From a virus (Duplodnaviria; Heunggongvirae; Uroviricota; Caudoviricetes): a stretch of 64,000 nucleotides of DNA. The notes below the pieces were generated by a model, which saw only the letters and a program-made list of their open reading frames with translations, did no database searches and was not told the origin of the DNA. The DNA is taken from the IMG/VR virus record IMGVR_UViG_2645727901_000008; one strand, given 5' to 3'. Shown piece by piece: positions 1 through 64,000 of this stretch. A program made the translations under genes and the position numbers. How positions within the stretch are numbered: position 1 is the stretch's first letter; each line of letters begins with the position of its first letter.

Positions 1-1280
1 CTCCATGTGTTAGCCGTACTCAACAGGGGGATCTTTTCACCGCTGGTACCGAGTTCTCTTAAACCAAGGTATTGGATAACGGCCAGTGTGCTTGTTTTAG
101 CCAGAATATCGCGACCGACTGACGTTAAATCAGTCTGCGCTACCGTATCCTTATCAATGAAATAAGGCAGTTTGTTTGCACCAGTCGCAAGACCAGCAAG
201 CGCGGTTAAAGTTGCATCCAGAGGCTGTTTGCCTGCCAGCGCATTTGTCATTGTTGTCGCAAAGTTCGGGTCATTGCCCAGTGCTGCTGCAAGCTCATTC
301 AGGGTATCAAGAGCTTCAGGTGATGAGCCGATCAATGCAGAGATAGCAGCTCTTACATAAGCGGTCGTAGCAATCTGCGTGTTATTCGTACCCTGTGCAG
401 CGGTAGGCGCAGTAGGTATTCCCGTTAATGCAGGGCTTGCTAAAGGCGCTTTGAGAGCCAGGGCATTGTTGATAGTTGTGCTGAAATTCGGGTCGTTATT
501 GATCGCAGCCGCTATTTCTTTCAGCGTGTCCATCGTTCCCGGAGCACCATTGATAAGCGCATTTATAGCAGCATAGACAAAGGCCGCATTTGCGATCTGT
601 GTGTTGTTTGTACCGGGTTCAGGTGTTGGCGAAGTCGGCGTACCTGACAGATGCGGACTATCGAGCGGAGCTTTTGTATCAACCAAATCATGGAGAGTTT
701 TGACAGCCAGAGGTGTAGCCGCTTTTCTTTCTTCTGTACTGCTTATTTCATTAGAGAATTCGACACCAACAGCACGGTTAACTCGGTATTTAAGCACAAT
801 CATTTCTTTAGTCACAGCCGTTGCGCCGCTAGGCACGATAACTCGACATAATTCAATTTGATTCTGCCCAATAGTATTGTCCGTACGCACGTAAATTCTT
901 GCAGCGCTGACAGAAGATGCGCTATCTACCTGTGTCGTTTTTACACCATGTTCAAAATTGGCTTCCAGCACAATAATGTTGGTAGCCCCAGCCTTTACCG
1001 AGACAGTCACATCTTCTATTTGCTGAACGGATATCTGAACATTATTTACATCTACTGAAGCAGCCCCTTTACCTTCTGAGTTTTCAGAAGTTATACGGAC
1101 GCTCAACCCTGTGCCGGGAACTGGTTCAAATCCACAGTAAAAGCCAGGCAAAACAATATTTTTAAGTTTTCTGTTAAGAGCCGAACTACTATAGAGTTCG
1201 AAATATTGAACATCAGCAAGCAACGGCTGTGAGACACCAGAGGATAGTGTCATTATGTTGTTCGTTTTATCAGCCCCCAT
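1..1280 (-). CDS. Tail fiber protein, N-terminal (constant) part; partial ORF running off the window start
   Basis: Reverse-strand ATG at 1280-1278 (MGADKTNNIMTLSS...), no stop before position 1; translation contains P2 gpH / P1 S / Mu S-type motifs (APLxSPxLTGxPTAPTAxQGTNNTQIATTAYV, NELAAALGNDPNF, ATLTALAGL). Not in ORF track because no stop lies inside the window. Confidence 0.85.
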   Translation of the reverse strand, partial: MGADKTNNIMTLSSGVSQPLLADVQYFELYSSSALNRKLKNIVLPGFYCGFEPVPGTGLSVRITSENSEGKGAASVDVNNVQISVQQIEDVTVSVKAGATNIIVLEANFEHGVKTTQVDSASSVSAARIYVRTDNTIGQNQIELCRVIVPSGATAVTKEMIVLKYRVNRAVGVEFSNEISSTEERKAATPLAVKTLHDLVDTKAPLDSPHLSGTPTSPTPEPGTNNTQIANAAFVYAAINALINGAPGTMDTLKEIAAAINNDPNFSTTINNALALKAPLASPALTGIPTAPTAAQGTNNTQIATTAYVRAAISALIGSSPEALDTLNELAAALGNDPNFATTMTNALAGKQPLDATLTALAGLATGANKLPYFIDKDTVAQTDLTSVGRDILAKTSTLAVIQYLGLRELGTSGEKIPLLSTANTW

Positions 1281-1282
1281 AA

Positions 1283-1729
1283 TCAACCCTCAACTTGCTC
1301 GATTGTCATGAGAATACTGTAACGTTTACCTTTATAGAGGGTATCTTGCTGGGTGCAAAGCACACCAAAAGCCTGTTCCTCAGCATCAACAAGCACAAGC
1401 GTGTTAAAGTCGTAAGGCGTGTTATCCGGCATTCTTTCTTGAGGGAAGGCTGCATTGATAGTGATAATCCCATCCACACTGGACAATATCAGATCGGACA
1501 CTGCAAACTGTTGAGCATCACTCAATTTAAAATCGAGTGGAATGTCAGCTATATTCCAGCCTCCTGCACCATTAGCAGTTACCAGACTAGATTTGCACCA
1601 ATACGCCTTAGAGATAACAAAACGCGCACCTTTGCCGATCGCCGACTCAGCGCGGCGTGAATAATAGTAGGAAAGCAATTGCGCCTTATACAGGCGGTTA
1701 CCATCTCTTGCCTTTAAATTTTCAGCCAT
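1283..1729 (-). CDS. Hypothetical tail-fiber-associated protein
   Basis: 148-aa ORF immediately upstream of and co-oriented with the tail fiber gene; no recognisable motif. Confidence 0.5.
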   Translation of the reverse strand: MAENLKARDGNRLYKAQLLSYYYSRRAESAIGKGARFVISKAYWCKSSLVTANGAGGWNIADIPLDFKLSDAQQFAVSDLILSSVDGIITINAAFPQERMPDNTPYDFNTLVLVDAEEQAFGVLCTQQDTLYKGKRYSILMTIEQVEG

Positions 1730-1823
1730 ACGAACATAGCCCCTTCATAAGCAATGAACCAAAGGAGAGTATGCTCAGTTTGTGATTTCCGTTGTTCTTC
1801 CCCCAAATGCGGGGGAAGAATTA

Positions 1824-2669
1824 TTAAACAGGTTGAAGGTGGTAATCCAAAGGCCACGCATCGAGTGGGGTTACATCAAGATGTAATTGCTTTTCTGCCG
1901 TTCGGTTCGGTATGGCGTTAAGAGAAATATTGTCTACCTGGCAGGAGGTATCACTACGGGATAGCATATCAGCCATACTCTCAGTAACATAAACACCTTC
2001 AATTACCGAAACATCCGTAGACAAGCAATTTAGTATTTCTGCCACTTCAGGGAATACAGCACTAAGCCGAAACGAGACGCCATCAAAAACAATATGCAAT
2101 GGCAACAAAGGGGCTATTACTGTTTCGAAGTCAGATAACAATTTCTGCACAGCGGCTTCTTTATCCTGCTCTCCATATGAGCGATATAGCTTGTTCTGAT
2201 CAACAACGACCAGCCCCCTTGATGTCAGGAAGAACTCACCGAATTGAGCCTGTGCCGTAGGTATTTCTATTTCGGTCGCAAAATATGAACCATAGGGGTG
2301 TTTTTCTATATTTACAGGTGCATATAGCGGTTCCCAACTAACAGGAATACAACCGAATTCACGCCAGAATGTCTGCTCAATAGGCAAGATAGTGCCTTTA
2401 AAGTGCACTTCATCTAAACGTTGCGCCAGCAGCATTGGCCTACGGGCCTTATCTTTTTCAGTGATAACGAAAAAACGCCCGTATTCAGCAATGCGGGCAT
2501 CCATATCCTCACTGTCCATAGTGAAGAAGGATTTTCTGTTACTTATTCTTGTTAATATTGGTTCTACTGCCTCATTCCAGACATCTTGCAAAGCGTCTAT
2601 AAAGGCACTCCAGAGATGGGAATCCTGTTTTACTTTAGTTAATCGTTCCTTAAGCCAATTATCTTTCAT
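1824..2669 (-). CDS. Hypothetical virion (baseplate/tail) protein
   Basis: 281-aa ORF in the tail/baseplate operon; function from position only. Confidence 0.5.
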   Translation of the reverse strand: MKDNWLKERLTKVKQDSHLWSAFIDALQDVWNEAVEPILTRISNRKSFFTMDSEDMDARIAEYGRFFVITEKDKARRPMLLAQRLDEVHFKGTILPIEQTFWREFGCIPVSWEPLYAPVNIEKHPYGSYFATEIEIPTAQAQFGEFFLTSRGLVVVDQNKLYRSYGEQDKEAAVQKLLSDFETVIAPLLPLHIVFDGVSFRLSAVFPEVAEILNCLSTDVSVIEGVYVTESMADMLSRSDTSCQVDNISLNAIPNRTAEKQLHLDVTPLDAWPLDYHLQPV

Positions 2670-2679
2670 GCTAACCTCA

Positions 2680-4110
2680 TTACGGGTAAGAAATGCTGAA
2701 CGTTGAAGATTTCACGTCAAGATAAATGAAGTCATTAAAGTAAACAGCATCTTTCATATTTTGTATTGTTATGTCGTAAGACAGAAACATGTCCAGAGAC
2801 TCTATTACTCGCCAAATATCTTTAACTTTTACCTGTGCATAACATTGCTGGGAATCATCATCACTCTGTAGTAATAAACTGAATGATGACGAATCACGGC
2901 CAAAATTATCTTCCAACGCTGCTTTAATAGCATTTTGAGCATCGTCTATCAGAACATTTTTACGTGCAATACCTATAAAATTTATAGTAAATGGCTGTTC
3001 ATTTGTATCTACATACTCGAACCGCTTGTTCAACTCATTTGGAACATTCTCTAGAGCTTTCAGTATTTCTGATTTTAGCTGAGCCTGGCTTACACCCGGC
3101 TTATGTCCGCAAAAGAAAATTTTGTTGATGTTTCGAACGTCAAACCCAGTTATTTTCTCTTGTAACGCTTCGCCCCAAACGTTCAACCATGAAGTTCCAT
3201 GAACAACATTCTGAATGAATTGGCGATAATCACCGCCCCATATCACTTGTTCATCGTATGCAACATAATACTGAGCACGATTTCGAGTTTCTTCTGTAGT
3301 TTCCATACCACTACCACCGGTAATGATCGAATCTGTTTTAAACTCTAGTGACTCCACATATTGAGCGATATTTCCAGCCGGTTCTAACTTTTGTCCTTCA
3401 GCCAAAGTATAGTCGCCAAGGCTAGCCATAACATCGATTCGAACCTGACAGCCTGCTGGAGGCATCATACCCATAGAACCATCACCAAACTTGACTCCAA
3501 GTTGTTCTGTAGGTTTATATGCCAATGAATAGTGCTTACTCTTGTCTCTGGACATTCTAAATAATGGGTTATATGTCCATTTTTCTTCTACGCCATCTGT
3601 AATAATATAAACATCCAGGCTAGAGACTTCTTTTGTTAACTCTCTGGAAAGCAACAATGTCAGAAATAAAGTTTCCTTCTCAATATCAAATGTAACGCTA
3701 ACAGCTTCATGCTGTTTAGTTTCTACGCCAGAAACAGTTCCTCCAGCAGGAATTACAACACTGTTAATAATTGCCAAAGGTGTTTGGTCATTGGCAAGCA
3801 ATTCAGCCCCGGCTGGCAACGTAATATCCCGATCAGTTTTATTGGTTATAGACGTTGTTCCGTATGAAGCACTAACAAATCGCCCTACGTAGCTACGGTC
3901 TTCAGCAACCGCTAAAATACTTGAGCGGCGCGTAGCCGTTGAAATAAGTCCCTCAGTGAGGCCGCGGCTTGCAAATGTACGGGCAATATAAATAAGCTGT
4001 GATCCGAATATAGCGTGCATCTGCACAAACTGACTATTTACAAATCGTGACCACCATGTGTTTTCATTTAACTTGGCATTAAATTTGTCCAGTAATTCTG
4101 TAATCGTCAC
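2680..4110 (-). CDS. Putative baseplate protein (J-like?)
   Basis: 476-aa ORF between a gp25/W-like gene and the tail fiber genes; 4-nt overlap with the upstream ORF suggests coupling. Confidence 0.5.
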   Translation of the reverse strand: MTITELLDKFNAKLNENTWWSRFVNSQFVQMHAIFGSQLIYIARTFASRGLTEGLISTATRRSSILAVAEDRSYVGRFVSASYGTTSITNKTDRDITLPAGAELLANDQTPLAIINSVVIPAGGTVSGVETKQHEAVSVTFDIEKETLFLTLLLSRELTKEVSSLDVYIITDGVEEKWTYNPLFRMSRDKSKHYSLAYKPTEQLGVKFGDGSMGMMPPAGCQVRIDVMASLGDYTLAEGQKLEPAGNIAQYVESLEFKTDSIITGGSGMETTEETRNRAQYYVAYDEQVIWGGDYRQFIQNVVHGTSWLNVWGEALQEKITGFDVRNINKIFFCGHKPGVSQAQLKSEILKALENVPNELNKRFEYVDTNEQPFTINFIGIARKNVLIDDAQNAIKAALEDNFGRDSSSFSLLLQSDDDSQQCYAQVKVKDIWRVIESLDMFLSYDITIQNMKDAVYFNDFIYLDVKSSTFSISYP

Positions 4111-4481
4111 GCGCCCACCCCACTTGATTTCTGCATAACAATATCCATGCTCCCACCTTTCGCATAAAAACTAATTAATAAAGAATCTTCAGAAATTGAT
4201 GTGCAACGAATCCCCTGCACATCCAAACCTGGCAAGTCTTGTCGTAGTTTTTTCATCATTCTCCCTTCAATAGCCACTTCAACTATGTGCGAAGTTTCAG
4301 AGCCGAATGGTTCATGCTTAAATTCTTCCATTGGATTCCCCCAAGAGGGTAAACCATAAACACTCCCTTCAGGGGTTCGTAGCCACTCGTCAAGTCGGGC
4401 CATCCATGCTGCGGTACTTCCTTCTGCAATAATGACACCGCTCTCATTCGTTTGAAGTCTTGCGTCTATTTCATAAAGCAT
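4107..4481 (-). CDS. Putative baseplate wedge protein (GPW/gp25-like)
   Basis: 124-aa ORF of the size and position of gp25/W-family proteins, directly downstream of the giant virion protein; assignment tentative. Confidence 0.45.
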   Translation of the reverse strand: MLYEIDARLQTNESGVIIAEGSTAAWMARLDEWLRTPEGSVYGLPSWGNPMEEFKHEPFGSETSHIVEVAIEGRMMKKLRQDLPGLDVQGIRCTSISEDSLLISFYAKGGSMDIVMQKSSGVGA

Positions 4482-4486
4482 CTGTA

Positions 4487-7400
4487 TTAATCCTCAAGCA
4501 GAGCATCCAGCGACGGGTCATTAATAGTTGTGCTAGCACGTGGTCGCGGTTGCGGCTGCGATGTTTTGACAACCTTATCCGGATCGCCTTTTGTATTGTT
4601 CTTGTTCACATTCAGAAGATCGTTCAGGATAGAGCAGATGTTATCCAGCGCCTTCAACATAGCAGGATCGTTATTTATAGTGTCAGTAGTTAATGGTTGT
4701 CTTATTCCGCTTCGTGCGAGATCTGTTACAGTAGGAAGCTGTGGTGGCAAAGCAAGAAAAGGTTCTTGCACGGCTGACGCAGAGCCAAATATGGCATTAT
4801 TGGCTTCGTTTGATATACCTCTAATGCTATCTGCGGTTTGTTGAATACCATTATTCAGCCAACTACCGGCGCTCTTGGTAAGCGGGCTAATAGCCCTGGC
4901 AATTGTTGAGTTCTGCCCAGTAGCCTGATAAACCAAATCATTAACAATACCTGTGCCATCTACCCCACCAATAAGTTGTGAAACGTTATCGCCAATTGCA
5001 GGTAACACAGCAGAGCTAATACGTTTCAGACCTGTTAATGACGAGTCAAACAAAGAGCCAAGCACCCCCTTATCTTCACCATCAATTACCTTGTATCCAT
5101 TGTCATAAACTGGAATCCCCCTTGAGTTTACAGAGATTTTTTCACTCTCACTTGCCGAAGAAACACCGGAGAGAAGATCCACTGAAGGCATATCGCGTTC
5201 AGCTTTTGGTCTTTTTTGTAAAGCGTCTCTTATATCAGTTACCTGGCTTGCTTTTTGAAATCCAAAAGATTTACCGGTTAAGCTGGATATCTTTTCAGTA
5301 AGAGCCTGATCCATTCCTTTCGCTTTTTCGGAAAGCGAAGATATGGAACCAAACGAAGTCGCCGACGCAAAATCCTTAATCAGGCCAAGGTTTGTACCAG
5401 CAAGGCTGGTAGCCGCACCTCCAAATAAATTACCTACCCCGCTGTCATTTATAGCGATTAATCTCTCAAGCAGACTTGATGGCGAGCCAGTATTAACATC
5501 AACAATCTCTGGATTAATCGGTTGCGATTGATTGCCTGTTTTTTGTGGCTTTTTGACTGCCTGGGCATGTTGTGCAACCTCAATTGGCTGTTGTGTTGCT
5601 GTCGGAACGGCATTCAAAACTGGTTGAGCTGGAGATTTTCCATTAGCATATTTTACCTTGCGACCAACACTATATTGCGAATCGCGGGCAATTAGCTGAC
5701 CACCATTTTCTTTCTGAATTTTATTAATCCGCGCCAATGTTTCGTCAGAGAATTGTCCCTCCCATCGACCAGTGTTAGTGTTAAATGCTCCAAGTGCATT
5801 CTTAATGAACTCATTATTAACTGCCGGATTTCCGCCTTCTTTCGTCGCAATTGCACGAACTAATTGCGTCATAACCTCTGGGTTGCTGACATCTATTTTT
5901 TCATTAGGCGATACACCAAGATATTTACTGACGTTATCAATATATTGGTTAGTATTGTTCTCATTTGGCGGTGCCCATTTTGAAATGATGCTGGATACCG
6001 TCTGTAACTTCTGATATCCCGCTGCAGCACTGGTGCCGTTGTAATAGCTGGAAACCTGGTTTGCCAGTGCCCTGATCCCTTCTTCAGGTGTGTTAAATCG
6101 CGCAAAACGTTGTTCACCCTTTGCATTTGGCGATTCCAGCGTCGCCCCTTCCTGGTTGGCAAAAACAAGATTACCGAGATTATTATTTCGGTAATTGCGG
6201 TTTTTAGCGTTGCTGCCGCCAATATTCAGATCCGCTGCAATGGTGTTGTTGGCAGGTGCACTAAATTCAGTTGGAGAAGTATACCCGTGCTCACCAACTC
6301 CATCCTCGCCATTACGCCCACCTTGTAATTGTTCACCTAGAGAATGAATCGCATCGACAGTTTTTTTGGTGCCGTCTTCAACAGCTTTTTTTACTTGTTT
6401 CGTGTTTTCGTCAGTGGATAAAAATGTATCCTTAAGGCTACCAAAAACAGATTTGGTGATATCTACCGCGCCGTTAACACCACGAGCAATATCTCCGGTA
6501 TCAAAATTCTGAAGTTTTTCACCTGCTCTTTCAAATCCTAGCGCAGAAATTCCTTTCCCTATCAAGTTCGTTGCGCCCGACACCAAGCCACCCATATCGA
6601 GCACATTAGCTGTTGCGTAAGCCGTTTTTTGCTGTTCGGATACAGCATCATCGTCACTTAAACCAAAGGCTGCCTTTTGCGCCTCTGTATCTGTGTAACC
6701 ATCTATGGCGTCATATCCAGCCATTGCCAGCGAACCGATGATAGGGACCGCTCTTGCCGCTGTGGATGCTGCTGATTTAACACCTATTTTTGCTGCACTT
6801 TTGAGGGCTACAGATTCAGTTTTTTTCTTTGCAATGACTTCGCCGGTTTTAATGGTGGCATCTTCAGCCACAACACCAGCTGACTTCACGGCCTTAGCAG
6901 TATTTTTTGTTTCCTTTGCAATCCCCTTTGATGTATCGCTGATAGTGCTTACATCTTTGGGTTTGCTGATCTTATTTTTAACTACTTTTGCTGCTCCGAC
7001 ACCAGTGCCAGCCGCAGCGCTACCGGCAGCAACTTTTTCGCCAGCGGAGAGTGCTTTTTTCCCAAGATTGCGGCCTTTCCTTTTCGATTTGTTCCGTTTA
7101 TTTTTTCCCGTCTGATCACCAATATTGATTTTATTTCTTCTGCTTGCTCGATTTTTCCAGAGATCACTTAAGCCGAACTTATTTCCAGAAGACACTGATT
7201 TCCGAAGCTTAACTATCTCGTCAGAAACATTTTCCAGACCATCAATTATTTTGTTGTCATTGGTCTGAAGGATTTTGGTTTGCTCTTCTACTGCTTGTGC
7301 GGATTTTGTCTCAACAGCGTTATTGAATGCTTTTGCAGATGTTGCTTTTTGAGAATTCACCGCCGCCGGATAAGTAATTACTGGTGATATCGCTTTCGAG

Positions 7401-8269
7401 GTTGATGTTTCTTTTTTCCCCTTTTCTACCAATTCTTTAAGAGATTCTGCTTTACCTGTGATCTCTTTAGTTATGTCGTACATGCCACGAGCCGCCATCC
7501 ATAACGGCCCACCAGCACCGACACCAGCTGCATTTGTTAAAGACTCTTCACTGGAAGACTGATTGCCATCTACCCCCATAATGGAACCTAGCTTTCTGAG
7601 AAAGCCAGCTTGTAATTTTGCGTCGGCTTTACGTGCGTTCTGCAATTCTTTTTTTCTGGCTACATCCTCATTGCTTTTTTGGGATACAAAACGTCCATTA
7701 CTATCCCGCAGCGGGCCTTTTAGACTTTGGGGGGATTGTGGTTCAAGAGGGGCTGAATTAGCAGCTACCGGTATAAAACCGTCCGATTTTCGGATGGTCT
7801 GACGTGATTGCACGGAGCGAACACTTTCTTGTGTGTTCGTTGCAACGATAGAGCGGTCCACGGTTTGGTTTATCGGTGCCCTTTCCTTTTTAGCAGGGAG
7901 ACGTTTTTTATATGGGTTAGTTTGGACATCTCTAACGCTATCAGATGTACTTTGCTCGTAGTCTTTACGCCTGCGTGATAGTCTGTTGCTAACTCTGCCT
8001 TGCCTTTCGTCCTGTTGAGTTATGGTGCTTGCCCCAGAAAGAATGGCGTCTTTTACCTCAGCAAGAGCTTTAAGTTCGTTTGTGCTCGCCTCCTGAATAG
8101 CGTCAATTATTGCGATACGGTTTTTATTCTCTTTCAAAATAACCTCTCTTTTACCAGCGCGATCAACGTTTCCCGGCTTGAGCTTTGTATTTTTCTTCCA
8201 GGGCTTTTGACATATGGAGTGCTCGCCATTGCGGTAATTGTTCAACGTCGCTAACGGGCTGATATCCAT
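4487..8269 (-). CDS. Large virion protein, tape-measure-like / P1 Sit-like with a putative peptidoglycan-hydrolase segment
   Basis: 1260-aa ORF, Lys/Ala/Gly-rich low-complexity central region, segment 'FARFNTPEEGIRALANQVSSYY...KWAPPNENNTNQYIDNV' resembling cell-wall hydrolase domains of virion proteins; position between baseplate genes and replicon. Confidence 0.6.
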   Translation of the reverse strand: MDISPLATLNNYRNGEHSICQKPWKKNTKLKPGNVDRAGKREVILKENKNRIAIIDAIQEASTNELKALAEVKDAILSGASTITQQDERQGRVSNRLSRRRKDYEQSTSDSVRDVQTNPYKKRLPAKKERAPINQTVDRSIVATNTQESVRSVQSRQTIRKSDGFIPVAANSAPLEPQSPQSLKGPLRDSNGRFVSQKSNEDVARKKELQNARKADAKLQAGFLRKLGSIMGVDGNQSSSEESLTNAAGVGAGGPLWMAARGMYDITKEITGKAESLKELVEKGKKETSTSKAISPVITYPAAVNSQKATSAKAFNNAVETKSAQAVEEQTKILQTNDNKIIDGLENVSDEIVKLRKSVSSGNKFGLSDLWKNRASRRNKINIGDQTGKNKRNKSKRKGRNLGKKALSAGEKVAAGSAAAGTGVGAAKVVKNKISKPKDVSTISDTSKGIAKETKNTAKAVKSAGVVAEDATIKTGEVIAKKKTESVALKSAAKIGVKSAASTAARAVPIIGSLAMAGYDAIDGYTDTEAQKAAFGLSDDDAVSEQQKTAYATANVLDMGGLVSGATNLIGKGISALGFERAGEKLQNFDTGDIARGVNGAVDITKSVFGSLKDTFLSTDENTKQVKKAVEDGTKKTVDAIHSLGEQLQGGRNGEDGVGEHGYTSPTEFSAPANNTIAADLNIGGSNAKNRNYRNNNLGNLVFANQEGATLESPNAKGEQRFARFNTPEEGIRALANQVSSYYNGTSAAAGYQKLQTVSSIISKWAPPNENNTNQYIDNVSKYLGVSPNEKIDVSNPEVMTQLVRAIATKEGGNPAVNNEFIKNALGAFNTNTGRWEGQFSDETLARINKIQKENGGQLIARDSQYSVGRKVKYANGKSPAQPVLNAVPTATQQPIEVAQHAQAVKKPQKTGNQSQPINPEIVDVNTGSPSSLLERLIAINDSGVGNLFGGAATSLAGTNLGLIKDFASATSFGSISSLSEKAKGMDQALTEKISSLTGKSFGFQKASQVTDIRDALQKRPKAERDMPSVDLLSGVSSASESEKISVNSRGIPVYDNGYKVIDGEDKGVLGSLFDSSLTGLKRISSAVLPAIGDNVSQLIGGVDGTGIVNDLVYQATGQNSTIARAISPLTKSAGSWLNNGIQQTADSIRGISNEANNAIFGSASAVQEPFLALPPQLPTVTDLARSGIRQPLTTDTINNDPAMLKALDNICSILNDLLNVNKNNTKGDPDKVVKTSQPQPRPRASTTINDPSLDALLED

Positions 8270-8283
8270 ATAGAGTCAGGTTG

Positions 8284-9105
8284 TTAATAATGGTTAGCCA
8301 TCCATTCAGATCTAATTGATGGGATAAACTCTCTATTGAGAAAGGGGACGTACAGTGTGGTTGTCACATCTGCACCCTCCTTAGCGTTTTTGCAATGTTG
8401 CGGAGGCAGGATCAGTCGGCTTGTGCCTCTCTCAATAGACATTTTCAGGCCGTGGCGTAGGTCTTTTTGCATAAGCTGTATGCGAGCCACAAGCGGTGTA
8501 AACTCGGTTTCAAGCGCCATGCTTTCAATGATGTCGAAGCGTCGGTTAGCTGCTTGAGTGAAGTCTTCCGGATCGTCGTCCAGTGCTGTGCATAAAGCGA
8601 GTTCTGCAATGCGCATACGGGCCACGCCTGCACTGTATTCAGGGCTTTTCATATCAGGAAGTGACGCACGCATACGTTCAAGGAGTTCCGCGCCTTTCCC
8701 GGTTAATGGTTTAAGTATCCAGTCAGTTGGTACGCCGTTTACCGGTACGTTGGTTTTTACGTAAGGCGGTACAGTGAGTATCTCTACTGTTTGAGCCAGA
8801 TCGCTCAGGTTTATATCGGCGTGATGCGTATTACCGCAGTGACTGCACTCATAGGAGTAGGTCATTACTGCATCGGGGCGCGAATTAACAAATATCCACC
8901 AAAGAGCAGTTCTGCGATCCTGAACTGTCCAGTTAGCACTGTCGTTAATTTCACCATCCTGCATAGAGTTAAGGTACTCTGTAGTAGTTGCCTCATCTTC
9001 TGCCGGGTTCAGGTCAGAATATTTCAGCGCATCCTTCACGGTAGGGGCGTGGAACTGAATTTCTGTCTCAGGACGGGAAGGCAATGGGAATTTTGGAATG
9101 TTCAA
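8284..9105 (-). CDS. Hypothetical protein
   Basis: 273-aa ORF between the Sit-like gene and the replication origin. Confidence 0.5.
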   Translation of the reverse strand: MNIPKFPLPSRPETEIQFHAPTVKDALKYSDLNPAEDEATTTEYLNSMQDGEINDSANWTVQDRRTALWWIFVNSRPDAVMTYSYECSHCGNTHHADINLSDLAQTVEILTVPPYVKTNVPVNGVPTDWILKPLTGKGAELLERMRASLPDMKSPEYSAGVARMRIAELALCTALDDDPEDFTQAANRRFDIIESMALETEFTPLVARIQLMQKDLRHGLKMSIERGTSRLILPPQHCKNAKEGADVTTTLYVPFLNREFIPSIRSEWMANHY

Positions 9106-9210
9106 TTATTCCTCCGAAAAGCAGGTATCTGTTCATTTTCCAGAGGATAGGGAGTGTGTGATTTGCGATGGGGATTGAATGAAGATCTTTGCTAGTCGAG
9201 AAGCGATTAT

Positions 9211-9229
9211 TGAGGGTGATTTTTACACC
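9211..9229. repeat. Inverted-orientation iteron copy (tgagggtgatttttacacc)
   Basis: Reverse complement of the repA iteron consensus ggtgtaaRaTTtgccctcaa. Confidence 0.5.
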
Positions 9230-9246
9230 TTAAGTGACGCTACTCA

Positions 9247-9255
9247 CATATCCAC
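9247..9255. promoter_or_regulatory. DnaA-box-like sequence (ATATCCACA)
   Basis: 8/9 match to TTATCCACA in the AT-rich region upstream of the iterons. Confidence 0.35.
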
Positions 9256-9351
9256 AGAGTATTTTTATAAACCTTTTTCCATTTTTAATCCTTTTTAGAT
9301 CCTTTTTAGGCGTCGCTGGAGCCAGTAGTGGCGCGGGCTGTAGAGGAGGCT

Positions 9352-9469
9352 GGTGTAAGATTTGCCCTCAATTAAATACGATCGGTGTAAGATTCGCCCT
9401 CAAAAGGTGTAAGATTTGCCCTCAAAAGGTGTAGTAATTGCCCTCAAAGTGATGTAAAAATTGCCCTCA
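9352..9469 (+). repeat. Origin iteron array: five direct repeats (ggtgtaagatTtgccctcaa) at about 22-bp spacing
   Basis: Copies start near 9352, 9384, 9406, 9428, 9451, immediately upstream of repA. Confidence 0.8.
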
Positions 9470-9493
9470 CCATTCGAAGGAACACACAGGGTT

Positions 9494-10249
9494 ATGAACA
9501 GAGCGGAATTAACAGCAAAAGCCGTCAGCCTGATTGAGTCAGCGACACCTATTAGTCGTAGTTTGGCACAAGCCAATGAGATCACGGAGGCTGCTTATCA
9601 CCTGACTCGCGACCAAAAGCGACTGTTGTTTATTGTGGTGGGAAGACTTCGCTATGCTTCTAAGGATGGCGTTCTTGGTTCAGGTGCCTGTGAGTTGACG
9701 GTCAACGAATATGCAGAGATGTATAATTTGCCCTCTGCTGAAGCCAGCAAGGATATTCGTAAGGCCATTTCAGGGCTTAGCGAGAAGAAAGTTACGATAT
9801 ATAACCCTGATGAATCGACCGAATCAGAAGACAGTTATGAGTCTTATCCTTGGATGATTAAGGATGCCTATTCACCACGGCGCGGGACTTACATTATTCA
9901 TCTTAATCCATATCTCATGCCGTTTTTTACTCTGCTTGATAAGAGATTCACGAGGCTGAATTTTACCGAAGTATCTCGCCTTACAAATCCTTATTCTATG
10001 CGGCTTTATGAGTCCTTATGCCAGTACAGGAAGGATGATGGAAGCGGCTTTGCCATACTTGGCGTCGAATGGATGCGGGAGCGTTATGGGTTACCAAAAA
10101 GCTATCAGCGGTATGCCGAATTTAAGAGAAGTTTTTTAACGAAGGCTGTAGCAGAGATTGAAAAAAATACAAAAATGAAAATAGTCTTCTCAGAGGTGAC
10201 GGAAGGCGGAAAAGTTACCAGGATAAAATTTACCTATCAGCAGTCTTAA
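9494..10249 (+). CDS. repA: Iteron-binding plasmid replication initiator (Rep_3 family RepA)
   Basis: ATG at 9494 (track ORF starts at TTG 9461 inside the last iteron); C-terminal region (RLYESLCQY..., FKRSFLTKAVAEIEKNTKMKIVF..., KVTRIKFTY) resembles pi/RepE/pSC101-RepA proteins; flanked by iterons. Confidence 0.85.
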   Translation: MNRAELTAKAVSLIESATPISRSLAQANEITEAAYHLTRDQKRLLFIVVGRLRYASKDGVLGSGACELTVNEYAEMYNLPSAEASKDIRKAISGLSEKKVTIYNPDESTESEDSYESYPWMIKDAYSPRRGTYIIHLNPYLMPFFTLLDKRFTRLNFTEVSRLTNPYSMRLYESLCQYRKDDGSGFAILGVEWMRERYGLPKSYQRYAEFKRSFLTKAVAEIEKNTKMKIVFSEVTEGGKVTRIKFTYQQS

Positions 10250-10541
10250 GGGCAATTTTTACACCCTTCTCAAGGTGTAGAATTTGCCCTTAACGATCGG
10301 CAATTGAGGGCAATTTTTACATCTTAATTGCATGTATCTTGTTATTAGCAAGTTGTGTTTTTATATAACGTATTGATATGTAAGGATTATGTAAAAATCA
10401 CCCTCAACCAATATCGTGCGTATCGTGCATTCTTATTGCGCTTTTTTATTATCATTCACTGTGTTAACTGATTGATATTATTGAAATGTGTAAAGAATGC
10501 CTTCATTACAGATGAATTGATGATGTAAAAAATGCCCTCAA
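10249..10541. repeat. Downstream iteron cluster in mixed orientation (possible copy-control locus)
   Basis: Iteron-like copies at about 10249, 10274, 10305, 10391, 10522. Confidence 0.6.
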
Positions 10542-10630
10542 AATTGCGCTACCTTCCCTACCCGCTATCGTTGAGGGCGTGGGTGCTGACGGGAAATGAG
10601 CAACCCTCCAGCACACATAATTAAAGCGCT

Positions 10631-11338
10631 TCAGAATTTAATCACTCCACTCACAGCTCCCTTTAACGCACTTGTAGCCATGCCTGCGGCACCGTTGACC
10701 AAAGCAGAAACACCTGAGCCTGCGGATGTGTATTTCTGGAAAGTGATTGGGTATGACAAGAACTCTGACACCTGATCACGTGAGCGAGTGATTTCCCCAA
10801 GTTGTGTAGGAAATACGCGCATTTCTTCTTCCAGTTCTTTTCCGCCGTCCTGAGTCACCCGGTAGACACGGATTTTCATCAGATATTCAGGAGGAAGGTT
10901 TATTGTTCCATCAGGGTTTGTTACACGAGAACGACGCTCTTTGAACCAGTCCATGATCTTGCCATCTTCGGTATCCCTCACGGTCATAGTGACCGGTCCG
11001 GCGCTAACATAGGTTGGCTTGCTGAATTCTACGCTGCCGATCACCTTGCTTTCTGTCTCAATGTTTCCACTGCTGTAGGTGATATCCTTCACGAACATAT
11101 CGAAGCCGTTCAGGCCATCCACTTCAACGGTCCACTGCCACCCCTGGGCGTAACGGATACGCATAGCGGCAGCAACAATATTTTTCCCGTAGGCAATATC
11201 GCTACTGTAATTCCCGCTTACCCCGCCGCCTGATATGGCTTTATCAAGAATGTCGCTAATGAGGTTGCTGGTGAATGATTTCGTGTTAAATGACAATGCG
11301 GTGGTCAACGTTCTACCAACGCTGCTGAAAATACTCAC
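10631..11338 (-). CDS. Hypothetical virion structural protein
   Basis: 235-aa ORF in a co-directional structural block. Confidence 0.45.
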   Translation of the reverse strand: MSIFSSVGRTLTTALSFNTKSFTSNLISDILDKAISGGGVSGNYSSDIAYGKNIVAAAMRIRYAQGWQWTVEVDGLNGFDMFVKDITYSSGNIETESKVIGSVEFSKPTYVSAGPVTMTVRDTEDGKIMDWFKERRSRVTNPDGTINLPPEYLMKIRVYRVTQDGGKELEEEMRVFPTQLGEITRSRDQVSEFLSYPITFQKYTSAGSGVSALVNGAAGMATSALKGAVSGVIKF

Positions 11339-11353
11339 TCTGCGCCTCCAGCG

Positions 11354-11944
11354 TTAAAAAATGGTAGCCCCCGGAATAATGGCCCGGTTTGAGGACATTT
11401 TTTCCTCTATCTCCTGCACTCGGGCATATAGCGTGGCTTCATCGGGCAGATCGGAGTAGTCAAATTTCCCGTCGATGGACGCTCTACGCTGCCGGGCGAC
11501 ATTTCTGACATTGATAAGCGCCTCCAGATATTCCTCCAGCATTCCAATGATTGCAGGAGGCACTTGCCATTCATCCAGCTTTCTGTCGCGTAGATTAACC
11601 AGATAGAGCATCCGAAAAGGCCAGCGTTCTGAACCTGTTAGCTCTAATTCAATAAAGCCGGATAATTCATCCGAATAGACCAACAGGCCATTGTTGTCGG
11701 TAACATGAACCAGAGAGAGATAATCTTCTGGCAATGGAATTGCAGTACCACCAGCTTTTTCAAGTTTTAACGTTTTCACTACCCCTGCCCTGTCCTGATA
11801 CGTGGTCAGAGCTTTGATCAGGAAGGCTTTCAGCGTTTCTTCTTCACGCACAAGCAGTGGATTAAATCGTGCTTTAACGCTTTCTAATAATTCGGTTGGT
11901 GTCATCGTGCCTACAACTCCAAAACAAAGATGTTCCCGCCACAA
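11354..11944 (-). CDS. Hypothetical virion/assembly protein
   Basis: 196-aa ORF in the structural block. Confidence 0.45.
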   Translation of the reverse strand: MWREHLCFGVVGTMTPTELLESVKARFNPLLVREEETLKAFLIKALTTYQDRAGVVKTLKLEKAGGTAIPLPEDYLSLVHVTDNNGLLVYSDELSGFIELELTGSERWPFRMLYLVNLRDRKLDEWQVPPAIIGMLEEYLEALINVRNVARQRRASIDGKFDYSDLPDEATLYARVQEIEEKMSSNRAIIPGATIF

Positions 11945-11959
11945 GGGCGGGAGCGGGGA

Positions 11960-12451
11960 TTATTCTGCCCAGTTGTAAACAATACGCAGAGAAGGTTTAA
12001 CAACAGCCGTTACGTCTTCGGAAGAGAAGTCCACGGCGTCGGAATACACTTTGCAGTGAGAATATGTGCGGATCAGACCTTTATGGTTACCGCTATTCGA
12101 TTCAGCCGCCGCCTGTAAGGTAATTTCCAGATATTCTTTTCCGTATACCATCTGTTTTACAGCGGCGAGAACTGCGCCTTCGATAGTTTCCGCGCATGTG
12201 ACCTGAAATTCACCAGAGTTGCGTAATGGTCCGTGCTGGTTGAATTTCATGCCACCAGGGGCGTAATCCTCCACATCTTCACGTGTCATTTCTGGTAACT
12301 GAGCTGTACGAACTAGTACAGACAGATGTTCGTAACCCTTAATGGTCATCCAATATTCAGAACCAATAAGTTTTTCGCCTGCAGCCAGGTTTTTATTAAA
12401 CCGGGATTTTAGAAAGGCCATATCGGCTTTTGTATTTGCAAAACCGGACAT
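11960..12451 (-). CDS. Putative tail tube protein
   Basis: 163-aa ORF two genes downstream of the putative sheath gene; assignment from size and position only. Confidence 0.4.
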   Translation of the reverse strand: MSGFANTKADMAFLKSRFNKNLAAGEKLIGSEYWMTIKGYEHLSVLVRTAQLPEMTREDVEDYAPGGMKFNQHGPLRNSGEFQVTCAETIEGAVLAAVKQMVYGKEYLEITLQAAAESNSGNHKGLIRTYSHCKVYSDAVDFSSEDVTAVVKPSLRIVYNWAE

Positions 12452-12459
12452 AAATACTC

Positions 12460-13050
12460 CTACACAAAAACAGATGAGATATTGCTACGGTTGATCGATG
12501 TGTTACCGCTGCATTGCAGGGTTACCGTGTTATGAGTGAAATAGCCTTCCGGTGTGCGCGGGGCGTCCAGTTGGTAACTCACGCTTTTGATAACAACGTC
12601 GGTAAGGGCTATGTTCCTACCTATGTTTAACGTTACTGTCTCCGGGCGACGACCGAATGGCGCTACATTGTTCAGTTCCGGCGATTCCATCTTCAGCAAT
12701 GCTGTAATGGCTGCGTTCACTTCAAGTTGCGCATTCACTGTCGCCATGAAATCAATTACCAGATTAAATTCAGGCGGTTGCTGACCTTCCCAAACAAGCA
12801 TTGAGTTGAAGAGGGTTTTTGTTGTTACGCCGGTTGCGGTCTGAAGCGTATCTGCAAGAGAGCCAGCCGCAGCGCTAATACCGCCAAGCAAACCTCCTAC
12901 TGACTGGTTTTCAAATGGTGATTGCCACATTGATGACAGTTCTGCGGTAGATCCTTCACCGATATAACCGACGACCATATCCTCTGAAGAGAGGATATAA
13001 ACCTTCATTAACGGACTTATTCCGTCAGGCATTATCGCGCCGCAAATCAA
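12460..13050 (-). CDS. Hypothetical tail protein
   Basis: 196-aa ORF in the tail block. Confidence 0.45.
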   Translation of the reverse strand: MICGAIMPDGISPLMKVYILSSEDMVVGYIGEGSTAELSSMWQSPFENQSVGGLLGGISAAAGSLADTLQTATGVTTKTLFNSMLVWEGQQPPEFNLVIDFMATVNAQLEVNAAITALLKMESPELNNVAPFGRRPETVTLNIGRNIALTDVVIKSVSYQLDAPRTPEGYFTHNTVTLQCSGNTSINRSNISSVFV

Positions 13051-13099
13051 ACGCTATTTCTCCCAGGTAGAGGCCACCTTTGCAGGCGGCCTGTGTCAC

Positions 13100-13840
13100 T
13101 TACAAACCGCGTTTTTTGCGAATGCGCATTGATTTTTTGCGGTTAATATTCGCTACGGATGTATGTGCTTTGCGGCGTGCTTTTTTCAGCGCCTGTTTTT
13201 GCAATGACGTCATGCGGCGAGGACGCGGGCGTTTACGGATGATGGTAACCTTGCCATCACGAACCACTTTTTTACGTACCGCTTCCAGCATTGCGCTATC
13301 ACCACCAGCAACGGTGTAAATGGCAATAGCTGTTTCCATCATGTCGGTGTCGCTTTCGGAAAGAGCGTCATAAACACGTTCGGCAGCTGAGTCATCTTCA
13401 TCGTCGATCATTTCGGTTACATCGTCCTGATCAGCGCCAAGCGCAACAGCTGCATCAGCAAGAGCTGCGAGAGCATCGTTATAAGCATCGATTTGCTCAT
13501 CGGTGAAATCGGTGTCTTCATCGATATCAGCCAGGCCAGCCATAGTGATTGCTAATGCATCAAATGAGTCAGCCTCCGGATCACCATCTTCAACCCAACC
13601 AGCAAGCATGGAAGCTGCCAGGCTACGCATATCACCTTGTGCACGGGATTCAACCGCTTCCATCATCGCGGTTTCAATGTCGTCTTTGGGCTTTGGTTGA
13701 GTGTCCTTTCCTTTCTGTCCTGCGCTTTCCAGCATGGCGTTATCATTATTGTCCTGCGTGGATTTATCACCGCTTTCAAAGCAGCCAGAACCGAAAATCG
13801 CACGCATAAAAGGATCAGCAGTATAATTTTTCATATTCAA
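13100..13840 (-). CDS. Acidic protein with basic C-terminal tail (assembly or internal protein?)
   Basis: 246-aa ORF, Asp/Glu-rich centre, Arg/Lys-rich C-terminus. Confidence 0.45.
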   Translation of the reverse strand: MNMKNYTADPFMRAIFGSGCFESGDKSTQDNNDNAMLESAGQKGKDTQPKPKDDIETAMMEAVESRAQGDMRSLAASMLAGWVEDGDPEADSFDALAITMAGLADIDEDTDFTDEQIDAYNDALAALADAAVALGADQDDVTEMIDDEDDSAAERVYDALSESDTDMMETAIAIYTVAGGDSAMLEAVRKKVVRDGKVTIIRKRPRPRRMTSLQKQALKKARRKAHTSVANINRKKSMRIRKKRGL

Positions 13841-13879
13841 ACCTCTCTCCCCCGCATCATTTAGCGGGGGGGTTATAAA

Positions 13880-15538
13880 TCAGCGCATCAGAATTGGCTT
13901 ACCGACGATTCGGCGAGCTGTACCGGTCGGACAAACAGACCAGGACACTTCCCACAGATCGATGTCCTTTTGGACAACCTGAACAACATATGGATCTTCG
14001 CCCTGGGACTTGTCACGTGGAGTAACCAGCGCACCGGCTGCAACGTAACGGTCAAGCAATTCAGTCATTGCTTTCATTAGCGTTTCTTTAGTAATGCCAT
14101 CTGGTTCATGCTTAATTGTCTGAGCAACTTCATAGAAATTGCGGGCAATAGCATTCATCAGAGACGAAACGTGCTGGAATCGCAGGTAGTTGTTTTTACT
14201 GAAAGTAGTTAAAGAGTCGTCGATGTAGACAGAACCATCAGCAGCAACAGAAACTGGATTAATGCGCGCAAGAACGAACGCTTCACGATCAACTGCACCG
14301 ATATTTGGAATTCGGGCAATGTTCTGTCGATCAATAATCGCGCGTGATATACCTGCCGGTGCGTAATGCCAACCACCAACATCCGGTACCAGCGCCACTC
14401 CTTTTGCCTTCGCTACGAATGCGTCGCAGCTAATGCCATAGACGACATTCATTCCAGTGAAAGTATCTCGGCAGGAGAGTGGGAAGTAGTAACGGCTTGG
14501 TTGATGTGAGCCGCCAAAACTATGGCTTTTCGCTTCTGAAATAGCGTTTTCAGGTGTCTGGTTGCCCTTCAGGTCATAGAACATGTCTACGCGAACATCT
14601 TCAGCCAGCTTTTTGATTGCGGCTAAGGCGGATGCGTCATAACAGCCAAGTGACAGCAATGCGGTGTAATTAACCTCTGAAGCTTCGAGAACCTTTAATG
14701 CTTCCAGATAGTCTGCAGCGTTAATTTCGGACAGATTTCCATCAGTACCACCTTCAAAAGCTACATCCTCAAAAATGAGTTGAGCAGCGGATGCTTCTGC
14801 ATTATCTGCCAGTACGGCACCAATGCGAGAGGACTGGCTTTCAAGCAGTGTCGGAATCCATGCTGGTTGGCCCATGTCGTTGGTGCCTTCTGGATTGAAA
14901 GACACTTGGTGACTTTCCAGCACCTCAATGGACCCATCGGTTTGTTTTTCTTTCAGCGTCAGCGTAAAGAGTTCGCTTTCTTCATCATCGCGAGTTAGTG
15001 ATAACGTGCGATTTTGAGATGCATCACCATCTTTGATGAAGAATAATGCCTTCTCTCCACTTTTAATCTGGGGCGTCTCTTTGGGTGTGAAGGTCACTGA
15101 TTGAGTCGTTGCAGTTGAAGCAACACCAACGCTTAATGTGTCACCTGGATTTACTGTGGTTTCAGTAGGTTCAACGGAAAGTTCTTTGCTCGCCTTTGCC
15201 GCTTTTGCTTTGCCCACAACGGAAACAGAAATACCCGGCACCTTCATGTCTTTAGCGCAAACTCGAACGACATATCCAGAGCCGCCTTTTACTGCACGCT
15301 CCACGTGGCGATATGGTTCAAATGCCGCGCCCTGGCGAGGGTGAATCGGTGAACCTAATACGCTTTGATAAGTCGTATCGTCAACTTTCAGTACCTTACC
15401 CGGTGCGCCACGACGCGATATTACAAGCCCAGCAAAGACGGATGCGCCACCGCTGGTATTGGTGAGGGTAGCGTCAGCATTTACTGACATTACAGCAACG
15501 CCAGCTGCCTGCCCTACCGAAAAACTAATCTTATTCAT
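13880..15538 (-). CDS. Putative contractile tail sheath protein
   Basis: 552-aa ORF in the tail block; size and position only. Confidence 0.5.
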   Translation of the reverse strand: MNKISFSVGQAAGVAVMSVNADATLTNTSGGASVFAGLVISRRGAPGKVLKVDDTTYQSVLGSPIHPRQGAAFEPYRHVERAVKGGSGYVVRVCAKDMKVPGISVSVVGKAKAAKASKELSVEPTETTVNPGDTLSVGVASTATTQSVTFTPKETPQIKSGEKALFFIKDGDASQNRTLSLTRDDEESELFTLTLKEKQTDGSIEVLESHQVSFNPEGTNDMGQPAWIPTLLESQSSRIGAVLADNAEASAAQLIFEDVAFEGGTDGNLSEINAADYLEALKVLEASEVNYTALLSLGCYDASALAAIKKLAEDVRVDMFYDLKGNQTPENAISEAKSHSFGGSHQPSRYYFPLSCRDTFTGMNVVYGISCDAFVAKAKGVALVPDVGGWHYAPAGISRAIIDRQNIARIPNIGAVDREAFVLARINPVSVAADGSVYIDDSLTTFSKNNYLRFQHVSSLMNAIARNFYEVAQTIKHEPDGITKETLMKAMTELLDRYVAAGALVTPRDKSQGEDPYVVQVVQKDIDLWEVSWSVCPTGTARRIVGKPILMR

Positions 15539-15605
15539 GCTGGTTCTTATCCTCTAAAGCGAGAGAACGAGGCAAGGCTACCCACGGTTAATGGGCAGCC
15601 TCTGA

Positions 15606-15884
15606 TCAGGATTGGCTTACCGTGAAGTTATCGCCTACGGTTACTTCTTTCGTAGTTGGTTCAACACTGACGGTGCTTACGCTTTTATGTGCCTCCCTAA
15701 CAGTGACTGTGCACTGTGCGGTTTTATTGCCGTCATTTGTTTTGATTGTCAGCACTGCCTGCCCGGCCTTAAGAGCGGTACATGTAGTGCCATCAACCCG
15801 GACAATATCAGGGTGATCTGACTCAACAGTGAAAGATTTGTCTGTTGCGTCAGATGGCGTGATAGTTACTTGAATGTTTGCCAT
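15606..15884 (-). CDS. Ig-like domain protein (possible capsid decoration)
   Basis: 92-aa Thr/Val-rich beta-strand-type sequence immediately downstream of the putative capsid gene. Confidence 0.45.
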   Translation of the reverse strand: MANIQVTITPSDATDKSFTVESDHPDIVRVDGTTCTALKAGQAVLTIKTNDGNKTAQCTVTVREAHKSVSTVSVEPTTKEVTVGDNFTVSQS

Positions 15885-16030
15885 TTTTTCTCCTGAACGC
15901 CCCTTAATCAGGGGCGTGTTTTTGCCTTACTTCTGCTTTGTTTTTTTCTGTGCCTTTGAAGTGTTCGCGGCGATAGTTTCACCTTCATCTACGTCAAGTG
16001 ACGTTGGTGATACCGACACGTTCGCCACCA

Positions 16031-17728
16031 TCACTTTTTTTCGTTAACCTTGCCTGTCAGCATGTCGATAGCACCTTCTTTGGCACGAGTCAGACGCAGG
16101 CGGGTGAAGTAGTTTTCACCGTTGCGAGGATGTACTTCGTTGATGGCACTGCCCCAGAGAGTGGTACGGTTAACGAGAGACGGATTGGTTTCGTGAACGT
16201 AAGGGATTGCTGGGACTGCATCACCAGCAATCAGACCGGCTTTACCAATGCCTTCGCCACGCCCATAGAAGAAGATGTCATCCAGCCCGAAGTCATATCC
16301 CTGTGCCTGGAATTGCTCACAGACAGGTTGCGGCACTTCGTAAATACGAATCGTGCCAAACAGGGTGCCGATGTACTGTACATACGGCGACTGAACGTAA
16401 CCTGGTGCGATCTGGAAGTGCTGTGGAGGCAGAGAGCGCAGGAAGTTCGCGGCGTCACCACCAGCAAAGCCGCCACGAATACCCGTTGTCAGGGTACGAT
16501 TTGCCATTTCTTGAGACAGAGCGTTTACTACGTGACGCAGGAGGCCGACCCAGGACTCATAGTTTTGAGCTTCCGGCAGAGCCACATCAAATTCACGACC
16601 ATAAACGGTATGGAATACCAGGGTGCGCAGACGCATGATGTCGGTTTCATGGGAGATCCAGTTACGCATCGCGGAGAACTGAAGTGCCGCTAATTCAAGG
16701 CCGTGCTCACGGCTTAAATCGGATGCGGACATTACCGTGTGTTCGGAAGCAATTACGTACTGGGACGGACGAACTTCGTACTTACGCATAGCCTGGTTGA
16801 TCACCGGAATCAGGCTTGGATTGCGCTCGATGTTAATTTCGACCTGAACAGCAATTTCAGTCCCTTCTGCTGGCGCTTGAGTGAAGGTAATGTCGATGAC
16901 ACCAGTGTCATAGGCAACTTTGGCAGTCGCTGAGAAAGCATTACCTTTGCTGTCTTTAGCATTGAAATAAAGGTTGCCATCGCCGTCGTCAACTTTGGAC
17001 GGTTTGCGGTTGATCAGCAGTTTGTTATAACCAGCGCGAAGCGGGCAGGATTGTCCCTCAAAATTTTGGATGTCGAACTGGAAGGTTTTGGTGCTGCCAT
17101 CCCCTTTAGTGGAAAGGGTATACAGGCGCTTCATTTGAGAATAAACACCAGCTGACTGCATATTCAGTTCGTCACCTTGTTTGAAGGTGCCGAATTTTGT
17201 GCCTGCTACGTTGACCAGTTCATAAATATTTGACTCGTCACGATCACAAGGAACAAAAGTACAGGCATCACTGGTAGCAGCGCCCAGAGAGGCAGGCAGA
17301 ATTAGAGCAGCATATTGAGCAACTTTCATTACGCCGTCAGAGCTACGCATTGATTGCGCGACAGACTCAAACATTGCCTTACCCGTGCCTTCATGGGTAT
17401 CACTGGCACATTCAGTCATCAGGCGTTCAAGAGCCATGTGTGCGTTCGCCAGGATGTCACTTGCCGGGTAATGACCATGTTGACGTTTATACTCATGCAG
17501 AGACATAGCCCACCCACCAGTGATCTGACGAGCGACCTCTGGATTTACGCCTTCAAACATAGGCACTTTCTGGATTGCTTTATCCAGGTTTTCCATCATT
17601 ACTGCCTGGTCAGCAATCATGTTGCCTGCTGCATCGGTGGTCGGATCGACGGTCATAGCCATGACGCTTGCCGCCCGATTCATAATCTCGCGCTCGCGAT
17701 CACGAGCTGGCTGAATGTTTTTATTCAC
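16031..17728 (-). CDS. Putative major capsid protein
   Basis: 565-aa ORF; size and position only. Confidence 0.45.
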   Translation of the reverse strand: MNKNIQPARDREREIMNRAASVMAMTVDPTTDAAGNMIADQAVMMENLDKAIQKVPMFEGVNPEVARQITGGWAMSLHEYKRQHGHYPASDILANAHMALERLMTECASDTHEGTGKAMFESVAQSMRSSDGVMKVAQYAALILPASLGAATSDACTFVPCDRDESNIYELVNVAGTKFGTFKQGDELNMQSAGVYSQMKRLYTLSTKGDGSTKTFQFDIQNFEGQSCPLRAGYNKLLINRKPSKVDDGDGNLYFNAKDSKGNAFSATAKVAYDTGVIDITFTQAPAEGTEIAVQVEINIERNPSLIPVINQAMRKYEVRPSQYVIASEHTVMSASDLSREHGLELAALQFSAMRNWISHETDIMRLRTLVFHTVYGREFDVALPEAQNYESWVGLLRHVVNALSQEMANRTLTTGIRGGFAGGDAANFLRSLPPQHFQIAPGYVQSPYVQYIGTLFGTIRIYEVPQPVCEQFQAQGYDFGLDDIFFYGRGEGIGKAGLIAGDAVPAIPYVHETNPSLVNRTTLWGSAINEVHPRNGENYFTRLRLTRAKEGAIDMLTGKVNEKK

Positions 17729-17854
17729 GGTTAAGCCCTAAATTCGGGCGCGGCGTGAAGGTTCTTTTGACGGGCTAACAATACCTACTTTGTGATTTAG
17801 TCAATAGGTTTAGTAAAATAAAATCTATTAACACTCATGTTGTTATGTGGTTTA

Positions 17855-17875
17855 ATTTTAGTTTTCTAACACAAA
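17855..17875 (+). promoter_or_regulatory. Operator-like motif (attttagTTTTCTAACAcaaa)
   Basis: Member of a motif family recurring in intergenic regions; lies 12 bp upstream of the ATG at 17887. Confidence 0.45.
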
Positions 17876-17886
17876 TCATTAGAGTT

Positions 17887-18279
17887 ATGGCGTATCGAAT
17901 CTTTGTTTCGTATAAAAATGGCGCTAAGAGCCACTCTCTGAACACAACAAGTCGCTTTCTTGTTGAGGCGCAGTTGGCATCAATTCTTGCCGAAAGTGAG
18001 ATACTCTCGCTCGCTGAACGGATCGTTATCCAGTTTTCTGGTAGAGATATACTCAATGTCCCCGCCCTCACCCCGGCCTCCGAAGTTATGGAATCAATTA
18101 AATGGCCTGTATGCGGATGTCCTGCCAGGGTTGAAGAGCCGGTAACAGCAACGCTCTACATGCCGAAAGCAGTAAGAGATTGGCTTGCTATGGTTGGTAA
18201 TGGGAAAGTCAGTGCTGGACTTCGCAAGTTAATTGAAATGGCAGATATTCCTGAGTTAAAAAACGCATGGCGACAATGA
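17887..18279 (+). CDS. Hypothetical protein
   Basis: ATG at 17887 (track starts at an upstream alternative start); 131 aa. Confidence 0.5.
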   Translation: MAYRIFVSYKNGAKSHSLNTTSRFLVEAQLASILAESEILSLAERIVIQFSGRDILNVPALTPASEVMESIKWPVCGCPARVEEPVTATLYMPKAVRDWLAMVGNGKVSAGLRKLIEMADIPELKNAWRQ

Positions 18280-18295
18280 GTAAACAAGGGACAAA

Positions 18296-18754
18296 ATGAG
18301 CCACGTTAACCCATCAAAAACACAATATCGCTTAATGCTGGCGATCGCGTCAGCTATACCAACCAGCCTGAATCCCCCGGCAGGCTATCCCGCTGTTGTT
18401 GATGATTGTTTTCAGTATTACGGAGAAGACATCCTGAGCCAGTCCAAAGCGCTCAAGCAGTTATGTAAGGCAGGTATTCTTCACTGTATCGGAGATCCGG
18501 ACGATTTTGTTGTTATGCTGGCGGATCGTGACTCTTTTCTACTGTCCTGGAAAGCCGGTGCGCGCGAAGCACGTTTGGGGAATGGTATTGGTTACATAGA
18601 CTATAGTGATTGTCCGCTGGCATTTGCTGGTGGATATATGCATTGGCATGAGCGAAATAGAGGCCGTCAGCGTCAGTATCGCTTGAGTGACTTTAACGTC
18701 TGTCACGGTTTCGAAGAAGCTGACAGCCAGGACATCTGGCTTCAGGAGCCTTGA
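18296..18754 (+). CDS. Hypothetical protein
   Basis: 152-aa ORF with RBS. Confidence 0.5.
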   Translation: MSHVNPSKTQYRLMLAIASAIPTSLNPPAGYPAVVDDCFQYYGEDILSQSKALKQLCKAGILHCIGDPDDFVVMLADRDSFLLSWKAGAREARLGNGIGYIDYSDCPLAFAGGYMHWHERNRGRQRQYRLSDFNVCHGFEEADSQDIWLQEP

Positions 18755-19074
18755 TCCCCCTTCCCTTCCCAAATCTCCCTGTTTCTTTGGTTATTCAGTG
18801 CGTTTCGTTGGTTGCATTCGTCGATCGTGCTGAATAACTGTTCAGCGTATGTCGGATACTTGTTTAACAGCACTGGCGTGTCCTCTGGCACTAAACAAGG
18901 GGAGTAATCAATCAGATTTGCCTGCGGCTTGCTGGTGGCTTCTACGGTAATTTTCACTGGCACGCTGGTTGATGGCTTTTGCCCGTTCCCGCTGCATCCT
19001 GATAACGTCATCAGGCACACGCACATCGTTAATCCCAGCACGGCGTAACGCATTTTCAAGGCGAGTGATTTCAT
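18742..19074 (-). CDS. Putative o-spanin (Rz1-like outer-membrane lipoprotein)
   Basis: N-terminal signal peptide with lipobox-like LSGC; ORF overlaps the 3' end of the i-spanin candidate in another frame. Confidence 0.5.
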   Translation of the reverse strand: MKSLALKMRYAVLGLTMCVCLMTLSGCSGNGQKPSTSVPVKITVEATSKPQANLIDYSPCLVPEDTPVLLNKYPTYAEQLFSTIDECNQRNALNNQRNREIWEGKGDQGS

Positions 19075-19381
19075 TCTGGCTTTCCTCTCGTTGTTTGATT
19101 AGGTTGGCATTCAGTTCTGCTGTTTTGCGCTGGTACTCCTTTTCCAGTGCTTTAATTCTTTCGTTTTCGGTCAGCATGGCTGAGCGAGCGTTCTCACTTA
19201 ACTGTAATGCGGTAGAAAGCGTGTTGTTCGTGCTTTCCAGTTGTGATTTTGAGTCTTCAAGCGATCGGACATACCTGATGTGTTCGATAACTGCCGTCGT
19301 TGTTCGGTAAATTCCAGAAATGGCTAAAAGCGCAATTACAATCAAAATTATCTTTTTCAAAACCATCCTCTCCAGGTTCAT
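18908..19381 (-). CDS. Putative i-spanin (Rz-like)
   Basis: N-terminal TM helix (KKIILIVIALLAISGIY) followed by a long charged coiled-coil region. Confidence 0.55.
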   Translation of the reverse strand: MNLERMVLKKIILIVIALLAISGIYRTTTAVIEHIRYVRSLEDSKSQLESTNNTLSTALQLSENARSAMLTENERIKALEKEYQRKTAELNANLIKQREESQNEITRLENALRRAGINDVRVPDDVIRMQRERAKAINQRASENYRRSHQQAAGKSD

Positions 19382-19436
19382 TTTTGGTGTTAAACATGTA
19401 CCAATTTACATCCTTTTGTGTGCCTAAGTGGTGTTT

Positions 19437-20243
19437 CTATGGTTCCTTTTTGGTGTTCTTTTGGAGCGCATCGATAACGCCTTGTGGCATGATTAAACTG
19501 ATTGCCGGACTCATTACTGCATCATCCAGTAGAGAACCAGTTAACGTGATGGCGACAGCGTTCTCTAAACCTCTGGTTGCCTGAGTGGTTGACGTTTTAA
19601 TGCGACCTGTAAGGGCTACGACACCCTCACTTGCTGAGTTAATTTCGGAGAGTAAAACTTCGGCGGCTGTCACTGCTTCCCGTAAAGCATCAATTTCATC
19701 CTGAGTAATGACTGGAGCCTGAGCGCCCCCAGCACCACCCTGTCCACCATTGCTTTCACCACCACCAGCACTTCCGGTAGCTTCAATTTTTGCGTTAATG
19801 GCGTTCATGGCGGTTTTCAGAGCATCAAGTTTTAGCGCCGTCAATGCGTCCGTCAGAGATTGCGGAATGGAAACATTCCCCATTCCCTCAACAAGGGCGA
19901 AAGCAGGTATGGGGGTCAGCTCGTTACCTTTTGCGTAGCATTCCCAGCCAATCTTCATCTGTAACAGCTCTGATGGTTTGGTGTATGGGGAAAGAGAATC
20001 AGCCAGTAATGAAGACGCTTTGCTGGCCTCATTGAGCTGTTCAGAAAAGCCAAGCAATTGAGTAGTCCAGGCCGAAACAGAATCAGGATAGGTTTTATCG
20101 GCGTGAACTATTCCCTGTATGGCGCTGGCGAGCGATGAGGCTTTTACAGAAGCTGCCCGGCTTATGGTTATAGATTCTGGTGTAGAGATACCGGCATCTG
20201 ACAGAATTTTGAAGGCTTTAACTTCACCTATTGAATCAAGCAT
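19437..20243 (-). CDS. Hypothetical protein coupled to the PAAR-like gene
   Basis: Probable start MLDSIGEVKAF at 20243, overlapping the PAAR stop (TAATG); Gly-rich linker GGGESNGGQGGAGGAQ. Confidence 0.5.
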   Translation of the reverse strand: MLDSIGEVKAFKILSDAGISTPESITISRAASVKASSLASAIQGIVHADKTYPDSVSAWTTQLLGFSEQLNEASKASSLLADSLSPYTKPSELLQMKIGWECYAKGNELTPIPAFALVEGMGNVSIPQSLTDALTALKLDALKTAMNAINAKIEATGSAGGGESNGGQGGAGGAQAPVITQDEIDALREAVTAAEVLLSEINSASEGVVALTGRIKTSTTQATRGLENAVAITLTGSLLDDAVMSPAISLIMPQGVIDALQKNTKKEP

Positions 20244-20527
20244 TATGCAACCTGAAAAATATCCTCGCCGTTGGCGATAACAGAACCACAAGAAAGCGGA
20301 TCGCCTACACAGACAACTCCCTTTCCACCTATCGAAAACCATACTCGCGTCGATACAGCTGCCCCTGGATGTGCACTGTTACCGTCAGTGTGACTGGGAA
20401 ACATGGCACCATCTACAACAACTGGCTTACCGTTAACGGTGAACCAGGGAACGGTTTCAGCTACCAGTCGCGGCGGAAATCCTCCGTGACCAGAACAAAG
20501 GGTGTCGCTGGTGGCTATTGCGCTCAT
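20243..20527 (-). CDS. PAAR-like spike-tip protein
   Basis: 94 aa with three PAAR-like elements (CSGHGG, NGKPVVVDG...H, GGKGVVCVGDPLSCGS). Confidence 0.55.
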   Translation of the reverse strand: MSAIATSDTLCSGHGGFPPRLVAETVPWFTVNGKPVVVDGAMFPSHTDGNSAHPGAAVSTRVWFSIGGKGVVCVGDPLSCGSVIANGEDIFQVA

Positions 20528-20599
20528 TCTTCACCTCCTGGTTATCCTCCTATTGTCATCACTTTGTTATTTCGTCATTCAAACGGAGAGTTAAATTTC

Positions 20600-20790
20600 G
20601 GAATATTTTTGTATTCTCAATTCGTTCTCAAATAAATCTCACTGTCAGACCATCATTCGGTGGGTGATTAAGATATTCTCAAAATAAACTCAACAATCGC
20701 TCTTTTTATCTCGTTTGGTGTGGATTTTTGGGTGCTTCTCTTTTAAAATTACATTTTGGTTCTCAAATGTGTCTCAGAAGTGGAGCAAGA
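20600..20790. repeat. parC-like centromere: repeated TTCTCAA(A) elements upstream of parM
   Basis: At least five copies of (a/g)ttctcaa within about 190 bp preceding parM. Confidence 0.5.
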
Positions 20791-20792
20791 AG

Positions 20793-21749
20793 ATGCGCAT
20801 TTTTATCGATGATGGTTCAACCAATATCAAAATGCTGTGGGAGCACGACGGGGAAACTCGCACTCACATCAGCCCTAACAGCTTTAAGCGCGGATGGTCA
20901 GCAACATTTGGTGCTGGCAAGCCATTTAACTATGTCATTGACGACGAAAAGTATTCGTATGATTTGATCTCGCCAGATGTTCTGCCGACGAATAACGTGG
21001 AATGGCAATACAGCCCGCTTAACGTCCTGGCTGTTCACCATGCCCTGCTGACAAGTGGCATTGAGCCGCAGGAAGTAGAAATTGTGGTTACGCTGCCACT
21101 GGCGGAGTTTTACGACGACGACGCGCAATACAATCTCGATAACATCGAGCGCAAGAAAGCCAGCCTTATGCGCCCCGTCACGCTGAATAAAGGCAATGTA
21201 TTCACGATTAAGAAAGTTACGGTACGCCCGGAGTCTATTCCGGCAGGAATTGGTCTGTGCGACAATCTGAACCCTGCCCACTCTGTTCTTATCGTCGATT
21301 TGGGTGGAACTACCCTTGATGTTTCAATGGTCGCCGGGCAAATGACGGCAGTTTCCCGTGTTTTTGGCGATTCGAATCTTGGTGTATCACTGGTCACCAG
21401 GGAAGTAAGGCAAGCACTTGCCAGAGCCAATACCGAAACGTCAAATTACAATGTCGATCAGCTCATTATTAACCGCCACGATGAAGATTATCTGAACGAC
21501 AATATCAATGACCCATCAGCGGTTGGTGATGTGAAAAAGGCCATTGCCGCAAGCATTGACCGTCTGCGTACCCGCGTTCTTGATGTGATTGGCGACTTTA
21601 AAGGATATACGCATGTCATGGTGATCGGTGGTGGCGCACCGCTGGTGGCAGATGCAATTCGCGAGCAAGTTAATATTCGTGATGACCGTTTCTTCGTGGC
21701 GGATGACCCGCAACTTGCTCTTGTTCATGGCCTGAAAGCAATCGGTTAA
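20793..21749 (+). CDS. parM: Actin-like segregation ATPase ParM/StbA
   Basis: MRIFIDDGSTNIK..., HISPNSFKRGW, VDLGGTTLD, MVIGGGA motifs matching R1 ParM; ATG at 20793. Confidence 0.9.
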   Translation: MRIFIDDGSTNIKMLWEHDGETRTHISPNSFKRGWSATFGAGKPFNYVIDDEKYSYDLISPDVLPTNNVEWQYSPLNVLAVHHALLTSGIEPQEVEIVVTLPLAEFYDDDAQYNLDNIERKKASLMRPVTLNKGNVFTIKKVTVRPESIPAGIGLCDNLNPAHSVLIVDLGGTTLDVSMVAGQMTAVSRVFGDSNLGVSLVTREVRQALARANTETSNYNVDQLIINRHDEDYLNDNINDPSAVGDVKKAIAASIDRLRTRVLDVIGDFKGYTHVMVIGGGAPLVADAIREQVNIRDDRFFVADDPQLALVHGLKAIG

Positions 21750-21756
21750 CGAGGTA

Positions 21757-22101
21757 ATGTCCATGTCTCAGGAACGTAAGAAAGTGATGATTTATCTTCG
21801 CCCAGAGGCTTATGCCAATGAAAAGGCGGCGAGCGAGAAGATAAAAAAACATAGCGATATGGCAAGAACCGCATTGTTGGCAGGGCTTGCGCTGGGAGAA
21901 GTCGATAGCAGGCTTCCAGGATTACTGGCTTCCCTGCTGACCGAAGACAATAACCCGGAGCTGATCCGAAAAATGCTGGCATCCTTCCTGGAACTACCAG
22001 CTGCGGTTGAGGAGCGCCCTGCCTCCATTGAGCCAGTGAAGGAGCAAGTTGTTGCCAAAAGCGCGTCGGCGCGTAATCTTGCTGATTCTCTACCTGATTG
22101 A
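21757..22101 (+). CDS. parR: ParR/StbB-like centromere-binding adaptor
   Basis: 114-aa ORF immediately downstream of parM. Confidence 0.65.
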   Translation: MSMSQERKKVMIYLRPEAYANEKAASEKIKKHSDMARTALLAGLALGEVDSRLPGLLASLLTEDNNPELIRKMLASFLELPAAVEERPASIEPVKEQVVAKSASARNLADSLPD

Positions 22102-22119
22102 TGGTCAAAACTCTATTTT

Positions 22120-22147
22120 AAGGCTGCAAATTGCAGCCTTTTTTGTT
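22120..22147 (+). terminator. Rho-independent terminator (aaggctgcaaattgcagcctt + T-tract)
   Basis: GC-rich hairpin followed by TTTTGTT directly after parR. Confidence 0.7.
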
Positions 22148-22370
22148 CCTTTTTGGTGTTAAAATGGCATCAAAGCGACACCAAATGGGAGTCGTTAATG
22201 TACTGGTGCATACTTGGTGCTAATTTAGTGCTATTCAGGCGCAAAACGTGTACCAGTATCCATCGGATTTGATGTTATACTTCCGGCATTAAGAATGGTG
22301 CTATTGCTGTACCGTTGATGTGTAAATGTGGTGCTGTTTTAGTGTAAAAATAGAGCCAAAATAAAGCCGA
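22148..22370. repeat. Repeated TGGTGCT / TGTACCAGT elements upstream of parA (candidate centromere or operator)
   Basis: Multiple tggtgct(a/g)t and gtgtaccag copies; similar elements recur at 23320-23380 and 19385-19460. Confidence 0.4.
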
Positions 22371-22373
22371 GGT

Positions 22374-23021
22374 ATGGACATGATTATCCTGGTAGCAAGT
22401 CAAAAGGGAGGCTGTGGCAAGTCAACCACCAGCGTCAATATTTGTGCCGAGCTGGCCCGAAAAAACAAAGATGTCGTCTTGATTGATGCTGATAAGCAGG
22501 GAACGGCAGCTCGATGGGCGTCAGACCGTAATTCGTCCGAAGTGACACCAGTTATTCATTGCGTCCAGAAGTTTGGAAATATTCGAGAAACTCTGCTCGA
22601 TCTTAACAATCGATATGAATACGTGGTTGTTGATACCGCAGGTCGTGATAGTAAAGAGATGCGCACAGGTATAACGGCGGCGGATATTCTATTGGTTCCA
22701 TTCAGGCCGTCTCAGCCAGATTTGGACACGCTGGCACACTTTGTTGAGGTGTTTGAAGAGGCTTTGGATCTGATGCCTAATCCCAATATTAAGGCGTGCG
22801 CAGTCTTAACTATGGCCCCGTCAAATCCGGTTGTGAATGAAGCAAATGAGGCCAAAGAGTATCTGGCAGAATATCCGCAACTGAAATTGCTGAAAACCAT
22901 TATTCGCGATCGCAAGGTTTACCGCGACTGCATGGCTGAAGGAAAGGGTGTTGTTGAGATGGATAACGGTAAGGCGAAAGGTGAAATTCAGATGTTAGTT
23001 AAGGAGTTGCTAAGTGATTAA
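22374..23021 (+). CDS. parA: ParA-family partition ATPase (small, type Ib-like)
   Basis: Deviant Walker A KGGCGKST near the N-terminus; 215 aa. Confidence 0.85.
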   Translation: MDMIILVASQKGGCGKSTTSVNICAELARKNKDVVLIDADKQGTAARWASDRNSSEVTPVIHCVQKFGNIRETLLDLNNRYEYVVVDTAGRDSKEMRTGITAADILLVPFRPSQPDLDTLAHFVEVFEEALDLMPNPNIKACAVLTMAPSNPVVNEANEAKEYLAEYPQLKLLKTIIRDRKVYRDCMAEGKGVVEMDNGKAKGEIQMLVKELLSD

Positions 23022-23298
23022 ACGTCGAGAACCAGCTAAAGCGCCTAAGGCTACTGATCCGGAACTTGAGCGAAGAATTGAAGAGTTCGCCAGCAAAGCG
23101 GATTTAATCCCGGATGAAATTACAACGGGGAAGGTGCTTGATAAAGATGCGCCGCGCGACTTTAAATCCATACGCGTGAGCTTTAATGAATATGAGTACG
23201 GGGTGCTCGATGCGTTAAGCAAAAAGCTTAACCGCAGCAAATTGAACCTGATTCGACATGCCATCCTCATGCTTGCTGAGTCAGAGGATGCTAAATGA
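23014..23298 (+). CDS. Small DNA-binding partition partner (ParG/RHH-like)
   Basis: 94-aa ORF overlapping parA stop; basic N-terminus and RHH-like C-terminus. Confidence 0.55.
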   Translation: MIKRREPAKAPKATDPELERRIEEFASKADLIPDEITTGKVLDKDAPRDFKSIRVSFNEYEYGVLDALSKKLNRSKLNLIRHAILMLAESEDAK

Positions 23299-23418
23299 TA
23301 CCGATTTGATGCCTTATTGGCGTCTATCGTGTACCAGTGCAATAATGTGTCAAAGTGGTGCCATAATGGTGTTAATATACAGCCATATTGATATCAAATT
23401 GACACTGTATCGGCATCA

Positions 23419-23442
23419 AAAAGCCCCAGGCGGGGCTTTTTC
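23419..23442 (+). terminator. Rho-independent terminator (gccccaggcggggc + TTTTT)
   Basis: Hairpin flanked by A-tract and T-tract after the parA operon. Confidence 0.7.
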
Positions 23443-24350
23443 TATTTGAGCGTTGCAATGATATCGTTAGCGACTATTCGCGTGGATGCTTTGCATGACA
23501 CGGACCGTCTGGCTGGCATGTGGTACAGCTTAAAACCGTTTCTTTCGTACAATTCGCGAATTTTTGGCGCGCCACTGTTTGTTATTACTATCTTTGCACC
23601 GCGCTGGTGGGCCGCCACCAACAGTGATACAAGCCGTTTTTGTTCATCGAAAAGGAAGCTATTTCCTGAATAGCTGGTAAATCCCTCTGTATCTGGCAGC
23701 GGCTCATACGGCGGGTCACAAAAAATCACATCGTCTTTACCAGCCGCCTCGATGACACCAGCAAAGTCACCTGATACAAAGGAAGTGTTTTTGAGTACGT
23801 CATCAGCCAAAAATGCCTTCATCTCTGCATGTGGGAAGTAGGGCGCTTTGTATTTGCCATACCCCACGTTGAACTCGCCATTTTGGTTGTACCGCGTTAC
23901 GCCATTAAAACAGTGACGATTAAGGTACAAAAATGCGGCAGCATGATGTAGTTGGTCATACTTTCCTCTGTTAAATGCCTCACGCACTTCGAGGTAAGCG
24001 TCAGCGTTGTTGTAATTTTTGAAAAAACTATATGACAGCGTGACGAGCGAATGTCCTTCTCGCTGCAATGTCTGATAGAAGTTAATCAGGTCACCGTTAA
24101 TATCATTAAGCAGGTTGTGGCGAAATCCTGCATTCGTAAATACGGAACCGCCACCAACGAATGGTTCTATTAACCGCTTACCGTGTGGTAGATGCTCAAG
24201 CACTGTAGGCAATTCTGAGAATTTACCACCTACCCATTTGAATATCGGACGCTCATATTCATCCGGAGTCCGAATGGTGCGCATATAGCTAATTTCAGCC
24301 ATCGTATCCTGTTTTTCTATGGCTATGCTTGCTATAGATTTACTCATAGA
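23442..24350 (-). CDS. dam: Dam-like N6-adenine DNA methyltransferase
   Basis: FKWVGGK and DPPY motifs; likely start MSKSIASIA near 24350 (track ORF 23442..24443 overlaps the upstream MTase). Confidence 0.8.
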   Translation of the reverse strand, partial: SMSKSIASIAIEKQDTMAEISYMRTIRTPDEYERPIFKWVGGKFSELPTVLEHLPHGKRLIEPFVGGGSVFTNAGFRHNLLNDINGDLINFYQTLQREGHSLVTLSYSFFKNYNNADAYLEVREAFNRGKYDQLHHAAAFLYLNRHCFNGVTRYNQNGEFNVGYGKYKAPYFPHAEMKAFLADDVLKNTSFVSGDFAGVIEAAGKDDVIFCDPPYEPLPDTEGFTSYSGNSFLFDEQKRLVSLLVAAHQRGAKIVITNSGAPKIRELYERNGFKLYHMPARRSVSCKASTRIVANDIIATLK

Positions 24351-25018
24351 GCACCCCCTTATTCGCTTCGAAAACTGCCTTTGCGAATCCATGTGGAGTA
24401 GCACTTCGAAAATTAGCCCTGTCAGGCCCTGGTGGCGCGGCATGGATTCTGTTATCTGGCTTGCCTAATGATTCGTCCATTAGGGCATCAGGCATGACAA
24501 AGCCCTGGCCGCTCCAGAGGCATGTTTTTTTTGTGTAGTTATCTTCCTGACAATATGCAGTGAAGAAGTAAGGGTGAAAGATGTGATCTGGCTTACGCCA
24601 GAATGTCGATATTTTGCTGACCGGATTTTCAATCATGTACGGACAACCGATCATCTTTGCAATGTCATAACACTGCCAGACAACCTGCATTGCTTTGAAC
24701 TGGAAAACCGGATCTTTATTAGCCTTGTCCGAAAACCAGCGCGCGCCGGAAACAGCCAGGTCAGTACACGGTGGGAACCCGGCCAGAAACACGATGCGCT
24801 GCAAATTCTTACGGAGAAAAGCGTATACTTCATCGCTATCGATGATCGCACTAATACGCGTCAGAACGGCACCTGATTGCATCCGCTCGTCACTGGTCGA
24901 TAAGTGCTGTGGATCGACGATAGCGGCATCGACACCGTATTCCAGCCAGGGGGCAACCATTGCCCCCGTAAAATCACAAAGACTCACAACAAGCTGTCGG
25001 TTATTATCGTTCTGCTTC
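24340..25018 (-). CDS. dcm: C5-cytosine DNA methyltransferase (Dcm-like)
   Basis: Motif I ([16 protein letters not shown]), PC motif (FPPCTDLA), ENP motif (MIENP); probable GTG start near 25018. Confidence 0.7.
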
Positions 25019-25909
25019 ACCGCCAATGGCCTCCACCAGCGCGTTAAACAGTGCAGATAATTCGCCCGTAAAGAGCACGAAATCAGCATCAAATCGTTGT
25101 GCTACATCCTCCCGGTCGATATCGTCGTTCTGGTCATAGAGATCATCACAGAATGTCAGGGCTTTGATACTCATATCATCGTTGACTCTGAACGACGCAC
25201 GGTCCATCCAGTTAATTGCAACGGTCGTAGCTACTTTCCCCGCCTCAATGTGAGACATAATCTCGTCGGACTGTAGATCAACTTTGTTGCAGCGAACGGC
25301 ACCACCATTATCGAGCAGACCCTTTAATGTGGCGTCTTCACCTGCTGTAAATCCGGCAGGGAAGCCGCTTTTAAACCACTCGGTCATTGTAATTTCCAGC
25401 GGTTCGCGTGGTGTGAATGGAATGACAGGCAGGCTGCCGAGCGACTTTCGCAATAAAGCCAGCTGGTCCTCTGCCTTTTTGGCGCTGCTTGCCTCAACGA
25501 ATACCAGATGGTTGCTGCGGTCGATCAGGATTTTGGCGAGTGATTTTCTCGTGAACGCGCGAGGCAAAAGTGAATGCAGGACTTCATCTTTAAGACTGTC
25601 TCTTTCCGTTTTCTTCAGCTTGCGGGCTTGCTCTTCTTCGAGTTTCAGGACTTTTTTCTGCAACTCTTCCTTGAGCACCTGCGAGGGGAGAATTTTTTCT
25701 TCTCGCTTATGCTGTATTAGCAGAAAACCCTGGTATTCATGGGTGAGGTTGTCACCAAGAACAGGTGTCCAACCGACTTTAGCTGTGTCCTGAGAACCGC
25801 AAGGAGTAAACACGAATTTGCTAAGAGCATCGGATACTTCTGCGGCACTCCAGTTAACTTCACGTGAAAGACGATAGATGAAGATGTTTTTGAAAGCGAC
25901 TGATCTCAT
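25004..25909 (-). CDS. rdgC: Recombination-associated protein RdgC
   Basis: Conserved blocks shared with E. coli RdgC ([45 protein letters not shown]...GGEA). Confidence 0.9.
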
Positions 25910-25920
25910 GTTTCACCAAT

Positions 25921-25955
25921 TGTGTTAGAAAATTCTATTCAATTATCTAACACAA
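25921..25955. promoter_or_regulatory. Two operator-like motif copies (inverted tgtgttagaaaa and direct ttatctaacaca) upstream of rdgC
   Basis: Core TTTTCTAACA family; 12 bp upstream of the rdgC start. Confidence 0.45.
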
Positions 25956-25968
25956 TTGGATGTGTTTT

Positions 25969-26622
25969 CTATCCCTTCTTGAAATCAAAGTTGCTTGCGA
26001 TGGCCTGGAAGGTGCCTCCAGCCTTGAAATCAATATTTTCGTCGGCTGTCACAGTAATGTTTTTGCCATTAACGCTGATGTTATCGGCTGATTTGACGTT
26101 AACACTCCCTCCCGCATTCACTACTACATCAGCCGGACCAATGATGTATATCTGCCCTGATTCATTCATTCCAATCCTTGAGCCTGCTGCCGTATTCGCT
26201 ATTTCATATCCACCGCCAGCCGTTCGCACTTCGAGCACATTGTTGCGGTGAATCACGAAATCTTTTGTCGCCGAAAATTGCGGGCGGGGAGGCGCTCCGT
26301 CTACTTCTGGTGGCGTCCAGCCGCTACCATTGCCTGACGCCTCCGGCGCGACGTTTGGTACTCCTCCAGGCGCATCCTGAGCTGCGCCAACTATCATTGG
26401 GCGTCTGGTATCAATTCGACCATTAACATCCAGATAAGGAAACTCTACCCATACCAGGTCGCCTTTTACTGTAGGTACAAACGCGTTACCTATGGGTAAC
26501 AGGTATTCTGCCCAGGGTAGATCGTCATCAGGAACGCCATTCCAGTCTGGTAAAACACGGACCTGAGCACGCATAAGCCCTGCCGGGTGCACAGTTCCAA
26601 CAATTTGCGCTCTACGCTTCAT
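25969..26622 (-). CDS. Baseplate central spike (gpV-like)
   Basis: 217-aa ORF with C-terminal Gly/Asn/Val-rich short repeats typical of spike beta-helices. Confidence 0.6.
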   Translation of the reverse strand: MKRRAQIVGTVHPAGLMRAQVRVLPDWNGVPDDDLPWAEYLLPIGNAFVPTVKGDLVWVEFPYLDVNGRIDTRRPMIVGAAQDAPGGVPNVAPEASGNGSGWTPPEVDGAPPRPQFSATKDFVIHRNNVLEVRTAGGGYEIANTAAGSRIGMNESGQIYIIGPADVVVNAGGSVNVKSADNISVNGKNITVTADENIDFKAGGTFQAIASNFDFKKG

Positions 26623-27599
26623 TTGTTCGGCACTCCTAATATCATTCGTGTTGTGTAGCCTACGCGGTCTTCAAAGTGCGCAACATTTTTTACTATCAGC
26701 TTGCGGGGCATTGATTCATCAATGCGGTTTTCCTGGTCATAGCGGTATACGATAATCTCTATTACCATTCCCGGTTTTATATCCGGATTGCCTGCGACTT
26801 CTATATCCATTTTGGGGACGAGAGACAGCTGCATATTGCGAAGAGTTTCCATATCAGAATCGGATATATAACGCACTGGGAGTGAGCTATCGCCATATTC
26901 GACGTAGCCATCGGTCATGGAATACCCAACAAAACGATATTGATTCTTTGCTGTTGTCGCATGTTCCTGTTGGAGTAGGCGCATTTTGGACAAAGTGTAT
27001 TCTGCTTTAGGGTTATTCCCCTCGTAGGTAAATGATGGCGTTTGCTTCATCAGATCAGCCAGGGTGTAAAAGTTAAATTCCCCACGGCATACCCAACATA
27101 ATGCACCTTTGTCTCGCGCTATCTGCGAGAGCATTTTTGACGGTTTGTCACCGGCATTCAGATGATATGTAACTGCGCGTTTTAGCACGCTGCTGGTAAT
27201 TTTAAGCTTGCCGGAATATGCCTTGAATATAGCGTCTGGTGTTTTGTTGGTATGTAAATTTGTGCGCGGGGAGGGGATCTTAAACCTGCGCACGTCTTCA
27301 CTGACAGCAATAACGGTAACAACATCACCAGCCAGCATTGCAGACGTAACAAAGAAGTCTGTTTTAAAAGTGCCTGCATTACCGTTTGGATCGCCCATTT
27401 CAGCCACCAGCGATGCACCGTATTTGGCTTTCCAGTCATCAATTACGGTGCCGGTAGCGTCATGAATTTCCAGTTTTAGCAAAGGGGCTTTGAGGCTGGT
27501 TTTTTCTACATATACTGCGGTAAAAATCCAGTCTCGTGGCACTTTGTTATCGTTAATGAGCACTGACTGTAGAAAATATTGTTGTAACTCCTGGGCCAC
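26619..27599 (-). CDS. Putative baseplate/tail protein
   Basis: 326-aa ORF coupled (4-nt overlap) to the spike gene. Confidence 0.45.
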   Translation of the reverse strand: MAQELQQYFLQSVLINDNKVPRDWIFTAVYVEKTSLKAPLLKLEIHDATGTVIDDWKAKYGASLVAEMGDPNGNAGTFKTDFFVTSAMLAGDVVTVIAVSEDVRRFKIPSPRTNLHTNKTPDAIFKAYSGKLKITSSVLKRAVTYHLNAGDKPSKMLSQIARDKGALCWVCRGEFNFYTLADLMKQTPSFTYEGNNPKAEYTLSKMRLLQQEHATTAKNQYRFVGYSMTDGYVEYGDSSLPVRYISDSDMETLRNMQLSLVPKMDIEVAGNPDIKPGMVIEIIVYRYDQENRIDESMPRKLIVKNVAHFEDRVGYTTRMILGVPNK

Positions 27600-27602
27600 T
27601 TA

Positions 27603-28370
27603 TCACCCCATAGATATCGAGGTTTCGGTAATAATACGTTTTGCGTCCAACTCCCATGCTGTGATCACGTCTGCAATCACACTTATCGGCGCTTGTGTGG
27701 CATAAATACGCTCTTCTCCAATTGGTGCCGAAACATCCGTAAATCCGACTTCTTTGGCATCCTGTATCGAGCAAATCAGCGGGACCGGGACACGAACAAG
27801 GTGAGTGGTTGCTTCAAATTGTGTACCTGTCATCAGGCGAAGCCGTGCGCCCAGCGAATTACACATCAGACTCATGGTCGCTTTATCAGTTGACATTAAC
27901 GTAACGTCATACGTCAGAATGGCCTGGGTGTATTCCAGTTCTGCTAAAGGCATTCCGGTATCCGGTTCGCAAAAACTGGCTACTTTTTTGCGGTCAATCT
28001 GCTGATCATCGTTGATATAATTGATATCCATAGTGCGTGAGATATTGACCAGGGGGAGAGCATCCCGGTTAATGTTCTGGTTTTCAGGTTTTCTCCCTTG
28101 CCCGGCATTTGCGCGACGAACTGCTTTAAGAAACTCGATCGCATTGTCGAAACGGGCCACATAGACACGCTCTGCTGGTGGACGATTCAGGAATGACGCA
28201 AAGCGTTTTTCTTCCGGCGCGGGGGCCACCAGTAAGATATCAGAAAAGATATTGCTGATTAGCGTAGCAAACGCGTTATCCACGTTTTCAAAGCCCGTGG
28301 TCTGGAATTTCCCTGTGCGTGAGGTTTGCCATTCACCTGTTCGCGCCAGGAGGGTTTTATTTGAAGTCAT
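27603..28370 (-). CDS. Hypothetical baseplate/tail protein
   Basis: 255-aa ORF in the same operon. Confidence 0.45.
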   Translation of the reverse strand: MTSNKTLLARTGEWQTSRTGKFQTTGFENVDNAFATLISNIFSDILLVAPAPEEKRFASFLNRPPAERVYVARFDNAIEFLKAVRRANAGQGRKPENQNINRDALPLVNISRTMDINYINDDQQIDRKKVASFCEPDTGMPLAELEYTQAILTYDVTLMSTDKATMSLMCNSLGARLRLMTGTQFEATTHLVRVPVPLICSIQDAKEVGFTDVSAPIGEERIYATQAPISVIADVITAWELDAKRIITETSISMG

Positions 28371-29200
28371 TCGATCACTCCGTTTTGAGTCGTATCAAAA
28401 TTCCTGGCAGGTATGCAGTAGTAAAGCGAACCAACATGCTGTGTGCCGTAGCTAAAAATACGGTGCACGTACCACCAGCGGCGGGCTACGCCGTTTACCA
28501 TCTCTTCATTCCATTCAAGAATTGATCCGACGGGGACGTTATTTGCTGCAATACGCAGAATCAGAACATCATCGGTTAAGCCATCCTGCTCACCGTCTGC
28601 GTCAATCGCATGGAAAGAGTCACGCCCGTCCGGGTTATCCAGCACATAAACGATTTCAGGTTCCTGGTAAGTCAGTTCGCGCTGGTTGTTATCCAGTTCA
28701 GTGAATGACTCTTCTCCTGTTTCGTCGCTGACTACCCCATATGTGCCAACATCTGGTCGATATAAGAGAGCCTGAAACGCGTCTGGGCTGGATTCAATAA
28801 TCAGCATCCAGTCTGCGCGGATTTGGTCGTTAAAGGCTTTATGCCCGTTATAGCGTGCTTTTAGCTGTGGAGTTGGTTCTCTGCCAGCCAGGGAAGGTGG
28901 AAGTATGGCTATATCTGATTCGGCAGCATCCGGAGTAAGGCCAGCGTTGCTATCAGCAAAATTATCATGGCTATCAGCTTTGGCGGCGGGTTGCTCTTCC
29001 AGAATGCTGAATGAATCCGAACCGGTATTGCCATGTTCCGGCGCGCCTCCTGCATTCGCTTCAATCGGCGCTGGCGTTTCTCTCTGCGTGCTGTCATGTT
29101 CTGACTCATTACTTGCCAGGTTTGCATCGTCAGCAAACCATTCGTCAAAACGGCCCATAAGCATCCTCAAAGGTCGATTTATCAGGTATCGAGGGTGCAT
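28367..29200 (-). CDS. Hypothetical acidic tail-assembly protein
   Basis: 277-aa ORF, acidic N-terminal half; first gene of the operon. Confidence 0.45.
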   Translation of the reverse strand: MHPRYLINRPLRMLMGRFDEWFADDANLASNESEHDSTQRETPAPIEANAGGAPEHGNTGSDSFSILEEQPAAKADSHDNFADSNAGLTPDAAESDIAILPPSLAGREPTPQLKARYNGHKAFNDQIRADWMLIIESSPDAFQALLYRPDVGTYGVVSDETGEESFTELDNNQRELTYQEPEIVYVLDNPDGRDSFHAIDADGEQDGLTDDVLILRIAANNVPVGSILEWNEEMVNGVARRWWYVHRIFSYGTQHVGSLYYCIPARNFDTTQNGVIE

Positions 29201-29228
29201 TGTCTGGAGATTGTGATTTCAATTCATA

Positions 29229-29273
29229 TCCCAACATGGGACTAAAGTGCTTTACATTGTCCCATATTGGGAC
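29229..29273. promoter_or_regulatory. higBA promoter with two palindromic operators (tccca-N3-tggga; gtccca-tat-tgggac)
   Basis: -35 TTTACA (29251) and -10 TACTAT (29274) with a palindrome in the 17-bp spacer. Confidence 0.5.
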
Positions 29274-29303
29274 TACTATACTTTCAGAGAGAAGGAATCT
29301 GTG

Positions 29304-29606
29304 ATGAAAATAATTTCGGTAAAAACACTAAGGGATTTCTGGGCGAAGAATCCCGATGCAGAACAGCCATTAAAGGCATGGGTTGATGAAGCAACAAAGG
29401 CTGACTGGAAAAATCCGGCTGAGATCAAAGAACAGTACCGGACAGCCAGCATCCTTAAAAACAGGCGCGTGGTGTTCAATATTAAGGGAAATGATTACAG
29501 GTTAATTGTCGCAATTGCTTATCAGCGAGGATGGATGTTCGTTAAGTTTATTGGAACACATAAGGAATACGATGCCATTGAAGCGGATACAATAGAACTG
29601 GAGTAA
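29304..29606 (+). CDS. higB: HigB-family toxin (RelE/ParE superfamily)
   Basis: MKIISVKTLRDFWAK...; about 100 aa, upstream of an XRE-HTH antitoxin (toxin-first order); ATG at 29304. Confidence 0.8.
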   Translation: MKIISVKTLRDFWAKNPDAEQPLKAWVDEATKADWKNPAEIKEQYRTASILKNRRVVFNIKGNDYRLIVAIAYQRGWMFVKFIGTHKEYDAIEADTIELE

Positions 29607-29609
29607 ATC

Positions 29610-29969
29610 ATGAACATTAAACCTATCCGTACAGAACAAGATTATGAGGCCGCACTGCGTGCGGTCGAACCGATGTTCGATAACGAACCGGAAATGAACA
29701 CACCGGAAGGCGATTTCTTTGAAGTAATGTGCCTGCTCATTGAAGAGTACGAGAAAAAGCATTACCCAATTGAGCCACCATCACCTATTGAAGCCATTAA
29801 ATTCCGTATGGAACAGCAAGGGCTGACCGTGAAGGATCTGGAACCGGCGATTGGTAAGTCAAATCGAGTTTACGAAGTGCTTAATGGGACACGAAATTTG
29901 ACGTTACCTATGATTCGTCGTTTACATGCCCAGTTTGGTATTCCACTGGAAAGTCTGGTTGGTGTTTAA
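29610..29969 (+). CDS. higA: HigA-family antitoxin (XRE helix-turn-helix)
   Basis: 119 aa; 4-bp gap after higB; C-terminal HTH-like region. Confidence 0.8.
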   Translation: MNIKPIRTEQDYEAALRAVEPMFDNEPEMNTPEGDFFEVMCLLIEEYEKKHYPIEPPSPIEAIKFRMEQQGLTVKDLEPAIGKSNRVYEVLNGTRNLTLPMIRRLHAQFGIPLESLVGV

Positions 29970-30031
29970 GTTTGGCGGTCTGGAGGACCGCTTTTTATCT
30001 AAAATAAAAATTAGAAGGTTTGATAGCTTGT

Positions 30032-30769
30032 ATGGGCAAAAATTCATCAACAGAAAACACATCTACAATTGACTCAATCAAGGGCACAATGGATGAAGCC
30101 ATAAAAGATAAATTATTTAATAAATTATTTGCATATGTGGTGGTTTCATTTTTTGTCGTTAATTGGCAAGAAATACTAATTTTGTTTAAATCTAAATATG
30201 ATATATACACAACACTGTCTATAGTATGGGTAGGGGATAAATATCAAATCCCTTATTTTGGAACCTTCATTGTATCTCCGTTTTTAGCTCACTTTGTGAT
30301 GCCGTTTATATATGGCACTATTGCGTCCATAGTGATGCCTTATATTACTATGCGTATATCAAAACTCACTGGTAGAAATTATGCGCAAATAAGATACATT
30401 GACCATGAATTTGACTCAGAAGAGAAAGCAAGAGTAAAGGCGTTGCTGAGAAACCTAAAGAAAAAAGAGGAAGAGCTTTTAAAATTAGAGGAACAAATAG
30501 AAGGTCAACAAAAAATACTGAATACAATCGAAGAAAAGAAGAGAGAGATTGAGAGTGCCAGAGTGGCTCTGTATCACGGTATAAAAGTAATTGTTGATAT
30601 ATATAAAGCAAAAGATAAAAGGATTTCCACCAAAGAAGATTTTGCCGATTTATTAAAAGCAATTGAAGAAAGTGATTTTTATAAAGACACTGGGTTGTGG
30701 GGTATTAATAAATTAATAGATGACGTGGAGACAATATATGAGTCTCAATCGACATCAAAGGACAAGTAA
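30032..30769 (+). CDS. Membrane protein with C-terminal coiled-coil (candidate abortive-infection/exclusion protein)
   Basis: AT-rich gene; hydrophobic helices followed by a Lys/Glu-rich coiled-coil; ATG at 30032. Confidence 0.55.
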   Translation: MGKNSSTENTSTIDSIKGTMDEAIKDKLFNKLFAYVVVSFFVVNWQEILILFKSKYDIYTTLSIVWVGDKYQIPYFGTFIVSPFLAHFVMPFIYGTIASIVMPYITMRISKLTGRNYAQIRYIDHEFDSEEKARVKALLRNLKKKEEELLKLEEQIEGQQKILNTIEEKKREIESARVALYHGIKVIVDIYKAKDKRISTKEDFADLLKAIEESDFYKDTGLWGINKLIDDVETIYESQSTSKDK

Positions 30770-30802
30770 TATAAAAGGCGGGATAACCGCCTTTGTTGTA
30801 AA

Positions 30803-31999
30803 TTAAGAACCTTTCTTCACATACTCCATGAACATTTTTTCAGCTTGTGCAGGTGGTGTTCCTGCCATGACCAGCGCATCAATGAACGCCTGCTTCTTCA
30901 GTGCGAACTGATCGGCCAGGCGTTGCTGAAGCTCCTTGTTTTTCTGTTTCTCACGTTGCAACGCCGCTTCTTTTGCTGCCGCCCGTTTTTTCTGTGCGTC
31001 TGACAACTTTCTGGCCTTGGTCAGTTGGTCACGTAGCTTGTCAATCTTGCCGTTGTCCTTTGCCAGTTTTGTGCTTAAAGCGGCCTGGCGCTTCTGATAG
31101 AGCCTCCATTCGCGCTTGGCAGCGTCAACGTTTGTTTTACTGTTGCGATTGCGATTAAACTCCCTCTCGTCTTCTTTTGAGAAGTGTTTGGTTGTACGGC
31201 GGCGATCGTCACCAAATGCAATTTGCGTTGCGGCCTTTTGTAACGCACGAGCAATACTCATTTGCCAACTAGCGGACTGTAACCGCGTCATTGAGTGGAT
31301 CACGTGTTTACAGGCGACGCCTTGTAGCTTAGGGTTACGAACTTTTGGATAGGCGTATTCTTTTGGCGGGGCCAGGGCAAAGTTACCCGCAGTAGCGATG
31401 TAACGATACCAGTATTGATGACGACCACAGTCACAATCGAAAGACACCCGCCCGGCGCACAGTGATTTAGTGATTTTCAGAGCTGATTTATCGTCTTCTG
31501 CGATGTCATCGACCATCTGATCCCATTCTTCAAAGCGTATCCGGACGATATGGTGCTGGTGGACGGATATATCCGATGCTTCTACGCGGATATGAATCAC
31601 GTTGTGGCGAAGAGATACGGGTGTAGCTCTTTTGATACCAGATCCGTCATCCACGGCGTTATTTGCACGCTTAATATCGATTGCCTGGCTGGATGCCACC
31701 AGCTGGGCGTATGTGATGCCAGCCGTCTTGCTGTCATATTTTTCGCGTGTTTTACTCCGTAGCTTTTCGAAACCTTTCAGGTCGTCTCGCGTGAAGAACG
31801 TGCCGCCTTTTTTCTTCCCTAACTTGAGAATATCTTCGGCGGATTTGTTCCTCAGTCTACCTGGCGTCAGCGTCCGGTGAGCTTGTCGGCGCTTACGGGT
31901 TTGTTCTTTCCTGATAAGGTCGAATAAACGCGTGAAGTCCTTAGAGGACAGGCCGTCAGTGATATAGCGCCCGTCCTGGTTTTTCAGGAAATCAGGCAT
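30803..31999 (-). CDS. SWIM-type zinc-finger protein with basic coiled-coil C-terminus
   Basis: CxC-N29-CxH pattern (FDCDCGRHQ...ACKHVIH); highly basic C-terminal region. Confidence 0.5.
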   Translation of the reverse strand: MPDFLKNQDGRYITDGLSSKDFTRLFDLIRKEQTRKRRQAHRTLTPGRLRNKSAEDILKLGKKKGGTFFTRDDLKGFEKLRSKTREKYDSKTAGITYAQLVASSQAIDIKRANNAVDDGSGIKRATPVSLRHNVIHIRVEASDISVHQHHIVRIRFEEWDQMVDDIAEDDKSALKITKSLCAGRVSFDCDCGRHQYWYRYIATAGNFALAPPKEYAYPKVRNPKLQGVACKHVIHSMTRLQSASWQMSIARALQKAATQIAFGDDRRRTTKHFSKEDEREFNRNRNSKTNVDAAKREWRLYQKRQAALSTKLAKDNGKIDKLRDQLTKARKLSDAQKKRAAAKEAALQREKQKNKELQQRLADQFALKKQAFIDALVMAGTPPAQAEKMFMEYVKKGS

Positions 32000-32321
32000 T
32001 TTCTATCTCCGGTTCCGCGCTCGCGTAATCACGGATCTTGTTCCTCAGCCATGCCACATCAGGAAGAGTTAACGTGGTCCCGGCGGGCATTTCTTCCATT
32101 TCTGACTCATGGCCCACCAGCACCCGGAATACCCAGCGCAAATCTGCATTGCCATACGCCCTGTAGGCTGCAAGGTCTGAACGATATACTTCATCAATCT
32201 TTATCGTGTACTGGAAATTATCAGAGTGATACTCCGATACCCGCTTAATCATTTCCTGGTGAAACAGCGCACGAAAAATATCGTCTTCAATGTACCTATC
32301 GTCGAGTCTGCTATAGCCCAT
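31992..32321 (-). CDS. Hypothetical protein (coupled to the SWIM gene)
   Basis: 109-aa ORF overlapping the downstream gene start by 8 nt. Confidence 0.5.
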   Translation of the reverse strand: MGYSRLDDRYIEDDIFRALFHQEMIKRVSEYHSDNFQYTIKIDEVYRSDLAAYRAYGNADLRWVFRVLVGHESEMEEMPAGTTLTLPDVAWLRNKIRDYASAEPEIENA

Positions 32322-32514
32322 AACAAAGCCTCTCAGTCATAACATGGGGGAAACTGTATGCAGGGTGTGAAATGCGAGAAACAGACAGGCCACCAGTTCA
32401 GGGGGATGTGGTTCATAAATCCCCTCACTGGTGACAAGTGACTTTCATTAATCTTTATGCGGGGGCCAGCTTCATTTGCTGGCATTAGATTAAAAATTAA
32501 ACGGAGTGAATGAC

Positions 32515-32649
32515 ATGGATGTTATTCTAGAATTGTTAAAGCTTATTGATCTGTTTATGAACGCCTCATTGACCACTCAAATACTGGCGTCAATATTTTT
32601 GTTACTCTTCTACCTGGTATTGAGGGAGTTAACAAAGCTACTAATGTGA
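32515..32649 (+). CDS. Possible small hydrophobic peptide (44 aa)
   Basis: ATG at 32515 preceded by GGAG; single predicted TM helix; below ORF-track size cutoff. Confidence 0.3.
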   Translation: MDVILELLKLIDLFMNASLTTQILASIFLLLFYLVLRELTKLLM

Positions 32650-33345
32650 TCAAAGTATCACGGTATCTTCATCAACTTCTTTCCCAGCCAGTGACTTTGG
32701 CTGGGAGGTGCCTGCTTTAACTTTTTCATGCCCAATAATGGAAAGGAACGAAGCGAGTATGCCTGTTTTTTGCTCTTTCTCGACTGTACCGGTCATCTGC
32801 TCTACATAATCTGCACTGGCAACGTTGTGGTATACGGTCGCGTAGCAACACAGGATCATCAGAATATGCTCCGGCCTGATATCCTGCCAGTTCACCCTGT
32901 AGACTTCTTCTCCGTTACCGTTGTATTCGGTATCAACGATAGAGTCGGGGATTTCGAAAGCACCTTTGTTATTTTGCGGCAGGGATAATAGTTTCTGGAG
33001 TTTTAACTCTCTGTATCTTTCCATCCCGACGATGATTGCTGCTCTTCCATCGGCATGACGGGTCTTGAGAGTCACCTGACTTGCTCCGGTGCCAGCGGAG
33101 ATCGTTGGCGTAATTTCGTCTACCAGTACCTTAAATTTGCTTTTCCGCAGGGCTGCTATAGCTGGAGGAATTTTTTGCTTTTGCTCCAATGCTGACGCGG
33201 GAAGGGGTTTTACTTCGTTAATAATGAGAGCACCGTCTTTCAGTATTGCAGTGAGCATTTGAGGCTTGCTGGTGGTCAGGCTGAATATTGCGATCTTTTC
33301 CATTGTCCTTCCTCCACGGATGACGGATACAAAAAAAGGCCGCAC
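32650..33345 (-). CDS. Hypothetical protein
   Basis: 231-aa ORF; likely true start MEKIAIF near 33303. Confidence 0.5.
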   Translation of the reverse strand: MRPFFVSVIRGGRTMEKIAIFSLTTSKPQMLTAILKDGALIINEVKPLPASALEQKQKIPPAIAALRKSKFKVLVDEITPTISAGTGASQVTLKTRHADGRAAIIVGMERYRELKLQKLLSLPQNNKGAFEIPDSIVDTEYNGNGEEVYRVNWQDIRPEHILMILCCYATVYHNVASADYVEQMTGTVEKEQKTGILASFLSIIGHEKVKAGTSQPKSLAGKEVDEDTVIL

Positions 33346-33354
33346 ATGGCGGCC
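33331..33354 (-). terminator. Terminator-like hairpin (ggccgcacatggcggcc flanked by A7)
   Basis: On the minus strand the hairpin is followed by U7; function uncertain given position. Confidence 0.4.
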
Positions 33355-33586
33355 TGCTTTGGCGTTATGACTCCCTACCGCGCTTCGGCTGAAAGTTAAT
33401 CGTCAAAAGAACCTTCAACGGGAGCCGTTAGCGCGATGGATTATGTGCAGTTTGTGATTTCCAAAATAGTGTCAACCACTTTTTGTGGATTTTATTTTTT
33501 GACCGAAATTTGGCCTAAATCATGTTGATGTAGTTAATTGTTTTTATAACATAAAACTTCATTTTGTTTACATGAAGGATGGTGTA

Positions 33587-34195
33587 GTGAAGTTAAGGGT
33601 TTTAGGGGCCGCGCTCGCGGCTATGTTGGGATGCGTATCTGCTAATACTGCCAATGCAACTGCGTTACCTGCACAATTCAGGGCAGGGCAGCAGGTTATG
33701 AATAATGCTGGTGGGGATCATTCACAAGCGGCCATTATGGACTTTTGCAAGAGGGAGGGCATTCCATTACGGCCTGTTGGAACTCAGTTTATTGGTAAAA
33801 CTGACTTTTGCGTTTTTGCATATACAGCATATCTGACGGACAAAGCTATAACAAAAACAGGTTATTCAACCAAAGATACTCTTTCCAGATTAAGTCAGGG
33901 ATGGCAGCAATTCGAAGTGTATCGCCAGCAAGGATTAGGTGAGTTATTGCAACCACTTTTTATGCTTGCGTTGGTGCCCGAGGGGCAGCAATTTTTGGTT
34001 AAAAAGGGAATGCTTCGCCAAAGTGATATTGCCGGGTTCGATAGCATGATGGCTTATGAGCGCAAACTAACCGAGCAGCGAAATAAAAAACCATCTGCTT
34101 CATGTGTGCAAAGTAAAACAGCAGAATACAGTGCAGTAGCCGGGCCTTTAGCCAAACAAATGGCAGAGCAATGGTGTAAAAAATACGGGCAATAA
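33587..34195 (+). CDS. Secreted/periplasmic protein (signal peptide)
   Basis: GTG start at 33587 gives MKLRVLGAALAAMLGCVSANTANA; no known domain. Confidence 0.55.
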   Translation: MKLRVLGAALAAMLGCVSANTANATALPAQFRAGQQVMNNAGGDHSQAAIMDFCKREGIPLRPVGTQFIGKTDFCVFAYTAYLTDKAITKTGYSTKDTLSRLSQGWQQFEVYRQQGLGELLQPLFMLALVPEGQQFLVKKGMLRQSDIAGFDSMMAYERKLTEQRNKKPSASCVQSKTAEYSAVAGPLAKQMAEQWCKKYGQ

Positions 34196-34215
34196 GTTAC
34201 GCAGCGGAGGCAGAA

Positions 34216-34608
34216 TTGAAAAGATTGACTATTGCTTTACTGGCGTCTTTCCCTTTGATCGCGAGCGCCGGAAATTTACAAGTTAAGTGCGGTCGGTTTG
34301 ATATAAAAATCTATCCAGATGCCATATTTCTGAATGGGAATAAGGTTGATAACGTACACCGAAAAACTAAATCTGACGTAATGAGCTATGTGTTCCAGGA
34401 GTATGCGGAGATGGGGGGAACTTACACGCTGTACTCGCTGGATGTTCCTTCTCGCGGTGATATGACATTATCCCATCAATGGCAGAACGCCGATGGCGAA
34501 GCTCTGCGCGAAGTTAAAACAGAAAAATGCGGCACTTTCCATTCTTTTAAAGGGAAAGTGCCAAATGTTAAATCTGTGCTTGAAAAACAGCGCGCAGGTG
34601 ATTTTTAA
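34216..34608 (+). CDS. Secreted protein (signal peptide)
   Basis: MKRLTIALLASFPLIASA signal peptide; 130 aa. Confidence 0.55.
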   Translation: MKRLTIALLASFPLIASAGNLQVKCGRFDIKIYPDAIFLNGNKVDNVHRKTKSDVMSYVFQEYAEMGGTYTLYSLDVPSRGDMTLSHQWQNADGEALREVKTEKCGTFHSFKGKVPNVKSVLEKQRAGDF

Positions 34609-34696
34609 ACTGCGTTAGCACTTTGAACATGGCGACAACACATCTTGGTGGCTGCGTTGTCGCTGTATGTTTTTATAATATAAAGCATTAAAGTTT

Positions 34697-35326
34697 TCAT
34701 TTTTGTCGGATCTTTTCCAGCATATTTAATTCATTATCACTTTCTGCTGCTGAGACGGTTGGCCTCACATTTCCGAAATATTTCCTGTGAGACTCATGAC
34801 TTATGTATTCACCGACAGTTTCATTCTTGAATATACGAATTTGACATATGCGAGATCCAACAATAAGTTCTACAGGGCTATTCCCATGATTAAATAACTC
34901 TAAAGATATACAGCCTCTGTACCCTGGTTGTATCATGGTATTTAATGAAAGACCAAGCCTTGTATAGCTGCTTCTGGACAATACATCAGCGTAGCAATCT
35001 GGTGGCAAACAAACATATTCTAATGTTGTTGCCAGTACCACTTGATTCGGGTAAACAATGAATCTATCCCCAAGATCTCTCCTTGTTTCCTGGAAAAATG
35101 TTCTGATTGGTTGATGAGTATCATTGTTTTTTGATGGAATTAACTCTATTGACGGCTTCCTTGTCATAATAGACACTAAAAAATCGTAACCAAGTCTAAG
35201 GTCTATGGTGAAGTTCCCAATTTGGTTTTTATTTAGAAGAGGTTCAATGAACAACGACTCAGGTTCTTCTGATTCATAATATTGCAGCAATTCAGCTTTG
35301 CTTAGGAGATTCATTGTGCACTCCAT
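34697..35326 (-). CDS. dCTP deaminase (Dcd)/dUTPase-superfamily protein
   Basis: Blocks parallel to E. coli Dcd (IDLRLGYDF; VLATTLEYVCLPPD; SRSSYTRLGLSL; GYRGCISLELFNHGNSPVELIVGSRICQI); AT-rich. Confidence 0.7.
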   Translation of the reverse strand: MECTMNLLSKAELLQYYESEEPESLFIEPLLNKNQIGNFTIDLRLGYDFLVSIMTRKPSIELIPSKNNDTHQPIRTFFQETRRDLGDRFIVYPNQVVLATTLEYVCLPPDCYADVLSRSSYTRLGLSLNTMIQPGYRGCISLELFNHGNSPVELIVGSRICQIRIFKNETVGEYISHESHRKYFGNVRPTVSAAESDNELNMLEKIRQK

Positions 35327-36384
35327 TTTTCAAGAATCATTACGTTTCGAATCGATTTTTCAACCAAATCATTTATAGTTTTTTCTATGGCTTCTTGTGA
35401 CAACCCAGACCATATACCCGTAGGTTTTTCCCATTCAGAGCATAAGTACTGCCAGCTGCTGTTAATAAAAGCATGCATTTCATTGTGGTCGCGAATAACA
35501 AAAGGACGCACATTATCAAAAGCTGATTTCACATCAAGCAAAGGTGTCGGCAATGTCAAACAAGGAGAAATAATCTGCCCACCATTATGTAAGGCTGATA
35601 TCACAGCATTGAACATGCCAACAACTGGATTTTCCACTTTGTTCAAAAAGTCGCTTACAATTTTAACTCTATCTTCTGTGGATGGGTGAGTATAGCTTGC
35701 AGGATGAGAGCCAGCTAATTTGTATAAGAAATCTACCCCACTTTTTCCAATAAATTGGGCACTAAATAGATCTGCAAAATATTCTCTGCAATGATTTATC
35801 CAAATAACATCAGGTAGATTACTCCATTCTGGTCCAGGAAGTGTGCCTTTGTCCTTGGAACGATAGTTAAGACAGGCAAGCTCAGAAATACCTTTGCTAA
35901 TATCAACGAAATGTCCCAATTCGTGATATAAAGGTATAGAGCATAATGGTCGTCTTCTGTACATTTCAGGTAATGAAATCTGAATTAATTCGACATCGAA
36001 TTTGACATTTAAAACTTCGTCAAATAAAGAATACAAATTCTTGTTTACAGACTTAAAATAAAACCCATGCATATCTGGAGATAGGGCTGTGGTTATAAGT
36101 GTTTTTTCACTTATCCATTTTTTACAGGCATCATTTAAGCAATAGACAATCTCGTAGGGAATTTTCTTTGTAGTACTGCCAGTGAAAAAATTAACTGCAT
36201 CGGTGATAAAAAAAGTACAATCCGCAATTATTTTATCAGCAACATTCACATGGTTTTCATAGAGCTTATCCACCGCTTCTTGTAGAACAGCAAGATATTC
36301 ATGCATGTCTTTAGAAAAATAGGGAGATTCTGATATCTCCCTTAGCTTATTTCGAACTAATGTAAGTTGTGTAAATGCAAGCAT
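35311..36384 (-). CDS. HExxH zinc-metallopeptidase-like protein
   Basis: HELGH motif (YHELGHFVD) with downstream Glu (REYFAD); 357 aa; overlaps the downstream Dcd-like gene by 16 nt. Confidence 0.55.
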   Translation of the reverse strand: MLAFTQLTLVRNKLREISESPYFSKDMHEYLAVLQEAVDKLYENHVNVADKIIADCTFFITDAVNFFTGSTTKKIPYEIVYCLNDACKKWISEKTLITTALSPDMHGFYFKSVNKNLYSLFDEVLNVKFDVELIQISLPEMYRRRPLCSIPLYHELGHFVDISKGISELACLNYRSKDKGTLPGPEWSNLPDVIWINHCREYFADLFSAQFIGKSGVDFLYKLAGSHPASYTHPSTEDRVKIVSDFLNKVENPVVGMFNAVISALHNGGQIISPCLTLPTPLLDVKSAFDNVRPFVIRDHNEMHAFINSSWQYLCSEWEKPTGIWSGLSQEAIEKTINDLVEKSIRNVMILEKWSAQ

Positions 36385-36689
36385 TAAATGTACTCTAATA
36401 CATTCCGGGCCATTACGGGTTCTAACATATCTTCGCTAGTTACTTTGGTTAGCACCTGGGCGAGCGCCTTAGTGTGGCGTATCTCTACCGCGAGCGAGAT
36501 GGACTCTCTGTGAGAAGGAATCTGTAATTGATCACCTTTATCTACACTTAAGTTTGAGGCTTCTCTGATCACCTCATAAACCCGTAACTTTAACTGCTGT
36601 GACACTTCTTGTTGAGATGCTATAAGCTGAAGTACAGTCTTGATCAACTTCAAAGAATCAGAAGCTTGCTGAGGAACCGCATAGAGCAT
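36384..36689 (-). CDS. Small hypothetical protein, first gene of the three-gene operon
   Basis: 101-aa ORF ending exactly where the HExxH gene starts. Confidence 0.5.
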   Translation of the reverse strand: MLYAVPQQASDSLKLIKTVLQLIASQQEVSQQLKLRVYEVIREASNLSVDKGDQLQIPSHRESISLAVEIRHTKALAQVLTKVTSEDMLEPVMARNVLEYI

Positions 36690-36826
36690 AACCCCTCCTT
36701 TCCCTTATCTATAACCGCTTTCTTTTTTCTGTGTATGTTAAAAGTAGAAGCGGTTTTTACCTTTTGTAATATATATAGTGTCTAAAACTAACTTTGGCAC
36801 TATATATGGCATGATATCTATGTTTT

Positions 36827-36868
36827 AAAGACACAAAAGCTCTGTTAAAACAGAGCTTTTGTGTCTTT
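36827..36868. repeat. Near-perfect 18-bp inverted repeat (aaagacacaaaagctctg...cagagcttttgtgtcttt)
   Basis: Read directly from sequence; lies about 140 bp upstream of the three-gene operon start. Confidence 0.6.
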
Positions 36869-37014
36869 AACTTGATCATTTTCTCGCTGAAGTGTATGTC
36901 AGGCTTAGCTCATAATCAAGTTGCTTCCAAGCTAAAAATGAGCTAGCTCCCTGAAACACTAAGAGCGGGGTGTTTCATTTATTAGCGTTGGGCCTGACGG
37001 TGTGTAGGTGAATT

Positions 37015-37302
37015 TTAGCTCATTACTCGATAACGACGGGGAATGGAATTCTCCATCAGGCCACGAATTACTCCCGCCTCACGTAGTTCCTCTGTCTCCC
37101 AGTATCTGTTTGTCACCAGATCGAGGCTGGCTATGACCTTGTGCCGGTCATTCGGCATAGCTAATTTTTCTGCTATAACCATCAGTGAAAACTCTTCATC
37201 CAGTAGAATTTGATAGCAGTTTTTTGATAGTTCCACTTCCCTTATGAGACTGAAACGTCGCTGGATTGTGGCAGTAGAGTAAGTGAAATCTATTTTCTTC
37301 AT
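37015..37302 (-). CDS. Hypothetical protein
   Basis: 95-aa ORF downstream of the antirepressor-like gene. Confidence 0.45.
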   Translation of the reverse strand: MKKIDFTYSTATIQRRFSLIREVELSKNCYQILLDEEFSLMVIAEKLAMPNDRHKVIASLDLVTNRYWETEELREAGVIRGLMENSIPRRYRVMS

Positions 37303-37361
37303 CGTGCGGAGAATCCGATTATTTAGCAGTTAAAGCCCCGGACAGGCCGGGGCAACAGTAA

Positions 37362-38288
37362 TTAACTAACAATCCAGTCCATAGCAACCATATCCTCTGG
37401 CGCTAAATCAATAGCATGGATTTTCCCATCCCGGATAGTGCGCCAGTGCTTCCTTGATCCGCCTTCGGGCCATACCCATACACCTTCAGACCATGAGGCG
37501 CGACGGCATACCGTTGCATATCCACTTCTGATCTTCTCTCTGGCGGTATGCAGTGACAGATTATCTTTTGGGATTTCCGGTAAAGGATGATGGATTGCCT
37601 GAAACAGCCCCATCTTGGGATGATACCAGCGTTTGTTGCGTGGTTCTGCCTCCGACATAACCTGCTTGAAGGCTTTCTGGAAGGGGGCCAGGGCCACAAT
37701 GGAGCGTCGCGCAAGCAAACCATCTGGAGTTAAAAACTCATGCGTATCGGTGGGAATCCGGAAAGCGTTAACCAGGTTGCGACATTTGGCTTCGGTCAGG
37801 CCACATTTCGCCGCCAGCTGGCGGTAGCCAATGTAGCCTTCCGGAATATTGCCTTTCTTTATTTGCTCGAGTGTTTCAGCGACCATCGATACTTGTGCTG
37901 ATACCTCGGCTACCTGGGCATTTACGGCGTTGATCCGGCGTTCATGCTCAAGATGCATTTGCGCCATTTCAGCCAGGATTTCGGCTTTTGATTTTAACTG
38001 TACCCGGGCATTCTCCAGTTCGCGCCAGCGGTCCACCAGCCGGGCGGTGAATTCGGGAGAGAGCTGCGCGACGACGACAATACTATCGCGCTTGCCTTGC
38101 TCGCCTTCGAAGACGTAATAGCTCGCCGGGCGGCCTGCGGTGGGCTTTTCCTCAATTTGAGGAAAAGATATTACGCCCCGTTCCGCCAGGTGTTCAATGG
38201 TGCGTTTAACGTTATCAGGGCGCTTACCTACCAGTTCCGCGATCTCAATGCTGGTCATTGTCGCTTTTTGAGAGATGGACAGATTCAT
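37362..38288 (-). CDS. Antirepressor-like protein (Rha/Ant family N-terminal domain)
   Basis: N-terminus TSIEIAELVGKRPDNVKRTIEHL...GRPASYYVFEGEQ resembles phage Rha/antirepressor domains; 308 aa. Confidence 0.6.
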   Translation of the reverse strand: MNLSISQKATMTSIEIAELVGKRPDNVKRTIEHLAERGVISFPQIEEKPTAGRPASYYVFEGEQGKRDSIVVVAQLSPEFTARLVDRWRELENARVQLKSKAEILAEMAQMHLEHERRINAVNAQVAEVSAQVSMVAETLEQIKKGNIPEGYIGYRQLAAKCGLTEAKCRNLVNAFRIPTDTHEFLTPDGLLARRSIVALAPFQKAFKQVMSEAEPRNKRWYHPKMGLFQAIHHPLPEIPKDNLSLHTAREKIRSGYATVCRRASWSEGVWVWPEGGSRKHWRTIRDGKIHAIDLAPEDMVAMDWIVS

Positions 38289-38503
38289 CAGTGCGCCTCC
38301 ACGCAGTTCATCGGCAGATTCCAGTAATTGAGGATCTCCATCGCATCAAGAGTGAAGCGAGCAGCAAAAATGCAGGGTTCTTCGGGAAGGTATGAGCGCG
38401 CCTCTGCTTCGGTAGCAGCCATGACGCAGATATACAGGTGTTTTTGGCAGGAATAGAAACGCCAGATAAATTCAGAATGAGTTGGGGTAGGGATAGTAGC
38501 CAT
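38288..38503 (-). CDS. Small protein upstream of the antirepressor (Icd-like position)
   Basis: 71-aa ORF overlapping the ant-like start; P1 immI analogy only. Confidence 0.35.
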   Translation of the reverse strand: MATIPTPTHSEFIWRFYSCQKHLYICVMAATEAEARSYLPEEPCIFAARFTLDAMEILNYWNLPMNCVEAH

Positions 38504-38509
38504 ATTGGC

Positions 38510-38688
38510 AGCCTCCTTTGACTAAGTTAAGGAGCTACCGCGTGAGGTTCCAATCTCAATGGCGGTAGCACTGACTGGGTTGGAACTACCGGCGTCAAAG
38601 GGAACCGGCCTGCCTTTCGGCAGCCCAGCCAGCACTACCATTGATCTCTGAGCTAAACGCTACGTATGGCTGTGCGATGGCATGACAC
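38510..38688 (-). ncRNA. Candidate structured leader / antisense-RNA region (c4-like position)
   Basis: Non-coding stretch with several stems (gctaccgc...gcggtagc; ggaaccggcctgcctttcggcagcc) between a terminator and the icd/ant-like genes; speculative. Confidence 0.25.
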
Positions 38689-38710
38689 AAAAAAAGACGC
38701 TTTCGGCGTC
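38689..38710 (-). terminator. Rho-independent terminator on the minus strand (gacgccgaaagcgtc + U7)
   Basis: Hairpin followed by T7 on the minus strand, downstream of ref. Confidence 0.65.
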
Positions 38711-38815
38711 TGTGTCGCCTTTGACATTATCCGGGGTTCCAATCCCGGCACCCGTTTTTCTAAGGTGCCGTAGAAATATACCCCACGATAATGCCAGGGC
38801 GCAACAGTCAGTATT

Positions 38816-38983
38816 TTATGCTTTGGCGGATTTCTTCCGGGCTTGCTTGCAGGCGTAGGCCATTGCTTTAGCTTTCACTTCATCCAGCTTCCCGGTGATC
38901 GCTTCTTTTCCGAGAGTGACAAACCAGTCATAGCAACCGCCAGTGATGTTCTGGATTTGAAAGTTGAGGTAGCGAACGGTCAT
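38816..38983 (-). CDS. Possible small protein (55 aa)
   Basis: Minus-strand ORF MTVRYLNFQIQNITGGCYDWFVTLGKE...; preferred over the opposing track ORF 38843..39061. Confidence 0.3.
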   Translation of the reverse strand: MTVRYLNFQIQNITGGCYDWFVTLGKEAITGKLDEVKAKAMAYACKQARKKSAKA

Positions 38984-39314
38984 TTTGACACCCCCAGCGC
39001 GAGTAAAGAATGCAGATTATCGCGTGAGTGGCGGACAACGAGTGATGGGAAAAGACAGTAGCTGTTCATAGTGTAGTGACTCCTTGCTTTCGGAGCCGCC
39101 ATCGACTGTTCCACGGTCTGGTGGCGGCGCAATAAAGGCTGGAACACCGTGAGTCAACGGGGGCTTTTCAGCCACCTATATTGCACCGCCATAGGTATAG
39201 CGGCGGCAATAATACGAAAAACTAAACAGTTTGTCTCAAAAAGTTGACCGGTGTGCCAATCGGTAGTGAATGTACATCGGAGAAATTTACAATTCAACTT
39301 AAAATGTTAGAAAA

Positions 39315-39893
39315 CTAATTTATCAATTCAATCGCCATCTGATACAACGTCATTTCATCGGCATTGTGCCGCATGAAATCTGCTTTTCCGCCTATTTTTC
39401 CGTCAGCATGAACAGGGACCAGCCAGGGATATTGTTCTCGGACCTCGGCTGGCGCTGCGTACTGGTGGTGCCATTTACACAAAGGGAGGACATATTTATG
39501 CGCGTTCTCTGCCGTTCTCCCGAAGATATGGTGCAGGGATACTACTGGGCTATGTTGTCCGTGAATATGGCAGGCAATGCAGGGGAGAGTACCGATAGCG
39601 GTCTGTATCCGGCGTTCATCAGCTGTGAGTGATCTGCCCTTCAGGCCGCGTGACGTGCGTGTTTTTTTGGGCGGAGCGGATACAGCTTTATCTTTTCTCC
39701 GCTGTTCATATTGCTTTGCTTTTTCAATTTTCTTTTGCCGATATTCAGGCGATGCGGCTTTTTCTCTCGCTCGCTGCTGCTGGCGTTGAGCTTGTTGAAG
39801 GCGCTTTGCCCTTTGTTCCTCTCGCCAGGCCGGGTCAGCCAATTTTTGCATGGCTTTTTGTCTCTGTTTCTCCCAATAGCTCTGTTTCTGCAT
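39315..39893 (-). CDS. ref: Ref-like HNH endonuclease (recombination enhancement function)
   Basis: Basic disordered N-terminus plus SRGLKGRSLTADERRIQTAIGTLPCIACHIHG...SLHHIFGRTA...LPLCKWHHQYAAPAEVREQYPWLVPVHADG, matching P1 Ref as recalled. Confidence 0.9.
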   Translation of the reverse strand: MQKQSYWEKQRQKAMQKLADPAWREEQRAKRLQQAQRQQQRAREKAASPEYRQKKIEKAKQYEQRRKDKAVSAPPKKTRTSRGLKGRSLTADERRIQTAIGTLPCIACHIHGQHSPVVSLHHIFGRTAENAHKYVLPLCKWHHQYAAPAEVREQYPWLVPVHADGKIGGKADFMRHNADEMTLYQMAIELIN

Positions 39894-39937
39894 GATGGCA
39901 GTCTCTTACTTTTCAATGATTTTTCTATGATTGATCA

Positions 39938-39975
39938 AAACTGTTAGATATTCAAAATTGATTTTCTAACACAAA
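39938..39975. promoter_or_regulatory. Operator-like motifs between divergent ref and early-operon promoters (ctgttagatattc; attgaTTTTCTAACAcaaaac)
   Basis: TTTTCTAACA family; about 45-80 bp upstream of the ref start. Confidence 0.5.
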
Positions 39976-40010
39976 ACATTAATATCATTCCTGATAACTG
40001 TTTGGAGGAC

Positions 40011-40166
40011 ATGATGCTTATAGCTTTAAGTGCGATCCACCAGCCATCTGTGAATGAAATTGGCCTGTTCTATGTGTTGTTTTTCGGGGCGTTGGCGCTA
40101 CTTGAGCTTGGTATTGAGCTTTTCGCAGTGCTTATGTTTTGCGTCACGATTTTGGGGAAATTTTGA
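40011..40166 (+). CDS. Small hydrophobic peptide (54 aa)
   Basis: GGAGGA RBS then ATG at 40011; stop overlaps the next ATG (TGATG); one or two TM helices. Confidence 0.4.
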   Translation: MMLIALSAIHQPSVNEIGLFYVLFFGALALLELGIELFAVLMFCVTILGKF

Positions 40167-40789
40167 TGGTGAAACGAGTTTTGAAAATTTACATCGCGGG
40201 GCCGATGACTGGTTATCCAGATTACAACCGTGCTGCGTTTAATGCGAAAGCGAGCGAGCTGATGGCTGAAGGGCATATCGTTCTGAATCCAGCTGTGTTA
40301 CCTGGTGGCCTTTGTCAGAGTGAATACATGGATATTTGCCTGGCAATGGTGCGTTCTGCTGATGCGATCTACTTGCTCAATCGATGGGAGGAATCGATTG
40401 GTGCTCGTGCAGAGCACGCGCTGGCTGAAAAGCTGGGGCTGACTGTAATTTATGAATCACCAACCAACATTGAATGCCAGGTTGCTCCGCATATTTACCG
40501 GGAACTGGTCAATGCGTTACGTGATGTTGCTATTGAATGTCACGGCACGGATCAGCTTCGCGCTCGCTTAAGCCAAACCCTTTCCAGTTACCTGTCTTTG
40601 GCTGAAGGATACAACCTCCGACAGCGAAGAATGGTCAAATTAATCACTCTTTTATCGCAATCCCTTGCAAATGCTGAACCAACCAATCCGCTACCTGGTG
40701 ACGCAATGAATTATCTGAAGTCATGCGGTGTTGTTTCTGAAGATGCAGTTCGTTTTGTGGAGTTTATGTCTCGGAGGATGTCGGCGTGA
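40166..40789 (+). CDS. DUF4406-like (nucleoside 2-deoxyribosyltransferase-like fold) protein
   Basis: N-terminus KIYIAGPMTGYPDYNRAAFNAKASELMAEGHIVLNPA typical of DUF4406; C-terminal module shared with the ORF at 48882. Confidence 0.55.
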   Translation: MVKRVLKIYIAGPMTGYPDYNRAAFNAKASELMAEGHIVLNPAVLPGGLCQSEYMDICLAMVRSADAIYLLNRWEESIGARAEHALAEKLGLTVIYESPTNIECQVAPHIYRELVNALRDVAIECHGTDQLRARLSQTLSSYLSLAEGYNLRQRRMVKLITLLSQSLANAEPTNPLPGDAMNYLKSCGVVSEDAVRFVEFMSRRMSA

Positions 40790-41103
40790 GCTGGCGGGGA
40801 TGGGGAAGGGCAGAAATCATGATACTCCGCCAGTGCGCCGGAACTATGACGGTAGAGAGTATTGGGAAGCTGATCGGTCGTACCGGTGATGCCGTCAGGA
40901 CTAAAGCGCGGGAGCTGGGGATCAGCATGATTCTGAAAGGAGACTTTCATCCGTCAGCCAAATACCGGCAGAGCGATATAGAACTGGCACGGCAGCTTCA
41001 TCAGTGTGGTGTTCCCCGCCGTGAGATCGCGGAAAAACTCGAAATGCCCCTGGGCATGATTAATCAGTACGTTTATTTCGAAAGGAGAGTACATGAAGTC
41101 TGA
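40786..41103 (+). CDS. Hypothetical early protein
   Basis: 105-aa ORF, 4-nt overlap with upstream gene. Confidence 0.5.
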   Translation: MSWRGWGRAEIMILRQCAGTMTVESIGKLIGRTGDAVRTKARELGISMILKGDFHPSAKYRQSDIELARQLHQCGVPRREIAEKLEMPLGMINQYVYFERRVHEV

Positions 41104-41518
41104 AGGTTTAACGCCAGAGCAACTGGCGGAGCGTAACGCTCAGTATGTGACGGAAATTTCCCGTCTTGAGAAAGAGCGCGCGGCGCTGGCGGCGGAGAAT
41201 GCAGGGCTAAAGGCGATATGTGATGACTGTCGCAGGTTCATCATGAATGGTGTGCAGATGGGTTATATCAAGGTGCCAACAGCGGAAACAGATCCAGACC
41301 TTGAGACAATACGTATTGCTATATCACCACAAAAGCCCATTCCAGCCACCGATGCTTTTCTGGCTGAAGTCCGGGCACAGGGATTGGAGATGTTTGCTCA
41401 GAAATGTAACTCAAAATCAGAACAGTCGATTGCATCTGATATACGCGATAACTGGAAACTACTCGGTGAACATGCCACTGACTTTGCCGCAGAGCTTCGC
41501 AAGGGAGGGAAACAGTGA
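41093..41518 (+). CDS. Hypothetical early protein
   Basis: 141-aa ORF; segment ERAALAAENAGLK resembles the Ead/Ea22-like paralogs downstream. Confidence 0.5.
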   Translation: MKSEGLTPEQLAERNAQYVTEISRLEKERAALAAENAGLKAICDDCRRFIMNGVQMGYIKVPTAETDPDLETIRIAISPQKPIPATDAFLAEVRAQGLEMFAQKCNSKSEQSIASDIRDNWKLLGEHATDFAAELRKGGKQ

Positions 41519-41763
41519 GTAATTCAGCACGACTACAGCTTGGTTTTTCACCGCTATCAAAAACCATCGTGTTGGCAAAAATGCGTGACTTAGGGGATGG
41601 AACAAAACGTCGTGTTGGCAATGATCGCGGTCGTGATGTAACCAACGAGGCCGCTCAACTCGTCTGGCATCTGGTCATGGCAGAAGGCGGTGAAATTAAT
41701 TGGGAGCTGGATGATGGTTCGCGCATGGTATTGAAGGCAGAAAAGCAGGAGCCACCACAGTGA
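41515..41763 (+). CDS. Hypothetical early protein
   Basis: 82-aa ORF, coupled. Confidence 0.45.
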   Translation: MSNSARLQLGFSPLSKTIVLAKMRDLGDGTKRRVGNDRGRDVTNEAAQLVWHLVMAEGGEINWELDDGSRMVLKAEKQEPPQ

Positions 41764-42053
41764 ATATCGACACCACGATAACGATCGATACGGCCCTCAA
41801 CACAGGTTTGGCCCTGCTCGGTTGGTTTTACATCATGTTCAGTGCGGGGAAGTGGGCGGCCTCTGTTTTTCTAAAGCAGTGGGGAAAGCGCCGCAAACAG
41901 GAGATACGCCAGAAAGCGTTAGAGGCGTTCTATGACGCCTTTGAACTTAGCCGCATTGAGCCTGGCACAACAGCCAGGGTAGCAACAAAAGATGACCTGA
42001 TGATCGTGATGTTCCGACAGGAGAAAGCAAATGGCAGCAAAGCGAATGACTAA
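41760..42053 (+). CDS. Hypothetical membrane protein
   Basis: 97-aa ORF with N-terminal hydrophobic helix. Confidence 0.45.
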   Translation: MNIDTTITIDTALNTGLALLGWFYIMFSAGKWAASVFLKQWGKRRKQEIRQKALEAFYDAFELSRIEPGTTARVATKDDLMIVMFRQEKANGSKAND

Positions 42054-42255
42054 TCGCGAACTTGTTGATGCCGCGATTGAACTTGCTGGCGATTTTTATT
42101 CCATGATGGGGTACACGCATCGCCCAGGCTTCAAATATTGGGAGTCTCCGCACCCGCAAGAGCAACGGGTATTTCAAATGGCCTGTCGCGCTTTTGAAGT
42201 TATTCGCGGTTCTGATGTGATGGACGCGATTGCTGATTTGGAGGATGAAGAGTGA
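42031..42255 (+). CDS. Hypothetical early protein
   Basis: 74-aa ORF. Confidence 0.45.
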   Translation: MAAKRMTNRELVDAAIELAGDFYSMMGYTHRPGFKYWESPHPQEQRVFQMACRAFEVIRGSDVMDAIADLEDEE

Positions 42256-42563
42256 ACACAATTAAAGAAATGCCGGTAGAACGTGATGAATATGGCTGCT
42301 GGACACATCCGGAGTATGAGAAGTTTTGCGCAGGTCGTGAATATATTTCCACTGAGGAATTTGACGCCTGGATGAAGGAAAATAATCTTCAGTGGACTAT
42401 TCGCAGTATGGATGAAGATGATTTTGATCTGGACGCAGCTGGTCCCGATATTGCCGCCTGGGAACCGGAGCGACCAGAAGGTGAAGGCTGGTTTGTTGGC
42501 TCTATTCATGACACTGAAGATGGTCCAGTTTGTATCTGGCTGCGGGAGAAGGTTGCCGCATGA
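42252..42563 (+). CDS. Hypothetical early protein
   Basis: 103-aa ORF, coupled to the phosphatase gene. Confidence 0.45.
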
Positions 42564-43252
42564 TCCAAGCTATGCATGAAGTGAATTTATATAGCCGTAT
42601 TGATGGTTCTGGCTACAGAAACATATGGGTAGTTGGTGATCTGCATGGTTGCTACACCAGACTGATGTCCGAACTCCATCGTGTGGATTTTGACCCGGCG
42701 CAGGATTTACTGATATCGGTTGGCGACCTTATCGATCGCGGTACTGAAAATGTCGAATGTCTGGAACTATTACAGATGCCCTGGTTCAGGGCAGTAATGG
42801 GGAACCATGAGCGGTTGATGCTTGATGCGTTAAGTCCTGATGGCAACGTGAATAACTGGCTAATGAATGGCGGACAATGGTTCTTCATGCTGGACACTGA
42901 TCAGGAAATATTAGCCAAGGCGCTGGTGGAGCTGGTAAAGCGTCTGCCATATATCATTGAGTTGAACACCGGACATGAAACTATCGTTATAGCCCATGCC
43001 GACTATCCAGGTGGAGAGTACCAGTTCGGTAAGGATGTATCGCTTTTTGATGTTGTCTGGTCGCGCAGTCGCGTCGGTGATTCGATAGATGGCATTGGTG
43101 GAGAAATCACAGGCGCAGATCGCTTTATCTTTGGGCACACACCGGTACGAAGACCAAAAGCATACTGGAATCAGCACTACATAGACACGGGCGCGGTTTT
43201 TTGTGGAAATCTGACGCTAATGCAGGTGAAGGGAGGGCAGCTTAAAGTCTGA
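42560..43252 (+). CDS. Ser/Thr protein phosphatase (lambda-PPase / PrpA-like metallophosphoesterase)
   Basis: GDLHG, GDLIDRG, GNHE motifs; ATG at 42560. Confidence 0.85.
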
Positions 43253-43276
43253 TCAAATCATTTACGCACTCAAAAT

Positions 43277-43310
43277 GCGTTAGAACATTGATTTTAGTTT
43301 TCTAACATAT
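43277..43310 (+). promoter_or_regulatory. Operator-like motifs (gcgttagaacattg; attttagTTTTCTAACAtat)
   Basis: TTTTCTAACA family, about 40 bp upstream of the ATG at 43350. Confidence 0.45.
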
Positions 43311-43349
43311 TATTTTACCACTCGGAACAAAACAGAGTCGGTATGCATT

Positions 43350-44345
43350 ATGAGTGCAATAATCACCCCATATGTCGTAAATGAAACTGGTGTGGCTGTC
43401 TTTCCGGTAGACAAGCCCACCAGCAACTACATCGGCGCAGGTCGCCGTTTCATTATCTCACCACTTCCGCGAGAACAGGCTGAAAACACTCCAGATGGCG
43501 TAGTGGATCTGAATTATTCGCTGGTTGCCAACCAGTCGCTGAAACCATTTTTTCAAAGCGAGCGCGTATTTAACGCGTTAGGCGGTGAAGATTCGCTTGT
43601 TCATTGGGTAAGTTCCAATATCCACGATTGCCAGGCGCACGATAAGCGCGATTGCAGCCACCAGCTAACCACTCATTTCTATAACGGCTCTGCCGTTCGC
43701 CTGTGCTGGAAGCATGATGCGGAATACATGATGAAGGGGTACAGCAAGCTGGACGACCAGTTATCCCTGAATCGCGCCAACTGGGTTATGAACTGGGCTG
43801 CGAGCGAGTTAAAACTACCGCCAGAACGCGATCTGAGCATGGTTGAACTCACTTTTTGGGCCATTCGCCGGAATCTGAAAGATGAGCTGCCAGATGAAGC
43901 CGGGCGCATTGCATTTTGTCAGCCAAAAACTGAAATCCCTACCGGTACGCTGAAAGAATCAGATATCACCTGGGAGCACAGTACCCGCGAGCTGGTGGAC
44001 ATAACCGCAGAGCAGATCGTCAACCTGTCTGTAGATGAGGATTCCGGCCTGCTTTATATGCGCCGACCAAAAGCGGTCCTCGGTAAAAGCCCAGCTTATC
44101 TCCGGTTTGTGGTTTCTCGTCCGTGCATCGGATGCGGTGGCAAAGTTAACCACCCGTTCATGTACCGCGCCCGCTCGTTAAACGAACACGACCGCTGGGC
44201 TGTTCCTCTTTGTGATGACTGCGCCAGAAGCGCAGAACACGATGTCCGGGCATGGGAAAAAGCACATGGCATACGCCTTTATGTAGCCGCTAACCAGCTT
44301 TTCGACTTCGCCATCGAGCGCGGAGTGATCACGTTCAATAACTGA
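43350..44345 (+). CDS. Hypothetical protein with C-terminal Cys-rich (zinc-binding-like) region
   Basis: 331 aa; CIGCGG...PLCDDCA pattern near the C-terminus. Confidence 0.5.
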   Translation: MSAIITPYVVNETGVAVFPVDKPTSNYIGAGRRFIISPLPREQAENTPDGVVDLNYSLVANQSLKPFFQSERVFNALGGEDSLVHWVSSNIHDCQAHDKRDCSHQLTTHFYNGSAVRLCWKHDAEYMMKGYSKLDDQLSLNRANWVMNWAASELKLPPERDLSMVELTFWAIRRNLKDELPDEAGRIAFCQPKTEIPTGTLKESDITWEHSTRELVDITAEQIVNLSVDEDSGLLYMRRPKAVLGKSPAYLRFVVSRPCIGCGGKVNHPFMYRARSLNEHDRWAVPLCDDCARSAEHDVRAWEKAHGIRLYVAANQLFDFAIERGVITFNN

Positions 44346-44358
44346 TGGGAACAACGCA

Positions 44359-44658
44359 ATGAGTCAAGGTAACGGTGGTGGAGCTGCAAAGTGCAGAATC
44401 TCCACTTGTTTGATTAATGGCAGAAAAATAGAACCGTGCGCGGCGCTGGCACAATCTCTGGAGCAGGATGCTGAATACACGACGCGAAAAGGCCTGCTGA
44501 AATACAAAGTCTATAACCATGAATTAATTCATTCACAGGACCTGATCATGCTGCGGTCTGGTGAATTTTCTAAATCGCCTATTCGAGTTTCATTTTGCCC
44601 ATTCTGTGGTGAAAGTCTGAAAACGTGGGAAGCGGAGGCAACCAGTGAGCAAAATTAA
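44359..44658 (+). CDS. Small zinc-ribbon-like protein (paralog of 46151..46414)
   Basis: Shared C-terminus SFCPFCGESLKTWEAEATSE. Confidence 0.5.
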   Translation: MSQGNGGGAAKCRISTCLINGRKIEPCAALAQSLEQDAEYTTRKGLLKYKVYNHELIHSQDLIMLRSGEFSKSPIRVSFCPFCGESLKTWEAEATSEQN

Positions 44659-45103
44659 CTATCAAGAACTGCGCGAGGCGGCGGAACAGGCAACGCAAGA
44701 TGAATGGGTAGCATATATTTTGCCGGGTCATAACGGCATTTATCCTGCGCGCACGTCTGAAGGTAGGCATTGCGGATACTTTATTGACTGGCCTGGCATT
44801 GATGGACAAAGGAATGCTGGTGCTAATGCCCGTTATATCGCGGCTATCCCACCAAAAGTTGCACTGTCACTCCTAGGCGAAATTAAGCGCCTGGAGGACA
44901 AAAATATTGATGCCATGTGCCAAATTGCAGAGCTGGAGAGCAATCGCGCGGCGCTGGCGGCGGAGCATGGTATTCAGATTGCAATAAATGAACTGCTTGC
45001 TCTGGCCCCGCGTCTGGATAAACGAGCGATGGATGCACTCTCTGTGGCTGTGGAGCACCTGTGTAAACTGATTAAGAAGGAGGCAGTCAGTGAGCAAAAT
45101 TAA
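44645..45103 (+). CDS. Ead/Ea22-like protein (paralog 1)
   Basis: N-terminus MSKINYQELREAAEQATQDEW characteristic of prophage Ead/Ea22-like family. Confidence 0.6.
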   Translation: MSKINYQELREAAEQATQDEWVAYILPGHNGIYPARTSEGRHCGYFIDWPGIDGQRNAGANARYIAAIPPKVALSLLGEIKRLEDKNIDAMCQIAELESNRAALAAEHGIQIAINELLALAPRLDKRAMDALSVAVEHLCKLIKKEAVSEQN

Positions 45104-45770
45104 TTACCAGGCACTGCGTGAGGCGGCAGAAAAAGCACTACATGGTGAATGGGGTTACGAGGCAGGGGCAATCTGGAATACCTGTGATAGCGGCTATGTT
45201 CAGCACATGGCAGCGGTCGAGACTGGCGATGATGTTAGCGATGAAGAGCATATGAGCAATATGCGTTTTATCACGCTCGCCACGCCAACTGTTGTTCTTG
45301 GATTGCTTGATGAGCTTTCTGAAGCTAAAGCTGCCGAAGAGAATGAGTCCAGTTGTGCTAACAGCGTTATCGACATCGCTATCAACTGGCAGATGCGAGC
45401 CAAAGATGCAGAAGCCAAGCTGGAAGCCGCAGAGAAGCGCATTGCGGAACTGGAAACAAAAGCGAACCAGCAAACCAGAATAAGCGATAAGAATCTGACC
45501 AGGCTGATTGCCGATGCTGACAAAATGCTGGGTATGCGTTCGCCGGTTATAGACAGCGAGTGGTGGACGCTTTTACGGCAGTTCCTGATTGAACTTCAGG
45601 ATCGCCGCAGAAACAGCATTTCTGAATCTGGAATCCGTGCTGAAACCCTGAATGATTTAATCCGACATATTGACAGAAACCTGGATATTGACGCGATGAA
45701 ATCGCCGTTTGAACTGTCATCTGAAATTGTGGATTACGTTAATAGGCAACTGCACAAGGAGAATTCGTAA
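45090..45770 (+). CDS. Ead/Ea22-like protein (paralog 2)
   Basis: N-terminus MSKINYQALREAAEKALHGEW; C-terminal segment duplicated at 45990-46153. Confidence 0.6.
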   Translation: MSKINYQALREAAEKALHGEWGYEAGAIWNTCDSGYVQHMAAVETGDDVSDEEHMSNMRFITLATPTVVLGLLDELSEAKAAEENESSCANSVIDIAINWQMRAKDAEAKLEAAEKRIAELETKANQQTRISDKNLTRLIADADKMLGMRSPVIDSEWWTLLRQFLIELQDRRRNSISESGIRAETLNDLIRHIDRNLDIDAMKSPFELSSEIVDYVNRQLHKENS

Positions 45771-46150
45771 TGCAGGTGGCATTTGTTGGCCTGTTACCGC
45801 ATCCGATCCGCCTTTGGGCGGATATGTCACTCATAAAAACGCATTTTTTTACTACTGATGGCGGCATTCCGGCACCAAAGCGCCGTCATACCGGTATTGC
45901 AGCGGCACGACGAGCAGCAAAGAGACGCAGGAGAGCAAAGCGATGAAAAACCGTAAAGCAAATAAAGTGGCAAAACAGGAGGCGGCGCAGTGAACCAGCA
46001 AACCAGAATAAGCGATAAGAGCCTGACCAGACTGATTGCCGATGCGGACAAGGTGCTGGAGCGGAACACACCCGTTGCCGATGAGGAATGGTGGCAGGAT
46101 TTCCGGGCTGCAATGCTGGAACTTCAGGAACGTCGTCGGGAGGAGTTGAA

Positions 46151-46414
46151 GTGAGTGAATTAAAGTGTCGAATTAATGGCAATCAGATAGAACCGTGTGC
46201 GGTACTGGCAAAAGCACTCGAATATGGAAATCCAGCCTTTAAGAGTAAAGGCATATTTATCCCGGAACGCGTGAATATAAATACCGGCGAGCCAGGCTTA
46301 GACATTGCTCAAATTCACTCCGGCCAATATGTCGGTCGTGGTGTTGCCATGTGTTTTTGCCCGTTCTGTGGTGAAAGTCTGAAAACATGGAAAAAGGAGG
46401 CAACCAGTGAGTGA
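46151..46414 (+). CDS. Small zinc-ribbon-like protein (paralog of 44359..44658)
   Basis: GTG start at 46151 (MSELKCRINGNQIEPCAVLA...); ends CFCPFCGESLKTWKKEATSE. Confidence 0.5.
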   Translation: MSELKCRINGNQIEPCAVLAKALEYGNPAFKSKGIFIPERVNINTGEPGLDIAQIHSGQYVGRGVAMCFCPFCGESLKTWKKEATSE

Positions 46415-46961
46415 AGTTAACTATCAGGCACTGCGTGAGGTGGCAGAGGCCGCGAAGGGGGATACGACGTGGCAGAACCTACAGGCTTTTCATGCTGCGG
46501 CAACGCTGGAGGTTGTGCAGGCGTTGCTGGATGAAAACGAAAGACTGTGTCGCGATCTGATAGCTCGTAATGGTGAGATTGAAGGGCTTCGGGAGTGGGC
46601 AGAAGAACTGGAGGCACGGGAAGTGGCTTTGCCAGTAGCGTCATGCATTGTTGAAGATGGATGCATGTGTGTTGATGGGTTCAGTGAGTATGTAGGTCAC
46701 TCGCTACCTGATGGAATGCATGAGCTTTATGCTGCCCCACCAGCGTCGGTAGTGCCGGAAGGACTAGTTAAAGCAGTGCGTTTCTATGAACAGGTAAAGT
46801 GTGAGAATCCGCCAGTCGAAACCGGAGCATGGAAAGACGCTATTGACTGGGTGCTCAAAGAGGCTTGCCAGGCTGTAAACATTGGCATCAAAGGAGAGAG
46901 ATATGGCAACTTTAACAAAAAAAGAACAAGCATGGTTGAACGAATTACAGGACGTTCTTGA
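46407..46961 (+). CDS. Ead/Ea22-like protein (paralog 3)
   Basis: N-terminus MSEVNYQALREVAEAAKGD. Confidence 0.55.
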   Translation: MSEVNYQALREVAEAAKGDTTWQNLQAFHAAATLEVVQALLDENERLCRDLIARNGEIEGLREWAEELEAREVALPVASCIVEDGCMCVDGFSEYVGHSLPDGMHELYAAPPASVVPEGLVKAVRFYEQVKCENPPVETGAWKDAIDWVLKEACQAVNIGIKGERYGNFNKKRTSMVERITGRS

Positions 46962-47166
46962 TCGCTGTCCGTCACCGAAAAAAATAGGCTTTTACACCAT
47001 TGGCGATAAAAACATTTACCTGTATGACCTACGCCGCATGGATGTAATCATGGAGGCTCTTGATAATCGTTCGTCGATGGATTGGTGTGCTGCTGTCCAT
47101 GATATGAATGCCGGATTTGATGAAACGATTTTGTTCCCCTCATCAGTTGAAAGCACTGCGGGTTAA
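46903..47166 (+). CDS. Hypothetical protein
   Basis: Likely start MATLTKKEQAW within track ORF 46882..47166. Confidence 0.4.
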   Translation: MATLTKKEQAWLNELQDVLDRCPSPKKIGFYTIGDKNIYLYDLRRMDVIMEALDNRSSMDWCAAVHDMNAGFDETILFPSSVESTAG

Positions 47167-47176
47167 GGAGTAACAC

Positions 47177-47560
47177 ATGACCACTATTACCAAAGAACGT
47201 ATTGAATTGTTCATTAAAAATCCGCTTGAAAACGGACTTACCCGTGGCGAACAAATGGAACTGGCACGAATTGCACTGGCCTCGCTTGAGGCAGAGCCAG
47301 TTGGTGCATTCCACATTGCTGAACAGCAAGTTGACGGCACAAGTGACTACATCAAGGATGGGGAGTGGCCTATTGATAATGGGACAATTGAAGTCTACGC
47401 CGCCCCGCCAGTACCGGTAGTACCTGCTGCATTACCTGAGAACGACGATGAGGACGGGCAGGACATTGATTATCTTGAGCCATCTGAAGTTTACGCGCTT
47501 GGGCGAACAGCTGGCTGGAACGCCTGCCGTGCTGCCATGCTTAAGGGAGATAAATCATGA
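47177..47560 (+). CDS. Hypothetical protein
   Basis: 127-aa ORF. Confidence 0.5.
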   Translation: MTTITKERIELFIKNPLENGLTRGEQMELARIALASLEAEPVGAFHIAEQQVDGTSDYIKDGEWPIDNGTIEVYAAPPVPVVPAALPENDDEDGQDIDYLEPSEVYALGRTAGWNACRAAMLKGDKS

Positions 47561-47928
47561 TTAATCGTACCAAGCTGGAGCACATCCTCGAATATGCCAG
47601 ACAGCAGAAGCGCTTTGGTCAGCATTGCAAAATTCCGCCAGGAGATATGGTTGAAATCGTGGAGATTGCCATGCGTAAGGCTGGCAACTATCCGGTAACT
47701 CCGGATAGTTGGATAAGCTGTAGTGATCGAATGCCTGAAAAGGGCCAGAACGTGCTTATTTCGGTGAATTTCGATAGCTCTCTGGTTGAACCGCTAATAT
47801 GCTCCGCACGCTATACCGGAAGCACCTTTCGGCGCGGAGATGCAACGATTAAGCCGGGTAATGGTATTGAGCAAGCAACTCACTGGATTCCGCTACCGGA
47901 ACCGCCGCAGGAGGTTAACCGTGGCTAA
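47557..47928 (+). CDS. DUF551-like protein
   Basis: C-terminal HWIPLPEPP motif typical of prophage DUF551 proteins. Confidence 0.5.
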   Translation: MINRTKLEHILEYARQQKRFGQHCKIPPGDMVEIVEIAMRKAGNYPVTPDSWISCSDRMPEKGQNVLISVNFDSSLVEPLICSARYTGSTFRRGDATIKPGNGIEQATHWIPLPEPPQEVNRG

Positions 47929-48202
47929 CCTGCAACTTGCCGTCAAAGGTGAATACTTCGATGCCATGATTCGCGGGGAGAAAACAGAAGAATATCGCCT
48001 GTGTAATGACTACTGGAATAAGCGAATTATGTTCCGGGAATATGACCGCCTGATTATCACAAAGGGATATCCGAAGCGCGACGATTCCAGTCGCAGAATA
48101 GACGTCCCGTATAACGGATATGAAATCAAGACAATCACACATCCGCACTTCGGTGATAAACCGGTAAAGGTGTTCGCGATAAAAGTGAAGATTAATAGCT
48201 AA
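47921..48202 (+). CDS. ASCH-domain-like protein
   Basis: MANLQLAVKGEYFDAMIRGEKTEEYR... pattern of ASCH domains; start assumed at GTG 47921. Confidence 0.5.
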   Translation: MANLQLAVKGEYFDAMIRGEKTEEYRLCNDYWNKRIMFREYDRLIITKGYPKRDDSSRRIDVPYNGYEIKTITHPHFGDKPVKVFAIKVKINS

Positions 48203-48225
48203 ATTTCAATTAACACGGAGTAATT

Positions 48226-48519
48226 ATGTGGCGCGGTAATAATCATGGCGGAAGCCAGATGATACTTACCGAATATACGTTCGACCCCAAAACCTATAAA
48301 TCACGTTCAGTATATTTGCTTCGGCACAATAGCCGCGTAAGGAATACCGTGCTGGAGCAAAATCTGACCGTTGAAATGGATAATTTTGGGAACTTCAAGC
48401 CAACAATTGCGCTTGATGATTTTCCGCGTGGTTTAAGCGAAAGAGAAGCAATGCTGAAATTAGCAGAATGGCTACAAAGATTAAGCATTGCTATTGAAGA
48501 TAACTGGTCTGAACCTTAA
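48226..48519 (+). CDS. Hypothetical protein
   Basis: 97-aa ORF. Confidence 0.45.
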   Translation: MWRGNNHGGSQMILTEYTFDPKTYKSRSVYLLRHNSRVRNTVLEQNLTVEMDNFGNFKPTIALDDFPRGLSEREAMLKLAEWLQRLSIAIEDNWSEP

Positions 48520-48525
48520 ATTTAT

Positions 48526-48900
48526 ATGATGACACTAAAACATTTTCTTGACCGCCCATTATGGGCGGCAGCCGCAGGCTATGATTTTAATTATATGGAT
48601 TGCATGTCTTATACTGCCAATGCATACGACCATTCGTTCAGCCTGCTGTTTAATTCTTTAAGAATATTGCCGGAAACAGAAGTTGGAGAGCTTCATTTAT
48701 GGCTATTGGGTTTTATCGCGGCTGTCGTTGGTATTGCTGTATGGCCTTTTATTTTCTGGCTGGTGGCTGTTGTAGTGTGGTTTAAGTGCAAGACATACCG
48801 GAAAAAGTATTTCTTAGGTGATGGAATGACTGATATTGCCAAAATGAACATTGAAAAATGGACTAAGGAATGTGAAAAGAAATGGCGCAAAAAGAAATGA
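48526..48900 (+). CDS. Hypothetical membrane protein
   Basis: Two predicted TM helices (LWLLGFIAAVVGIAVWPFIFWLVAVVVWF). Confidence 0.5.
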   Translation: MMTLKHFLDRPLWAAAAGYDFNYMDCMSYTANAYDHSFSLLFNSLRILPETEVGELHLWLLGFIAAVVGIAVWPFIFWLVAVVVWFKCKTYRKKYFLGDGMTDIAKMNIEKWTKECEKKWRKKK

Positions 48901-49505
48901 CCAGAATCACTGAAGAGCGTATATCAGAGATTATTTCCCGTATCGAAATGTATGGTCACGGAGCTGGATATACGGCAGATGAAGTATTGGAAATAGCCCA
49001 GCAGATGCTGGCCTTGAGACAAAAAGAGCAACATGAAAGTAATACGTGTAGATTGAATTTTGAGCAGTGGCTGGAACAGCAACGCGGGAAAATCGATGTG
49101 GACTGTGGTTGTGTGTCCACTGAAACATTCATGCACTGGCTGCGGGTAGCTTACGAGGCTGGCAACTATCCGGATATTCCGGATAGTTCGGCGCAAGCAC
49201 CAGGGAAGGGGGGGTTCCCCGGAGAGCGGATCCGAATTAAGCCGCATGTTTACCGTGAACTGGTTAACCGCCTCCACGATACAGCGATCAAGTGTGCTGG
49301 CACCCAGCAATTACGGGAAAGAATTAGCCGCGTTTTGGGCGAAGTTATTACACCAGATCGTCATAAACAAGCCGAGAAAAGCGGCCTGGAAAGGAGTCAT
49401 CTTGAGGCGGCATTAAACATTAAACCGGGGCATACGCTAGGTGTCATTGATGCCATGTTGGTTCATGAAATGGCTAAGGCGTTATTGCCACTGGAGGCTG
49501 ATTAA
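48882..49505 (+). CDS. Hypothetical mosaic protein
   Basis: Shares PHVYRELVNRLHDTAIKCAGTQQLRERIS with the 40166 ORF and AGNYPDIPDS with the DUF551-like ORF. Confidence 0.5.
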   Translation: MAQKEMTRITEERISEIISRIEMYGHGAGYTADEVLEIAQQMLALRQKEQHESNTCRLNFEQWLEQQRGKIDVDCGCVSTETFMHWLRVAYEAGNYPDIPDSSAQAPGKGGFPGERIRIKPHVYRELVNRLHDTAIKCAGTQQLRERISRVLGEVITPDRHKQAEKSGLERSHLEAALNIKPGHTLGVIDAMLVHEMAKALLPLEAD

Positions 49506-49542
49506 ATTCCGGATAAAGCTGATATCTGATCACCATGCTAAA

Positions 49543-49571
49543 ATCCCCTCAATTCACAGAGGGGATTTTTG
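49543..49571 (+). terminator. Rho-independent terminator (atcccctc...gaggggat + TTTTT)
   Basis: Hairpin plus T-tract immediately after the long plus-strand early operon. Confidence 0.7.
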
Positions 49572-49574
49572 TAT

Positions 49575-49841
49575 ATGTTGCGTAGATTTTTAGGTAAAAG
49601 CGTTATTGTCGGTGCGATGTTGGCTATGTCTGGGTGTGCTATGGTGCAATACAATGACGGAGAAAAGGTTAGCATCCAGTCAGATGGTTGGTATGGCCTG
49701 GATAGCCTGCAAAAAACAGCGGATAAAGCCTGCCAGCAATACGGAAAGTCTAAAGCCGTATATCAGCATAGCGCGAACGCTAACCCTCATCTTGCGCCCG
49801 GTTCGGGTGTTCAGAATACCATCTGGAAATGTGAGCCTTAA
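49575..49841 (+). CDS. Small lipoprotein
   Basis: [21 protein letters not shown] signal peptide with lipobox. Confidence 0.55.
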
Positions 49842-49843
49842 AC

Positions 49844-50092
49844 ATGAGCGACTGGAATATTGCAGCCAAAAGTCAGGAAGAACGGGATAAGGTTAACGTA
49901 GATCTGGCTGCCAGCGGTGTGGCGTACAAAGAGCGATTGAACATACCAGTCATAGCGGAACAGGTGGCCAGGGAACAACCTGAGCACTTGCGTGCATATT
50001 TCATGGAAAGACTACGTTATTACCGCGAGCAGAGCGTGAAACTACCAAAAGGAAGTGATCCGGTATATCAAAAGGCAGATCCACAAAAATAA
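49844..50092 (+). CDS. Hypothetical protein
   Basis: 82-aa ORF coupled to the lipoprotein gene. Confidence 0.45.
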
Positions 50093-50167
50093 GCCTTTTC
50101 AATAAGCTATATCACCACCAGCTAAAAAATACATTCTGACTTGCATGAAATGCGCCCTTTAGCGATA

Positions 50168-50187
50168 TACTGTATATAAACACAGTA
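50168..50187. promoter_or_regulatory. LexA (SOS) box TACTGTATATAAACACAGTA
   Basis: CTGT-N8-ACAG with AT-rich centre, 17 bp upstream of humD. Confidence 0.8.
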
Positions 50188-50203
50188 TTTAGGAGGGCGT
50201 ATA

Positions 50204-50596
50204 ATGGGATTCCCATCACCAGCAGCCGATTTTGCTGAAAGCAGAATTTCGCTTGACGCACAATTCATCAAACGACCAACCGCAACATATTTCATGCGGG
50301 CCGCCTGCTCACATCTCCGTGAGGGGATTTTGCAAGGTGCAATGCTGGTGGTTGATTCATCTCTTCCACCACTGGATGGTTCTCTACTCATATGTGCCGT
50401 AGAGGGAGAATTTCGCGTAAAGCGATACCGCAAGCATCCTCGCCCACACCTTGAGGATCTGGAAAGCGGAAGACGTGAGTCACTGCCAGATGATGATGAC
50501 AGCAGCTATTCCGGGAGTCAGGCCATATTCGGGGTAATCACATACATCATTAACGATGCCAGGAGTGGGGAATTTGATGATTGCCCGGTGATTTAA
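50204..50596 (+). CDS. humD: UmuD'-like protein HumD
   Basis: MGFPSPAADFAESRISLD... UmuD'-type sequence; preceded by a LexA box. Confidence 0.85.
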   Translation: MGFPSPAADFAESRISLDAQFIKRPTATYFMRAACSHLREGILQGAMLVVDSSLPPLDGSLLICAVEGEFRVKRYRKHPRPHLEDLESGRRESLPDDDDSSYSGSQAIFGVITYIINDARSGEFDDCPVI

Positions 50597-50668
50597 GCTG
50601 CAAAGAGCTGGTGCTTTATGCTTGTGAAGTTTATACTTGTGTACACATAACGAGTACACGAGGTGTTT

Positions 50669-50890
50669 ATGCAATCCATTAACTTCCGTACCGCGCGTGG
50701 CAACCTTTCTGAAGTGCTCAACAATGTTGAAGCCGGGGAAGAGGTTGAAATCACCCGCAGAGGCCGTGAGCCAGCAGTAATTGTCAGCAAGGCTACTTTC
50801 GAAGCCTACAAAAAAGCGGCGCTGGATGCTGAATTTGCATCCCTGTTTGACACCCTGGACTCCACCAACAAGGAACTGGTTAACCGATAA
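50669..50890 (+). CDS. phd: Phd antitoxin
   Basis: [73 protein letters not shown] matches P1 Phd as recalled; ATG at 50669. Confidence 0.95.
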
Positions 50891-51270
50891 TGAGGCATAT
50901 ATCACCGGAAGAACTTATTGCGCTTCATGATGCGAATATAAGCCGCTACGGCGGCCTGCCGGGAATGTCAGATCCGGGTAGGGCAGAGGCCATTATCGGG
51001 AGAGTTCAGGCCAGAGTTGCCTACGACGAGATCACCGACCTTTTCGAAGTCTCCGCCACCTACCTGGTGGCTACGGCGAGAGGGCATATATTCAATGATG
51101 CCAATAAGCGTACCGCGCTAAACAGTGCGCTGCTATTTCTACGCCGTAACGGTATACAGGTATATGATTCTCCCGTGCTGGTGGAACTTGCGGTGGGGGC
51201 CGCAACTGGTGAAATCCCCGTATCTTCAGTAGCGGAAAAACTACGTGAATTATTTGGTTCCAATATTTGA
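50890..51270 (+). CDS. doc: Doc toxin (Fic-fold)
   Basis: [45 protein letters not shown]...[23 protein letters not shown] close to P1 Doc as recalled, divergent at the C-terminus. Confidence 0.95.
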
Positions 51271-51273
51271 AAA

Positions 51274-51299
51274 GAAGCCCGCTCAACCAGGCGGGCTTC
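51274..51299. terminator. Bidirectional terminator-like hairpin (gaagcccgc...gcgggcttc)
   Basis: Hairpin between convergent doc and the minus-strand operon. Confidence 0.6.
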
Positions 51300-51353
51300 C
51301 TACTATCACTCAATGATTTTTTCTGCTGTCAGCCAGCTAATTCGGTGATGTTT

Positions 51354-52160
51354 TTAGGCGTCAGCATCAGCATCCTCCGCTACCTCTGCTTCCACATCAG
51401 CCACGGCTTCATCGGACGGTTCTTCTTTGGCCTGATCTGCAATCGCCGCACGGCATTTCGCCCTGGCTGTAGCGATTGCTTCAGCTCGCACATCATCAGG
51501 AATCGTTGACGTGATATACATATCCACTTCTTCGGCGCGGAACACTGTTTGGTCCAGATATTCGCGTAGCATCCAGGTAAATTCGAAATCACACGCGATA
51601 ATCTCTGCGCTACCTTCTGCACCATTTGAGAAATGAATAAATGCCTGTTTAGCCAAACCGATAACACGACATGCGGTTGCCAAAACAGCGACAACTAGGT
51701 TTACATTTTCACACGCTACGGGCTGATTAACGCCGGAGATTACTCCATTTAACTGTCGGTTATATGGAAGGTAGTTTGAGATGCGTTCTACGCGCCATGT
51801 GCCAGTCAGGCTGCCATTTTTAAATATAATTGGTGTAACGGATAGCCCAAGCTCGCGTATAAGTCGTTGCGCTATAGCAGGATCATTAAACAGGTCTAAT
51901 GCTATACATTCGAAAGACTGCGCAAGGGCAAACAGTTCTTCCAGAGAGTAGTCTTTGCCCCTGGCGGTGATGTAACGACGAACGCCGCTGTCTGCATCAC
52001 TCCATATAGCTACGCCATGCTCTTCATTCAGCACTTCATTAAAGCCGAGATACGTCATGATAGTGCGTTCAATCGTGTCAAACGGCAGTGACATGTCGGC
52101 GTTAACAGCCACCAGCAGGCCATTACGCAAGCGGTATTGAATTGTTTTGGTGCTTTCCAT
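51354..52160 (-). CDS. Hypothetical protein with acidic C-terminus
   Basis: 268-aa ORF, last gene of a minus-strand operon. Confidence 0.5.
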   Translation of the reverse strand: MESTKTIQYRLRNGLLVAVNADMSLPFDTIERTIMTYLGFNEVLNEEHGVAIWSDADSGVRRYITARGKDYSLEELFALAQSFECIALDLFNDPAIAQRLIRELGLSVTPIIFKNGSLTGTWRVERISNYLPYNRQLNGVISGVNQPVACENVNLVVAVLATACRVIGLAKQAFIHFSNGAEGSAEIIACDFEFTWMLREYLDQTVFRAEEVDMYITSTIPDDVRAEAIATARAKCRAAIADQAKEEPSDEAVADVEAEVAEDADADA

Positions 52161-52166
52161 GTCAAA

Positions 52167-52844
52167 TCACTCCACTACAAACCAGTCACATGCCAGTAAG
52201 TCGCCTACAGAAGGAACCCACGGAACAACTACACCTTGTGCATTTTTTAAGGCGAAATAAGCACCATACGGAACGAGGTCGCCGGGGAAATATCCCTTAA
52301 TGGGTTCCATTCGTGCCGGGTACTGTCCTTCAGGAACCAGCCAGCAGAATTGGTTTTCGCCGTTCCACCCGCGTCGAGCAACTTTCTTGCCATCCTTCAG
52401 CCACATCAGCGCGTCAGAAAAGTCGGCTGCTTCAAGGTCGATTTCTTCTTGCTGGGTGGTGATGCCACCAGCAGAAATAGTTACGCTCCCGGTAAGATTA
52501 ATCATCACGCCGTTGTCATCCGTAATGATGACCGTGGTTCCATTTTTGGCGGCGTCGTTAACCAGGCCATAGCGTTCCTCAAATGGTTTCTCCGGGGCAT
52601 AGAACAAATAACCGTTTTCATAAACGATCAGATACCCGCCAGTTTTTGGTCGGTGTTTTTGTAAAAACATTGCGTCAACACAAACTGTTGCCCCTTTTGG
52701 CTCAACGAGTTCGATGCAGCCCCAAAGTGGGGCATCAGTTACTCCGAAAATAACAACATTTTTGATTTTCGATGCACTAACGTTTTTGTGAGCTTTGTAT
52801 TTGGGAAGGAACTTAAAAAGCTCTTTCGTTGCCATGTTATTCAT
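52167..52844 (-). CDS. Protein with C-terminal DUF2829-like domain (Tad2-like anti-Thoeris family fold?)
   Basis: C-terminal DFSDALMWLKDGKKVARRGWNGENQF...VVPWVPSVGDLLACDWFVVE resembles DUF2829 as recalled. Confidence 0.5.
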   Translation of the reverse strand: MNNMATKELFKFLPKYKAHKNVSASKIKNVVIFGVTDAPLWGCIELVEPKGATVCVDAMFLQKHRPKTGGYLIVYENGYLFYAPEKPFEERYGLVNDAAKNGTTVIITDDNGVMINLTGSVTISAGGITTQQEEIDLEAADFSDALMWLKDGKKVARRGWNGENQFCWLVPEGQYPARMEPIKGYFPGDLVPYGAYFALKNAQGVVVPWVPSVGDLLACDWFVVE

Positions 52845-52858
52845 AGTCTTTTCTCTGC

Positions 52859-53353
52859 TTATAACTTTTCGTACTGAAGCGGTGAACGCTTAATTTCAAA
52901 GTGGCCTTCCGATGTGCTACCAAAGCCACCAGCACCACGTTCCGTTTCGTTGAGTTCCTCAACCTCGACTAGTGAGACTTGTTCAACACGCTCAAAAATG
53001 CCTTGCATGACAGCCATTCCTGGCTTGAGACAAACGCCTTCCCCGCCGGGATCAGTAATCAGTTTTGCCATGATTTCACCGCGATAATCGGAGTCGATAA
53101 TTCCTACGCAGTTAGCCAGGCGAGTATGTTTTTTGCAGCCCAATCCGGATCGCGGATAGAGTTTCAGACACCAGCCGGGCGGGATCTCCATAGCCAGTCC
53201 GGTATACACCCACCAGCTTGAGGAAATTGCACCATTGCTATCGACGCATGTTTTTATTTCAACAGCCTCAAAATCCATCGCCGCCGATCCGGAGGTGGCA
53301 TAAGCTGGAAGTTTTGCTGCCGGATGTAGGCGTTTCACTTTTACGTAAATCAT
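52859..53353 (-). CDS. dut: dUTP diphosphatase (Dut)
   Basis: GIIDSDYRGE motif and overall similarity to trimeric dUTPases. Confidence 0.85.
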   Translation of the reverse strand: MIYVKVKRLHPAAKLPAYATSGSAAMDFEAVEIKTCVDSNGAISSSWWVYTGLAMEIPPGWCLKLYPRSGLGCKKHTRLANCVGIIDSDYRGEIMAKLITDPGGEGVCLKPGMAVMQGIFERVEQVSLVEVEELNETERGAGGFGSTSEGHFEIKRSPLQYEKL

Positions 53354-53826
53354 TGTTTTTTAGCTCTCTGCGTGAAGGTGTAAACCCGACGTTTGATATG
53401 TGGAACGGTAGGAACAGGAAGACAGGAACTTTCAATAACCCCTTGCTCCTCCAGCGATCGCACCGCCCGCAAGAACTGCGACGTGTCGCCGCCAAACTGG
53501 CGGGCATAGGTGCTGCCGTTAAGAAGTATTTGAGCTATTACCCGAGCTTTTGTCTGGCTGTCACGATATGCGAATAGCCGCACGGCCTCTTCTGGCGCAA
53601 TCGCTAACTGATAGCCTTTACCGGCACGGTGTCGAATGAATCCATGCGCCAGTAGGTTTTTGAGTTCGTTACGAGTGCGAACAGATCCGTAATCCAGGAA
53701 GTGCGGATTAATAACGACTGGCTTAAACCATTCCGTAGGTGCTTTAGCTAATAGAGCTAACAGCTTTCCGGACAATTCTGGATAGGAAGACGGGTAACAA
53801 TTCAGAGATGGGTAATAAGTTTTCAC
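53350..53826 (-). CDS. Hypothetical protein
   Basis: 158-aa ORF coupled to dut. Confidence 0.5.
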   Translation of the reverse strand: MKTYYPSLNCYPSSYPELSGKLLALLAKAPTEWFKPVVINPHFLDYGSVRTRNELKNLLAHGFIRHRAGKGYQLAIAPEEAVRLFAYRDSQTKARVIAQILLNGSTYARQFGGDTSQFLRAVRSLEEQGVIESSCLPVPTVPHIKRRVYTFTQRAKKQ

Positions 53827-54167
53827 CGACGCCCCCTTGCAGGATATCGACCTGCATCAGTATCCGGTGCGATAAAGCCGGTAGTGGGGCGAGTGAAAGC
53901 GAGATTAATCTTCTCGACCATAGTGCGATAATTTTCCTGATAGTGGGCCAGGAGTTTTTCGGCGGCAATGATGGTTACTTTCCGGACGTAGCTTTCTGCT
54001 TCCTCCAGATTTCGCCAGTTTTTTTCGAGGGTAAACACAGGGACGGCCTCAAGCCCGGTCATGATGCCGAATACAACGACAGCATGACTGTTCTTAACAC
54101 CAGCAGCGAAGGTTACGGTGTAACCATCCACCTTAAAGCGTCTTGATTCCGTGATTTGACTCTGCAA
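53823..54167 (-). CDS. Hypothetical protein, first gene of the minus-strand operon
   Basis: 114-aa ORF; operator-like motif about 57 bp upstream. Confidence 0.5.
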   Translation of the reverse strand: MQSQITESRRFKVDGYTVTFAAGVKNSHAVVVFGIMTGLEAVPVFTLEKNWRNLEEAESYVRKVTIIAAEKLLAHYQENYRTMVEKINLAFTRPTTGFIAPDTDAGRYPARGRR

Positions 54168-54223
54168 AGCACCCTCCGAAATAGGCGAGGGTACTTTACA
54201 GCAAAGATAACAATCTAAAAAGA

Positions 54224-54240
54224 TGTGTTAGAAATTTAAT
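54224..54240. promoter_or_regulatory. Operator-like motif (gtgttagaaatttaat)
   Basis: TTTCTAACA family between cre stop and the start at 54167. Confidence 0.45.
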
Positions 54241-55269
54241 TTATGAATCCATCAGGCGGCTATTAGCCCCCACAGACACGCCGCCACGGCGCAGATACCG
54301 CATAAGTGTTTCCGGTTTCTTCCAGGTTCCTTCCTGCATGATCTCCACCATAGACACCTGCTTTTCAGCCATATCGATAGCGGCCCCGACACGAGCACTA
54401 TGCCCGGTCCACGTCCGGTATCTCCCTTTGTTTGGCGTGGCATCTCTTTTATTCAGCAACACCCAGGCGTCGCTGAATATTTTCTCCATTGCAGGTGCAG
54501 TAAGGGGAGTTGTCGTAATCCTGGCCTTATTGCTACGGTGTATCGGCGGGAACAGCACCGCGTCAGGATGTTCACGAAGCCCGGAAACATCCAGCCAGTC
54601 ATTCAGCACTGCGGTAGTGCGACGGGAAAGCACCTTATCAAGCCCGGCGGCGGTCGTTATTGTCTTCGTGTGTGAAATATGTAGCGTGACAGTGTCACCT
54701 GTTTGGTCCAGATCTCCTACACGAATACGCGAGATTTCAGACATTCGCATCAGCGTATTGTATGCAACGAAGAGGAAAGCCCGGTTACGCAGGTCCACCA
54801 GCCGTTCTGACCTGGACAACAGGACGTCGAGCAGTTTCAGATCGTCCCACCGCAGCGGTATAGCCTGGCCTGTTCGTTCGCCTTTTTCCGTTGCCGCTTC
54901 GCGCCGGATGCGCCGCATAGCCAGAGAAACACTTTTATCATCCGAAAGTGGCGGAAGGCCACAATGCGAAAGCAGCATGTTAAGCATGGCGTAGTGCTTA
55001 TCAATGGTGGTCGAAGCCAGATCAGCATCATGCAGCTGAAGAAAATACTCGCGGGCCATCTCTGGTGAGATCGGGAACCAAGCGAGCTGGCGAGCGTGGC
55101 ACCATCGCGCCCAGGAGTGAAACACTAACCGGAGATCGCGCAAAGTATTCGGCGCGTAAGCCCCCTGGTCATTCATGAACCGCATAAAGTTTTCTGCGGC
55201 CTCCTGGTACTCTTTGCCAATGTTGCGCAGAAAACCACCGGAGCTGCCAGAGATAATTAATTCACTCAT
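54241..55269 (-). CDS. cre: Cre-family tyrosine recombinase (divergent Cre homolog)
   Basis: Collinear with P1 Cre with many substitutions (WARWC, LAMRRIRRE, NRAFLFVAYNTLMRMSEISRIRVGDL, WTGHSARVGAAIDMA); active-site R/H/R/W/Y-containing blocks present. Confidence 0.9.
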   Translation of the reverse strand: MSELIISGSSGGFLRNIGKEYQEAAENFMRFMNDQGAYAPNTLRDLRLVFHSWARWCHARQLAWFPISPEMAREYFLQLHDADLASTTIDKHYAMLNMLLSHCGLPPLSDDKSVSLAMRRIRREAATEKGERTGQAIPLRWDDLKLLDVLLSRSERLVDLRNRAFLFVAYNTLMRMSEISRIRVGDLDQTGDTVTLHISHTKTITTAAGLDKVLSRRTTAVLNDWLDVSGLREHPDAVLFPPIHRSNKARITTTPLTAPAMEKIFSDAWVLLNKRDATPNKGRYRTWTGHSARVGAAIDMAEKQVSMVEIMQEGTWKKPETLMRYLRRGGVSVGANSRLMDS

Positions 55270-55418
55270 GAAACTATTTAACCTCTATATACAGATGACG
55301 CTACGCAAAAATATAAAAATGACAGGGTAGCTATAAGTTAATTTTCAAAATTCAAGCCTTTGATTCGAGGCACGTATTTTTAGTGATGTCAACACTGATC
55401 ATCTACCCATGATTATAG

Positions 55419-55454
55419 TCTAACTTTAAATAATGCCAATTATCTAAAGTTAGA
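55419..55454. other. lox-like recombination site: 13/14-bp inverted arms around an 8-bp spacer (CTAACTTTAAATA-ATGCCAAT-TATCTAAAGTTAG)
   Basis: Same architecture as loxP with shared arm positions (TAACTT...ATA) and spacer starting ATG; about 150 bp upstream of cre. Confidence 0.7.
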
Positions 55455-55624
55455 AACTTAGGAATTTTTTTCCTTTCCCCGTAGATGGGCAATGCATTGC
55501 TGGCGTGGGCTTTAAGTTATGCCTGGCAGTTTTTAAGCAGAATTTTCTAAATTGGATGACAAAAAAATGCATCTTGATCCTTTACTCACCCTGTTATTCG
55601 GCATAGATTTGTCATAGTAATTTT

Positions 55625-55641
55625 ATGTTAGAAAACTAAAT
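55625..55641. promoter_or_regulatory. Operator-like motif (atgttagaaaactaaat)
   Basis: TTTTCTAACA family, 13 bp upstream of the ATG at 55654. Confidence 0.45.
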
Positions 55642-55653
55642 CGAGTAGGAATA

Positions 55654-56691
55654 ATGAGTAAGAAGTCGATCGAGAAAGAGTACAAACGGTTCCTGCAAAC
55701 CGCTGAACGGTGGAAAGAGCTGGTGGTCGCAAACTCTGTTTTCCATGATACCAGTTATGCCGGCGAGGAATTCCGCCACGTTGCACTAACACATGATCAG
55801 AATGTACTAGAAGAAGCTGAAAAGTGCCTCACAGAATGGAAAGCCTTTGTTGACTTGTGCCGTAACGCTGACGGCAAAGCGTCCAACATTGTTGAGTCTG
55901 TATATTCTCCGATCCCATTCATTATTGAGGACACAAATCAAAGCACGCATATTGTTGTGCAAAGCGCGACCACCACCCGCTCATTTACGCGCGAAAATCT
56001 GCTCAAAAAATATGATGCAATTATAAAGAAAAGCCTGAAAAACAAGATATTTTCGCAGATTGTTGGTGCACTTGAAGAAGAGCGCCGTTTTTTCGCATCA
56101 GAACCTGAAGGGGAAGTTTACCGGGCGCGCAAAGATGGATACACAGATGTAGTGCTTACAACAAACATTGAAGGCAGCAATGCTCTGTCACGATTCAGGG
56201 TAGGCGCACACGGAGCCTTAGTGTTCGCAAAACTTCCGAACACCACAGTGCCCGTTGTTAATAATGTCGGCGAACGTCGCAGCATTACTATTTATTCTGG
56301 GGTTGAGTCGATACCTTGCGGCCTGCTTGGTGACTTTAGCCTCTATCGCGTTCGCGATCTGGAGAAACACCAACCAAGCTATGTTGCGAAGTCATATATC
56401 TTGCGAAACATCGACATCCGCAATGAGAGCTTAAAGAACAAATCAGCCAAAATGCTTGAGGAAGCCGATCCGGCTATTCGCCATATCATTGAGCGTAAAA
56501 TACAGACAGCACGCGAAGCGATGGCGAGACTGAATAAAATGGATCTGGAGTTGTTAGACGTAATGATGACATCCGGAGATGACCTGACAGGCATAAAACT
56601 GACAGACGCGCGGAAAAGATACGGTAAAACCATAGAAGAACGTTACGGGTTCACTTTCTCCCAAACACAGCACGCCGCTAAACTCTGGTAA
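55654..56691 (+). CDS. Hypothetical protein adjacent to lox (candidate regulator)
   Basis: 345-aa ORF with RBS; no recognisable motif. Confidence 0.55.
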   Translation: MSKKSIEKEYKRFLQTAERWKELVVANSVFHDTSYAGEEFRHVALTHDQNVLEEAEKCLTEWKAFVDLCRNADGKASNIVESVYSPIPFIIEDTNQSTHIVVQSATTTRSFTRENLLKKYDAIIKKSLKNKIFSQIVGALEEERRFFASEPEGEVYRARKDGYTDVVLTTNIEGSNALSRFRVGAHGALVFAKLPNTTVPVVNNVGERRSITIYSGVESIPCGLLGDFSLYRVRDLEKHQPSYVAKSYILRNIDIRNESLKNKSAKMLEEADPAIRHIIERKIQTAREAMARLNKMDLELLDVMMTSGDDLTGIKLTDARKRYGKTIEERYGFTFSQTQHAAKLW

Positions 56692-56696
56692 TCACA

Positions 56697-56725
56697 AGCC
56701 CCGCATTGCCGGGGCTTTATATATC
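56697..56725 (+). terminator. Terminator hairpin (agccccgcattgccggggct + TTATATAT)
   Basis: Between convergent 55654..56691 and pacB. Confidence 0.6.
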
Positions 56726-58225
56726 CAGATCTGGCATTTCCACATCTGCAAGAACCTGATCGCGGAAGGTAGCCATTTCAGCGCCGATATCTTCATTAGC
56801 AGGAACATAGTCCACCAGCATTGTAAAGCAGTAGGTATCCCATCGGTCAGGTGATTTGATGTTCAGCTTTTGCCGCATGTGCTCCTTGCGCATCATCGCC
56901 ATCTTCCCTTCTTCATTAAGTAAAAAGGGGATTTTTGACGCTTGCTCTGCCGTTTTAGGGTCACTGTCTATTCGCATACGACCTGACTTTATGGCATCAC
57001 GAGCCATAATATTTGCGTAGGCACGTTGGTTAACAAAACGCTCCTTGTCTTTGTTCGAAAACATGGGTTTCCCCCACCGAATACGTACCGGATTAGCCCC
57101 ACGGCGCACCAGCTGCGCACAGGTATCTGAACCAAAACCGTCTGCGTCAACCGCGATTGTAATATTCGGGTATTTATCCGGCGTGCATTCGTTGTATATA
57201 AAGTCAGCAAAAGCCAGCGGGTCCATAGTCCCTGGCATTTCCATTATCTTAAAGTTAACAACGCGCCGCTTATTCCTGTGACCTGACACCTTGCAGATGT
57301 TAAGGACCGACTTGTCTCGCCCGTTCCCAACGTCAGCTGTCGCTACCCACCCCCAATTTTTCTCCAACAACACCTTGCGCCGCGCAGCGCGATCGCATTC
57401 ATCACGACCAAGCAAATAGCCGTTAATCTCCCGAGGGAACTGACCAAGCACCTTAACCATATACTCAATAGAATCGCGCCCGCCATATTCCAGGAGTTTC
57501 TGCCTGATGAATTGTGGTGTGACGAACGGTGATTCTTCTGAGTTAAGAACAATTGCTGTCCAGATCCCTTTCGGGTTGTCTGGGGTTTTAGCTTGAGAAT
57601 GGTGCGAATCGTAGAAATAACCACTTGGCCTTGTTGGCTGGGATAGCATCAACATTCGGTTATCTTCTTCAGTAAGAGCACCGGTCATTACGCCGATCGC
57701 CTTATCAGATATACCAGATGCTTCATCCAGAATTAGAAGCAAATGTGCCGCGTGTTCCCCCGCCAGCGCTTCTTCGTTGCCGAGTCGATAACCTTTGCAG
57801 AGAACTTCCCAAATCCCCTTACGGGAGCGCTCATAAAACATGGTGTCAGAGAGGACAAAATAGGTCTGCAACCACCCATGACGCTTAACTGCATTCGCCC
57901 AATACTGTTTAACGTATTTGAATACGCCTGTTTTTACCTGGCCTATCTTGTTAGCAACAATGATGACACGGGCATCGGGGAACAGGATCATAAAAATCAA
58001 CAGCAACATCGCGGTAAGGGACGACTTCCCCGTTCCGTGTCCGGACGTGACGGTAGTCCTACTCCCCGTTTCCTGCACTGACTGAATGATCTGCTGCTGC
58101 TGGTGGGAGGGGAACATCCCAAAAATATCGACAACAGCCTGGGTAAAGTTGTAGCGGTATTTGATTACCATATCGCGCCAGCGTGGATCGCTGGTGACGC
58201 ATTTAATCTTGCGCCCGCCAGCCAT
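56717..58225 (-). CDS. pacB: Terminase large subunit (PacB-like)
   Basis: 502 aa, Walker A-like GHGTGKS, downstream of and overlapping the PacA-like gene. Confidence 0.75.
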   Translation of the reverse strand: MAGGRKIKCVTSDPRWRDMVIKYRYNFTQAVVDIFGMFPSHQQQQIIQSVQETGSRTTVTSGHGTGKSSLTAMLLLIFMILFPDARVIIVANKIGQVKTGVFKYVKQYWANAVKRHGWLQTYFVLSDTMFYERSRKGIWEVLCKGYRLGNEEALAGEHAAHLLLILDEASGISDKAIGVMTGALTEEDNRMLMLSQPTRPSGYFYDSHHSQAKTPDNPKGIWTAIVLNSEESPFVTPQFIRQKLLEYGGRDSIEYMVKVLGQFPREINGYLLGRDECDRAARRKVLLEKNWGWVATADVGNGRDKSVLNICKVSGHRNKRRVVNFKIMEMPGTMDPLAFADFIYNECTPDKYPNITIAVDADGFGSDTCAQLVRRGANPVRIRWGKPMFSNKDKERFVNQRAYANIMARDAIKSGRMRIDSDPKTAEQASKIPFLLNEEGKMAMMRKEHMRQKLNIKSPDRWDTYCFTMLVDYVPANEDIGAEMATFRDQVLADVEMPDLDI

Positions 58226-59589
58226 TAATCATCCTCCGGCGGTTCTATCGCGATATCATCATCTCCGGCGTCATACCCTGCATCAGATACATCATAATCA
58301 CCGTAAATTTCAGCCGTTGCCGAAGGGTCAATATCCAGCTCTTCGTCGTTGGCCTCGAATTCTCCAGCTTTACGCTCGCCATTGCGGTCGTAATCTCCGC
58401 ACCCCAATTCTTCAACAATGGTTGCCACATCCGCCCGGCGCTCTGCCAGCCATTGCGGATGGTTAGCCTGAAGCGTTGCAAACTCCCTTGCCTCTTTGTC
58501 CAGCTGTTCATCATCAACATCATTGACGTCAGAAACAGGTGGTTCGAGAAGAGTGATAGCTTTCGCCGCGCGCGCCGCGAGGATAGCCGGGACGCTGACC
58601 CCCTGGCGCTCGATGTATTCAGCAACACCGATATCATCCAGTTCCTCGCGCTCACGCATACGTATAGCGGCGGCGATAACTCTGGCTGCGCGTGCGTCAG
58701 CGCCAATGCGATATTCAATCTCTTTGCCACGCTGTTCGGCCTGTAGGCGTGCTAATTCGAGTTTTTCTCTGGCCTCAGCCTCTTTGAATGCTTGCTGGCG
58801 AGCGCTCTGACGAAGCTTTTCATCCCCCTGTCGCAGCTTTTGTTCGGACTGATATATAGCTGCCAACCTACTGATAAAATCATTCATGTAGTAGGCCGCG
58901 TCACTGATTAGACCGAGAAGACGCTGCCCAGGGTGCATTCCTTCTGGCTCTTTATCGCCCAAGGCGTCTATTTCCGCCTGTAGGCGTTCGGCCTCCTGAT
59001 CAACAATGCTTTGATACTGAAGTGCGCGCTCTTGCGCCATTTGAATTGCTAACCGCAGGTGTTCTTCTGCGCCGTTCTTCATCATATCGCGAGCCACATT
59101 CGTAGTGGGCAATGTGGCACGCTGCACAGCACCGTCAGGGATCATTGCAGAAGATCCCTCAATTTTTGGGGCGCTTTTATCTTCTTCGGGGATCATTTTC
59201 GCCATTTTTTCGCGCAATGATCTCCTGACAGATTCTTTTATCTCATTGTTATTATTTGCATTATTTTCATGATCCGAAGTTTTCTTTCTCGGCATACTTC
59301 GGAAAGAACCTGCGCCCTGCGAATTGTCAATTTCTGTAAATTTTGTTTTTTCTGCACCCTCTTCCAGCTTTTTTGTTGCTCTTCCCGCCCGTTTTTTTTC
59401 AGGTGATTTGGTGCTTTTTTTTGTTGTCTTTACCTGCGACCGCACCTCATTTTTTTTCATATTGAGATGCTTTCTGGCTGTATTGAAGCTAAGGCCATGC
59501 TCCTCACAGTATTCCTTTACAGTGATCCCTTTTTCTTCACGCAACGCTATAAAGCGGGCGCGGTGCTCCTCCCAATTAACCAGACTCAT
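58225..59589 (-). CDS. pacA: Terminase small/pac-recognition subunit (PacA-like)
   Basis: 454 aa, N-terminal HTH-like region, charged coiled-coil middle, acidic C-terminus; contains a GATC cluster. Confidence 0.7.
   Translation of the reverse strand: MSLVNWEEHRARFIALREEKGITVKEYCEEHGLSFNTARKHLNMKKNEVRSQVKTTKKSTKSPEKKRAGRATKKLEEGAEKTKFTEIDNSQGAGSFRSMPRKKTSDHENNANNNNEIKESVRRSLREKMAKMIPEEDKSAPKIEGSSAMIPDGAVQRATLPTTNVARDMMKNGAEEHLRLAIQMAQERALQYQSIVDQEAERLQAEIDALGDKEPEGMHPGQRLLGLISDAAYYMNDFISRLAAIYQSEQKLRQGDEKLRQSARQQAFKEAEAREKLELARLQAEQRGKEIEYRIGADARAARVIAAAIRMREREELDDIGVAEYIERQGVSVPAILAARAAKAITLLEPPVSDVNDVDDEQLDKEAREFATLQANHPQWLAERRADVATIVEELGCGDYDRNGERKAGEFEANDEELDIDPSATAEIYGDYDVSDAGYDAGDDDIAIEPPEDD
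59139..59275. other. Candidate pac site: cluster of five GATC-containing hexamers inside pacA
   Basis: GATC at 59140, 59153, 59191, 59219, 59271 within about 135 bp; P1 pac is a Dam-methylated hexamer cluster inside pacA. Confidence 0.35.
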
Positions 59590-59978
59590 AAAGCAACACC
59601 ACGCTTTTTAACGGCGGCATTCCACAGCTTATTCGCCATGTCCACCAGCTCTCGTTGCTCTTTTCGCGCCTGTTCGACTGATTTCCTGCTACAGTTTTTA
59701 ACCAGTAAGCTACCGTATTCAGGCGTGCGCCCGCGCACCTTGAACTGATATCCGTTCAGACCATGTAGCCAATATTTTCGTGGATACACACGATCATCCA
59801 GCTCACAGATTGCCCTGCTTGAACGAACAAAATGACGAATGATGTTAGTTACACTTACTCGTGAAACATGGAGATGAGGGTATTTTTCTTTGGCGAGAGT
59901 GGTAATTTCAGTGACTGTCAGATAGCAGTCAGCCCTGATCATGATATCCGCAATTTCTGCGCTGCTGATTTGTTCCAT
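59586..59978 (-). CDS. Small protein upstream of pacA (Lpa-like position)
   Basis: 130-aa ORF overlapping pacA start; operator-like motif upstream; product from position only. Confidence 0.35.
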   Translation of the reverse strand: MEQISSAEIADIMIRADCYLTVTEITTLAKEKYPHLHVSRVSVTNIIRHFVRSSRAICELDDRVYPRKYWLHGLNGYQFKVRGRTPEYGSLLVKNCSRKSVEQARKEQRELVDMANKLWNAAVKKRGVAL

Positions 59979-60054
59979 TAATCCCCCGGGCAGGAAATGA
60001 CCGAGGGGATGATAATGAGAATGTTAAAACTGTATAGACTGGTAAAAAGATGAT

Positions 60055-60071
60055 TATATTAGAAAATTAAT
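60055..60071. promoter_or_regulatory. Operator-like motif, weaker copy (tattagaaaattaat)
   Basis: Partial TTTTCTAA family member between 59978 and 60087. Confidence 0.3.
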
Positions 60072-60086
60072 ATTAAATACCTAACG

Positions 60087-60479
60087 CTACCAGCGAGACA
60101 AACGAACAACATGTTTCACTTTTGCGATCCACTTTCCGCGATAACTATTGATTACGGCCTGTGCCAGCTTCAAATTGGCTTCAAAATCAGCCTTACTACC
60201 ATCAGACTCCACCAGCATTCCTCCATCTATTTCTGGTAAACATAGATAATCCTGCTCAACCTGCAGCGGCATTGATGGCTCTCTGAATGGCGTTACTTGC
60301 TCTGCTTTCCAGCGAAATCTAACCCTCATCCCCCTGGTGGTCATTACTAGATAGCCTGTTATAGTGCTTTTATGGCCCACATCAGTACGCGTGGCATTGC
60401 ATGACACGATCTTACAGTTAGCGATAGACCACTCCATATTGGTGGCCTGTTGAGTGCTTAATTTGGTAGTCCCGTACAT
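60087..60479 (-). CDS. Hypothetical protein
   Basis: 130-aa ORF. Confidence 0.5.
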   Translation of the reverse strand: MYGTTKLSTQQATNMEWSIANCKIVSCNATRTDVGHKSTITGYLVMTTRGMRVRFRWKAEQVTPFREPSMPLQVEQDYLCLPEIDGGMLVESDGSKADFEANLKLAQAVINSYRGKWIAKVKHVVRLSRW

Positions 60480-61054
60480 CAGAAAGCCTCCCAGTCAGTC
60501 GCGATAATATCCACACCAGTTGCAAACCAGTCTGTCTGCGCCTGTAAATCACCATTCATCATTACCAGGCGAGGCATCACCATCACATCGCACCCTTCCA
60601 CAATATCGAATGCCTCTTCCGGCAAGAATTCGAAGAGCTTTTCTTTGCTGCCAATGCTGCCACGGAACATCGATATATAGCTCCCTTTAGGCCATGATGT
60701 CCGCCGGGCATCAAGCCCTTTCATCATCCAGTAAAAAGCCGAGGAAAAAGGGATATTCTTTTTGCCAATGATTACATTATTCGCTTCTGTGTACTTCAGG
60801 AACTTAACTAACCTTACCATTGACTCGGATAACGCAACGTATGGCTCATGATTGATTGCTGACACGCTTACACCGTGCAATCCAACGCTTACCACTGTCA
60901 TATCGCCGCTTTGTGCGGTTTCGATATTGACGCCTTTGCGAACTAATGAGGCGTAAAGTTCCTCTCGCTTTTGGGTCCAGCGTTCACGCTTCCCTATGAA
61001 GTCACTCAAAATGAGATCTTCTTCTGCATATGCGTTATCGTTCGCCATTAACAT
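60479..61054 (-). CDS. Protein with C-terminal DUF2829-like domain (second copy)
   Basis: FSSAFYWMMKGLDARRTSWPKGSYISM...VDIIATDWEAF parallels the DUF2829-like region of 52167..52844. Confidence 0.45.
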   Translation of the reverse strand: MLMANDNAYAEEDLILSDFIGKRERWTQKREELYASLVRKGVNIETAQSGDMTVVSVGLHGVSVSAINHEPYVALSESMVRLVKFLKYTEANNVIIGKKNIPFSSAFYWMMKGLDARRTSWPKGSYISMFRGSIGSKEKLFEFLPEEAFDIVEGCDVMVMPRLVMMNGDLQAQTDWFATGVDIIATDWEAF

Positions 61055-61508
61055 AACGTCTCCTTTTTTACACGCGCGACTATCCCCCGGAAGTACCGGT
61101 AGTGATGTCGTAACTTCGTATTAATTAAGGGGTACAGCCTGAGCGGCTATATGATGAATTGAAAGGAGTTGTGGCGGTGGTGCCTCCACCTGCCAGGTTA
61201 GCCACTCCCGGCGACGTCACTTATCAGAACGTAGTGAATGAAAATGGCTTCGTCACGAGCGCATAGCCGCAATTACCACAACGGAAACGGCGCTCACGCT
61301 AATTAAACGCCTTTTCCTGTTGTGCGCCGTACTCTTCCGGCTGTCACACCGAATCGCCAGGATGGTGAGTCCTCGGTCCGACGATATGAACGGGGCTTGC
61401 ACATTCCGGCTACCTGGTTTGTTGCCTGAGCTAGGGGAAAAGGTAACCCCTTTAACGTCACCAGACCGCTAACGACGCATGTGCCATACGCCGTGTTACA
61501 ACCAAATA

Positions 61509-61584
61509 TGGTGGCCCCTACCGGACTTGAACCGGTGACCGTGCGATTATGAGTCGCCAGCTCTAACCACTGAGCTAAAGGGCC
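61509..61584 (-). tRNA. tRNA with CAU anticodon (tRNA-Ile2-like; Met not excluded)
   Basis: Minus-strand GGCCCTTTAGCTCAGTGGTTAGAGC...CTCATAA...GGTTCAAGTCC...GGGGCCACCA; close to E. coli ileX as recalled; CCA encoded. Confidence 0.85.
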
Positions 61585-61594
61585 AATTAGTGTT

Positions 61595-61705
61595 TTATTT
61601 TCGACGCCTGAGATTCTTCGCGACTTGTTCTACGCCGTATACGATCACAAGTAGAAACAGCAAAAACCATCCAGGGTTCTTATCGATATACGTCCAAAAA
61701 TCCAT
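61595..61705 (-). CDS. Possible 36-aa membrane peptide
   Basis: MDFWTYIDKNPGWFLLFLLVIVYGVEQVAKNLRRRK; start overlaps upstream stop (TGATG). Confidence 0.3.
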   Translation of the reverse strand: MDFWTYIDKNPGWFLLFLLVIVYGVEQVAKNLRRRK

Positions 61706-61869
61706 CATGAGTTCCTGAACGCACCTTCAATAATCGGCAATAGCAATACCACAGCTACTGAAACTAATGCCCCATCAGCCAACACCGACATCACTTTGCT
61801 GGTGAAATCCACCAGTACGGACAAAACGAGAAAGCCAATGGCGCCCGCAATACGCGCCTTGCCAATCAT
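61705..61869 (-). CDS. Possible 54-aa membrane peptide
   Basis: MIGKARIAGAIGFLVLSVLVDF...; ATG overlaps the TerB-like stop (TAATG). Confidence 0.35.
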   Translation of the reverse strand: MIGKARIAGAIGFLVLSVLVDFTSKVMSVLADGALVSVAVVLLLPIIEGAFRNS

Positions 61870-62303
61870 TACAGATAATCTTCCACACGAAGGCCAAGAC
61901 GGCGACCAACCTCTTCCAGAACCTTATGCTCCGCAGGTTCGATTTCACCATCTGCTTCAGCGATCGTGAGCATGTTCACGAAGACTTCTTCCGCTTCTTT
62001 GGGATCGTTTTTGATATCTTCAATTTCGCGGAGGATATTCATGCGACCAACACGGAAACCAGCTTCCAGTTGCTCAGTAAAACGGGTGATTGTTGCGGTA
62101 ATTTCGTTGCCAAAATGACTTAAGCGAGGATTAGAGCGGACAAGCTGATCAAGTTTCGCTGTTTCTTCCTTTTCGATTTCACCATCTGCGGCAGACACCA
62201 GCAAACAGCCACCGATGATGGCCTCCATCAGATCGCGATTCTCAACCCTTTTCAGCTCTACTTTTGCTGAAGCGACTTTCTTACCGAAAAATTTACCGAA
62301 CAT
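61869..62303 (-). CDS. TerB-like (tellurite-resistance family) protein
   Basis: Repeated ADGEIE-type motifs (SAADGEIEKEE; AEADGEIEPAE); likely start MFGKFFGKK at 62303. Confidence 0.6.
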   Translation of the reverse strand: MFGKFFGKKVASAKVELKRVENRDLMEAIIGGCLLVSAADGEIEKEETAKLDQLVRSNPRLSHFGNEITATITRFTEQLEAGFRVGRMNILREIEDIKNDPKEAEEVFVNMLTIAEADGEIEPAEHKVLEEVGRRLGLRVEDYL

Positions 62304-62570
62304 TGGTTTTCCCTCAATAAACATGACGTATTTATTAGGTTGCGGTGCCTGGTGCCTCCAGGTGACGTTAACCAGTTAACAATTAACGCCGGGATTTTTG
62401 TCTTCACAATTAAGGAGGATTGTTTTAACTGTTCCGCGTGCGCTTAGCCGCATTCACCGCAATGGTAAGAGCACTTGGCTGGCTGGGCGGCGATGACGCC
62501 TGTACGCATTTGGTGAACCGGTTCTGCTTCCGGCATTCGCTTAATTAGCCAAATACTCTTAACGTTGCAC

Positions 62571-62657
62571 TGGCGGAGAGTAATGGAATCGAACCATCAT
62601 CGCTTGCGCAATGGGACGGTTTTCAAGACCGCTTGAGCACCATGCTCCCTACTCTCC
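62571..62657 (-). tRNA. Class-II tRNA-like gene, anticodon UGA (tRNA-Ser-like), atypical D-arm
   Basis: 7-bp acceptor stem (GGAGAGT/ACTCTCC) + G + CCA, anticodon arm GGTCTTGAAAACCG as in E. coli tRNA-Ser(UGA), T-loop TTCGATT, long variable region. Confidence 0.5.
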
Positions 62658-62793
62658 CGTTATTGTGGCGACCGGTGCTGATCTCCGGCTTGCGGTTATT
62701 TCAGACTCTCACGGGCGTTTAATTGCCCCGCCGAACAGCTCTTTTCCGCAATAGCTGCAATGTCTTTCGCGCATCAGCCTGCGCATTCACCAC

Positions 62794-62881
62794 AATGTTG
62801 AGAACACTGGTTGTCACGCTGCAACGCAACATTTATTCGTAGATTGGGATATGACCCCGTTACGCCAGTGTTCTCAACGTT
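62794..62881. repeat. Inverted repeat (aatgttgagaacactgg ... ccagtgttctcaacgtt), 16/17 match, about 55-bp spacer
   Basis: Read directly from sequence. Confidence 0.5.
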
Positions 62882-63030
62882 GTAGTGCCGGTTACGGTTC
62901 CGGCCAGGCCTCTTCCTCAACGGGTTGTTCTCCATACGGACTACCGTTTATTGGTCGTTCCTGCGGTTTATGTTGTGAAGCCAGATGCTTATCTTCTGGT
63001 TGCTTCAAAGAGCTGCACTTCATCACAACG

Positions 63031-63100
63031 GTAAGGGTACTTCGTAGGGATTCGAACCCTCTGCCAAGCACGGCGATCTCCGACGTCGCAAAATACCCTT
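63031..63100 (-). ncRNA. Truncated tRNA-like element flanked by a 10-bp inverted repeat
   Basis: Canonical T-arm (GGGTTCGAATCCC) and acceptor-like stem, D-arm-like hairpin, no anticodon arm of normal length; ggtaagggta/tacccttacc terminal inverted repeat. Confidence 0.3.
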
Positions 63101-63111
63101 ACCTGTTGCGT

Positions 63112-63187
63112 TGGTGCCGATTAACGGGATCGAACCGCTGACCATTCGCTTACAAAGCGACTGCTCTACCAACTGAGCTAAACCGGC
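63112..63187 (-). tRNA. tRNA-Thr (anticodon UGU)
   Basis: Minus-strand GCCGGTT-TA-GCTCAGTTGGTAGAGC-...TTTGTAA...GGTTCGATCC...AATCGGC-A-CCA cloverleaf. Confidence 0.85.
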
Positions 63188-63191
63188 AATT

Positions 63192-63278
63192 TGGTGGGGA
63201 GTGATGGAGTCGAACCACCCGAGTCGCAATGACAGTAGATTTACAGTCTACCCCGCTACCCCTACGGACTAACTCCCC
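63192..63278 (-). tRNA. tRNA-Tyr-like (anticodon GUA, class II)
   Basis: Acceptor GGGGAGT/ACTCCCC + A + CCA; anticodon arm TAGACTGTAAATCTACTGTCAT nearly identical to E. coli tRNA-Tyr; D-arm irregular. Confidence 0.6.
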
Positions 63279-63283
63279 TAAAG

Positions 63284-63360
63284 TGGCGATGGTGGGTGGA
63301 TTCGAACCACCGACCGACAGCTTAGAAGGCTGCTGCTCTATCCTACTGAGCTACACCATC
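63284..63360 (-). tRNA. tRNA-Arg (anticodon UCU)
   Basis: GATGGTG-TA-GCTC-AGTAGGATA-GAGC-A-GCAGC-CTTCTAA-GCTGT-CGGTC-GGTGG-TTCGAAT-CCACC-CACCATC-G-CCA. Confidence 0.85.
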
Positions 63361-63863
63361 ACTTGCCGGGTACGTCTCCGGCGAGGGCTTCCACCTCCGT
63401 ATGCTTTTCGGCGCACCGCGCCCTGGCTGCAATTCAGTAACAGGGGATGCATAACCCTGGCTTCCAGCGTGATTAGCGCCTTCAGCATGACGGGATATAC
63501 CCGTAACCAACAAACTTTCCCATATACCATCAAACAATGGCTGTTACGCGGGAGGGACGTAACAGGTAAGGGCGCTGACCAGAAAGACCTGACCCTTCTC
63601 ATTCATCTGGTTAATCACACCAGCGCCCTTGCCTGTTATGTCTCCCCGTTCCCTAATACACAGACGGGGACACTCTGCGGTCGATTTTTTGACGGGGGAC
63701 GACTCATACCCCGTGGCGTCTGGCTTCTTAGGCCGCTACCATCATCAGATCATCGTTTGCATTTACTTTAATGGTCGGTTTCTAAACCGCCGCAAAGCCG
63801 CTAACCATGACGAAAACCCTAAAAAAGCCCACCCGAAGATGGGCAAATACGCTACATCTCACA

Positions 63864-63942
63864 CAAGAAAGAAGCCGACTGCCTGAGCTGGATTCACTTT
63901 CAAATGCCCGCAGAAAGGGAACACAAGTCGGCTTCTTTCTTG
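63864..63942. repeat. Perfect 17-bp inverted repeat (caagaaagaagccgact ... agtcggcttctttcttg) enclosing 45 bp
   Basis: Read directly from sequence; non-coding region near window end. Confidence 0.5.
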
Positions 63943-64000
63943 ATGCGGCACTCTCTCCGCCCGTCACCGTTCTGTCTCGGTTGTCGCGTTTGCCACGCCA

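What the first reader, a model, noticed from the sequence alone, without database searches (positions are those of the whole stretch)
54241..55454. Divergent Cre homolog with a cognate lox-like site distinct from loxP
The recombinase is collinear with P1 Cre but differs at many positions. About 150 bp upstream of its start is a 34-36 bp site with loxP architecture (arms CTAACTTTAAATA / CTAACTTTAGATA inverted, 8-bp asymmetric spacer ATGCCAAT). Arm sequence differs from loxP (ATAACTTCGTATA) at several positions, so this may be a naturally orthogonal Cre/lox pair. Unlike my recollection of P1, the gene on the far side of lox (55654..56691) is divergently oriented and flanked by terminase genes.
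Basis: partly seen in the sequence, partly recalled or inferred. Interest (0 to 1): 0.65.

Follow-up and report, generated by a model that had tools for sequence, protein, structure and literature searches.

The report
Known Dre recombinase and rox site
This is not a new Cre/lox-like pair but the well-known Dre recombinase of phage D6 (identical protein) next to its rox target site, which here carries one common natural base change, on a D6-like plasmid prophage of E. coli.

Summary
The ORF at 54241..55269 (-) encodes a 342-aa protein identical at every residue to Dre, the Cre homologue of phage D6. It is about 42% identical to P1 Cre. The site 150 bp upstream (55421..55452) is the catalogued 32-bp rox site with one substitution, T to C at 55444.

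The neighbours are c1, pacB, pacA and lpa, as in D6.

The C form of rox is a common natural allele. It is in 9 of 30 IMG/VR contigs and in 28 PLSDB plasmids, against 110 with the canonical site. It travels with the c1-side sequence.

Minor new points:
- All 33 nucleotide differences from D6 in dre are synonymous.
- rox is a sharp mosaic joint between dre-side and c1-side lineages.
- A conserved near-consensus sigma-70 promoter overlaps rox and points at dre.

Interest is low.

The parts
54241..55269 (-). dre: Dre tyrosine recombinase, 342 aa
   Evidence: 100% amino-acid identity to Dre of phage D6 in both GenBank records. 33 nucleotide differences from D6, all synonymous. Pfam Phage_integrase E = 5.3e-17. 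Catalytic R175, H290, R293, W316, Y325 and K202 align with those of Cre.
55421..55452 (.). rox site (14-bp inverted arms, 4-bp GCCA core; in loxP-style framing 13-8-13 at 55420..55453), natural C allele
   Evidence: 31 of 32 identical to the annotated rox of AY753669. Single occurrence in the window, none in 100 shuffles. Inverted repeat reported.
55444..55444 (.). the single difference from canonical rox (T to C in the c1-proximal arm; position 25 in 13-8-13 numbering)
   Evidence: Same allele in 9 of 30 IMG/VR contigs and 28 PLSDB plasmids against 110 canonical. Position 25 is one of the three positions per arm that distinguish loxP from rox (PMC4957104, Fig. 7 legend).
55412..55439 (-). sigma-70 promoter-like element pointing at dre: -35 TTGGCA (55439..55434, inside the rox core), 16-nt spacer formed by the left rox arm, -10 TATAAT (55417..55412)
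   Evidence: 11 of 12 match. Only match of 11/12 or better in the whole window on either strand; 153 of 5000 shuffles of the intergenic region give one; the -10 hexamer and its spacing are kept in all 32 rox loci examined. Function is inferred, not shown.
55654..56691 (+). c1: prophage repressor homologue, 345 aa, an allele distinct from that of D6
   Evidence: 89.9% amino-acid identity to D6 C1, 35 differences. 20% identity to P1 C1, E = 8e-8. Annotated c1 in the D6 records.
56717..58225 (-). pacB: terminase (pacase) large subunit
   Evidence: 98.4% amino-acid identity to D6 PacB. Weak Pfam Terminase_6N match.
58225..59589 (-). pacA: pacase subunit A
   Evidence: 98.9% amino-acid identity to D6 PacA.
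59586..59978 (-). lpa: late promoter activator
   Evidence: 100% amino-acid identity to D6 Lpa.

Best explanation
The locus is the Dre/rox site-specific recombination module of a D6-like (P1-related) plasmid prophage of E. coli. Dre is a Cre-type tyrosine recombinase. One monomer binds each inverted arm of rox, two rox sites synapse as a tetramer, and strands are exchanged across the central core without accessory proteins. By analogy with Cre/loxP in P1, the module probably circularises the terminally redundant phage DNA after injection and resolves plasmid-prophage dimers so that copies segregate. The rox here carries a common natural T to C polymorphism in the c1-proximal arm and most likely remains a working Dre substrate. 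What is shown: identity of the protein, near-identity of the site, synteny, purifying selection on dre, and mosaic joints at rox. What is inferred: activity on this allele, and the biological roles.
For: - The protein is 100% identical to Dre.
- The site is 31 of 32 identical to the annotated rox, and the flanking genes are dre, c1, pacB, pacA and lpa as in D6.
- The rest of the window is 98% identical to the D6 genome.
- The closest records are roughly 78-96-kb E. coli, Shigella and Salmonella plasmids.
- The catalytic residues are intact.
- dre has 33 synonymous and 0 non-synonymous differences from D6. C-allele carriers L011 and L032 likewise have 0 amino-acid changes despite 24 and 37 nucleotide differences. 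The gene is therefore under strong purifying selection next to this allele.
- The C-allele right arm with the window-type c1 flank is joined at rox to two different dre lineages. The window has 21 mismatches with L010 in the 70 nt left of rox and 3 in the 70 nt right of it; with L021 it has 4 left and 40 right. Exchange within the rox core would produce this pattern.
- The literature says Dre acts on rox, is heterospecific with Cre/loxP, and keeps Cre's catalytic residues (PMC4777119; PMC4957104).
Against: - No tool here can show that Dre recombines the C allele.
- The changed base is one of the three positions per arm that distinguish loxP from rox, so an effect on binding is possible.
- No paper in the held library contains the variant sequence.
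- The one published arm variant that Dre tolerates (pox) differs at another position.
- The roles in circularisation and dimer resolution are taken from P1 and were not tested for D6-like elements here.
Confidence: 0.96

Rival explanations
1. One reading: a previously unrecognised, naturally orthogonal Cre/lox-like pair distinct from all catalogued systems.
For: The arms differ from loxP at several positions and the protein is only about 42% identical to Cre.
Against: The protein is identical to Dre and the site matches rox at 31 of 32 positions. Both are annotated in GenBank records from 2004 and 2017 and are widely used.
Confidence: 0.01
2. The C-allele rox is a weakened or defective half-site. 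Dre acts on it poorly, and the allele persists by hitch-hiking with the linked c1 (immunity) allele.
For: The substitution is at position 25, one of the loxP/rox discriminating positions next to the residues that set specificity (PMC4957104). The allele is tightly linked to the c1-side sequence.
Against: - The allele is in about 20-30% of natural elements from E. coli, Shigella and Salmonella.
- dre next to it shows no relaxation of selection (0 amino-acid changes for 24-37 nucleotide changes).
- The allele is found joined at rox to two dre lineages.
- Only one of the two arms is changed.
Confidence: 0.12
3. The sharp mosaic boundary at rox does not reflect Dre-mediated exchange. It arises from ordinary homologous recombination in the conserved dre flank, combined with old allelic divergence of the immunity region that simply ends where the constrained rox sequence begins.
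For: The dre side is 96-99% identical among most elements, giving ample homology for RecA. The first 120 bp of the c1 side are barely alignable between types (41-64% identity), as expected for diverged immunity control regions.
Against: L010 and L028 have a dre side only about 72-80% identical to the window right up to rox. L010 nevertheless switches to 95% identity immediately after it, which leaves only the 32-bp site as shared sequence at that joint.
Confidence: 0.3

Closest known systems
Dre/rox of Escherichia phage D6 (GenBank AY753669, MF356679; described by Sauer and McDermott 2004, cited in PMC4777119 and PMC4957104)
   Same: The recombinase is identical in amino-acid sequence. The site has the same position and matches rox at 31 of 32 bases. 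Gene order is the same: dut, orf3, orf2, dre, rox, c1, pacB, pacA, lpa.
   Different: One T to C change in the c1-proximal rox arm (55444), and a G rather than T just outside that arm, which lengthens the palindrome by one pair. There are 33 synonymous changes in dre. The c1 allele is different (89.9% amino-acid identity) and the 110 bp next to rox on the c1 side are unrelated.
Cre/loxP of phage P1
   Same: Same protein family, collinear alignment and same catalytic residues. Same genomic logic: the site lies between a divergent recombinase gene and the c1 operon, and c1 converges on pacB.
   Different: Only 41-42% identity. The arms differ at three inner positions and the core differs. No cra, coi or imcA/B genes are present. 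The literature reports no cross-recombination between Cre/loxP and Dre/rox (PMC4957104).
Panto/pox of Pantoea sp. aB (PMC4957104)
   Same: A Cre-like recombinase whose site has arms nearly identical to rox. Dre recombines pox and Panto recombines rox.
   Different: The paper reports Panto as 52-53% identical to Dre. pox (GAAACTTTAAATA ATAAGTCT TATTTAAAGTTTC) differs from rox at an outer arm position and in the core, not at the base changed in this window.

Membership tests
Dre/rox system of phage D6 | Recombinase with the Dre sequence | tested here: met
   342 of 342 residues identical to AAV84949 and ASR76376.
Dre/rox system of phage D6 | 32-bp rox site TAACTTTAAATAATGCCAATTATTTAAAGTTA upstream of dre | tested here: met
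   31 of 32 identical at 55421..55452, 150 bp from the dre start. The single change is T to C at 55444. The same allele recurs in many natural D6-like elements.
Dre/rox system of phage D6 | Location in the pac-c1 (immC) region of a P1-related plasmid prophage | tested here: met
   dre, rox, c1, pacB, pacA and lpa are in the same order and orientation as in D6. The window is otherwise 98% identical to D6.
Dre/rox system of phage D6 | Dre catalyses recombination between two copies of this site, and Cre does not | not testable with these tools
   Shown in the literature for canonical rox only (PMC4777119, PMC4957104). No paper with the C-allele sequence was found.
Cre-type tyrosine recombinases | Phage_integrase catalytic domain with the R-K-H-R-W-Y residues | tested here: met
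   Pfam PF00589 E = 5.3e-17. R175, K202, H290, R293, W316 and Y325 are invariant in the alignment with Cre.
Cre/loxP proper (phage P1 and close relatives P7, phiW39, SJ46) | Near-identity to Cre and a loxP site (ATAACTTCGTATA arms, ATGTATGC spacer) | tested here: not met
   41-42% identity to Cre. Site arms and core differ from loxP.

The most novel reading that the evidence does not exclude
rox may do two jobs. Its core supplies the -35 hexamer and its left arm supplies the spacer of a conserved near-consensus promoter for dre, so Dre bound at rox would shut off its own synthesis. The common T to C polymorphism, at a specificity-determining arm position, may also tune Dre occupancy or recombination between elements of different immunity types.
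Probability: 0.3. Interest if true: 0.3.

Novelty: already known. Interest (0 to 1): 0.08.

Why it matters
As a discovery it does not matter, because Dre/rox has been a standard genome-engineering tool since 2004. Three small points may help users of the system or students of P1-like plasmid prophages.

- A natural single-base arm variant of rox sits next to an unchanged Dre in a fifth to a third of wild elements. This suggests tolerance at a position thought to set specificity.
- rox is a sharp natural joint between dre-side and immunity-side modules.
- rox overlaps a strong bacterial promoter-like element. This could matter when rox sites are placed in bacterial constructs.

Tried and rejected
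- I tried to read the primary descriptions, Sauer and McDermott 2004 (tried as PMC534624) and Gilcrease and Casjens 2018 (PMC5800970). Neither is held. Statements about the original characterisation therefore rest on papers that cite them (PMC4777119, PMC4957104) and on the GenBank annotations.
- I searched the paper library for the variant sequence on either strand and found no hits.
- I checked whether the "one point mutation" in E. coli DEC12A mentioned in PMC4957104 was this rox allele. The supplement shows it refers to a Dre protein of 99.7% identity, not to the site.
- I checked whether pox, which Dre recombines, carries the same arm change and so amounts to a published test. It does not; pox differs at an outer arm position.
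- I considered whether Dre residues co-vary with the rox allele. They do not: identical Dre occurs with both alleles.
- I looked for cra-, coi- or imc-like small ORFs around rox and found only short ORFs of up to 54 aa with no support.
- Structure prediction and the large protein searches were not run, because exact identity to Dre made them unnecessary.

Full report
**Observation**

The window has an ATG-initiated ORF of 342 codons at 54241..55269 on the minus strand. At 55420..55453 it reads CTAACTTTAAATA ATGCCAAT TATCTAAAGTTAG, which starts 150 bp from the ORF's start codon. The repeat finder reports this as an inverted repeat with 16-nt arms, 94% complementary, 4 nt apart. The ORF product aligns end to end with P1 Cre. 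PDB Cre chains score E = 5e-69 over residues 22-341, and identity to Cre is 41-42%.

**Identity**

A megablast of 54100..55700 against phage records hits Escherichia phage D6. There the matched features are annotated as dre (tyrosine recombinase), the "region of crossover (rox) site for Dre recombinase", and c1.

- The window protein is identical at all 342 residues to Dre in both D6 records.
- The annotated 32-bp rox is TAACTTTAAATAATGCCAATTATTTAAAGTTA. The window has TAACTTTAAATAATGCCAATTATCTAAAGTTA at 55421..55452, a single T to C change at 55444.
- The pattern occurs once in the window with up to 3 mismatches allowed, and in none of 100 shuffles.
- The neighbours match D6: c1 (55654..56691, 89.9% amino-acid identity), pacB (98.4%), pacA (98.9%) and lpa (100%).
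- The first 25 kb of the window is 98% identical to the D6 genome.
- The closest records are roughly 78-96-kb plasmids of E. coli, Shigella and Salmonella. The best is E. coli W444 plasmid NZ_CP122510.1 at 99.3%.
- 126 of 5,426 complete E. coli genomes carry the locus, almost always on a plasmid.

The window is therefore part of a D6-like, P1-related plasmid prophage, and the finding is its Dre/rox module.

**Family tests**

Pfam places a Phage_integrase domain at residues 157-327 (E = 5.3e-17). R175, K202, H290, R293, W316 and Y325 are invariant in the alignment with Cre. These match the catalytic residues listed for Dre in PMC4777119. The three residues that PMC4957104 links to rox-versus-loxP discrimination (Cre K43, R259, G263; R, P, K in Dre) are R, P and K here. 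The locus fails the test for Cre/loxP proper, both on protein identity and on site sequence.

**Comparison with P1**

The P1 record shows lpa, pacA and pacB on one strand. Next come c1, coi, imcB and imcA on the other strand, running away from lox. Then comes lox, followed by cra and cre running away from it on the far side. The window has the same logic: dre and c1 diverge from rox, and c1 converges on pacB. The real differences are these:

- There is no cra between the site and the recombinase gene.
- There are no coi or imc genes between the site and c1.
- C1 is longer and very divergent (345 aa, 20% identity to P1 C1, E = 8e-8).

**The one-base difference**

A scan of IMG/VR for the site, with four arm positions left free, returned 30 contigs. 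Of these, 21 have canonical rox and 9 have the same C allele. Exact-word searches of PLSDB found 28 plasmids with the C allele and 110 with the canonical site. It is thus a common natural polymorphism.

In the 13-8-13 numbering of PMC4957104 the changed base is position 25. This is one of three positions per arm that distinguish loxP from rox. No paper in the held library contains the variant string. The arm variant that Dre is known to tolerate, pox, differs elsewhere. Activity on this allele is therefore inferred, not shown. The inference rests on three results:

- Identical Dre occurs with both alleles.
- dre next to the C allele is under strong purifying selection. It has 33 synonymous and 0 non-synonymous differences from D6, and 0 amino-acid changes for 24 and 37 nucleotide changes among C-allele carriers L011 and L032.
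- The C-allele arm with its c1 flank is joined at rox to two different dre lineages.

**Mosaic joint at rox**

Identity to D6 is 93-99% across dre. It falls to about 74% in the bin containing rox, and stays at 79-85% through most of c1. The base-level alignment shows similarity collapsing at the outer edge of the right arm.

Across 32 loci, the dre side does not sort by rox allele, but the c1 side does, and sharply. Ungapped mismatch counts in the 70 nt on either side of rox, each locus against the window:

| Locus | Left of rox | Right of rox |
|---|---|---|
| L021 | 4 | 40 |
| L010 | 21 | 3 |
| L028 | 21 | 47 |

L028 has the same left-side pattern as L010. Opposite switches at the same 32 bp are what exchange in the rox core between co-resident elements would give. 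Homologous recombination combined with old divergence of the immunity region remains a rival for part of this pattern.

**Promoter overlapping rox**

The consensus scan finds TTGGCA, 16 nt, TATAAT on the minus strand. The -35 hexamer lies inside the rox core, the left arm forms the spacer, and the -10 hexamer lies just outside rox, pointing at dre. It is the only match of 11/12 or better in the whole 64-kb window. About 3% of shuffles of the intergenic region give one. The -10 hexamer and its spacing are kept in all 32 loci although the adjacent bases vary. This suggests that Dre bound at rox could repress its own promoter. That is a hypothesis only.

**Mechanism**

Dre is a Cre-type tyrosine recombinase that needs no accessory proteins. 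One monomer binds each arm, two sites synapse, and strands are exchanged across the core (PMC4777119). By analogy with P1 Cre/loxP, and from established knowledge of P1, the module most likely circularises injected terminally redundant DNA and resolves plasmid-prophage dimers. A study of D6-like Salmonella plasmids assigns it the multimer-resolution role (PMC6799933).

**Verdict**

The functional interpretation is correct but the novelty claim is not. Interest is low. The allele survey, the mosaic joint and the promoter overlap are minor additions.

Noticed in passing
window 55412..55439 (minus strand): A near-consensus sigma-70 promoter (TTGGCA, 16 nt, TATAAT; 11 of 12) overlaps rox and points at dre. 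The -35 hexamer is inside the rox core. It is the only match this good in the 64-kb window, and the -10 hexamer is conserved in all 32 rox loci examined. Dre bound at rox might therefore regulate its own gene.
   Followed up: partly
window 55453..57400, compared with L001-L033: rox is a sharp mosaic joint. At least three c1-side types (C1 differing from the window's by 0-14, 34-36 or 65-67 residues) are combined with at least three dre lineages (0-4, 20 or 35-36 residue differences), and the similarity switches fall at the 32-bp site. L033 has the window-type c1 flank but the canonical T allele.
   Followed up: partly
window 54241..55269: All 33 nucleotide differences between this dre and D6 dre are synonymous (30 at third codon positions, 3 at first positions). 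Dre is thus almost frozen at the protein level across lineage A, although lineages about 94% and 90% identical also exist next to the same site (L015/L026, L010/L028).
   Followed up: partly
window 61509..63360 (minus strand); L003 6084..7850: The tRNA cassette differs from D6. The window has Met(cat), a weak Ser(tga) candidate, Thr(tgt), Tyr(gta) and Arg(tct). By ARAGORN, D6 has Met, Ser, Thr and Asn(gtt). ARAGORN places all of them, and Rfam the four it detects, on the minus strand, whereas the D6 GenBank record lists its tRNAs on the plus strand and omits Met. The Ser candidate at 62571..62657 does not reach Rfam's tRNA threshold.
   Followed up: partly
window 51200..51400 and 52400..52800: There are indels relative to D6. 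The window has about 237 extra bases inside ORF 52167..52844 (225 aa). The D6 counterpart is annotated as only the C-terminal half of a phage SJ46 protein, and the closest plasmid annotates a DUF2829 protein there. D6 has about 283 extra bases near 51200-51400. Upstream of 50600 the window does not align with the D6 stretch compared here.
   Followed up: no
window 1..731: The first ~700 bases match the P1 tail-fibre gene S / cix inversion region at 86-90% identity, alongside the D6 match. This suggests the invertible tail-fibre segment lies at the window's start.
   Followed up: no
E. coli genome search: Two of the 131 matching places in complete E. coli genomes are on chromosomes rather than plasmids. 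They could be integrated or mis-assembled D6-like elements.
   Followed up: no

What the first reader, a model, noticed from the sequence alone, without database searches (positions are those of the whole stretch)
59139..59275. GATC-hexamer cluster inside pacA as candidate pac site
Five GATC tetramers occur within about 135 bp inside the PacA-like gene, far denser than expected by chance. In P1 the pac site lies inside pacA as clustered Dam-methylatable hexamers. The hexamers here are not all the P1 TGATCA/G form.
Basis: partly seen in the sequence, partly recalled or inferred. Interest (0 to 1): 0.4.

Follow-up and report, generated by a model that had tools for sequence, protein, structure and literature searches.

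The report
Candidate packaging (pac) site of a D6-like phage
A conserved cluster of five methylatable GATC motifs inside the small-terminase gene of a phage D6-like plasmid prophage is most likely where the phage starts cutting and packaging its DNA; it resembles the classic phage P1 pac site but uses a different repeat sequence and layout.

Summary
Five GATC lie at window 59140-59274, inside pacA (58225-59589, minus strand) of a plasmid prophage whose pacB-pacA-lpa block is 96.7% identical to Escherichia phage D6.

In this sequence alone the cluster is only suggestive: it is the densest in the window, but the window-wide scan gives P about 0.17. The comparative evidence is decisive.
- In 32 distinct D6-clade pacA sequences (70-100% nt identity), all five GATC sit at the same gene positions. 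The only exceptions are two sequences that each lack one site.
- They lie in the least conserved part of the gene (permutation P about 2e-5).
- Codon third positions inside the GATC are fixed, and Arg/Gly replacements preserve the GATC.
- All 15 PacA lineages examined, including P1 with its mapped pac, have a GATC-hexamer cluster in pacA nt 140-480.

The D6 clade differs from P1 in four ways:
- the repeat is asymmetric TGATCC (extended AATGATCCC), not TGATCA/G;
- there is one compact 135-bp group with mixed orientations, and no left hexamer block;
- there is no good IHF site;
- there is no nucleotide similarity to P1 pac.

The element also encodes a Dam-family methylase, and rox lies 3.8 kb downstream. 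My verdict is a probable pac site, a variant of the P1 type. It has not been proven experimentally.

The parts
59139..59275 (-). Whole candidate pac region: five GATC-containing repeats, at gene nt 315-451 of pacA.
   Evidence: densest GATC cluster in the window; all five conserved in 32 distinct D6-clade sequences; P about 2e-5.
59268..59276 (+). Repeat 1 (gene nt 316): CATGATCCG, TGATCC hexamer on the + strand. It encodes Asp-His.
   Evidence: GAT(Asp) codon invariant in 32/32 sequences; GGATCA invariant.
59223..59270 (.). 48-bp spacer between repeats 1 and 2, 75% A+T. It is the largest gap in the cluster and a candidate cleavage/bending region (inferred).
   Evidence: AT content 0.75 against 0.50 for the gene. 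Weak IHF-like 13-mer TAACAATGAGATA at 59239-59251 (2 mismatches to WATCAANNNNTTR; 10/13 identical to the annotated P1 IHF site). 9-nt x2.2 tandem repeat at 59251-59270. A contig break in one IMG genome falls at 59261-59270.
59216..59224 (+). Repeat 2 (gene nt 368): AATGATCTC on the + strand (TGATCT here, TGATCC in the 70-75% lineages).
   Evidence: The codon varies AGA(Arg)/GGA(Gly) but keeps GA. Lost (GACC) only in L031.
59189..59197 (-). Repeat 3 (gene nt 396): AATGATCCC on the - strand. It encodes Met-Ile-Pro.
   Evidence: exact 9-mer. ATC(Ile) in 31/32 sequences while the adjacent Pro third position varies freely. Lost (GACC) only in L049.
59152..59157 (+). Repeat 4 (gene nt 434): AGATCC here and in D6; TGATCC/TGATCT in the 70-75% lineages.
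   Evidence: GGA(Gly)/AGA(Arg) replacement keeps GATC; GATC invariant in 32/32.
59138..59146 (-). Repeat 5 (gene nt 447): AATGATCCC on the - strand. It encodes Met-Ile-Pro and forms a 12-nt direct repeat with repeat 3 at a spacing of 51.
   Evidence: D1; AATGATCCCT invariant in the clade.
59521..59529 (+). Outlying AGTGATCCC (gene nt 63) in the HTH-coding part of pacA. It is conserved in the D6 clade, and whether it belongs to pac is uncertain.
   Evidence: It overlaps the conserved Gly-Ile-Thr codons, so protein constraint may explain it. It is absent in the E. hormaechei lineage.
58225..59589 (-). pacA, the small terminase / pacase A subunit. It has an N-terminal HTH, a variable Lys/Asn-rich linker that hosts the repeats, and a conserved C-terminal part.
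56717..58225 (-). pacB, the large terminase / pacase B subunit. Its start overlaps the pacA stop.
   Evidence: Terminase_6N, below the Pfam cut-off; phrog_2 terminase large subunit, E 2.6e-40.
55421..55452 (.). rox-type recombination site (Dre target), 3.8 kb downstream of the cluster in the direction of pacA transcription. This parallels lox about 4 kb from P1 pac.
   Evidence: 1 mismatch to the D6 rox sequence as I recalled it; 0 expected by chance; rox annotated at the corresponding place in D6.
23442..24464 (-). Phage-encoded Dam-family (D12 class) N6-adenine DNA methyltransferase, a possible supplier of GATC methylation.
   Evidence: Pfam PF02086 E 1.6e-55. The best solved relatives are E. 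coli Dam (2g1p, E 4e-58) and DpnM. Its specificity for GATC is inferred, not shown.

Best explanation
The cluster is the packaging-initiation (pac) site of a D6-like, P1-family phage-plasmid. It is embedded in the variable linker-coding part of the phage's own small-terminase gene. Five repeats with a GATC core are the recognition elements for the PacA-PacB pacase, most plausibly through PacA's N-terminal helix-turn-helix. Their consensus is TGATCC, extended to AATGATCCC. They occur in both orientations: in window + strand terms, going from 59275 down to 59139, the order is +,+,-,+,-. By analogy with P1, adenine methylation of the GATC cores gates cleavage. Methylation would come from host Dam and/or the phage's own Dam-family enzyme at 23442-24464. 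Fully methylated sites would be cut and newly replicated hemimethylated ones bound but spared, so a concatemer is opened once and then packaged by headfuls. The cut is probably made within or next to the repeats, and the 75% A+T spacer at 59223-59270 is the best candidate. Packaging would then run toward pacB, c1 and rox (decreasing window coordinates), which puts rox in the terminal redundancy for Dre-mediated circularisation. SHOWN: the sites exist, they are conserved at the DNA level, the feature recurs in all PacA lineages including the one with a mapped pac, and a Dam-like gene and a downstream rox are present. INFERRED: binding by PacA, methylation dependence, cut position and packaging direction.
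For: (1) Identity and context. The pacB-pacA-lpa block is 96.7% identical to phage D6. PacA is homologous to P1 PacA over its full length. The synteny is lpa-pacA-pacB-c1-rox.

(2) Conservation. In 32 distinct D6-clade pacA sequences at 70-100% nt identity, the five GATC are at identical positions. Only one sequence lacks site 368 and one lacks site 396. In the linker (nt 151-480) only 34-37% of columns are invariant and only 11% of 4-mers are conserved. The chance that five random 4-mers are all conserved is about 2e-5.

(3) The constraint acts on DNA, not protein. Third-codon positions inside GATC are fixed, whereas only 27% of amino-acid-invariant degenerate codons in the gene are invariant. 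The neighbouring Pro third position varies freely. Arg/Gly replacements at codons starting at nt 367 and nt 433 preserve the GA of GATC.

(4) Controls. GATC sites in the flanking 7.3 kb are retained only 46-52% of the time in the 75-80% lineages, against 5/5 in the cluster. The next-best GATC cluster in the remaining D6 genome loses 4 of 5 sites in the 75% lineages.

(5) Recurrence. All 15 PacA lineages examined have 4-9 TGATCN hexamers in pacA nt 140-480, at 11.7-26.4 per kb against a background of 2.6-4.9 per kb. They include P1, where cleavage is mapped between the hexamer blocks. P1 pac features are taken from PMC10028697.

(6) Motif. AATGATCCC occurs exactly 3 times in 64 kb, and 2 of those are in the cluster. 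A third cluster repeat has one mismatch. TGATCC makes up 3/5 of the cluster sites against 12% of other GATC sites in the window (binomial P 0.016). In the E. marmotae lineage it is 5/5.

(7) A Dam-family methylase is encoded by the element.
Against: - There are no experimental data on D6-type virion ends or cleavage. Neither D6 GenBank record annotates a pac site.
- None of the five repeats is a P1 hexamer (TGATCA/G).
- The D6 clade lacks the left block of 3-7 closely spaced hexamers that most other lineages carry at nt 145-255, so the cluster might be only part of the site.
- No IHF consensus with one mismatch or fewer was found, although the same scan recovers the P1 IHF site.
- There is no nucleotide similarity to P1 pac beyond 8-mers.
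- In this single sequence the clustering is not significant window-wide (P 0.17).
- Natural variants lacking one site exist (L031, L049). Either single sites are dispensable or those prophages are impaired.
Confidence: 0.72

Rival explanations
1. The conserved GATC cluster is a Dam/SeqA-responsive regulatory element that is not the cleavage site. It might couple pacA-pacB expression or an internal or antisense promoter to replication or methylation state, while pac itself lies elsewhere or packaging is not strictly site-specific.
For: Clusters of GATC are used for methylation-sensitive regulation elsewhere in P1, for example the Dam sites annotated in the cre regulatory region. The D6 clade lacks the left hexamer block and a good IHF site. 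Nothing here shows cleavage.
Against: No sigma-70-like promoter is predicted in or beside the cluster on either strand. The same feature in P1 is the mapped pac. It co-localises with pacA in all 15 lineages, although the linker sequence is otherwise unalignable. No comparable conserved cluster exists in the 64-kb window or in the other 27.6 kb of D6.
Confidence: 0.13
2. The conservation reflects protein constraint. The repeats encode short peptide motifs (Met-Ile-Pro twice, Gly/Arg-Ser twice, Asp-His) needed in the PacA linker, and the GATC are a by-product.
For: Met-Ile-Pro and Asp-His are conserved as amino acids across the clade. ATG-ATC-CC is the only way to get GATC from Met-Ile-Pro, so some DNA conservation follows from the peptide.
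Against: At two sites the amino acid changes (Arg/Gly) while GATC is kept. Ile is always ATC and Asp always GAT, although ATT/ATA and GAC are available and neighbouring synonymous positions vary. In other lineages the encoded peptides differ (Asp-His and Asp-Gln repeats) but the hexamers persist. The E. hormaechei lineage has gained, lost and moved sites while keeping the cluster.
Confidence: 0.08
3. Chance cluster with no function.
For: The window-wide scan statistic for five GATC in 135 bp is P 0.17. GATC is not enriched overall.
Against: Positional conservation gives P about 2e-5. 5/5 sites are retained against about 50% background. The feature recurs in 15/15 lineages. A non-conserved control cluster is described.
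Confidence: 0.02
4. Replication-origin-like element. P1 oriR uses clustered GATC repeats that must be methylated for initiation (stated from my own knowledge).
For: Five GATC lie in a short A+T-rich stretch.
Against: There is no DnaA box (one mismatch or fewer) within 900 bp of the cluster; the nearest is at 60507. There are no iterons, only a 9-nt x2.2 repeat. The cluster lies inside a terminase gene. repL and the lytic origin are annotated elsewhere in D6.
Confidence: 0.02

Closest known systems
Bacteriophage P1 pac site (about 161-162 bp inside pacA; HEX4 and HEX3 blocks of TGATCA/G; IHF site; Dam-regulated cleavage by PacA/PacB)
   Same: It lies inside the homologous gene, in the linker after the N-terminal HTH: gene nt 316-450 here against 195-353 in P1. 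It consists of multiple hexamers with a GATC (Dam) core and has a similar overall size (135 against about 160 bp). The neighbouring genes are the same (lpa upstream; pacB, c1 and a lox-type site about 4 kb downstream). The phage encodes its own Dam-type methylase; P1 has Dmt (own knowledge). Sources.
   Different: The repeat is TGATCC/T (extended AATGATCCC), which is asymmetric and present in both orientations, rather than the palindromic TGATCA or TGATCG. There are five repeats in one group with spacings of 52, 28, 38 and 13 bp, rather than 4 + 3 separated by about 96 bp. There is no IHF match with one mismatch or fewer. There is no detectable nucleotide similarity. PacA is only 21% identical. 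Sources.
Predicted pac clusters of other TGATCC-type PacA lineages (Enterobacter hormaechei plasmid p60214CZ_1 = L010, IMG/VR L051/L053, IMG/VR L055/L056)
   Same: Same TGATCC repeat. Same Lys after the conserved Thr-Ala/Gly-Arg (TAR/TGR) triplet in the putative recognition helix. The right-hand block of L010 (nt 380-471) aligns with repeats 2-5 here. Sources.
   Different: Those lineages keep a left block: three repeats 12 bp apart at nt 157-181 in L010, and five at nt 154-238 in L055. The D6 clade has lost it and has repeat 1 at nt 316 instead.
pac sites of other headful phages that lie within the small-terminase gene (P22, SPP1, Sf6)
   Same: The recognition site is embedded in the small-terminase gene and packaging is headful (own knowledge).
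   Different: Those sites are not GATC repeats and are not known to be methylation-gated (own knowledge). This was not tested here.

Membership tests
P1-type pac site | Located inside the pacA (small terminase) coding sequence, downstream of the N-terminal DNA-binding domain | tested here: met
   Cluster at gene nt 316-450 of 1365. P1 hexamers lie at nt 195-353 of 1194.
P1-type pac site | Repeats are hexamers TGATCA or TGATCG containing a Dam site | tested here: not met
   All five have the GATC core, but 0/5 are TGATCA/G. They are TGATCC x3, TGATCT and AGATCC. The clade consensus is TGATCC.
P1-type pac site | Two hexamer blocks (4 + 3) flanking a central cleavage region of about 90 bp | tested here: not met
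   There is a single group with spacings of 52, 28, 38 and 13 bp, and the largest gap is 48 bp. The left block seen in 10 other lineages is absent.
P1-type pac site | IHF binding site next to the cleavage point | tested here: inconclusive
   No match to WATCAANNNNTTR with one mismatch or fewer, although the scan recovers the P1 site. A positionally conserved 2-mismatch site lies at 59239-59251 and is 10/13 identical to the P1 IHF site.
P1-type pac site | Cleaved by PacA + PacB; cleavage requires adenine methylation of the hexamers | not testable with these tools
   Only indirect evidence: pacA/pacB homologues are adjacent and a Dam-family methylase is encoded at 23442-24464.
P1-type pac site | Site-specific recombination site (lox type) a few kb downstream in the packaging direction, so that it falls within the terminal redundancy | tested here: met
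   rox at 55421-55452 is 3.8 kb from the cluster on the pacB/c1 side. In P1 the distance from pac to lox is about 4.0 kb. The packaging direction itself is inferred.
P1-type pac site | Nucleotide similarity to P1 pac | tested here: not met
   blastn with word size 6-7 finds only matches of 8 nt or fewer at ATGATC motifs.
Functional cis-element (any kind) under purifying selection | Sites conserved beyond local background and beyond protein constraint | tested here: met
   P about 2e-5, synonymous and replacement pattern, 5/5 against about 50% retention, negative control cluster.
Dam-dependent plasmid origin (P1 oriR type) | GATC repeats adjacent to DnaA boxes and iterons | tested here: not met
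   No DnaA box within 900 bp of the cluster. No iteron array.

The most novel reading that the evidence does not exclude
The D6 clade uses a re-specified and re-organised pac. Its repeat is an oriented 9-bp element (AATGATCCC) read by a PacA whose recognition helix carries Lys where TGATCA-reading PacA proteins carry Arg. The repeats form one compact, IHF-independent group whose mixed orientations set cleavage position and packaging polarity. If so, D6 PacAB/pac would be orthogonal to P1 PacAB/pac, in the same way that Dre/rox from the same phage is orthogonal to Cre/lox.
Probability: 0.3. Interest if true: 0.55.

Novelty: new variant of a known kind. Interest (0 to 1): 0.4.

Why it matters
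P1 pac is the textbook example of a methylation-gated packaging signal, and it is the basis of P1 phagemid and transduction tools. This analysis shows that the principle (GATC-core repeats written into the terminase's own linker) holds across all 15 PacA lineages examined. It also shows that the repeat sequence has diverged into at least two forms, TGATCA and TGATCC, each with a matching change in the PacA helix-turn-helix.

Two things follow. First, it gives a directly testable system for how a small terminase reads its site and how methylation is sensed. Second, it suggests a packaging signal that may be orthogonal to P1's, for D6-based phagemid delivery in E. coli, Salmonella and Shigella, where D6-like plasmids are common (121 plasmid records).

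For annotation, it supplies a pac feature that both D6 GenBank records lack.

Tried and rejected
- The two papers most likely to discuss a D6 pac site are not held: Sauer and McDermott 2004 (PMC534624) and Gilcrease and Casjens 2018 (PMC5800970). The P1 genome paper (PMC523184) is not held either. Full-text searches found no description of a D6 pac. I therefore cannot exclude that the cluster was already noted in print.
- I looked for physical-end evidence in assemblies. One IMG genome has two contigs that abut inside pacA. An exact look-up of the corresponding truncated protein found nothing. A pattern scan of IMG/VR gave no further interpretable contig ends. This evidence is anecdotal and I did not use it for the verdict.
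- The genome-contig scan returned only 3 relatives. The IMG/VR and plasmid collections supplied the comparative set instead.
- Chance: rejected.
- Known RNA family: rejected, no Rfam hit.
- Promoter: rejected, none predicted in the cluster.
- Origin: rejected.
- An exact IHF consensus at 59004-59016 beside a TGATCA at 58997-59002 looked attractive, but both are lost in the 75% lineages, so they are not part of the element.
- A second GATC/TGATCC cluster in D6 (30486-30834, outside this window) was tested as an alternative pac and rejected because it is not conserved.
- I did not attempt structure prediction of PacA. Only a single sequence could be submitted, and it would not bear on the DNA site.

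Full report
WHAT IS THERE

The finding lies in a block of genes on the minus strand: lpa (59586-59978), pacA (58225-59589) and pacB (56717-58225). These are followed by c1 on the plus strand (55654-56691). The pacB-pacA-lpa block is 96.7% identical in DNA to Escherichia phage D6, and pacA alone is 99.0% identical. D6 is a P1-related plasmid prophage, and its records annotate these genes as pacase A and B subunits. A rox-type site lies at 55421-55452. The window is therefore part of a D6-like phage-plasmid. The plasmid collection holds 121 records with this pacA, mostly from Escherichia, Salmonella and Shigella.

THE OBSERVATION

GATC occurs at 59140, 59153, 59191, 59219 and 59271. That is five sites in 135 bp, at pacA gene nt 447, 434, 396, 368 and 316. 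None of the hexamers is the P1 form TGATCA/G. They are TGATCC (three), TGATCT and AGATCC.

The window as a whole is not GATC-rich: it has 215 sites against 241 expected from shuffles. The pointwise Poisson probability of five or more sites in 135 bp is 1.1e-4. The cluster is the tightest in the window for 3, 4 and 5 sites. However, 17% of random placements of 215 sites contain an equally tight 5-cluster. Taken alone, the sequence is suggestive but not significant.

CONSERVATION

I collected pacA from D6-like plasmids and IMG/VR contigs. This gave 32 distinct D6-clade sequences spanning 70-100% nucleotide identity.
- All five GATC occupy identical positions in all of them. The exceptions are L031, which lacks site 368, and L049, which lacks site 396. 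Both changes are GATC to GACC.
- The sites sit in the least conserved part of the gene. In nt 151-480 only 34-37% of columns are invariant and only 11% of 4-mers are conserved. The probability that five random 4-mers there are all conserved is about 2e-5. In the alignment the conserved islands are centred on the GATC.

The constraint acts on DNA rather than on protein.
- Asp is always GAT and Ile always ATC, whereas only 27% of amino-acid-invariant degenerate codons in the gene are invariant.
- The third position of the Pro codon after ATG-ATC varies among all four bases.
- At two sites the amino acid switches between Arg (AGA) and Gly (GGA) without touching the GATC.

Two controls support this.
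- In the 7.3 kb around pacA, GATC sites are retained only 46-52% of the time in the 75-80% lineages, against 5/5 in the cluster.
- The next-best GATC/TGATCC cluster in the rest of the D6 genome (30486-30834) loses four of five sites at 75% identity.

THE WIDER FAMILY

PacA here is homologous to P1 PacA over its whole length (21% identity, E 7e-10). More distant relatives occur on plasmids of Enterobacter, Citrobacter, Pantoea, Serratia and Xenorhabdus and in IMG/VR.

In all 15 lineages examined, pacA nt 140-480 carries 4-9 hexamers of the form TGATCN, at 11.7-26.4 per kb against 2.6-4.9 per kb in the flanks. In P1 these are the known HEX4 and HEX3 blocks, with the annotated IHF site and cleavage points between them (features as summarised in PMC10028697).

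Two repeat types emerge.
- Palindromic TGATCA: P1, Pantoea, Serratia, Xenorhabdus, Enterobacter kobei, and Citrobacter (2 of its 4 sites).
- Asymmetric TGATCC: the D6 clade, the E. hormaechei lineage, and IMG/VR L055/56.

The TGATCC lineages all have Lys after the conserved Thr-Ala/Gly-Arg triplet in the putative HTH recognition helix. All TGATCA lineages have Arg there. Because the TGATCC lineages form a single clade, this counts as only one evolutionary event and is no more than a lead.

ANATOMY OF THE D6-TYPE CLUSTER

Oriented on TGATCC, the repeats extend to a 9-mer, AATGATCCC.
- That 9-mer occurs exactly three times in 64 kb, and two of those are in the cluster. A third cluster repeat has one mismatch.
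- In the 75% lineages four of the five repeats fit it.
- The repeat finder recovers a 12-nt direct repeat (59135 and 59186, spacing 51) and several GGATCAT/ATGATCC inverted pairs.
- In gene direction the orientations are reverse, reverse, forward, reverse, forward, with spacings of 52, 28, 38 and 13 bp.

Most other lineages have a left block of 3-7 hexamers, about 12 bp apart, at nt 145-255, plus a right block at nt 320-470. The D6 clade lacks the left block. Where the E. hormaechei lineage has three repeats, D6 has a 12-nt deletion and A-rich sequence. The D6 clade has repeat 1 at nt 316 instead.

The largest gap (59223-59270) is 75% A+T. It contains a weak, positionally conserved IHF-like 13-mer at 59239-59251, with two mismatches to the consensus and 10/13 identity to the P1 IHF site. 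No better IHF site exists, although the same scan recovers the P1 site as a positive control. There is no nucleotide similarity to P1 pac beyond 8-mers.

SUPPORTING CONTEXT
- The element encodes a Dam-family methyltransferase at 23442-24464 (Pfam PF02086, E 1.6e-55). Its closest solved relatives are E. coli Dam and DpnM, both GATC enzymes.
- rox is 3.8 kb from the cluster on the pacB side. In P1, lox is about 4.0 kb from pac on the same side.
- From my own knowledge of P1 (Sternberg and colleagues; Lobocka et al. 2004), packaging runs from pac toward lox, so that lox lies in the terminal redundancy. The same geometry would hold here.

ALTERNATIVES
- Chance is excluded by the conservation and recurrence.
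- Pure protein constraint does not fit the codon evidence, or the turnover of sites in the E. hormaechei lineage.
- An origin-like element is not supported: there are no DnaA boxes or iterons nearby.
- No Rfam family matches, and no promoter is predicted in the cluster.
- The live alternative is a methylation-sensitive regulatory element that is not itself the cut site. I cannot exclude this without end-mapping data, and I give it 0.13.

WHAT IS NOT SHOWN

Cleavage, PacA binding, methylation dependence, the cut position and the packaging direction are all inferences from P1. One IMG genome has two contigs that meet, with a 10-nt overlap, at gene nt 320-329 (window 59261-59270), immediately after repeat 1. 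This would fit a physical end, but it is a single case and coincides with a short tandem repeat. Follow-up look-ups found nothing more. I could not read the D6 papers, so prior description cannot be ruled out. Neither D6 GenBank record annotates a pac site.

VERDICT

It works like P1 pac but fails the strict membership tests for repeat sequence, bipartite layout and sequence similarity. I therefore file it as a new variant of a known kind. Interest is moderate at 0.4. A pac site in pacA of a P1 relative is expected. The TGATCC repeat type, the loss of the left block and the possible orthogonality to P1 are the parts worth an experiment.

Noticed in passing
window 23442-24464 (-): A 340-aa ORF encodes a Dam-family (D12 class) N6-adenine DNA methyltransferase. 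Pfam PF02086 gives E 1.6e-55, and the closest solved structures are E. coli Dam and DpnM. It may methylate the phage's own GATC sites.
   Followed up: partly
L054 end and L043 start (IMG genome 2537562191), equivalent to window 59261-59270: Two contigs of one isolate assembly end and start inside pacA with a 10-nt overlap (ATGAAAATAA), immediately after the first GATC repeat. This could reflect a physical DNA end at pac or only an assembly artefact. It is a single case.
   Followed up: partly
window 61509-63360 (-): Five tRNA genes (Met-CAT, Ser-TGA, Thr-TGT, Tyr-GTA, Arg-TCT) cluster downstream of the lpa/pac region.
   Followed up: no
window 59380-59460 (pacA gene nt 130-210): The Lys-rich linker coding region contains several A7-A8 homopolymer runs. 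A roughly 30-nt block around the first run (catctcaatatgaaaaaaaatgaggt) is identical in all D6-clade lineages down to 70% identity. Two plasmid records (L005, L014) carry frameshifts in pacA, probably sequencing errors at such runs.
   Followed up: no
window 59586-59589: The lpa stop overlaps the pacA start (ATGA). The intergenic space that holds the late promoter LPpac in P1 is therefore absent here, and pacA must be transcribed from further upstream or from within lpa.
   Followed up: no
window 58997-59016: An exact IHF consensus (TATCAAAGCATTG, gene strand) lies directly beside a perfect P1-type TGATCA hexamer, 130 bp downstream of the cluster. Both are lost in the 75% lineages, so they are probably not functional.
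   Followed up: yes
D6 genome MF356679 30486-30834 (L098; outside the window): There is a second loose cluster of five GATC (three of them TGATCC within 123 bp) in the hdf/darA-like genes. Four of the five sites are lost in the 75% lineages. It served as a negative control.
   Followed up: yes
PacA residues 36-42 (window about 59464-59484) and homologues: In the putative recognition helix the residue after the conserved Thr-Ala-Arg triplet (Thr-Gly-Arg in L055, Thr-Cys-Arg in E. kobei) is Lys in all TGATCC-type lineages and Arg in all TGATCA-type lineages. The groups are phylogenetically nested, so this represents one event only.
   Followed up: partly
window 4582-4723: The second-densest GATC cluster in the window (four sites in 142 bp) lies in the 3' end of a 1260-aa ORF (4487-8269, minus strand). 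Its conservation was not examined.
   Followed up: no

Follow-up and report, generated by a model that had tools for sequence, protein, structure and literature searches.

The window analysed here is the whole 64,000-nt stretch of the tailed-phage record IMGVR_UViG_2645727901_000008 (Caudoviricetes). Towards its right-hand end lies an array of RNA genes, long hairpins and two protein genes, which is listed below in the direction of the minus strand with the evidence for each feature in brackets.

63551..63647, minus strand: long hairpin upstream of the tRNAs, with 27-nt arms (repeat I1; fold z -5.25)
63284..63360, minus strand: tRNA-Arg(UCU), canonical (ARAGORN; Rfam tRNA, 72.1 bits; RefSeq tRNA-Arg)
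63192..63278, minus strand: tRNA-Tyr(GUA), class II, canonical (ARAGORN; Rfam tRNA, 41.9 bits)
63112..63187, minus strand: tRNA-Thr(UGU), canonical (ARAGORN; Rfam, 65.2 bits)
63021..63111, minus strand: H1, the truncated tRNA-like element (fold z, inverted repeat, covariation, its own model R1)
62788..62887, minus strand: H2, long hairpin with 23-nt arms between H1 and tRNA-Ser (repeat I2; fold z -6.13)
62571..62657, minus strand: tRNA-Ser(UGA), (8/4) type (ARAGORN; RefSeq tRNA-Ser)
62455..62570, minus strand: H3, long hairpin directly 3' of tRNA-Ser (fold z -4.08; BLAST)
62341..62461, minus strand: STnc100/PasD-like RNA just upstream of tciA (Rfam RF02076, 38.9 bits, E 2.9e-6)
61869-62324, minus strand: tciA, TerB family (ORF; RefSeq; P1 and D6 annotation)
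61705-61869, minus strand: tciB, DUF3927 (ORF; RefSeq; P1 and D6 annotation)
61509..61584, minus strand: tRNA-Ile2 with anticodon CAU (ARAGORN Met/CAU; Rfam, 64.7 bits; RefSeq tRNA-Ile)

The tRNA array and its P1-type setting

Five tRNA genes, all on the minus strand, were called by ARAGORN at exactly the coordinates of the original prediction, which had described the Arg, Tyr, Thr and CAU genes as canonical-looking. These four were accepted by the canonical tRNA family RF00005, which expects a 7/5 cloverleaf and has a gathering threshold of 29 bits. A RefSeq record that is 100% identical to this region (E. coli GZ2408P plasmid P2) carries tRNA-Ile, tRNA-Ser, tRNA-Thr, tRNA-Tyr and tRNA-Arg at the same places, and the tRNA cluster as such is ordinary and previously annotated. 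This RefSeq annotation served as a proxy for tRNAscan-SE, which the NCBI pipeline employs. The genes tciA and tciB, together occupying 61705..62324, are protein genes lying inside the tRNA array, and a Tad2-like anti-Thoeris gene is found in the same operon at 60479-61054.

The array has the same position, order and strand as the ban operon of P1 and P7 (trnA-Asn, trnT-Thr, trnI-Ile2, tciA/tciB/tciC). As in the P1-type array, the tRNAs are followed by tciA and tciB and then by trnI on a single strand. The CAU gene is 100% identical to P1 trnI, which the P1 authors assigned as tRNA-Ile2 and which is 89% identical to ileX in the P1 annotation. Because of this identity, the gene is a tRNA-Ile2 and not a tRNA-Met, so that its prediction as a canonical tRNA stands, with its identity specified as Ile2. 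The tRNA-Thr shares 91% identity with P1 trnT, the main difference being a replaced anticodon stem. In the slot held by tRNA-Asn(GUU) in P1 and Ro157, the window has tRNA-Arg(UCU) on the same scaffold, with the acceptor stem, D stem and T arm in common; its identity is 78-82% to the tRNA-Asn of P1 and Ro157 versus 71% to the tRNA-Arg of rV5-like phages. An inserted tRNA-Tyr is 100% identical to the tRNA-Tyr of phage Ro157c2YLVW and 93% identical to that of rV5-like phages. The set therefore differs from that of P1, as had been predicted, since P1 has Asn, Thr and Ile(CAU) at the homologous place, and the neighbouring tRNA slots have plainly been reshuffled via recombination. The serine tRNA is present in the window, D6 and P7, and the genes downstream in the window differ from ban. 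By the spacing in P1, the C1 operator and Pban would be expected some 650-700 nt ahead of the first tRNA, and thus beyond position 64000.

Codon usage was compared between 57 ORFs of the window and 47 genes of K-12. The phage to E. coli ratio was 6.2x for AGA, 6.9x for AGG, 5.1x for AUA, 3.5x for ACA and 2.5x for UCA. The anticodon CAU of tRNA-Ile2 reads AUA once it carries lysidine, as in ileX-type tRNAs, and the same presumably holds for the gene in this array. The Arg(UCU), Ile2(CAU), Thr(UGU) and Ser(UGA) tRNAs read precisely the codons that the phage overuses 2.5-7x relative to E. coli. There is no such rationale for the fifth: UAU and UAC gave ratios of 1.0-1.3x, and codon supplementation is no explanation for tRNA-Tyr(GUA).

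A serine tRNA of the (8/4) type

The Ser(UGA) gene has an 8-bp acceptor stem (the eighth pair being A8-U), a 4-bp T stem, discriminator G and an encoded CCA. Its D arm consists of a 5-bp stem (GAGCA/UGCUC) closed by a 3-nt loop (UGG), its anticodon stem has 5 bp, and its variable stem has 6 bp with a GCAA loop. It fails RF00005 at the gathering score, and the best Rfam model is that of tRNA-Sec (RF01852), at 43.5 bits versus a threshold of 47 (E 1e-6). The irregular D arm noted in the original prediction is therefore real. The extended acceptor stem, compact D arm and long variable arm are shared with tRNA-Sec; a selenocysteine identity was rejected because the score is below threshold, the anticodon is UGA and not UCA, and the acceptor-T branch is 12 bp (8/4) and not 13 bp (8/5).

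The same compact architecture was found in D6, P7, Cyrano, rV5-like phages and the Klebsiella T5-like phage FZ41, as well as in Pseudomonas phage Pyxpy01, Acinetobacter phage 313 and Streptomyces phage Percastrophe. Among 10 phage relatives from five host genera, every helix of the tRNA showed covariation. All five pairs of the D stem covary, with the stem flipped in FZ41, and the D loop, 3 nt in the window, has 4-5 nt in the relatives. A8 pairs with N65 in 10 of the 10 relatives (A-U in nine, G-C in one). The closing pair at the base of the variable stem covaries from C-G to U-A and takes up the nucleotide required for N49 in a 7/5 fold, and Percastrophe_b could not form a 49:65 pair at all. 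Among the enterobacterial copies, taken by themselves, A8, G49 and U65 are invariant, and the (8/4) call there therefore rests on the variable-stem argument. The anticodon is always a serine anticodon (UGA, AGA or GCU), and G73 and the encoded CCA are kept.

The (8/4) tRNA-Ser of the allo-tRNA group was described by Mukai et al. (2017, PMC5389517), also in phages, with phage examples from marine metagenomes and alpha-proteobacterial phages. The features given there agree with those of the present gene: an 8-bp acceptor and 4-bp T stem, a Sec-like D arm whose stem is long and whose loop is very short, a long variable arm, discriminator G73, an anticodon for serine and location in a phage tRNA cluster. 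The present gene differs from the group as described there by a 3-nt D loop instead of a tetraloop and an anticodon stem of 5 bp instead of 6. Mukai et al. also state that SerRS depends on the long variable arm and on G73 or U73, and that 8/4 tRNAs are efficient in E. coli translation while some allo-tRNAs are inactive. Its sequence and covariation thus identify the Ser(UGA) gene as a true (8/4) tRNA-Ser belonging to the allo-tRNA group. Given these identity elements and the UCA enrichment, it is presumably charged by the host SerRS via its long variable arm and G73, and used in translation. The class-II UGA gene with an odd D arm was thus correctly recognized, and only its description as merely tRNA-like has to give way to a published tRNA class.

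The gene has existing annotations in D6 and RefSeq plasmids and none in P7; tRNAscan-SE called no amino acid for the D6 copy, and the NCBI label for that variant is tRNA-OTHER. That the gene might be non-translating, as a pseudogene or as an allo-tRNA-like RNA with a regulatory role, could be argued from these labels, from the failed general model and missed tRNA-Sec threshold, and from the inactive allo-tRNAs of Mukai et al. (PMC5389517), but this is highly improbable given the covariation of all helices in ten phages of five host genera, the retention of serine anticodon, G73 and encoded CCA, the 2.5x enrichment of UCA in the phage ORFs and the efficient translation with 8/4 tRNAs in E. coli shown in the same work.

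H1, a conserved hairpin next to tRNA-Thr

The original prediction had also placed here a truncated tRNA-like element, without a normal anticodon arm and flanked by an inverted repeat. The element is real and larger than described (63021-63111). A repeat search gave arms of 13 nt (63030-63042 and 63091-63103). Counting G-U pairs, the helix has 15 bp plus a 6-bp outer extension, so that the arms 63089-63110 and 63024-63044 form 21 bp with one bulged A. The head carried by this helix contains a D-arm-like hairpin at 63074-63088 (GCGA/CGUCGGAGA/UCGC), a 2-bp CC/GG mini-stem with a hypervariable loop of 5-7 nt at 63064-63073, and a T-arm-like hairpin at 63046-63060 (AGGG-UUCGAAU-CCCU), the T-arm-like motif of the element being GGGTTCGAATCCC. 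The anticodon arm is absent, with the 2-bp stub in its place, and there is neither an 8/9 linker nor an encoded CCA. The T stem (4 bp plus a G.A pair) is continuous with the 21-bp helix, and the whole lies between tRNA-Thr and the downstream RNAs. The fold was more stable than that of shuffled sequences (z -3.1 to -3.5). For the window version, the proposed cloverleaf has -34.7 kcal/mol versus -40.4 for the minimum free energy fold, in which the T hairpin is broken.

H1 scored 107.9 bits with its own covariance model, R1. A permissive Rfam scan of 63005-63115 found no family match for it, the best scores being 14 bits for mascRNA and 6 bits for a T-arm fragment of tmRNA; in the 100%-identical RefSeq record, nothing is annotated there. 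The Ser gene was accepted by tRNA finders, whereas H1 is taken for a tRNA by none of the covariance models, so that the original prediction, for which rejection of both atypical elements would have been decisive, was contradicted in one half only. Nor does H1 resemble a decayed pseudogene.

Viral contigs contained 23 distinct versions of H1. Double-sided changes occurred at 11 of the 21 helix pairs, 94% of the cells were paired, and none of 500 shuffles was as good. P1-type elements, Enterobacter phage BUCT554 and lambdoid prophages all share one invariant core, whereas the helix varies by compensation; in one version (L087) the stem sequence is wholly different, and in another (L109) the G.A at the base of the T stem has become G-C. 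The D-like and T-like hairpins never vary, and covariation support is therefore absent for both. Of 12 versions, 11 fold better as the tRNA-sense strand, because G-U pairs become mismatches on the opposite strand.

H1 was found in P1 (with one mismatch), D6, BUCT554 and lambdoid prophages, and with at least 95% identity in 464 of 5,426 complete E. coli genomes (~9%). A scan of 185,579 species genomes gave one true match and one chance match, indicating a narrow taxonomic range. Its near-identity inside the P1 lineage may partly come from recent common ancestry. In P1-type arrays, H1 lies 2-3 nt past the CCA of tRNA-Thr. In lambdoid prophages it belongs to the late leader, with Q (PF06530) on one side and the lysozyme gene (PF00959) on the other, and in four of seven cases it directly follows a terminator and is followed by an STnc100-type sRNA. 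Its orientation is always that of the flanking transcription unit. Model R1 also recognised the basal helix under other heads, at 32-36 bits, in P7, Ro157, Sasha and lambda (there just after tR'), and it had no match in a 49-kb K-12 control. Since other heads sit on the same helix in P7, Ro157 and lambda, the tRNA-like head cannot be required for the role of the helix. Rfam has no family at the lambda, BUCT554, mEp460 or Sasha loci, and a search of the literature for tRNA-like elements of lambdoid late regions yielded no relevant work.

Besides H1, the leader contains four long hairpins (z -3.5 to -6.1). The one at 63551..63647 has the base AACAGG(Y)AAGGG as in H1 and gave 21-23 bits with model R1 (E ~1e-3, both strands). 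H3 gave 17 bits (E 0.04); its interior has 96.9% identity to lambda 44866-44930 by BLAST and is kept on a different stem after the tRNA-Ser of rV5-like phages. The RNA at 62341-62461 covers positions 31-147 of the 206 of the RF02076 model, and as its 38.9 bits are below the threshold of 47, it resembles STnc100 and is not filed as a member. Two more degenerate STnc100-like copies follow H1 and H2, and the repeat pattern, read in the sequence, is GGTGAATGCG...CCGG-loop-CCGG...CACAAC. Such units follow H1-type hairpins in lambdoid late leaders as well as in the window, H1 being a separate element upstream, and the STnc100-like unit of L087 reproduces the Rfam consensus motifs. The preprint of Zhu, Shabalina and Storz (2026) on STnc100/PasD prophage sRNAs covers neither H1 nor P1.

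Several other identities for H1 were rejected. No match to the C4 clan (RF01695 clan) was found in 61000-64000 at E up to 10, which speaks against a C4-like antisense RNA; a C4 RNA was found by Rfam elsewhere in the window, at 38558-38645. The scan of 63005-63115 returned only a T-arm fragment for a Y-RNA/YrlA-like or tmRNA-like domain, and the topology of YrlA is different from that of H1. An attP or integration remnant is at odds with the plasmid nature of these replicons and with the make-up of H1, in which a D-like arm and a long helix are present rather than the 3' half of a tRNA. The opposite-strand ORF plp of P1 does not account for the conservation either: NCBI calls no CDS in the identical record, the ORF overlaps tRNA-Thr antisense, and H1 recurs without such an ORF. 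A boxA/nut-like reading of the 3' arm (UGCUCUUU) is not general, because the motif is lost in P1-type and L087 stems.

Possible roles of H1

The region is best read as the early, P1-ban-type operon leader of a D6/P1-like phage-plasmid, which would be transcribed from right to left. The leader would encode an array of small RNAs, with the long hairpins as separators, presumably on a single precursor transcript. H1 would be a functional structured RNA in which a helix of about 21 bp presents a head with D-like and T-like hairpins, stacked as the acceptor and T arms of a tRNA. It would most likely be cis-acting, as a processing or punctuation signal for transcripts joining tRNAs, sRNAs and mRNAs. 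The long helix might be cut by an RNase III-type enzyme, or tRNA-processing enzymes such as RNase P might be recruited by the tRNA-like head; by either route tRNA-Thr would be released and the sRNA or mRNA downstream would have its ends set. H1 has the anatomy of an RNase P or RNase III element, with a T arm on an acceptor-like helix and a duplex of about 20 bp, between RNA genes. It is probably a processing site; from this anatomy and position we infer each step of the mechanism, which is added to the directly observed gene calls, structures, covariation, distribution and codon bias. The reading as a whole, comprising a ban-type leader, five working tRNAs, a serine tRNA of the (8/4) type and H1 as a cis-acting processing or punctuation signal, is given a probability of about 0.55.

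Two kinds of phage small RNA, the C4/CI antisense RNAs (P1, P7 and P4) and the stable species 1 and 2 RNAs from the tRNA cluster of T4, are matured by RNase P via tRNA-like ends. By description, they are similar to H1 in being phage-encoded and co-transcribed and in having terminal helices of the 5' and 3' ends, whereas D-like and T-like hairpins are present in the H1 head and not in C4. A further resemblance is to the mascRNA of MALAT1 (RF01684; PMC8457004), in which the D stem also abuts the acceptor stem, the anticodon arm is stunted, the T arm is normal and the acceptor helix is lengthened by leader-trailer pairing. That RNA is eukaryotic and has no homology to H1 (14 bits, E 1.2). For mascRNA, cleavage by RNases P and Z and CCA addition are established (PMC8457004).

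Tentatively, H1 could represent a new phage RNA family, a scaffold helix with exchangeable heads, one of which would be an anticodon-less tRNA mimic engaging the tRNA machinery or defence. This mimic would have gone unnoticed for decades in the model phage P1, under the doubtful antisense ORF plp. Its targets would be RNase P, modification enzymes or tRNA-directed defence, and its effect either control of tRNA and sRNA maturation or blunted immunity.

A dedicated role in counter-defence is unlikely. H1, perhaps together with tRNA-Tyr and the tRNAs with altered anticodon stems, would act here as a mimic titrating effectors that recognise the tRNA elbow or acceptor end, or as spares replacing tRNAs cleaved by anticodon nucleases. 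Phage tRNAs are known to neutralise PARIS and retron-Eco7. The Tad2-like gene in the operon, the want of a codon-usage rationale for tRNA-Tyr, the anticodon stem swapped in tRNA-Thr relative to the P1 copy and the fact that the sole hypervariable part of H1 is the loop in the place of the anticodon loop are all in keeping with such a role. However, the anticodon stem-loop, the usual nuclease target, is absent from H1, the lambdoid copies lie in the late leader away from early anti-defence genes, and the tRNA-like head is replaceable by other heads.

It is somewhat less likely still that H1 is a decayed tRNA pseudogene or a recombination scar left by deletion of an anticodon arm, carried as a passive passenger of the tRNA cluster. 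Its position beside real tRNAs, its D-like and T-like motifs without an anticodon arm, its rejection as a tRNA by every covariance model and the reshuffling of the adjacent slots by recombination would agree with such an origin. A neutral relic would be expected to decay in the core too, but the core is invariant even where no tRNA is nearby, in BUCT554 and the lambdoid late leaders; moreover, the 11 helix pairs changed on both sides, the entire stem swapped in one lineage and the retention in the 464 E. coli genomes argue against it. Among the options originally offered for the element, pseudogene and recombination footprint thus agree badly with the invariant core and the helix rebuilt by compensation in unrelated phages, and regulatory RNA comes closest, although a structural or processing RNA describes it better. 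Finally, H1 might act as DNA, as a protein-binding or recombination site marking a module boundary for cassette exchange, with the RNA fold incidental; H1 and its relatives do lie exactly at junctions of shuffled modules, and the head contains the palindromes CGACGTCG and TTCGAA, but G-U pairing is kept, the sense RNA is the better folder in nearly all versions, compensatory changes keep pairing and not sequence, and the orientation relative to the transcription unit is constant, which makes this improbable.

Our results indicate that the widespread phage-plasmids of E. coli (D6, P7 and relatives) bear a serine tRNA of the (8/4) allo-type that standard models under-score, which is relevant to annotation and to its use as an orthogonal chassis. 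They also bring out H1 as a conserved, covarying and never-annotated RNA shared by P1, about 9% of complete E. coli genomes and lambdoid late leaders, with a sister hairpin in lambda. Should H1 prove to be a processing signal or tRNA mimic, it would reveal how temperate phages mature mixed tRNA-sRNA-mRNA transcripts.

Genomic setting and the ordinary tRNA genes

Rfam identified the C4 antisense RNA (77.1 bits; 38558-38645, minus strand) in the window and, adjoining it, an isrK-family RNA (62.7 bits; 38690-38768, minus strand). Together they are markers of the immI-type immunity region of a phage-plasmid. In addition, over the last 2.8 kb of the window the identity is 95% with phage D6 and 89-91% with P7 and P1, and positions 61400-63500 match E. 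coli GZ2408P plasmid P2 at 100%. The C4 RNA, these phage identities and the plasmid match therefore identify the window as a D6/P1-type phage-plasmid. The minus strand encodes the tRNA array, within a stretch that is homologous to the P1 ban operon leader; the annotated order in P1 is C1-controlled Pban, a dicF-like region, trnA(Asn), trnT(Thr), tciA-tciB-tciC, trnI and ban. Where P1 is annotated with the dicF-like region, the window has perfectly matching inverted arms of 17 nt (63864-63880 / 63926-63942) and, on the minus strand, a hairpin with a T run that resembles a terminator (63827-63844), and Rfam gave no DicF match at 63827-63942. An anti-defence gene (60479-61054) is located just downstream of the array and is transcribed in the common direction.

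Features of the leader and its surroundings
63021-63111, minus strand: H1, a hairpin with a tRNA-like head, starting 2-3 nt past the CCA of tRNA-Thr
61262-61345, minus strand: a further H1-type hairpin, CACAACAGGAAA...UUUCCGUUGUGGUAAUUGCGG, z -3.5, downstream of tRNA-Ile2
60479-61054, minus strand: Tad2-like ORF of 191 aa, matching PF11195 (Thoeris anti-defence) with E 1.1e-9; Tad2 family protein according to NCBI

ARAGORN found the five tRNA genes exactly where the original prediction had placed them. At the Rfam gathering score the Arg, Thr, CAU and Tyr genes were accepted, whereas the Ser gene failed the general tRNA model. The RefSeq record that is identical over 61400-63500 carries annotations for tRNA-Ile, Ser, Thr, Tyr and Arg and none for the truncated element. 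The CAU tRNA is 100% identical to P1 trnI and is assigned to Ile2, as trnI is by the P1 authors and NCBI. In a comparison of codon use, AGA (6.2x), AGG (6.9x), AUA (5.1x), ACA (3.5x) and UCA (2.5x) were enriched in 57 long window ORFs over 47 annotated K-12 genes, and Tyr codons were not, with the caveat that the window ORFs were picked mechanically. Thus, four of the tRNAs are consistent with classical codon supplementation, and the fifth, tRNA-Tyr, has no codon-usage rationale in this comparison.

The array varies in a combinatorial way among about 100 related viral contigs, with {Asn or Arg}, {+/- Tyr}, Thr, H1, {+/- Ser} and Ile; the window's arrangement, Arg-Tyr-Thr-H1-Ser-Ile, recurs in several of them. 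The tRNA-Arg(UCU) gene (63284-63360) shares its acceptor stem (GAUGGUG/CACCAUC), D stem and T arm with the tRNA-Asn(GUU) that it replaces (P1, locus L003 3278-3353; Ro157, locus L002 3867-3941), but differs in the anticodon arm and has A in the D loop where Asn has U. This pair looks like identity switching on one scaffold. The difference between tRNA-Thr (63112-63187) and P1 trnT (L003 3200-3275) lies almost only in the anticodon stem, which is wholly swapped yet paired (GUCGC/GCGAA-type versus CCUGC/GCAGG-type). Separately, a 99-nt tRNA-like gene without annotation in the records was observed between tRNA-Ser and tRNA-Thr in rV5-like loci (L004 1385-1483; L118 489-587), which ARAGORN reports as 'tRNA-???' with the 4-base anticodon AUCC and which scores 35.5 bits on the Rfam tRNA family.

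The tRNA-Ser(UGA) gene

The RNA of the Ser gene (62571-62657, minus strand) reads, in two directly continuous parts:
GGAGAGUA-GG-GAGCA-UGG-UGCUC-AA-GCGGU-CUUGAAA-ACCGU-CC-
CAUUGC-GCAA-GCGAUG-AUGG-UUCGAUU-CCAU-UACUCUCC-G-CCA

Its top Rfam match was tRNA-Sec, at 43.5 bits, under that family's threshold of 47. D6, P7 (without annotation) and phage Cyrano have near-identical copies, and the same architecture was found in rV5-like coliphages, a Klebsiella T5-like phage, and Pseudomonas, Acinetobacter and Streptomyces phages. In a manual structural alignment of ten relatives, all five D-stem pairs covary, the stem being inverted in FZ41, and the anticodon, variable and acceptor stems all covary as well. 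Nine sequences have A-U as the eighth acceptor pair and the tenth has G-C, and the would-be N49 of a 7/5 fold instead closes the variable stem (C-G to U-A). The alignment thus shows the (8/4) cloverleaf, with an 8-bp acceptor stem and a 4-bp T stem. Such 8/4 tRNAs translate in E. coli (Mukai et al., 2017; PMC5389517). The gene is therefore assigned to a known if unusual class. The tRNA is presumably charged and used in translation. The D6 annotators described their copy as 'apparent UGA Serine anticodon but AA not called by tRNAscan-SE'. This D6-type variant (L001 2871-2957, L120 1471-1557), labelled 'tRNA-OTHER' by NCBI, has an A-to-C change, so that its D stem contains a C.U mismatch. Corrections are needed only for the P7 annotation and the 'tRNA-OTHER' labels.

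Structure and distribution of the hairpin H1

The truncated element of the original prediction is real, with inverted arms and a fold z of about -3.1 to -3.5, but its helix is about 21 bp long rather than 10. The helix comprises 6 + 15 bp with a single bulged A. Its head carries a D-arm-like hairpin of 3-4 bp ((G)CGA/UCG(C), loop CGUCGGAGA with GG), a CC...GG stub with a loop of 5-7 nt followed by a 3-nt linker, and a T-arm-like hairpin (AGGG-UUCGAAU-CCCU), which is joined to the helix by G.A, or by a G-C pair in the variant L109. No Rfam family matched H1.

P1 and D6 each carry H1 with one mismatch. Scanning viral contigs for the exact pattern gave 100 stretches and 23 distinct versions, about ten of which are not P1-like, including those of Enterobacter phage BUCT554 and lambdoid prophages. 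H1 was also present in 464 of 5,426 complete E. coli genomes, nearly always on plasmids, and was annotated in none. The P1 ORF plp (putative lipoprotein; L003 2852-3229) runs antisense over H1 and into tRNA-Thr; its window counterpart (62851-63141, plus strand) is a Cys/Ser/Arg-rich 96-aa frame where NCBI calls no CDS, and the plp annotation looks doubtful. In lambdoid prophages H1 lies between the antiterminator Q gene (PF06530) and the holin/lysozyme genes (PF00959), and four of the seven cases have an intrinsic terminator immediately before it, with an STnc100-type sRNA coming after it. The 3' arm of the lambdoid H1-type versions (L007, L012, L061, L009) reads UGCUCUUUCC, which resembles the boxA consensus UGCUCUUUAACAA; this motif is missing from P1-type and L087 stems. 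By eye only, ~61380-61500 of the window, next to the H1-type hairpin at 61262-61345, seems to resemble the DNA upstream of H1 in BUCT554.

In an alignment of 12 sequences, the head is invariant save for the stub loop, and 11 of the 21 helix pairs show both-sided changes, with 94% of cells paired; none of the shuffle and slid controls comes close. Prophage L087 has a wholly different stem sequence under the same head. A covariance model built from this alignment (R1) gave the window H1 107.9 bits, recovered the same base with other heads in lambda, P7, Ro157 and Sasha (32-36 bits), matched two other window hairpins more weakly, and had no match in 49 kb of K-12 chromosome. Thus, H1 is one member of a wider family of scaffold helices with exchangeable heads.

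Long hairpins punctuate the whole leader (z -3.5 to -6.1). Three tandem units on the minus strand (~62960-63030, 62660-62810 and 62341-62461) have the form 'long hairpin then GGUGAAUGCG...CCGG-loop-CCGG...CACAAC'; the last scores 38.9 bits on Rfam STnc100, and the middle one matches non-coding sequence from lambdoid phages (mEp460, Stx2 phages) at 95-99% identity. In lambda, the hairpin directly after tR' (L009 921-1000; lambda ~44786-44865) has the H1 basal helix with a different head (35.5 bits with R1), and is followed by a 65-nt block (L009 1001-1065; lambda 44866-44930) that is 96.9% identical to the interior of H3, the hairpin directly 3' of the Ser gene. Neither is annotated.

Possible role in RNA processing

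With the structure, conservation, orientation and position of H1 established, we infer a role in processing. The leader would be made as a precursor in which hairpins separate tRNAs, STnc100-like sRNAs and the tciA/tciB mRNA. H1 would be the cleavage site, for RNase III acting on its ~21-bp duplex or for RNase P directed by the T arm stacked on the acceptor-like helix. RNase P, which is also the enzyme that matures the C4 RNA of P1, recognises the T arm/acceptor half of a tRNA and can do without the anticodon arm. Such a cut would release tRNA-Thr at its 3' end and create the 5' end of the RNA that follows. GUUGUG in the 3' arm has two possible partners, the 5' arm and the downstream CACAAC closing the STnc100-like unit, and therefore cleavage could, speculatively, trigger refolding. 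A eukaryotic analogue is MALAT1-mascRNA, in which the tRNA-like acceptor stem is lengthened by leader-trailer pairing (PMC8457004). Several observations count against processing: H1 has neither an 8/9 linker nor CCA, its T hairpin is broken in the MFE fold of the window version, the head motifs show no covariation in the 12-sequence alignment, and in P7 and lambda the tRNA-like head gives way to other heads.

H1 might instead be a counter-defence decoy, a possible reading given the neighbouring Tad2-like anti-Thoeris gene, the tRNA-Tyr lacking a codon rationale, and the fact that the head varies only in the part that takes the place of the anticodon loop. A site acting at the DNA level is disfavoured by strand asymmetry: the tRNA-sense strand folds better in 11 of 12 versions, owing to G-U pairs, which argues for an RNA-level element co-transcribed with the tRNAs. 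A neutral pseudogene or scar is likewise disfavoured, since an invariant core sits within a covarying stem and H1 is also present away from tRNAs.

Taken together, the tRNA cluster and the Ser tRNA in it are genuine and in essence already known; D6 is annotated and the class is published. The interesting part of the array is the truncated element H1, which may act in RNA processing and represents a conserved, apparently undescribed RNA motif with tRNA-like features in temperate enterobacterial phages.
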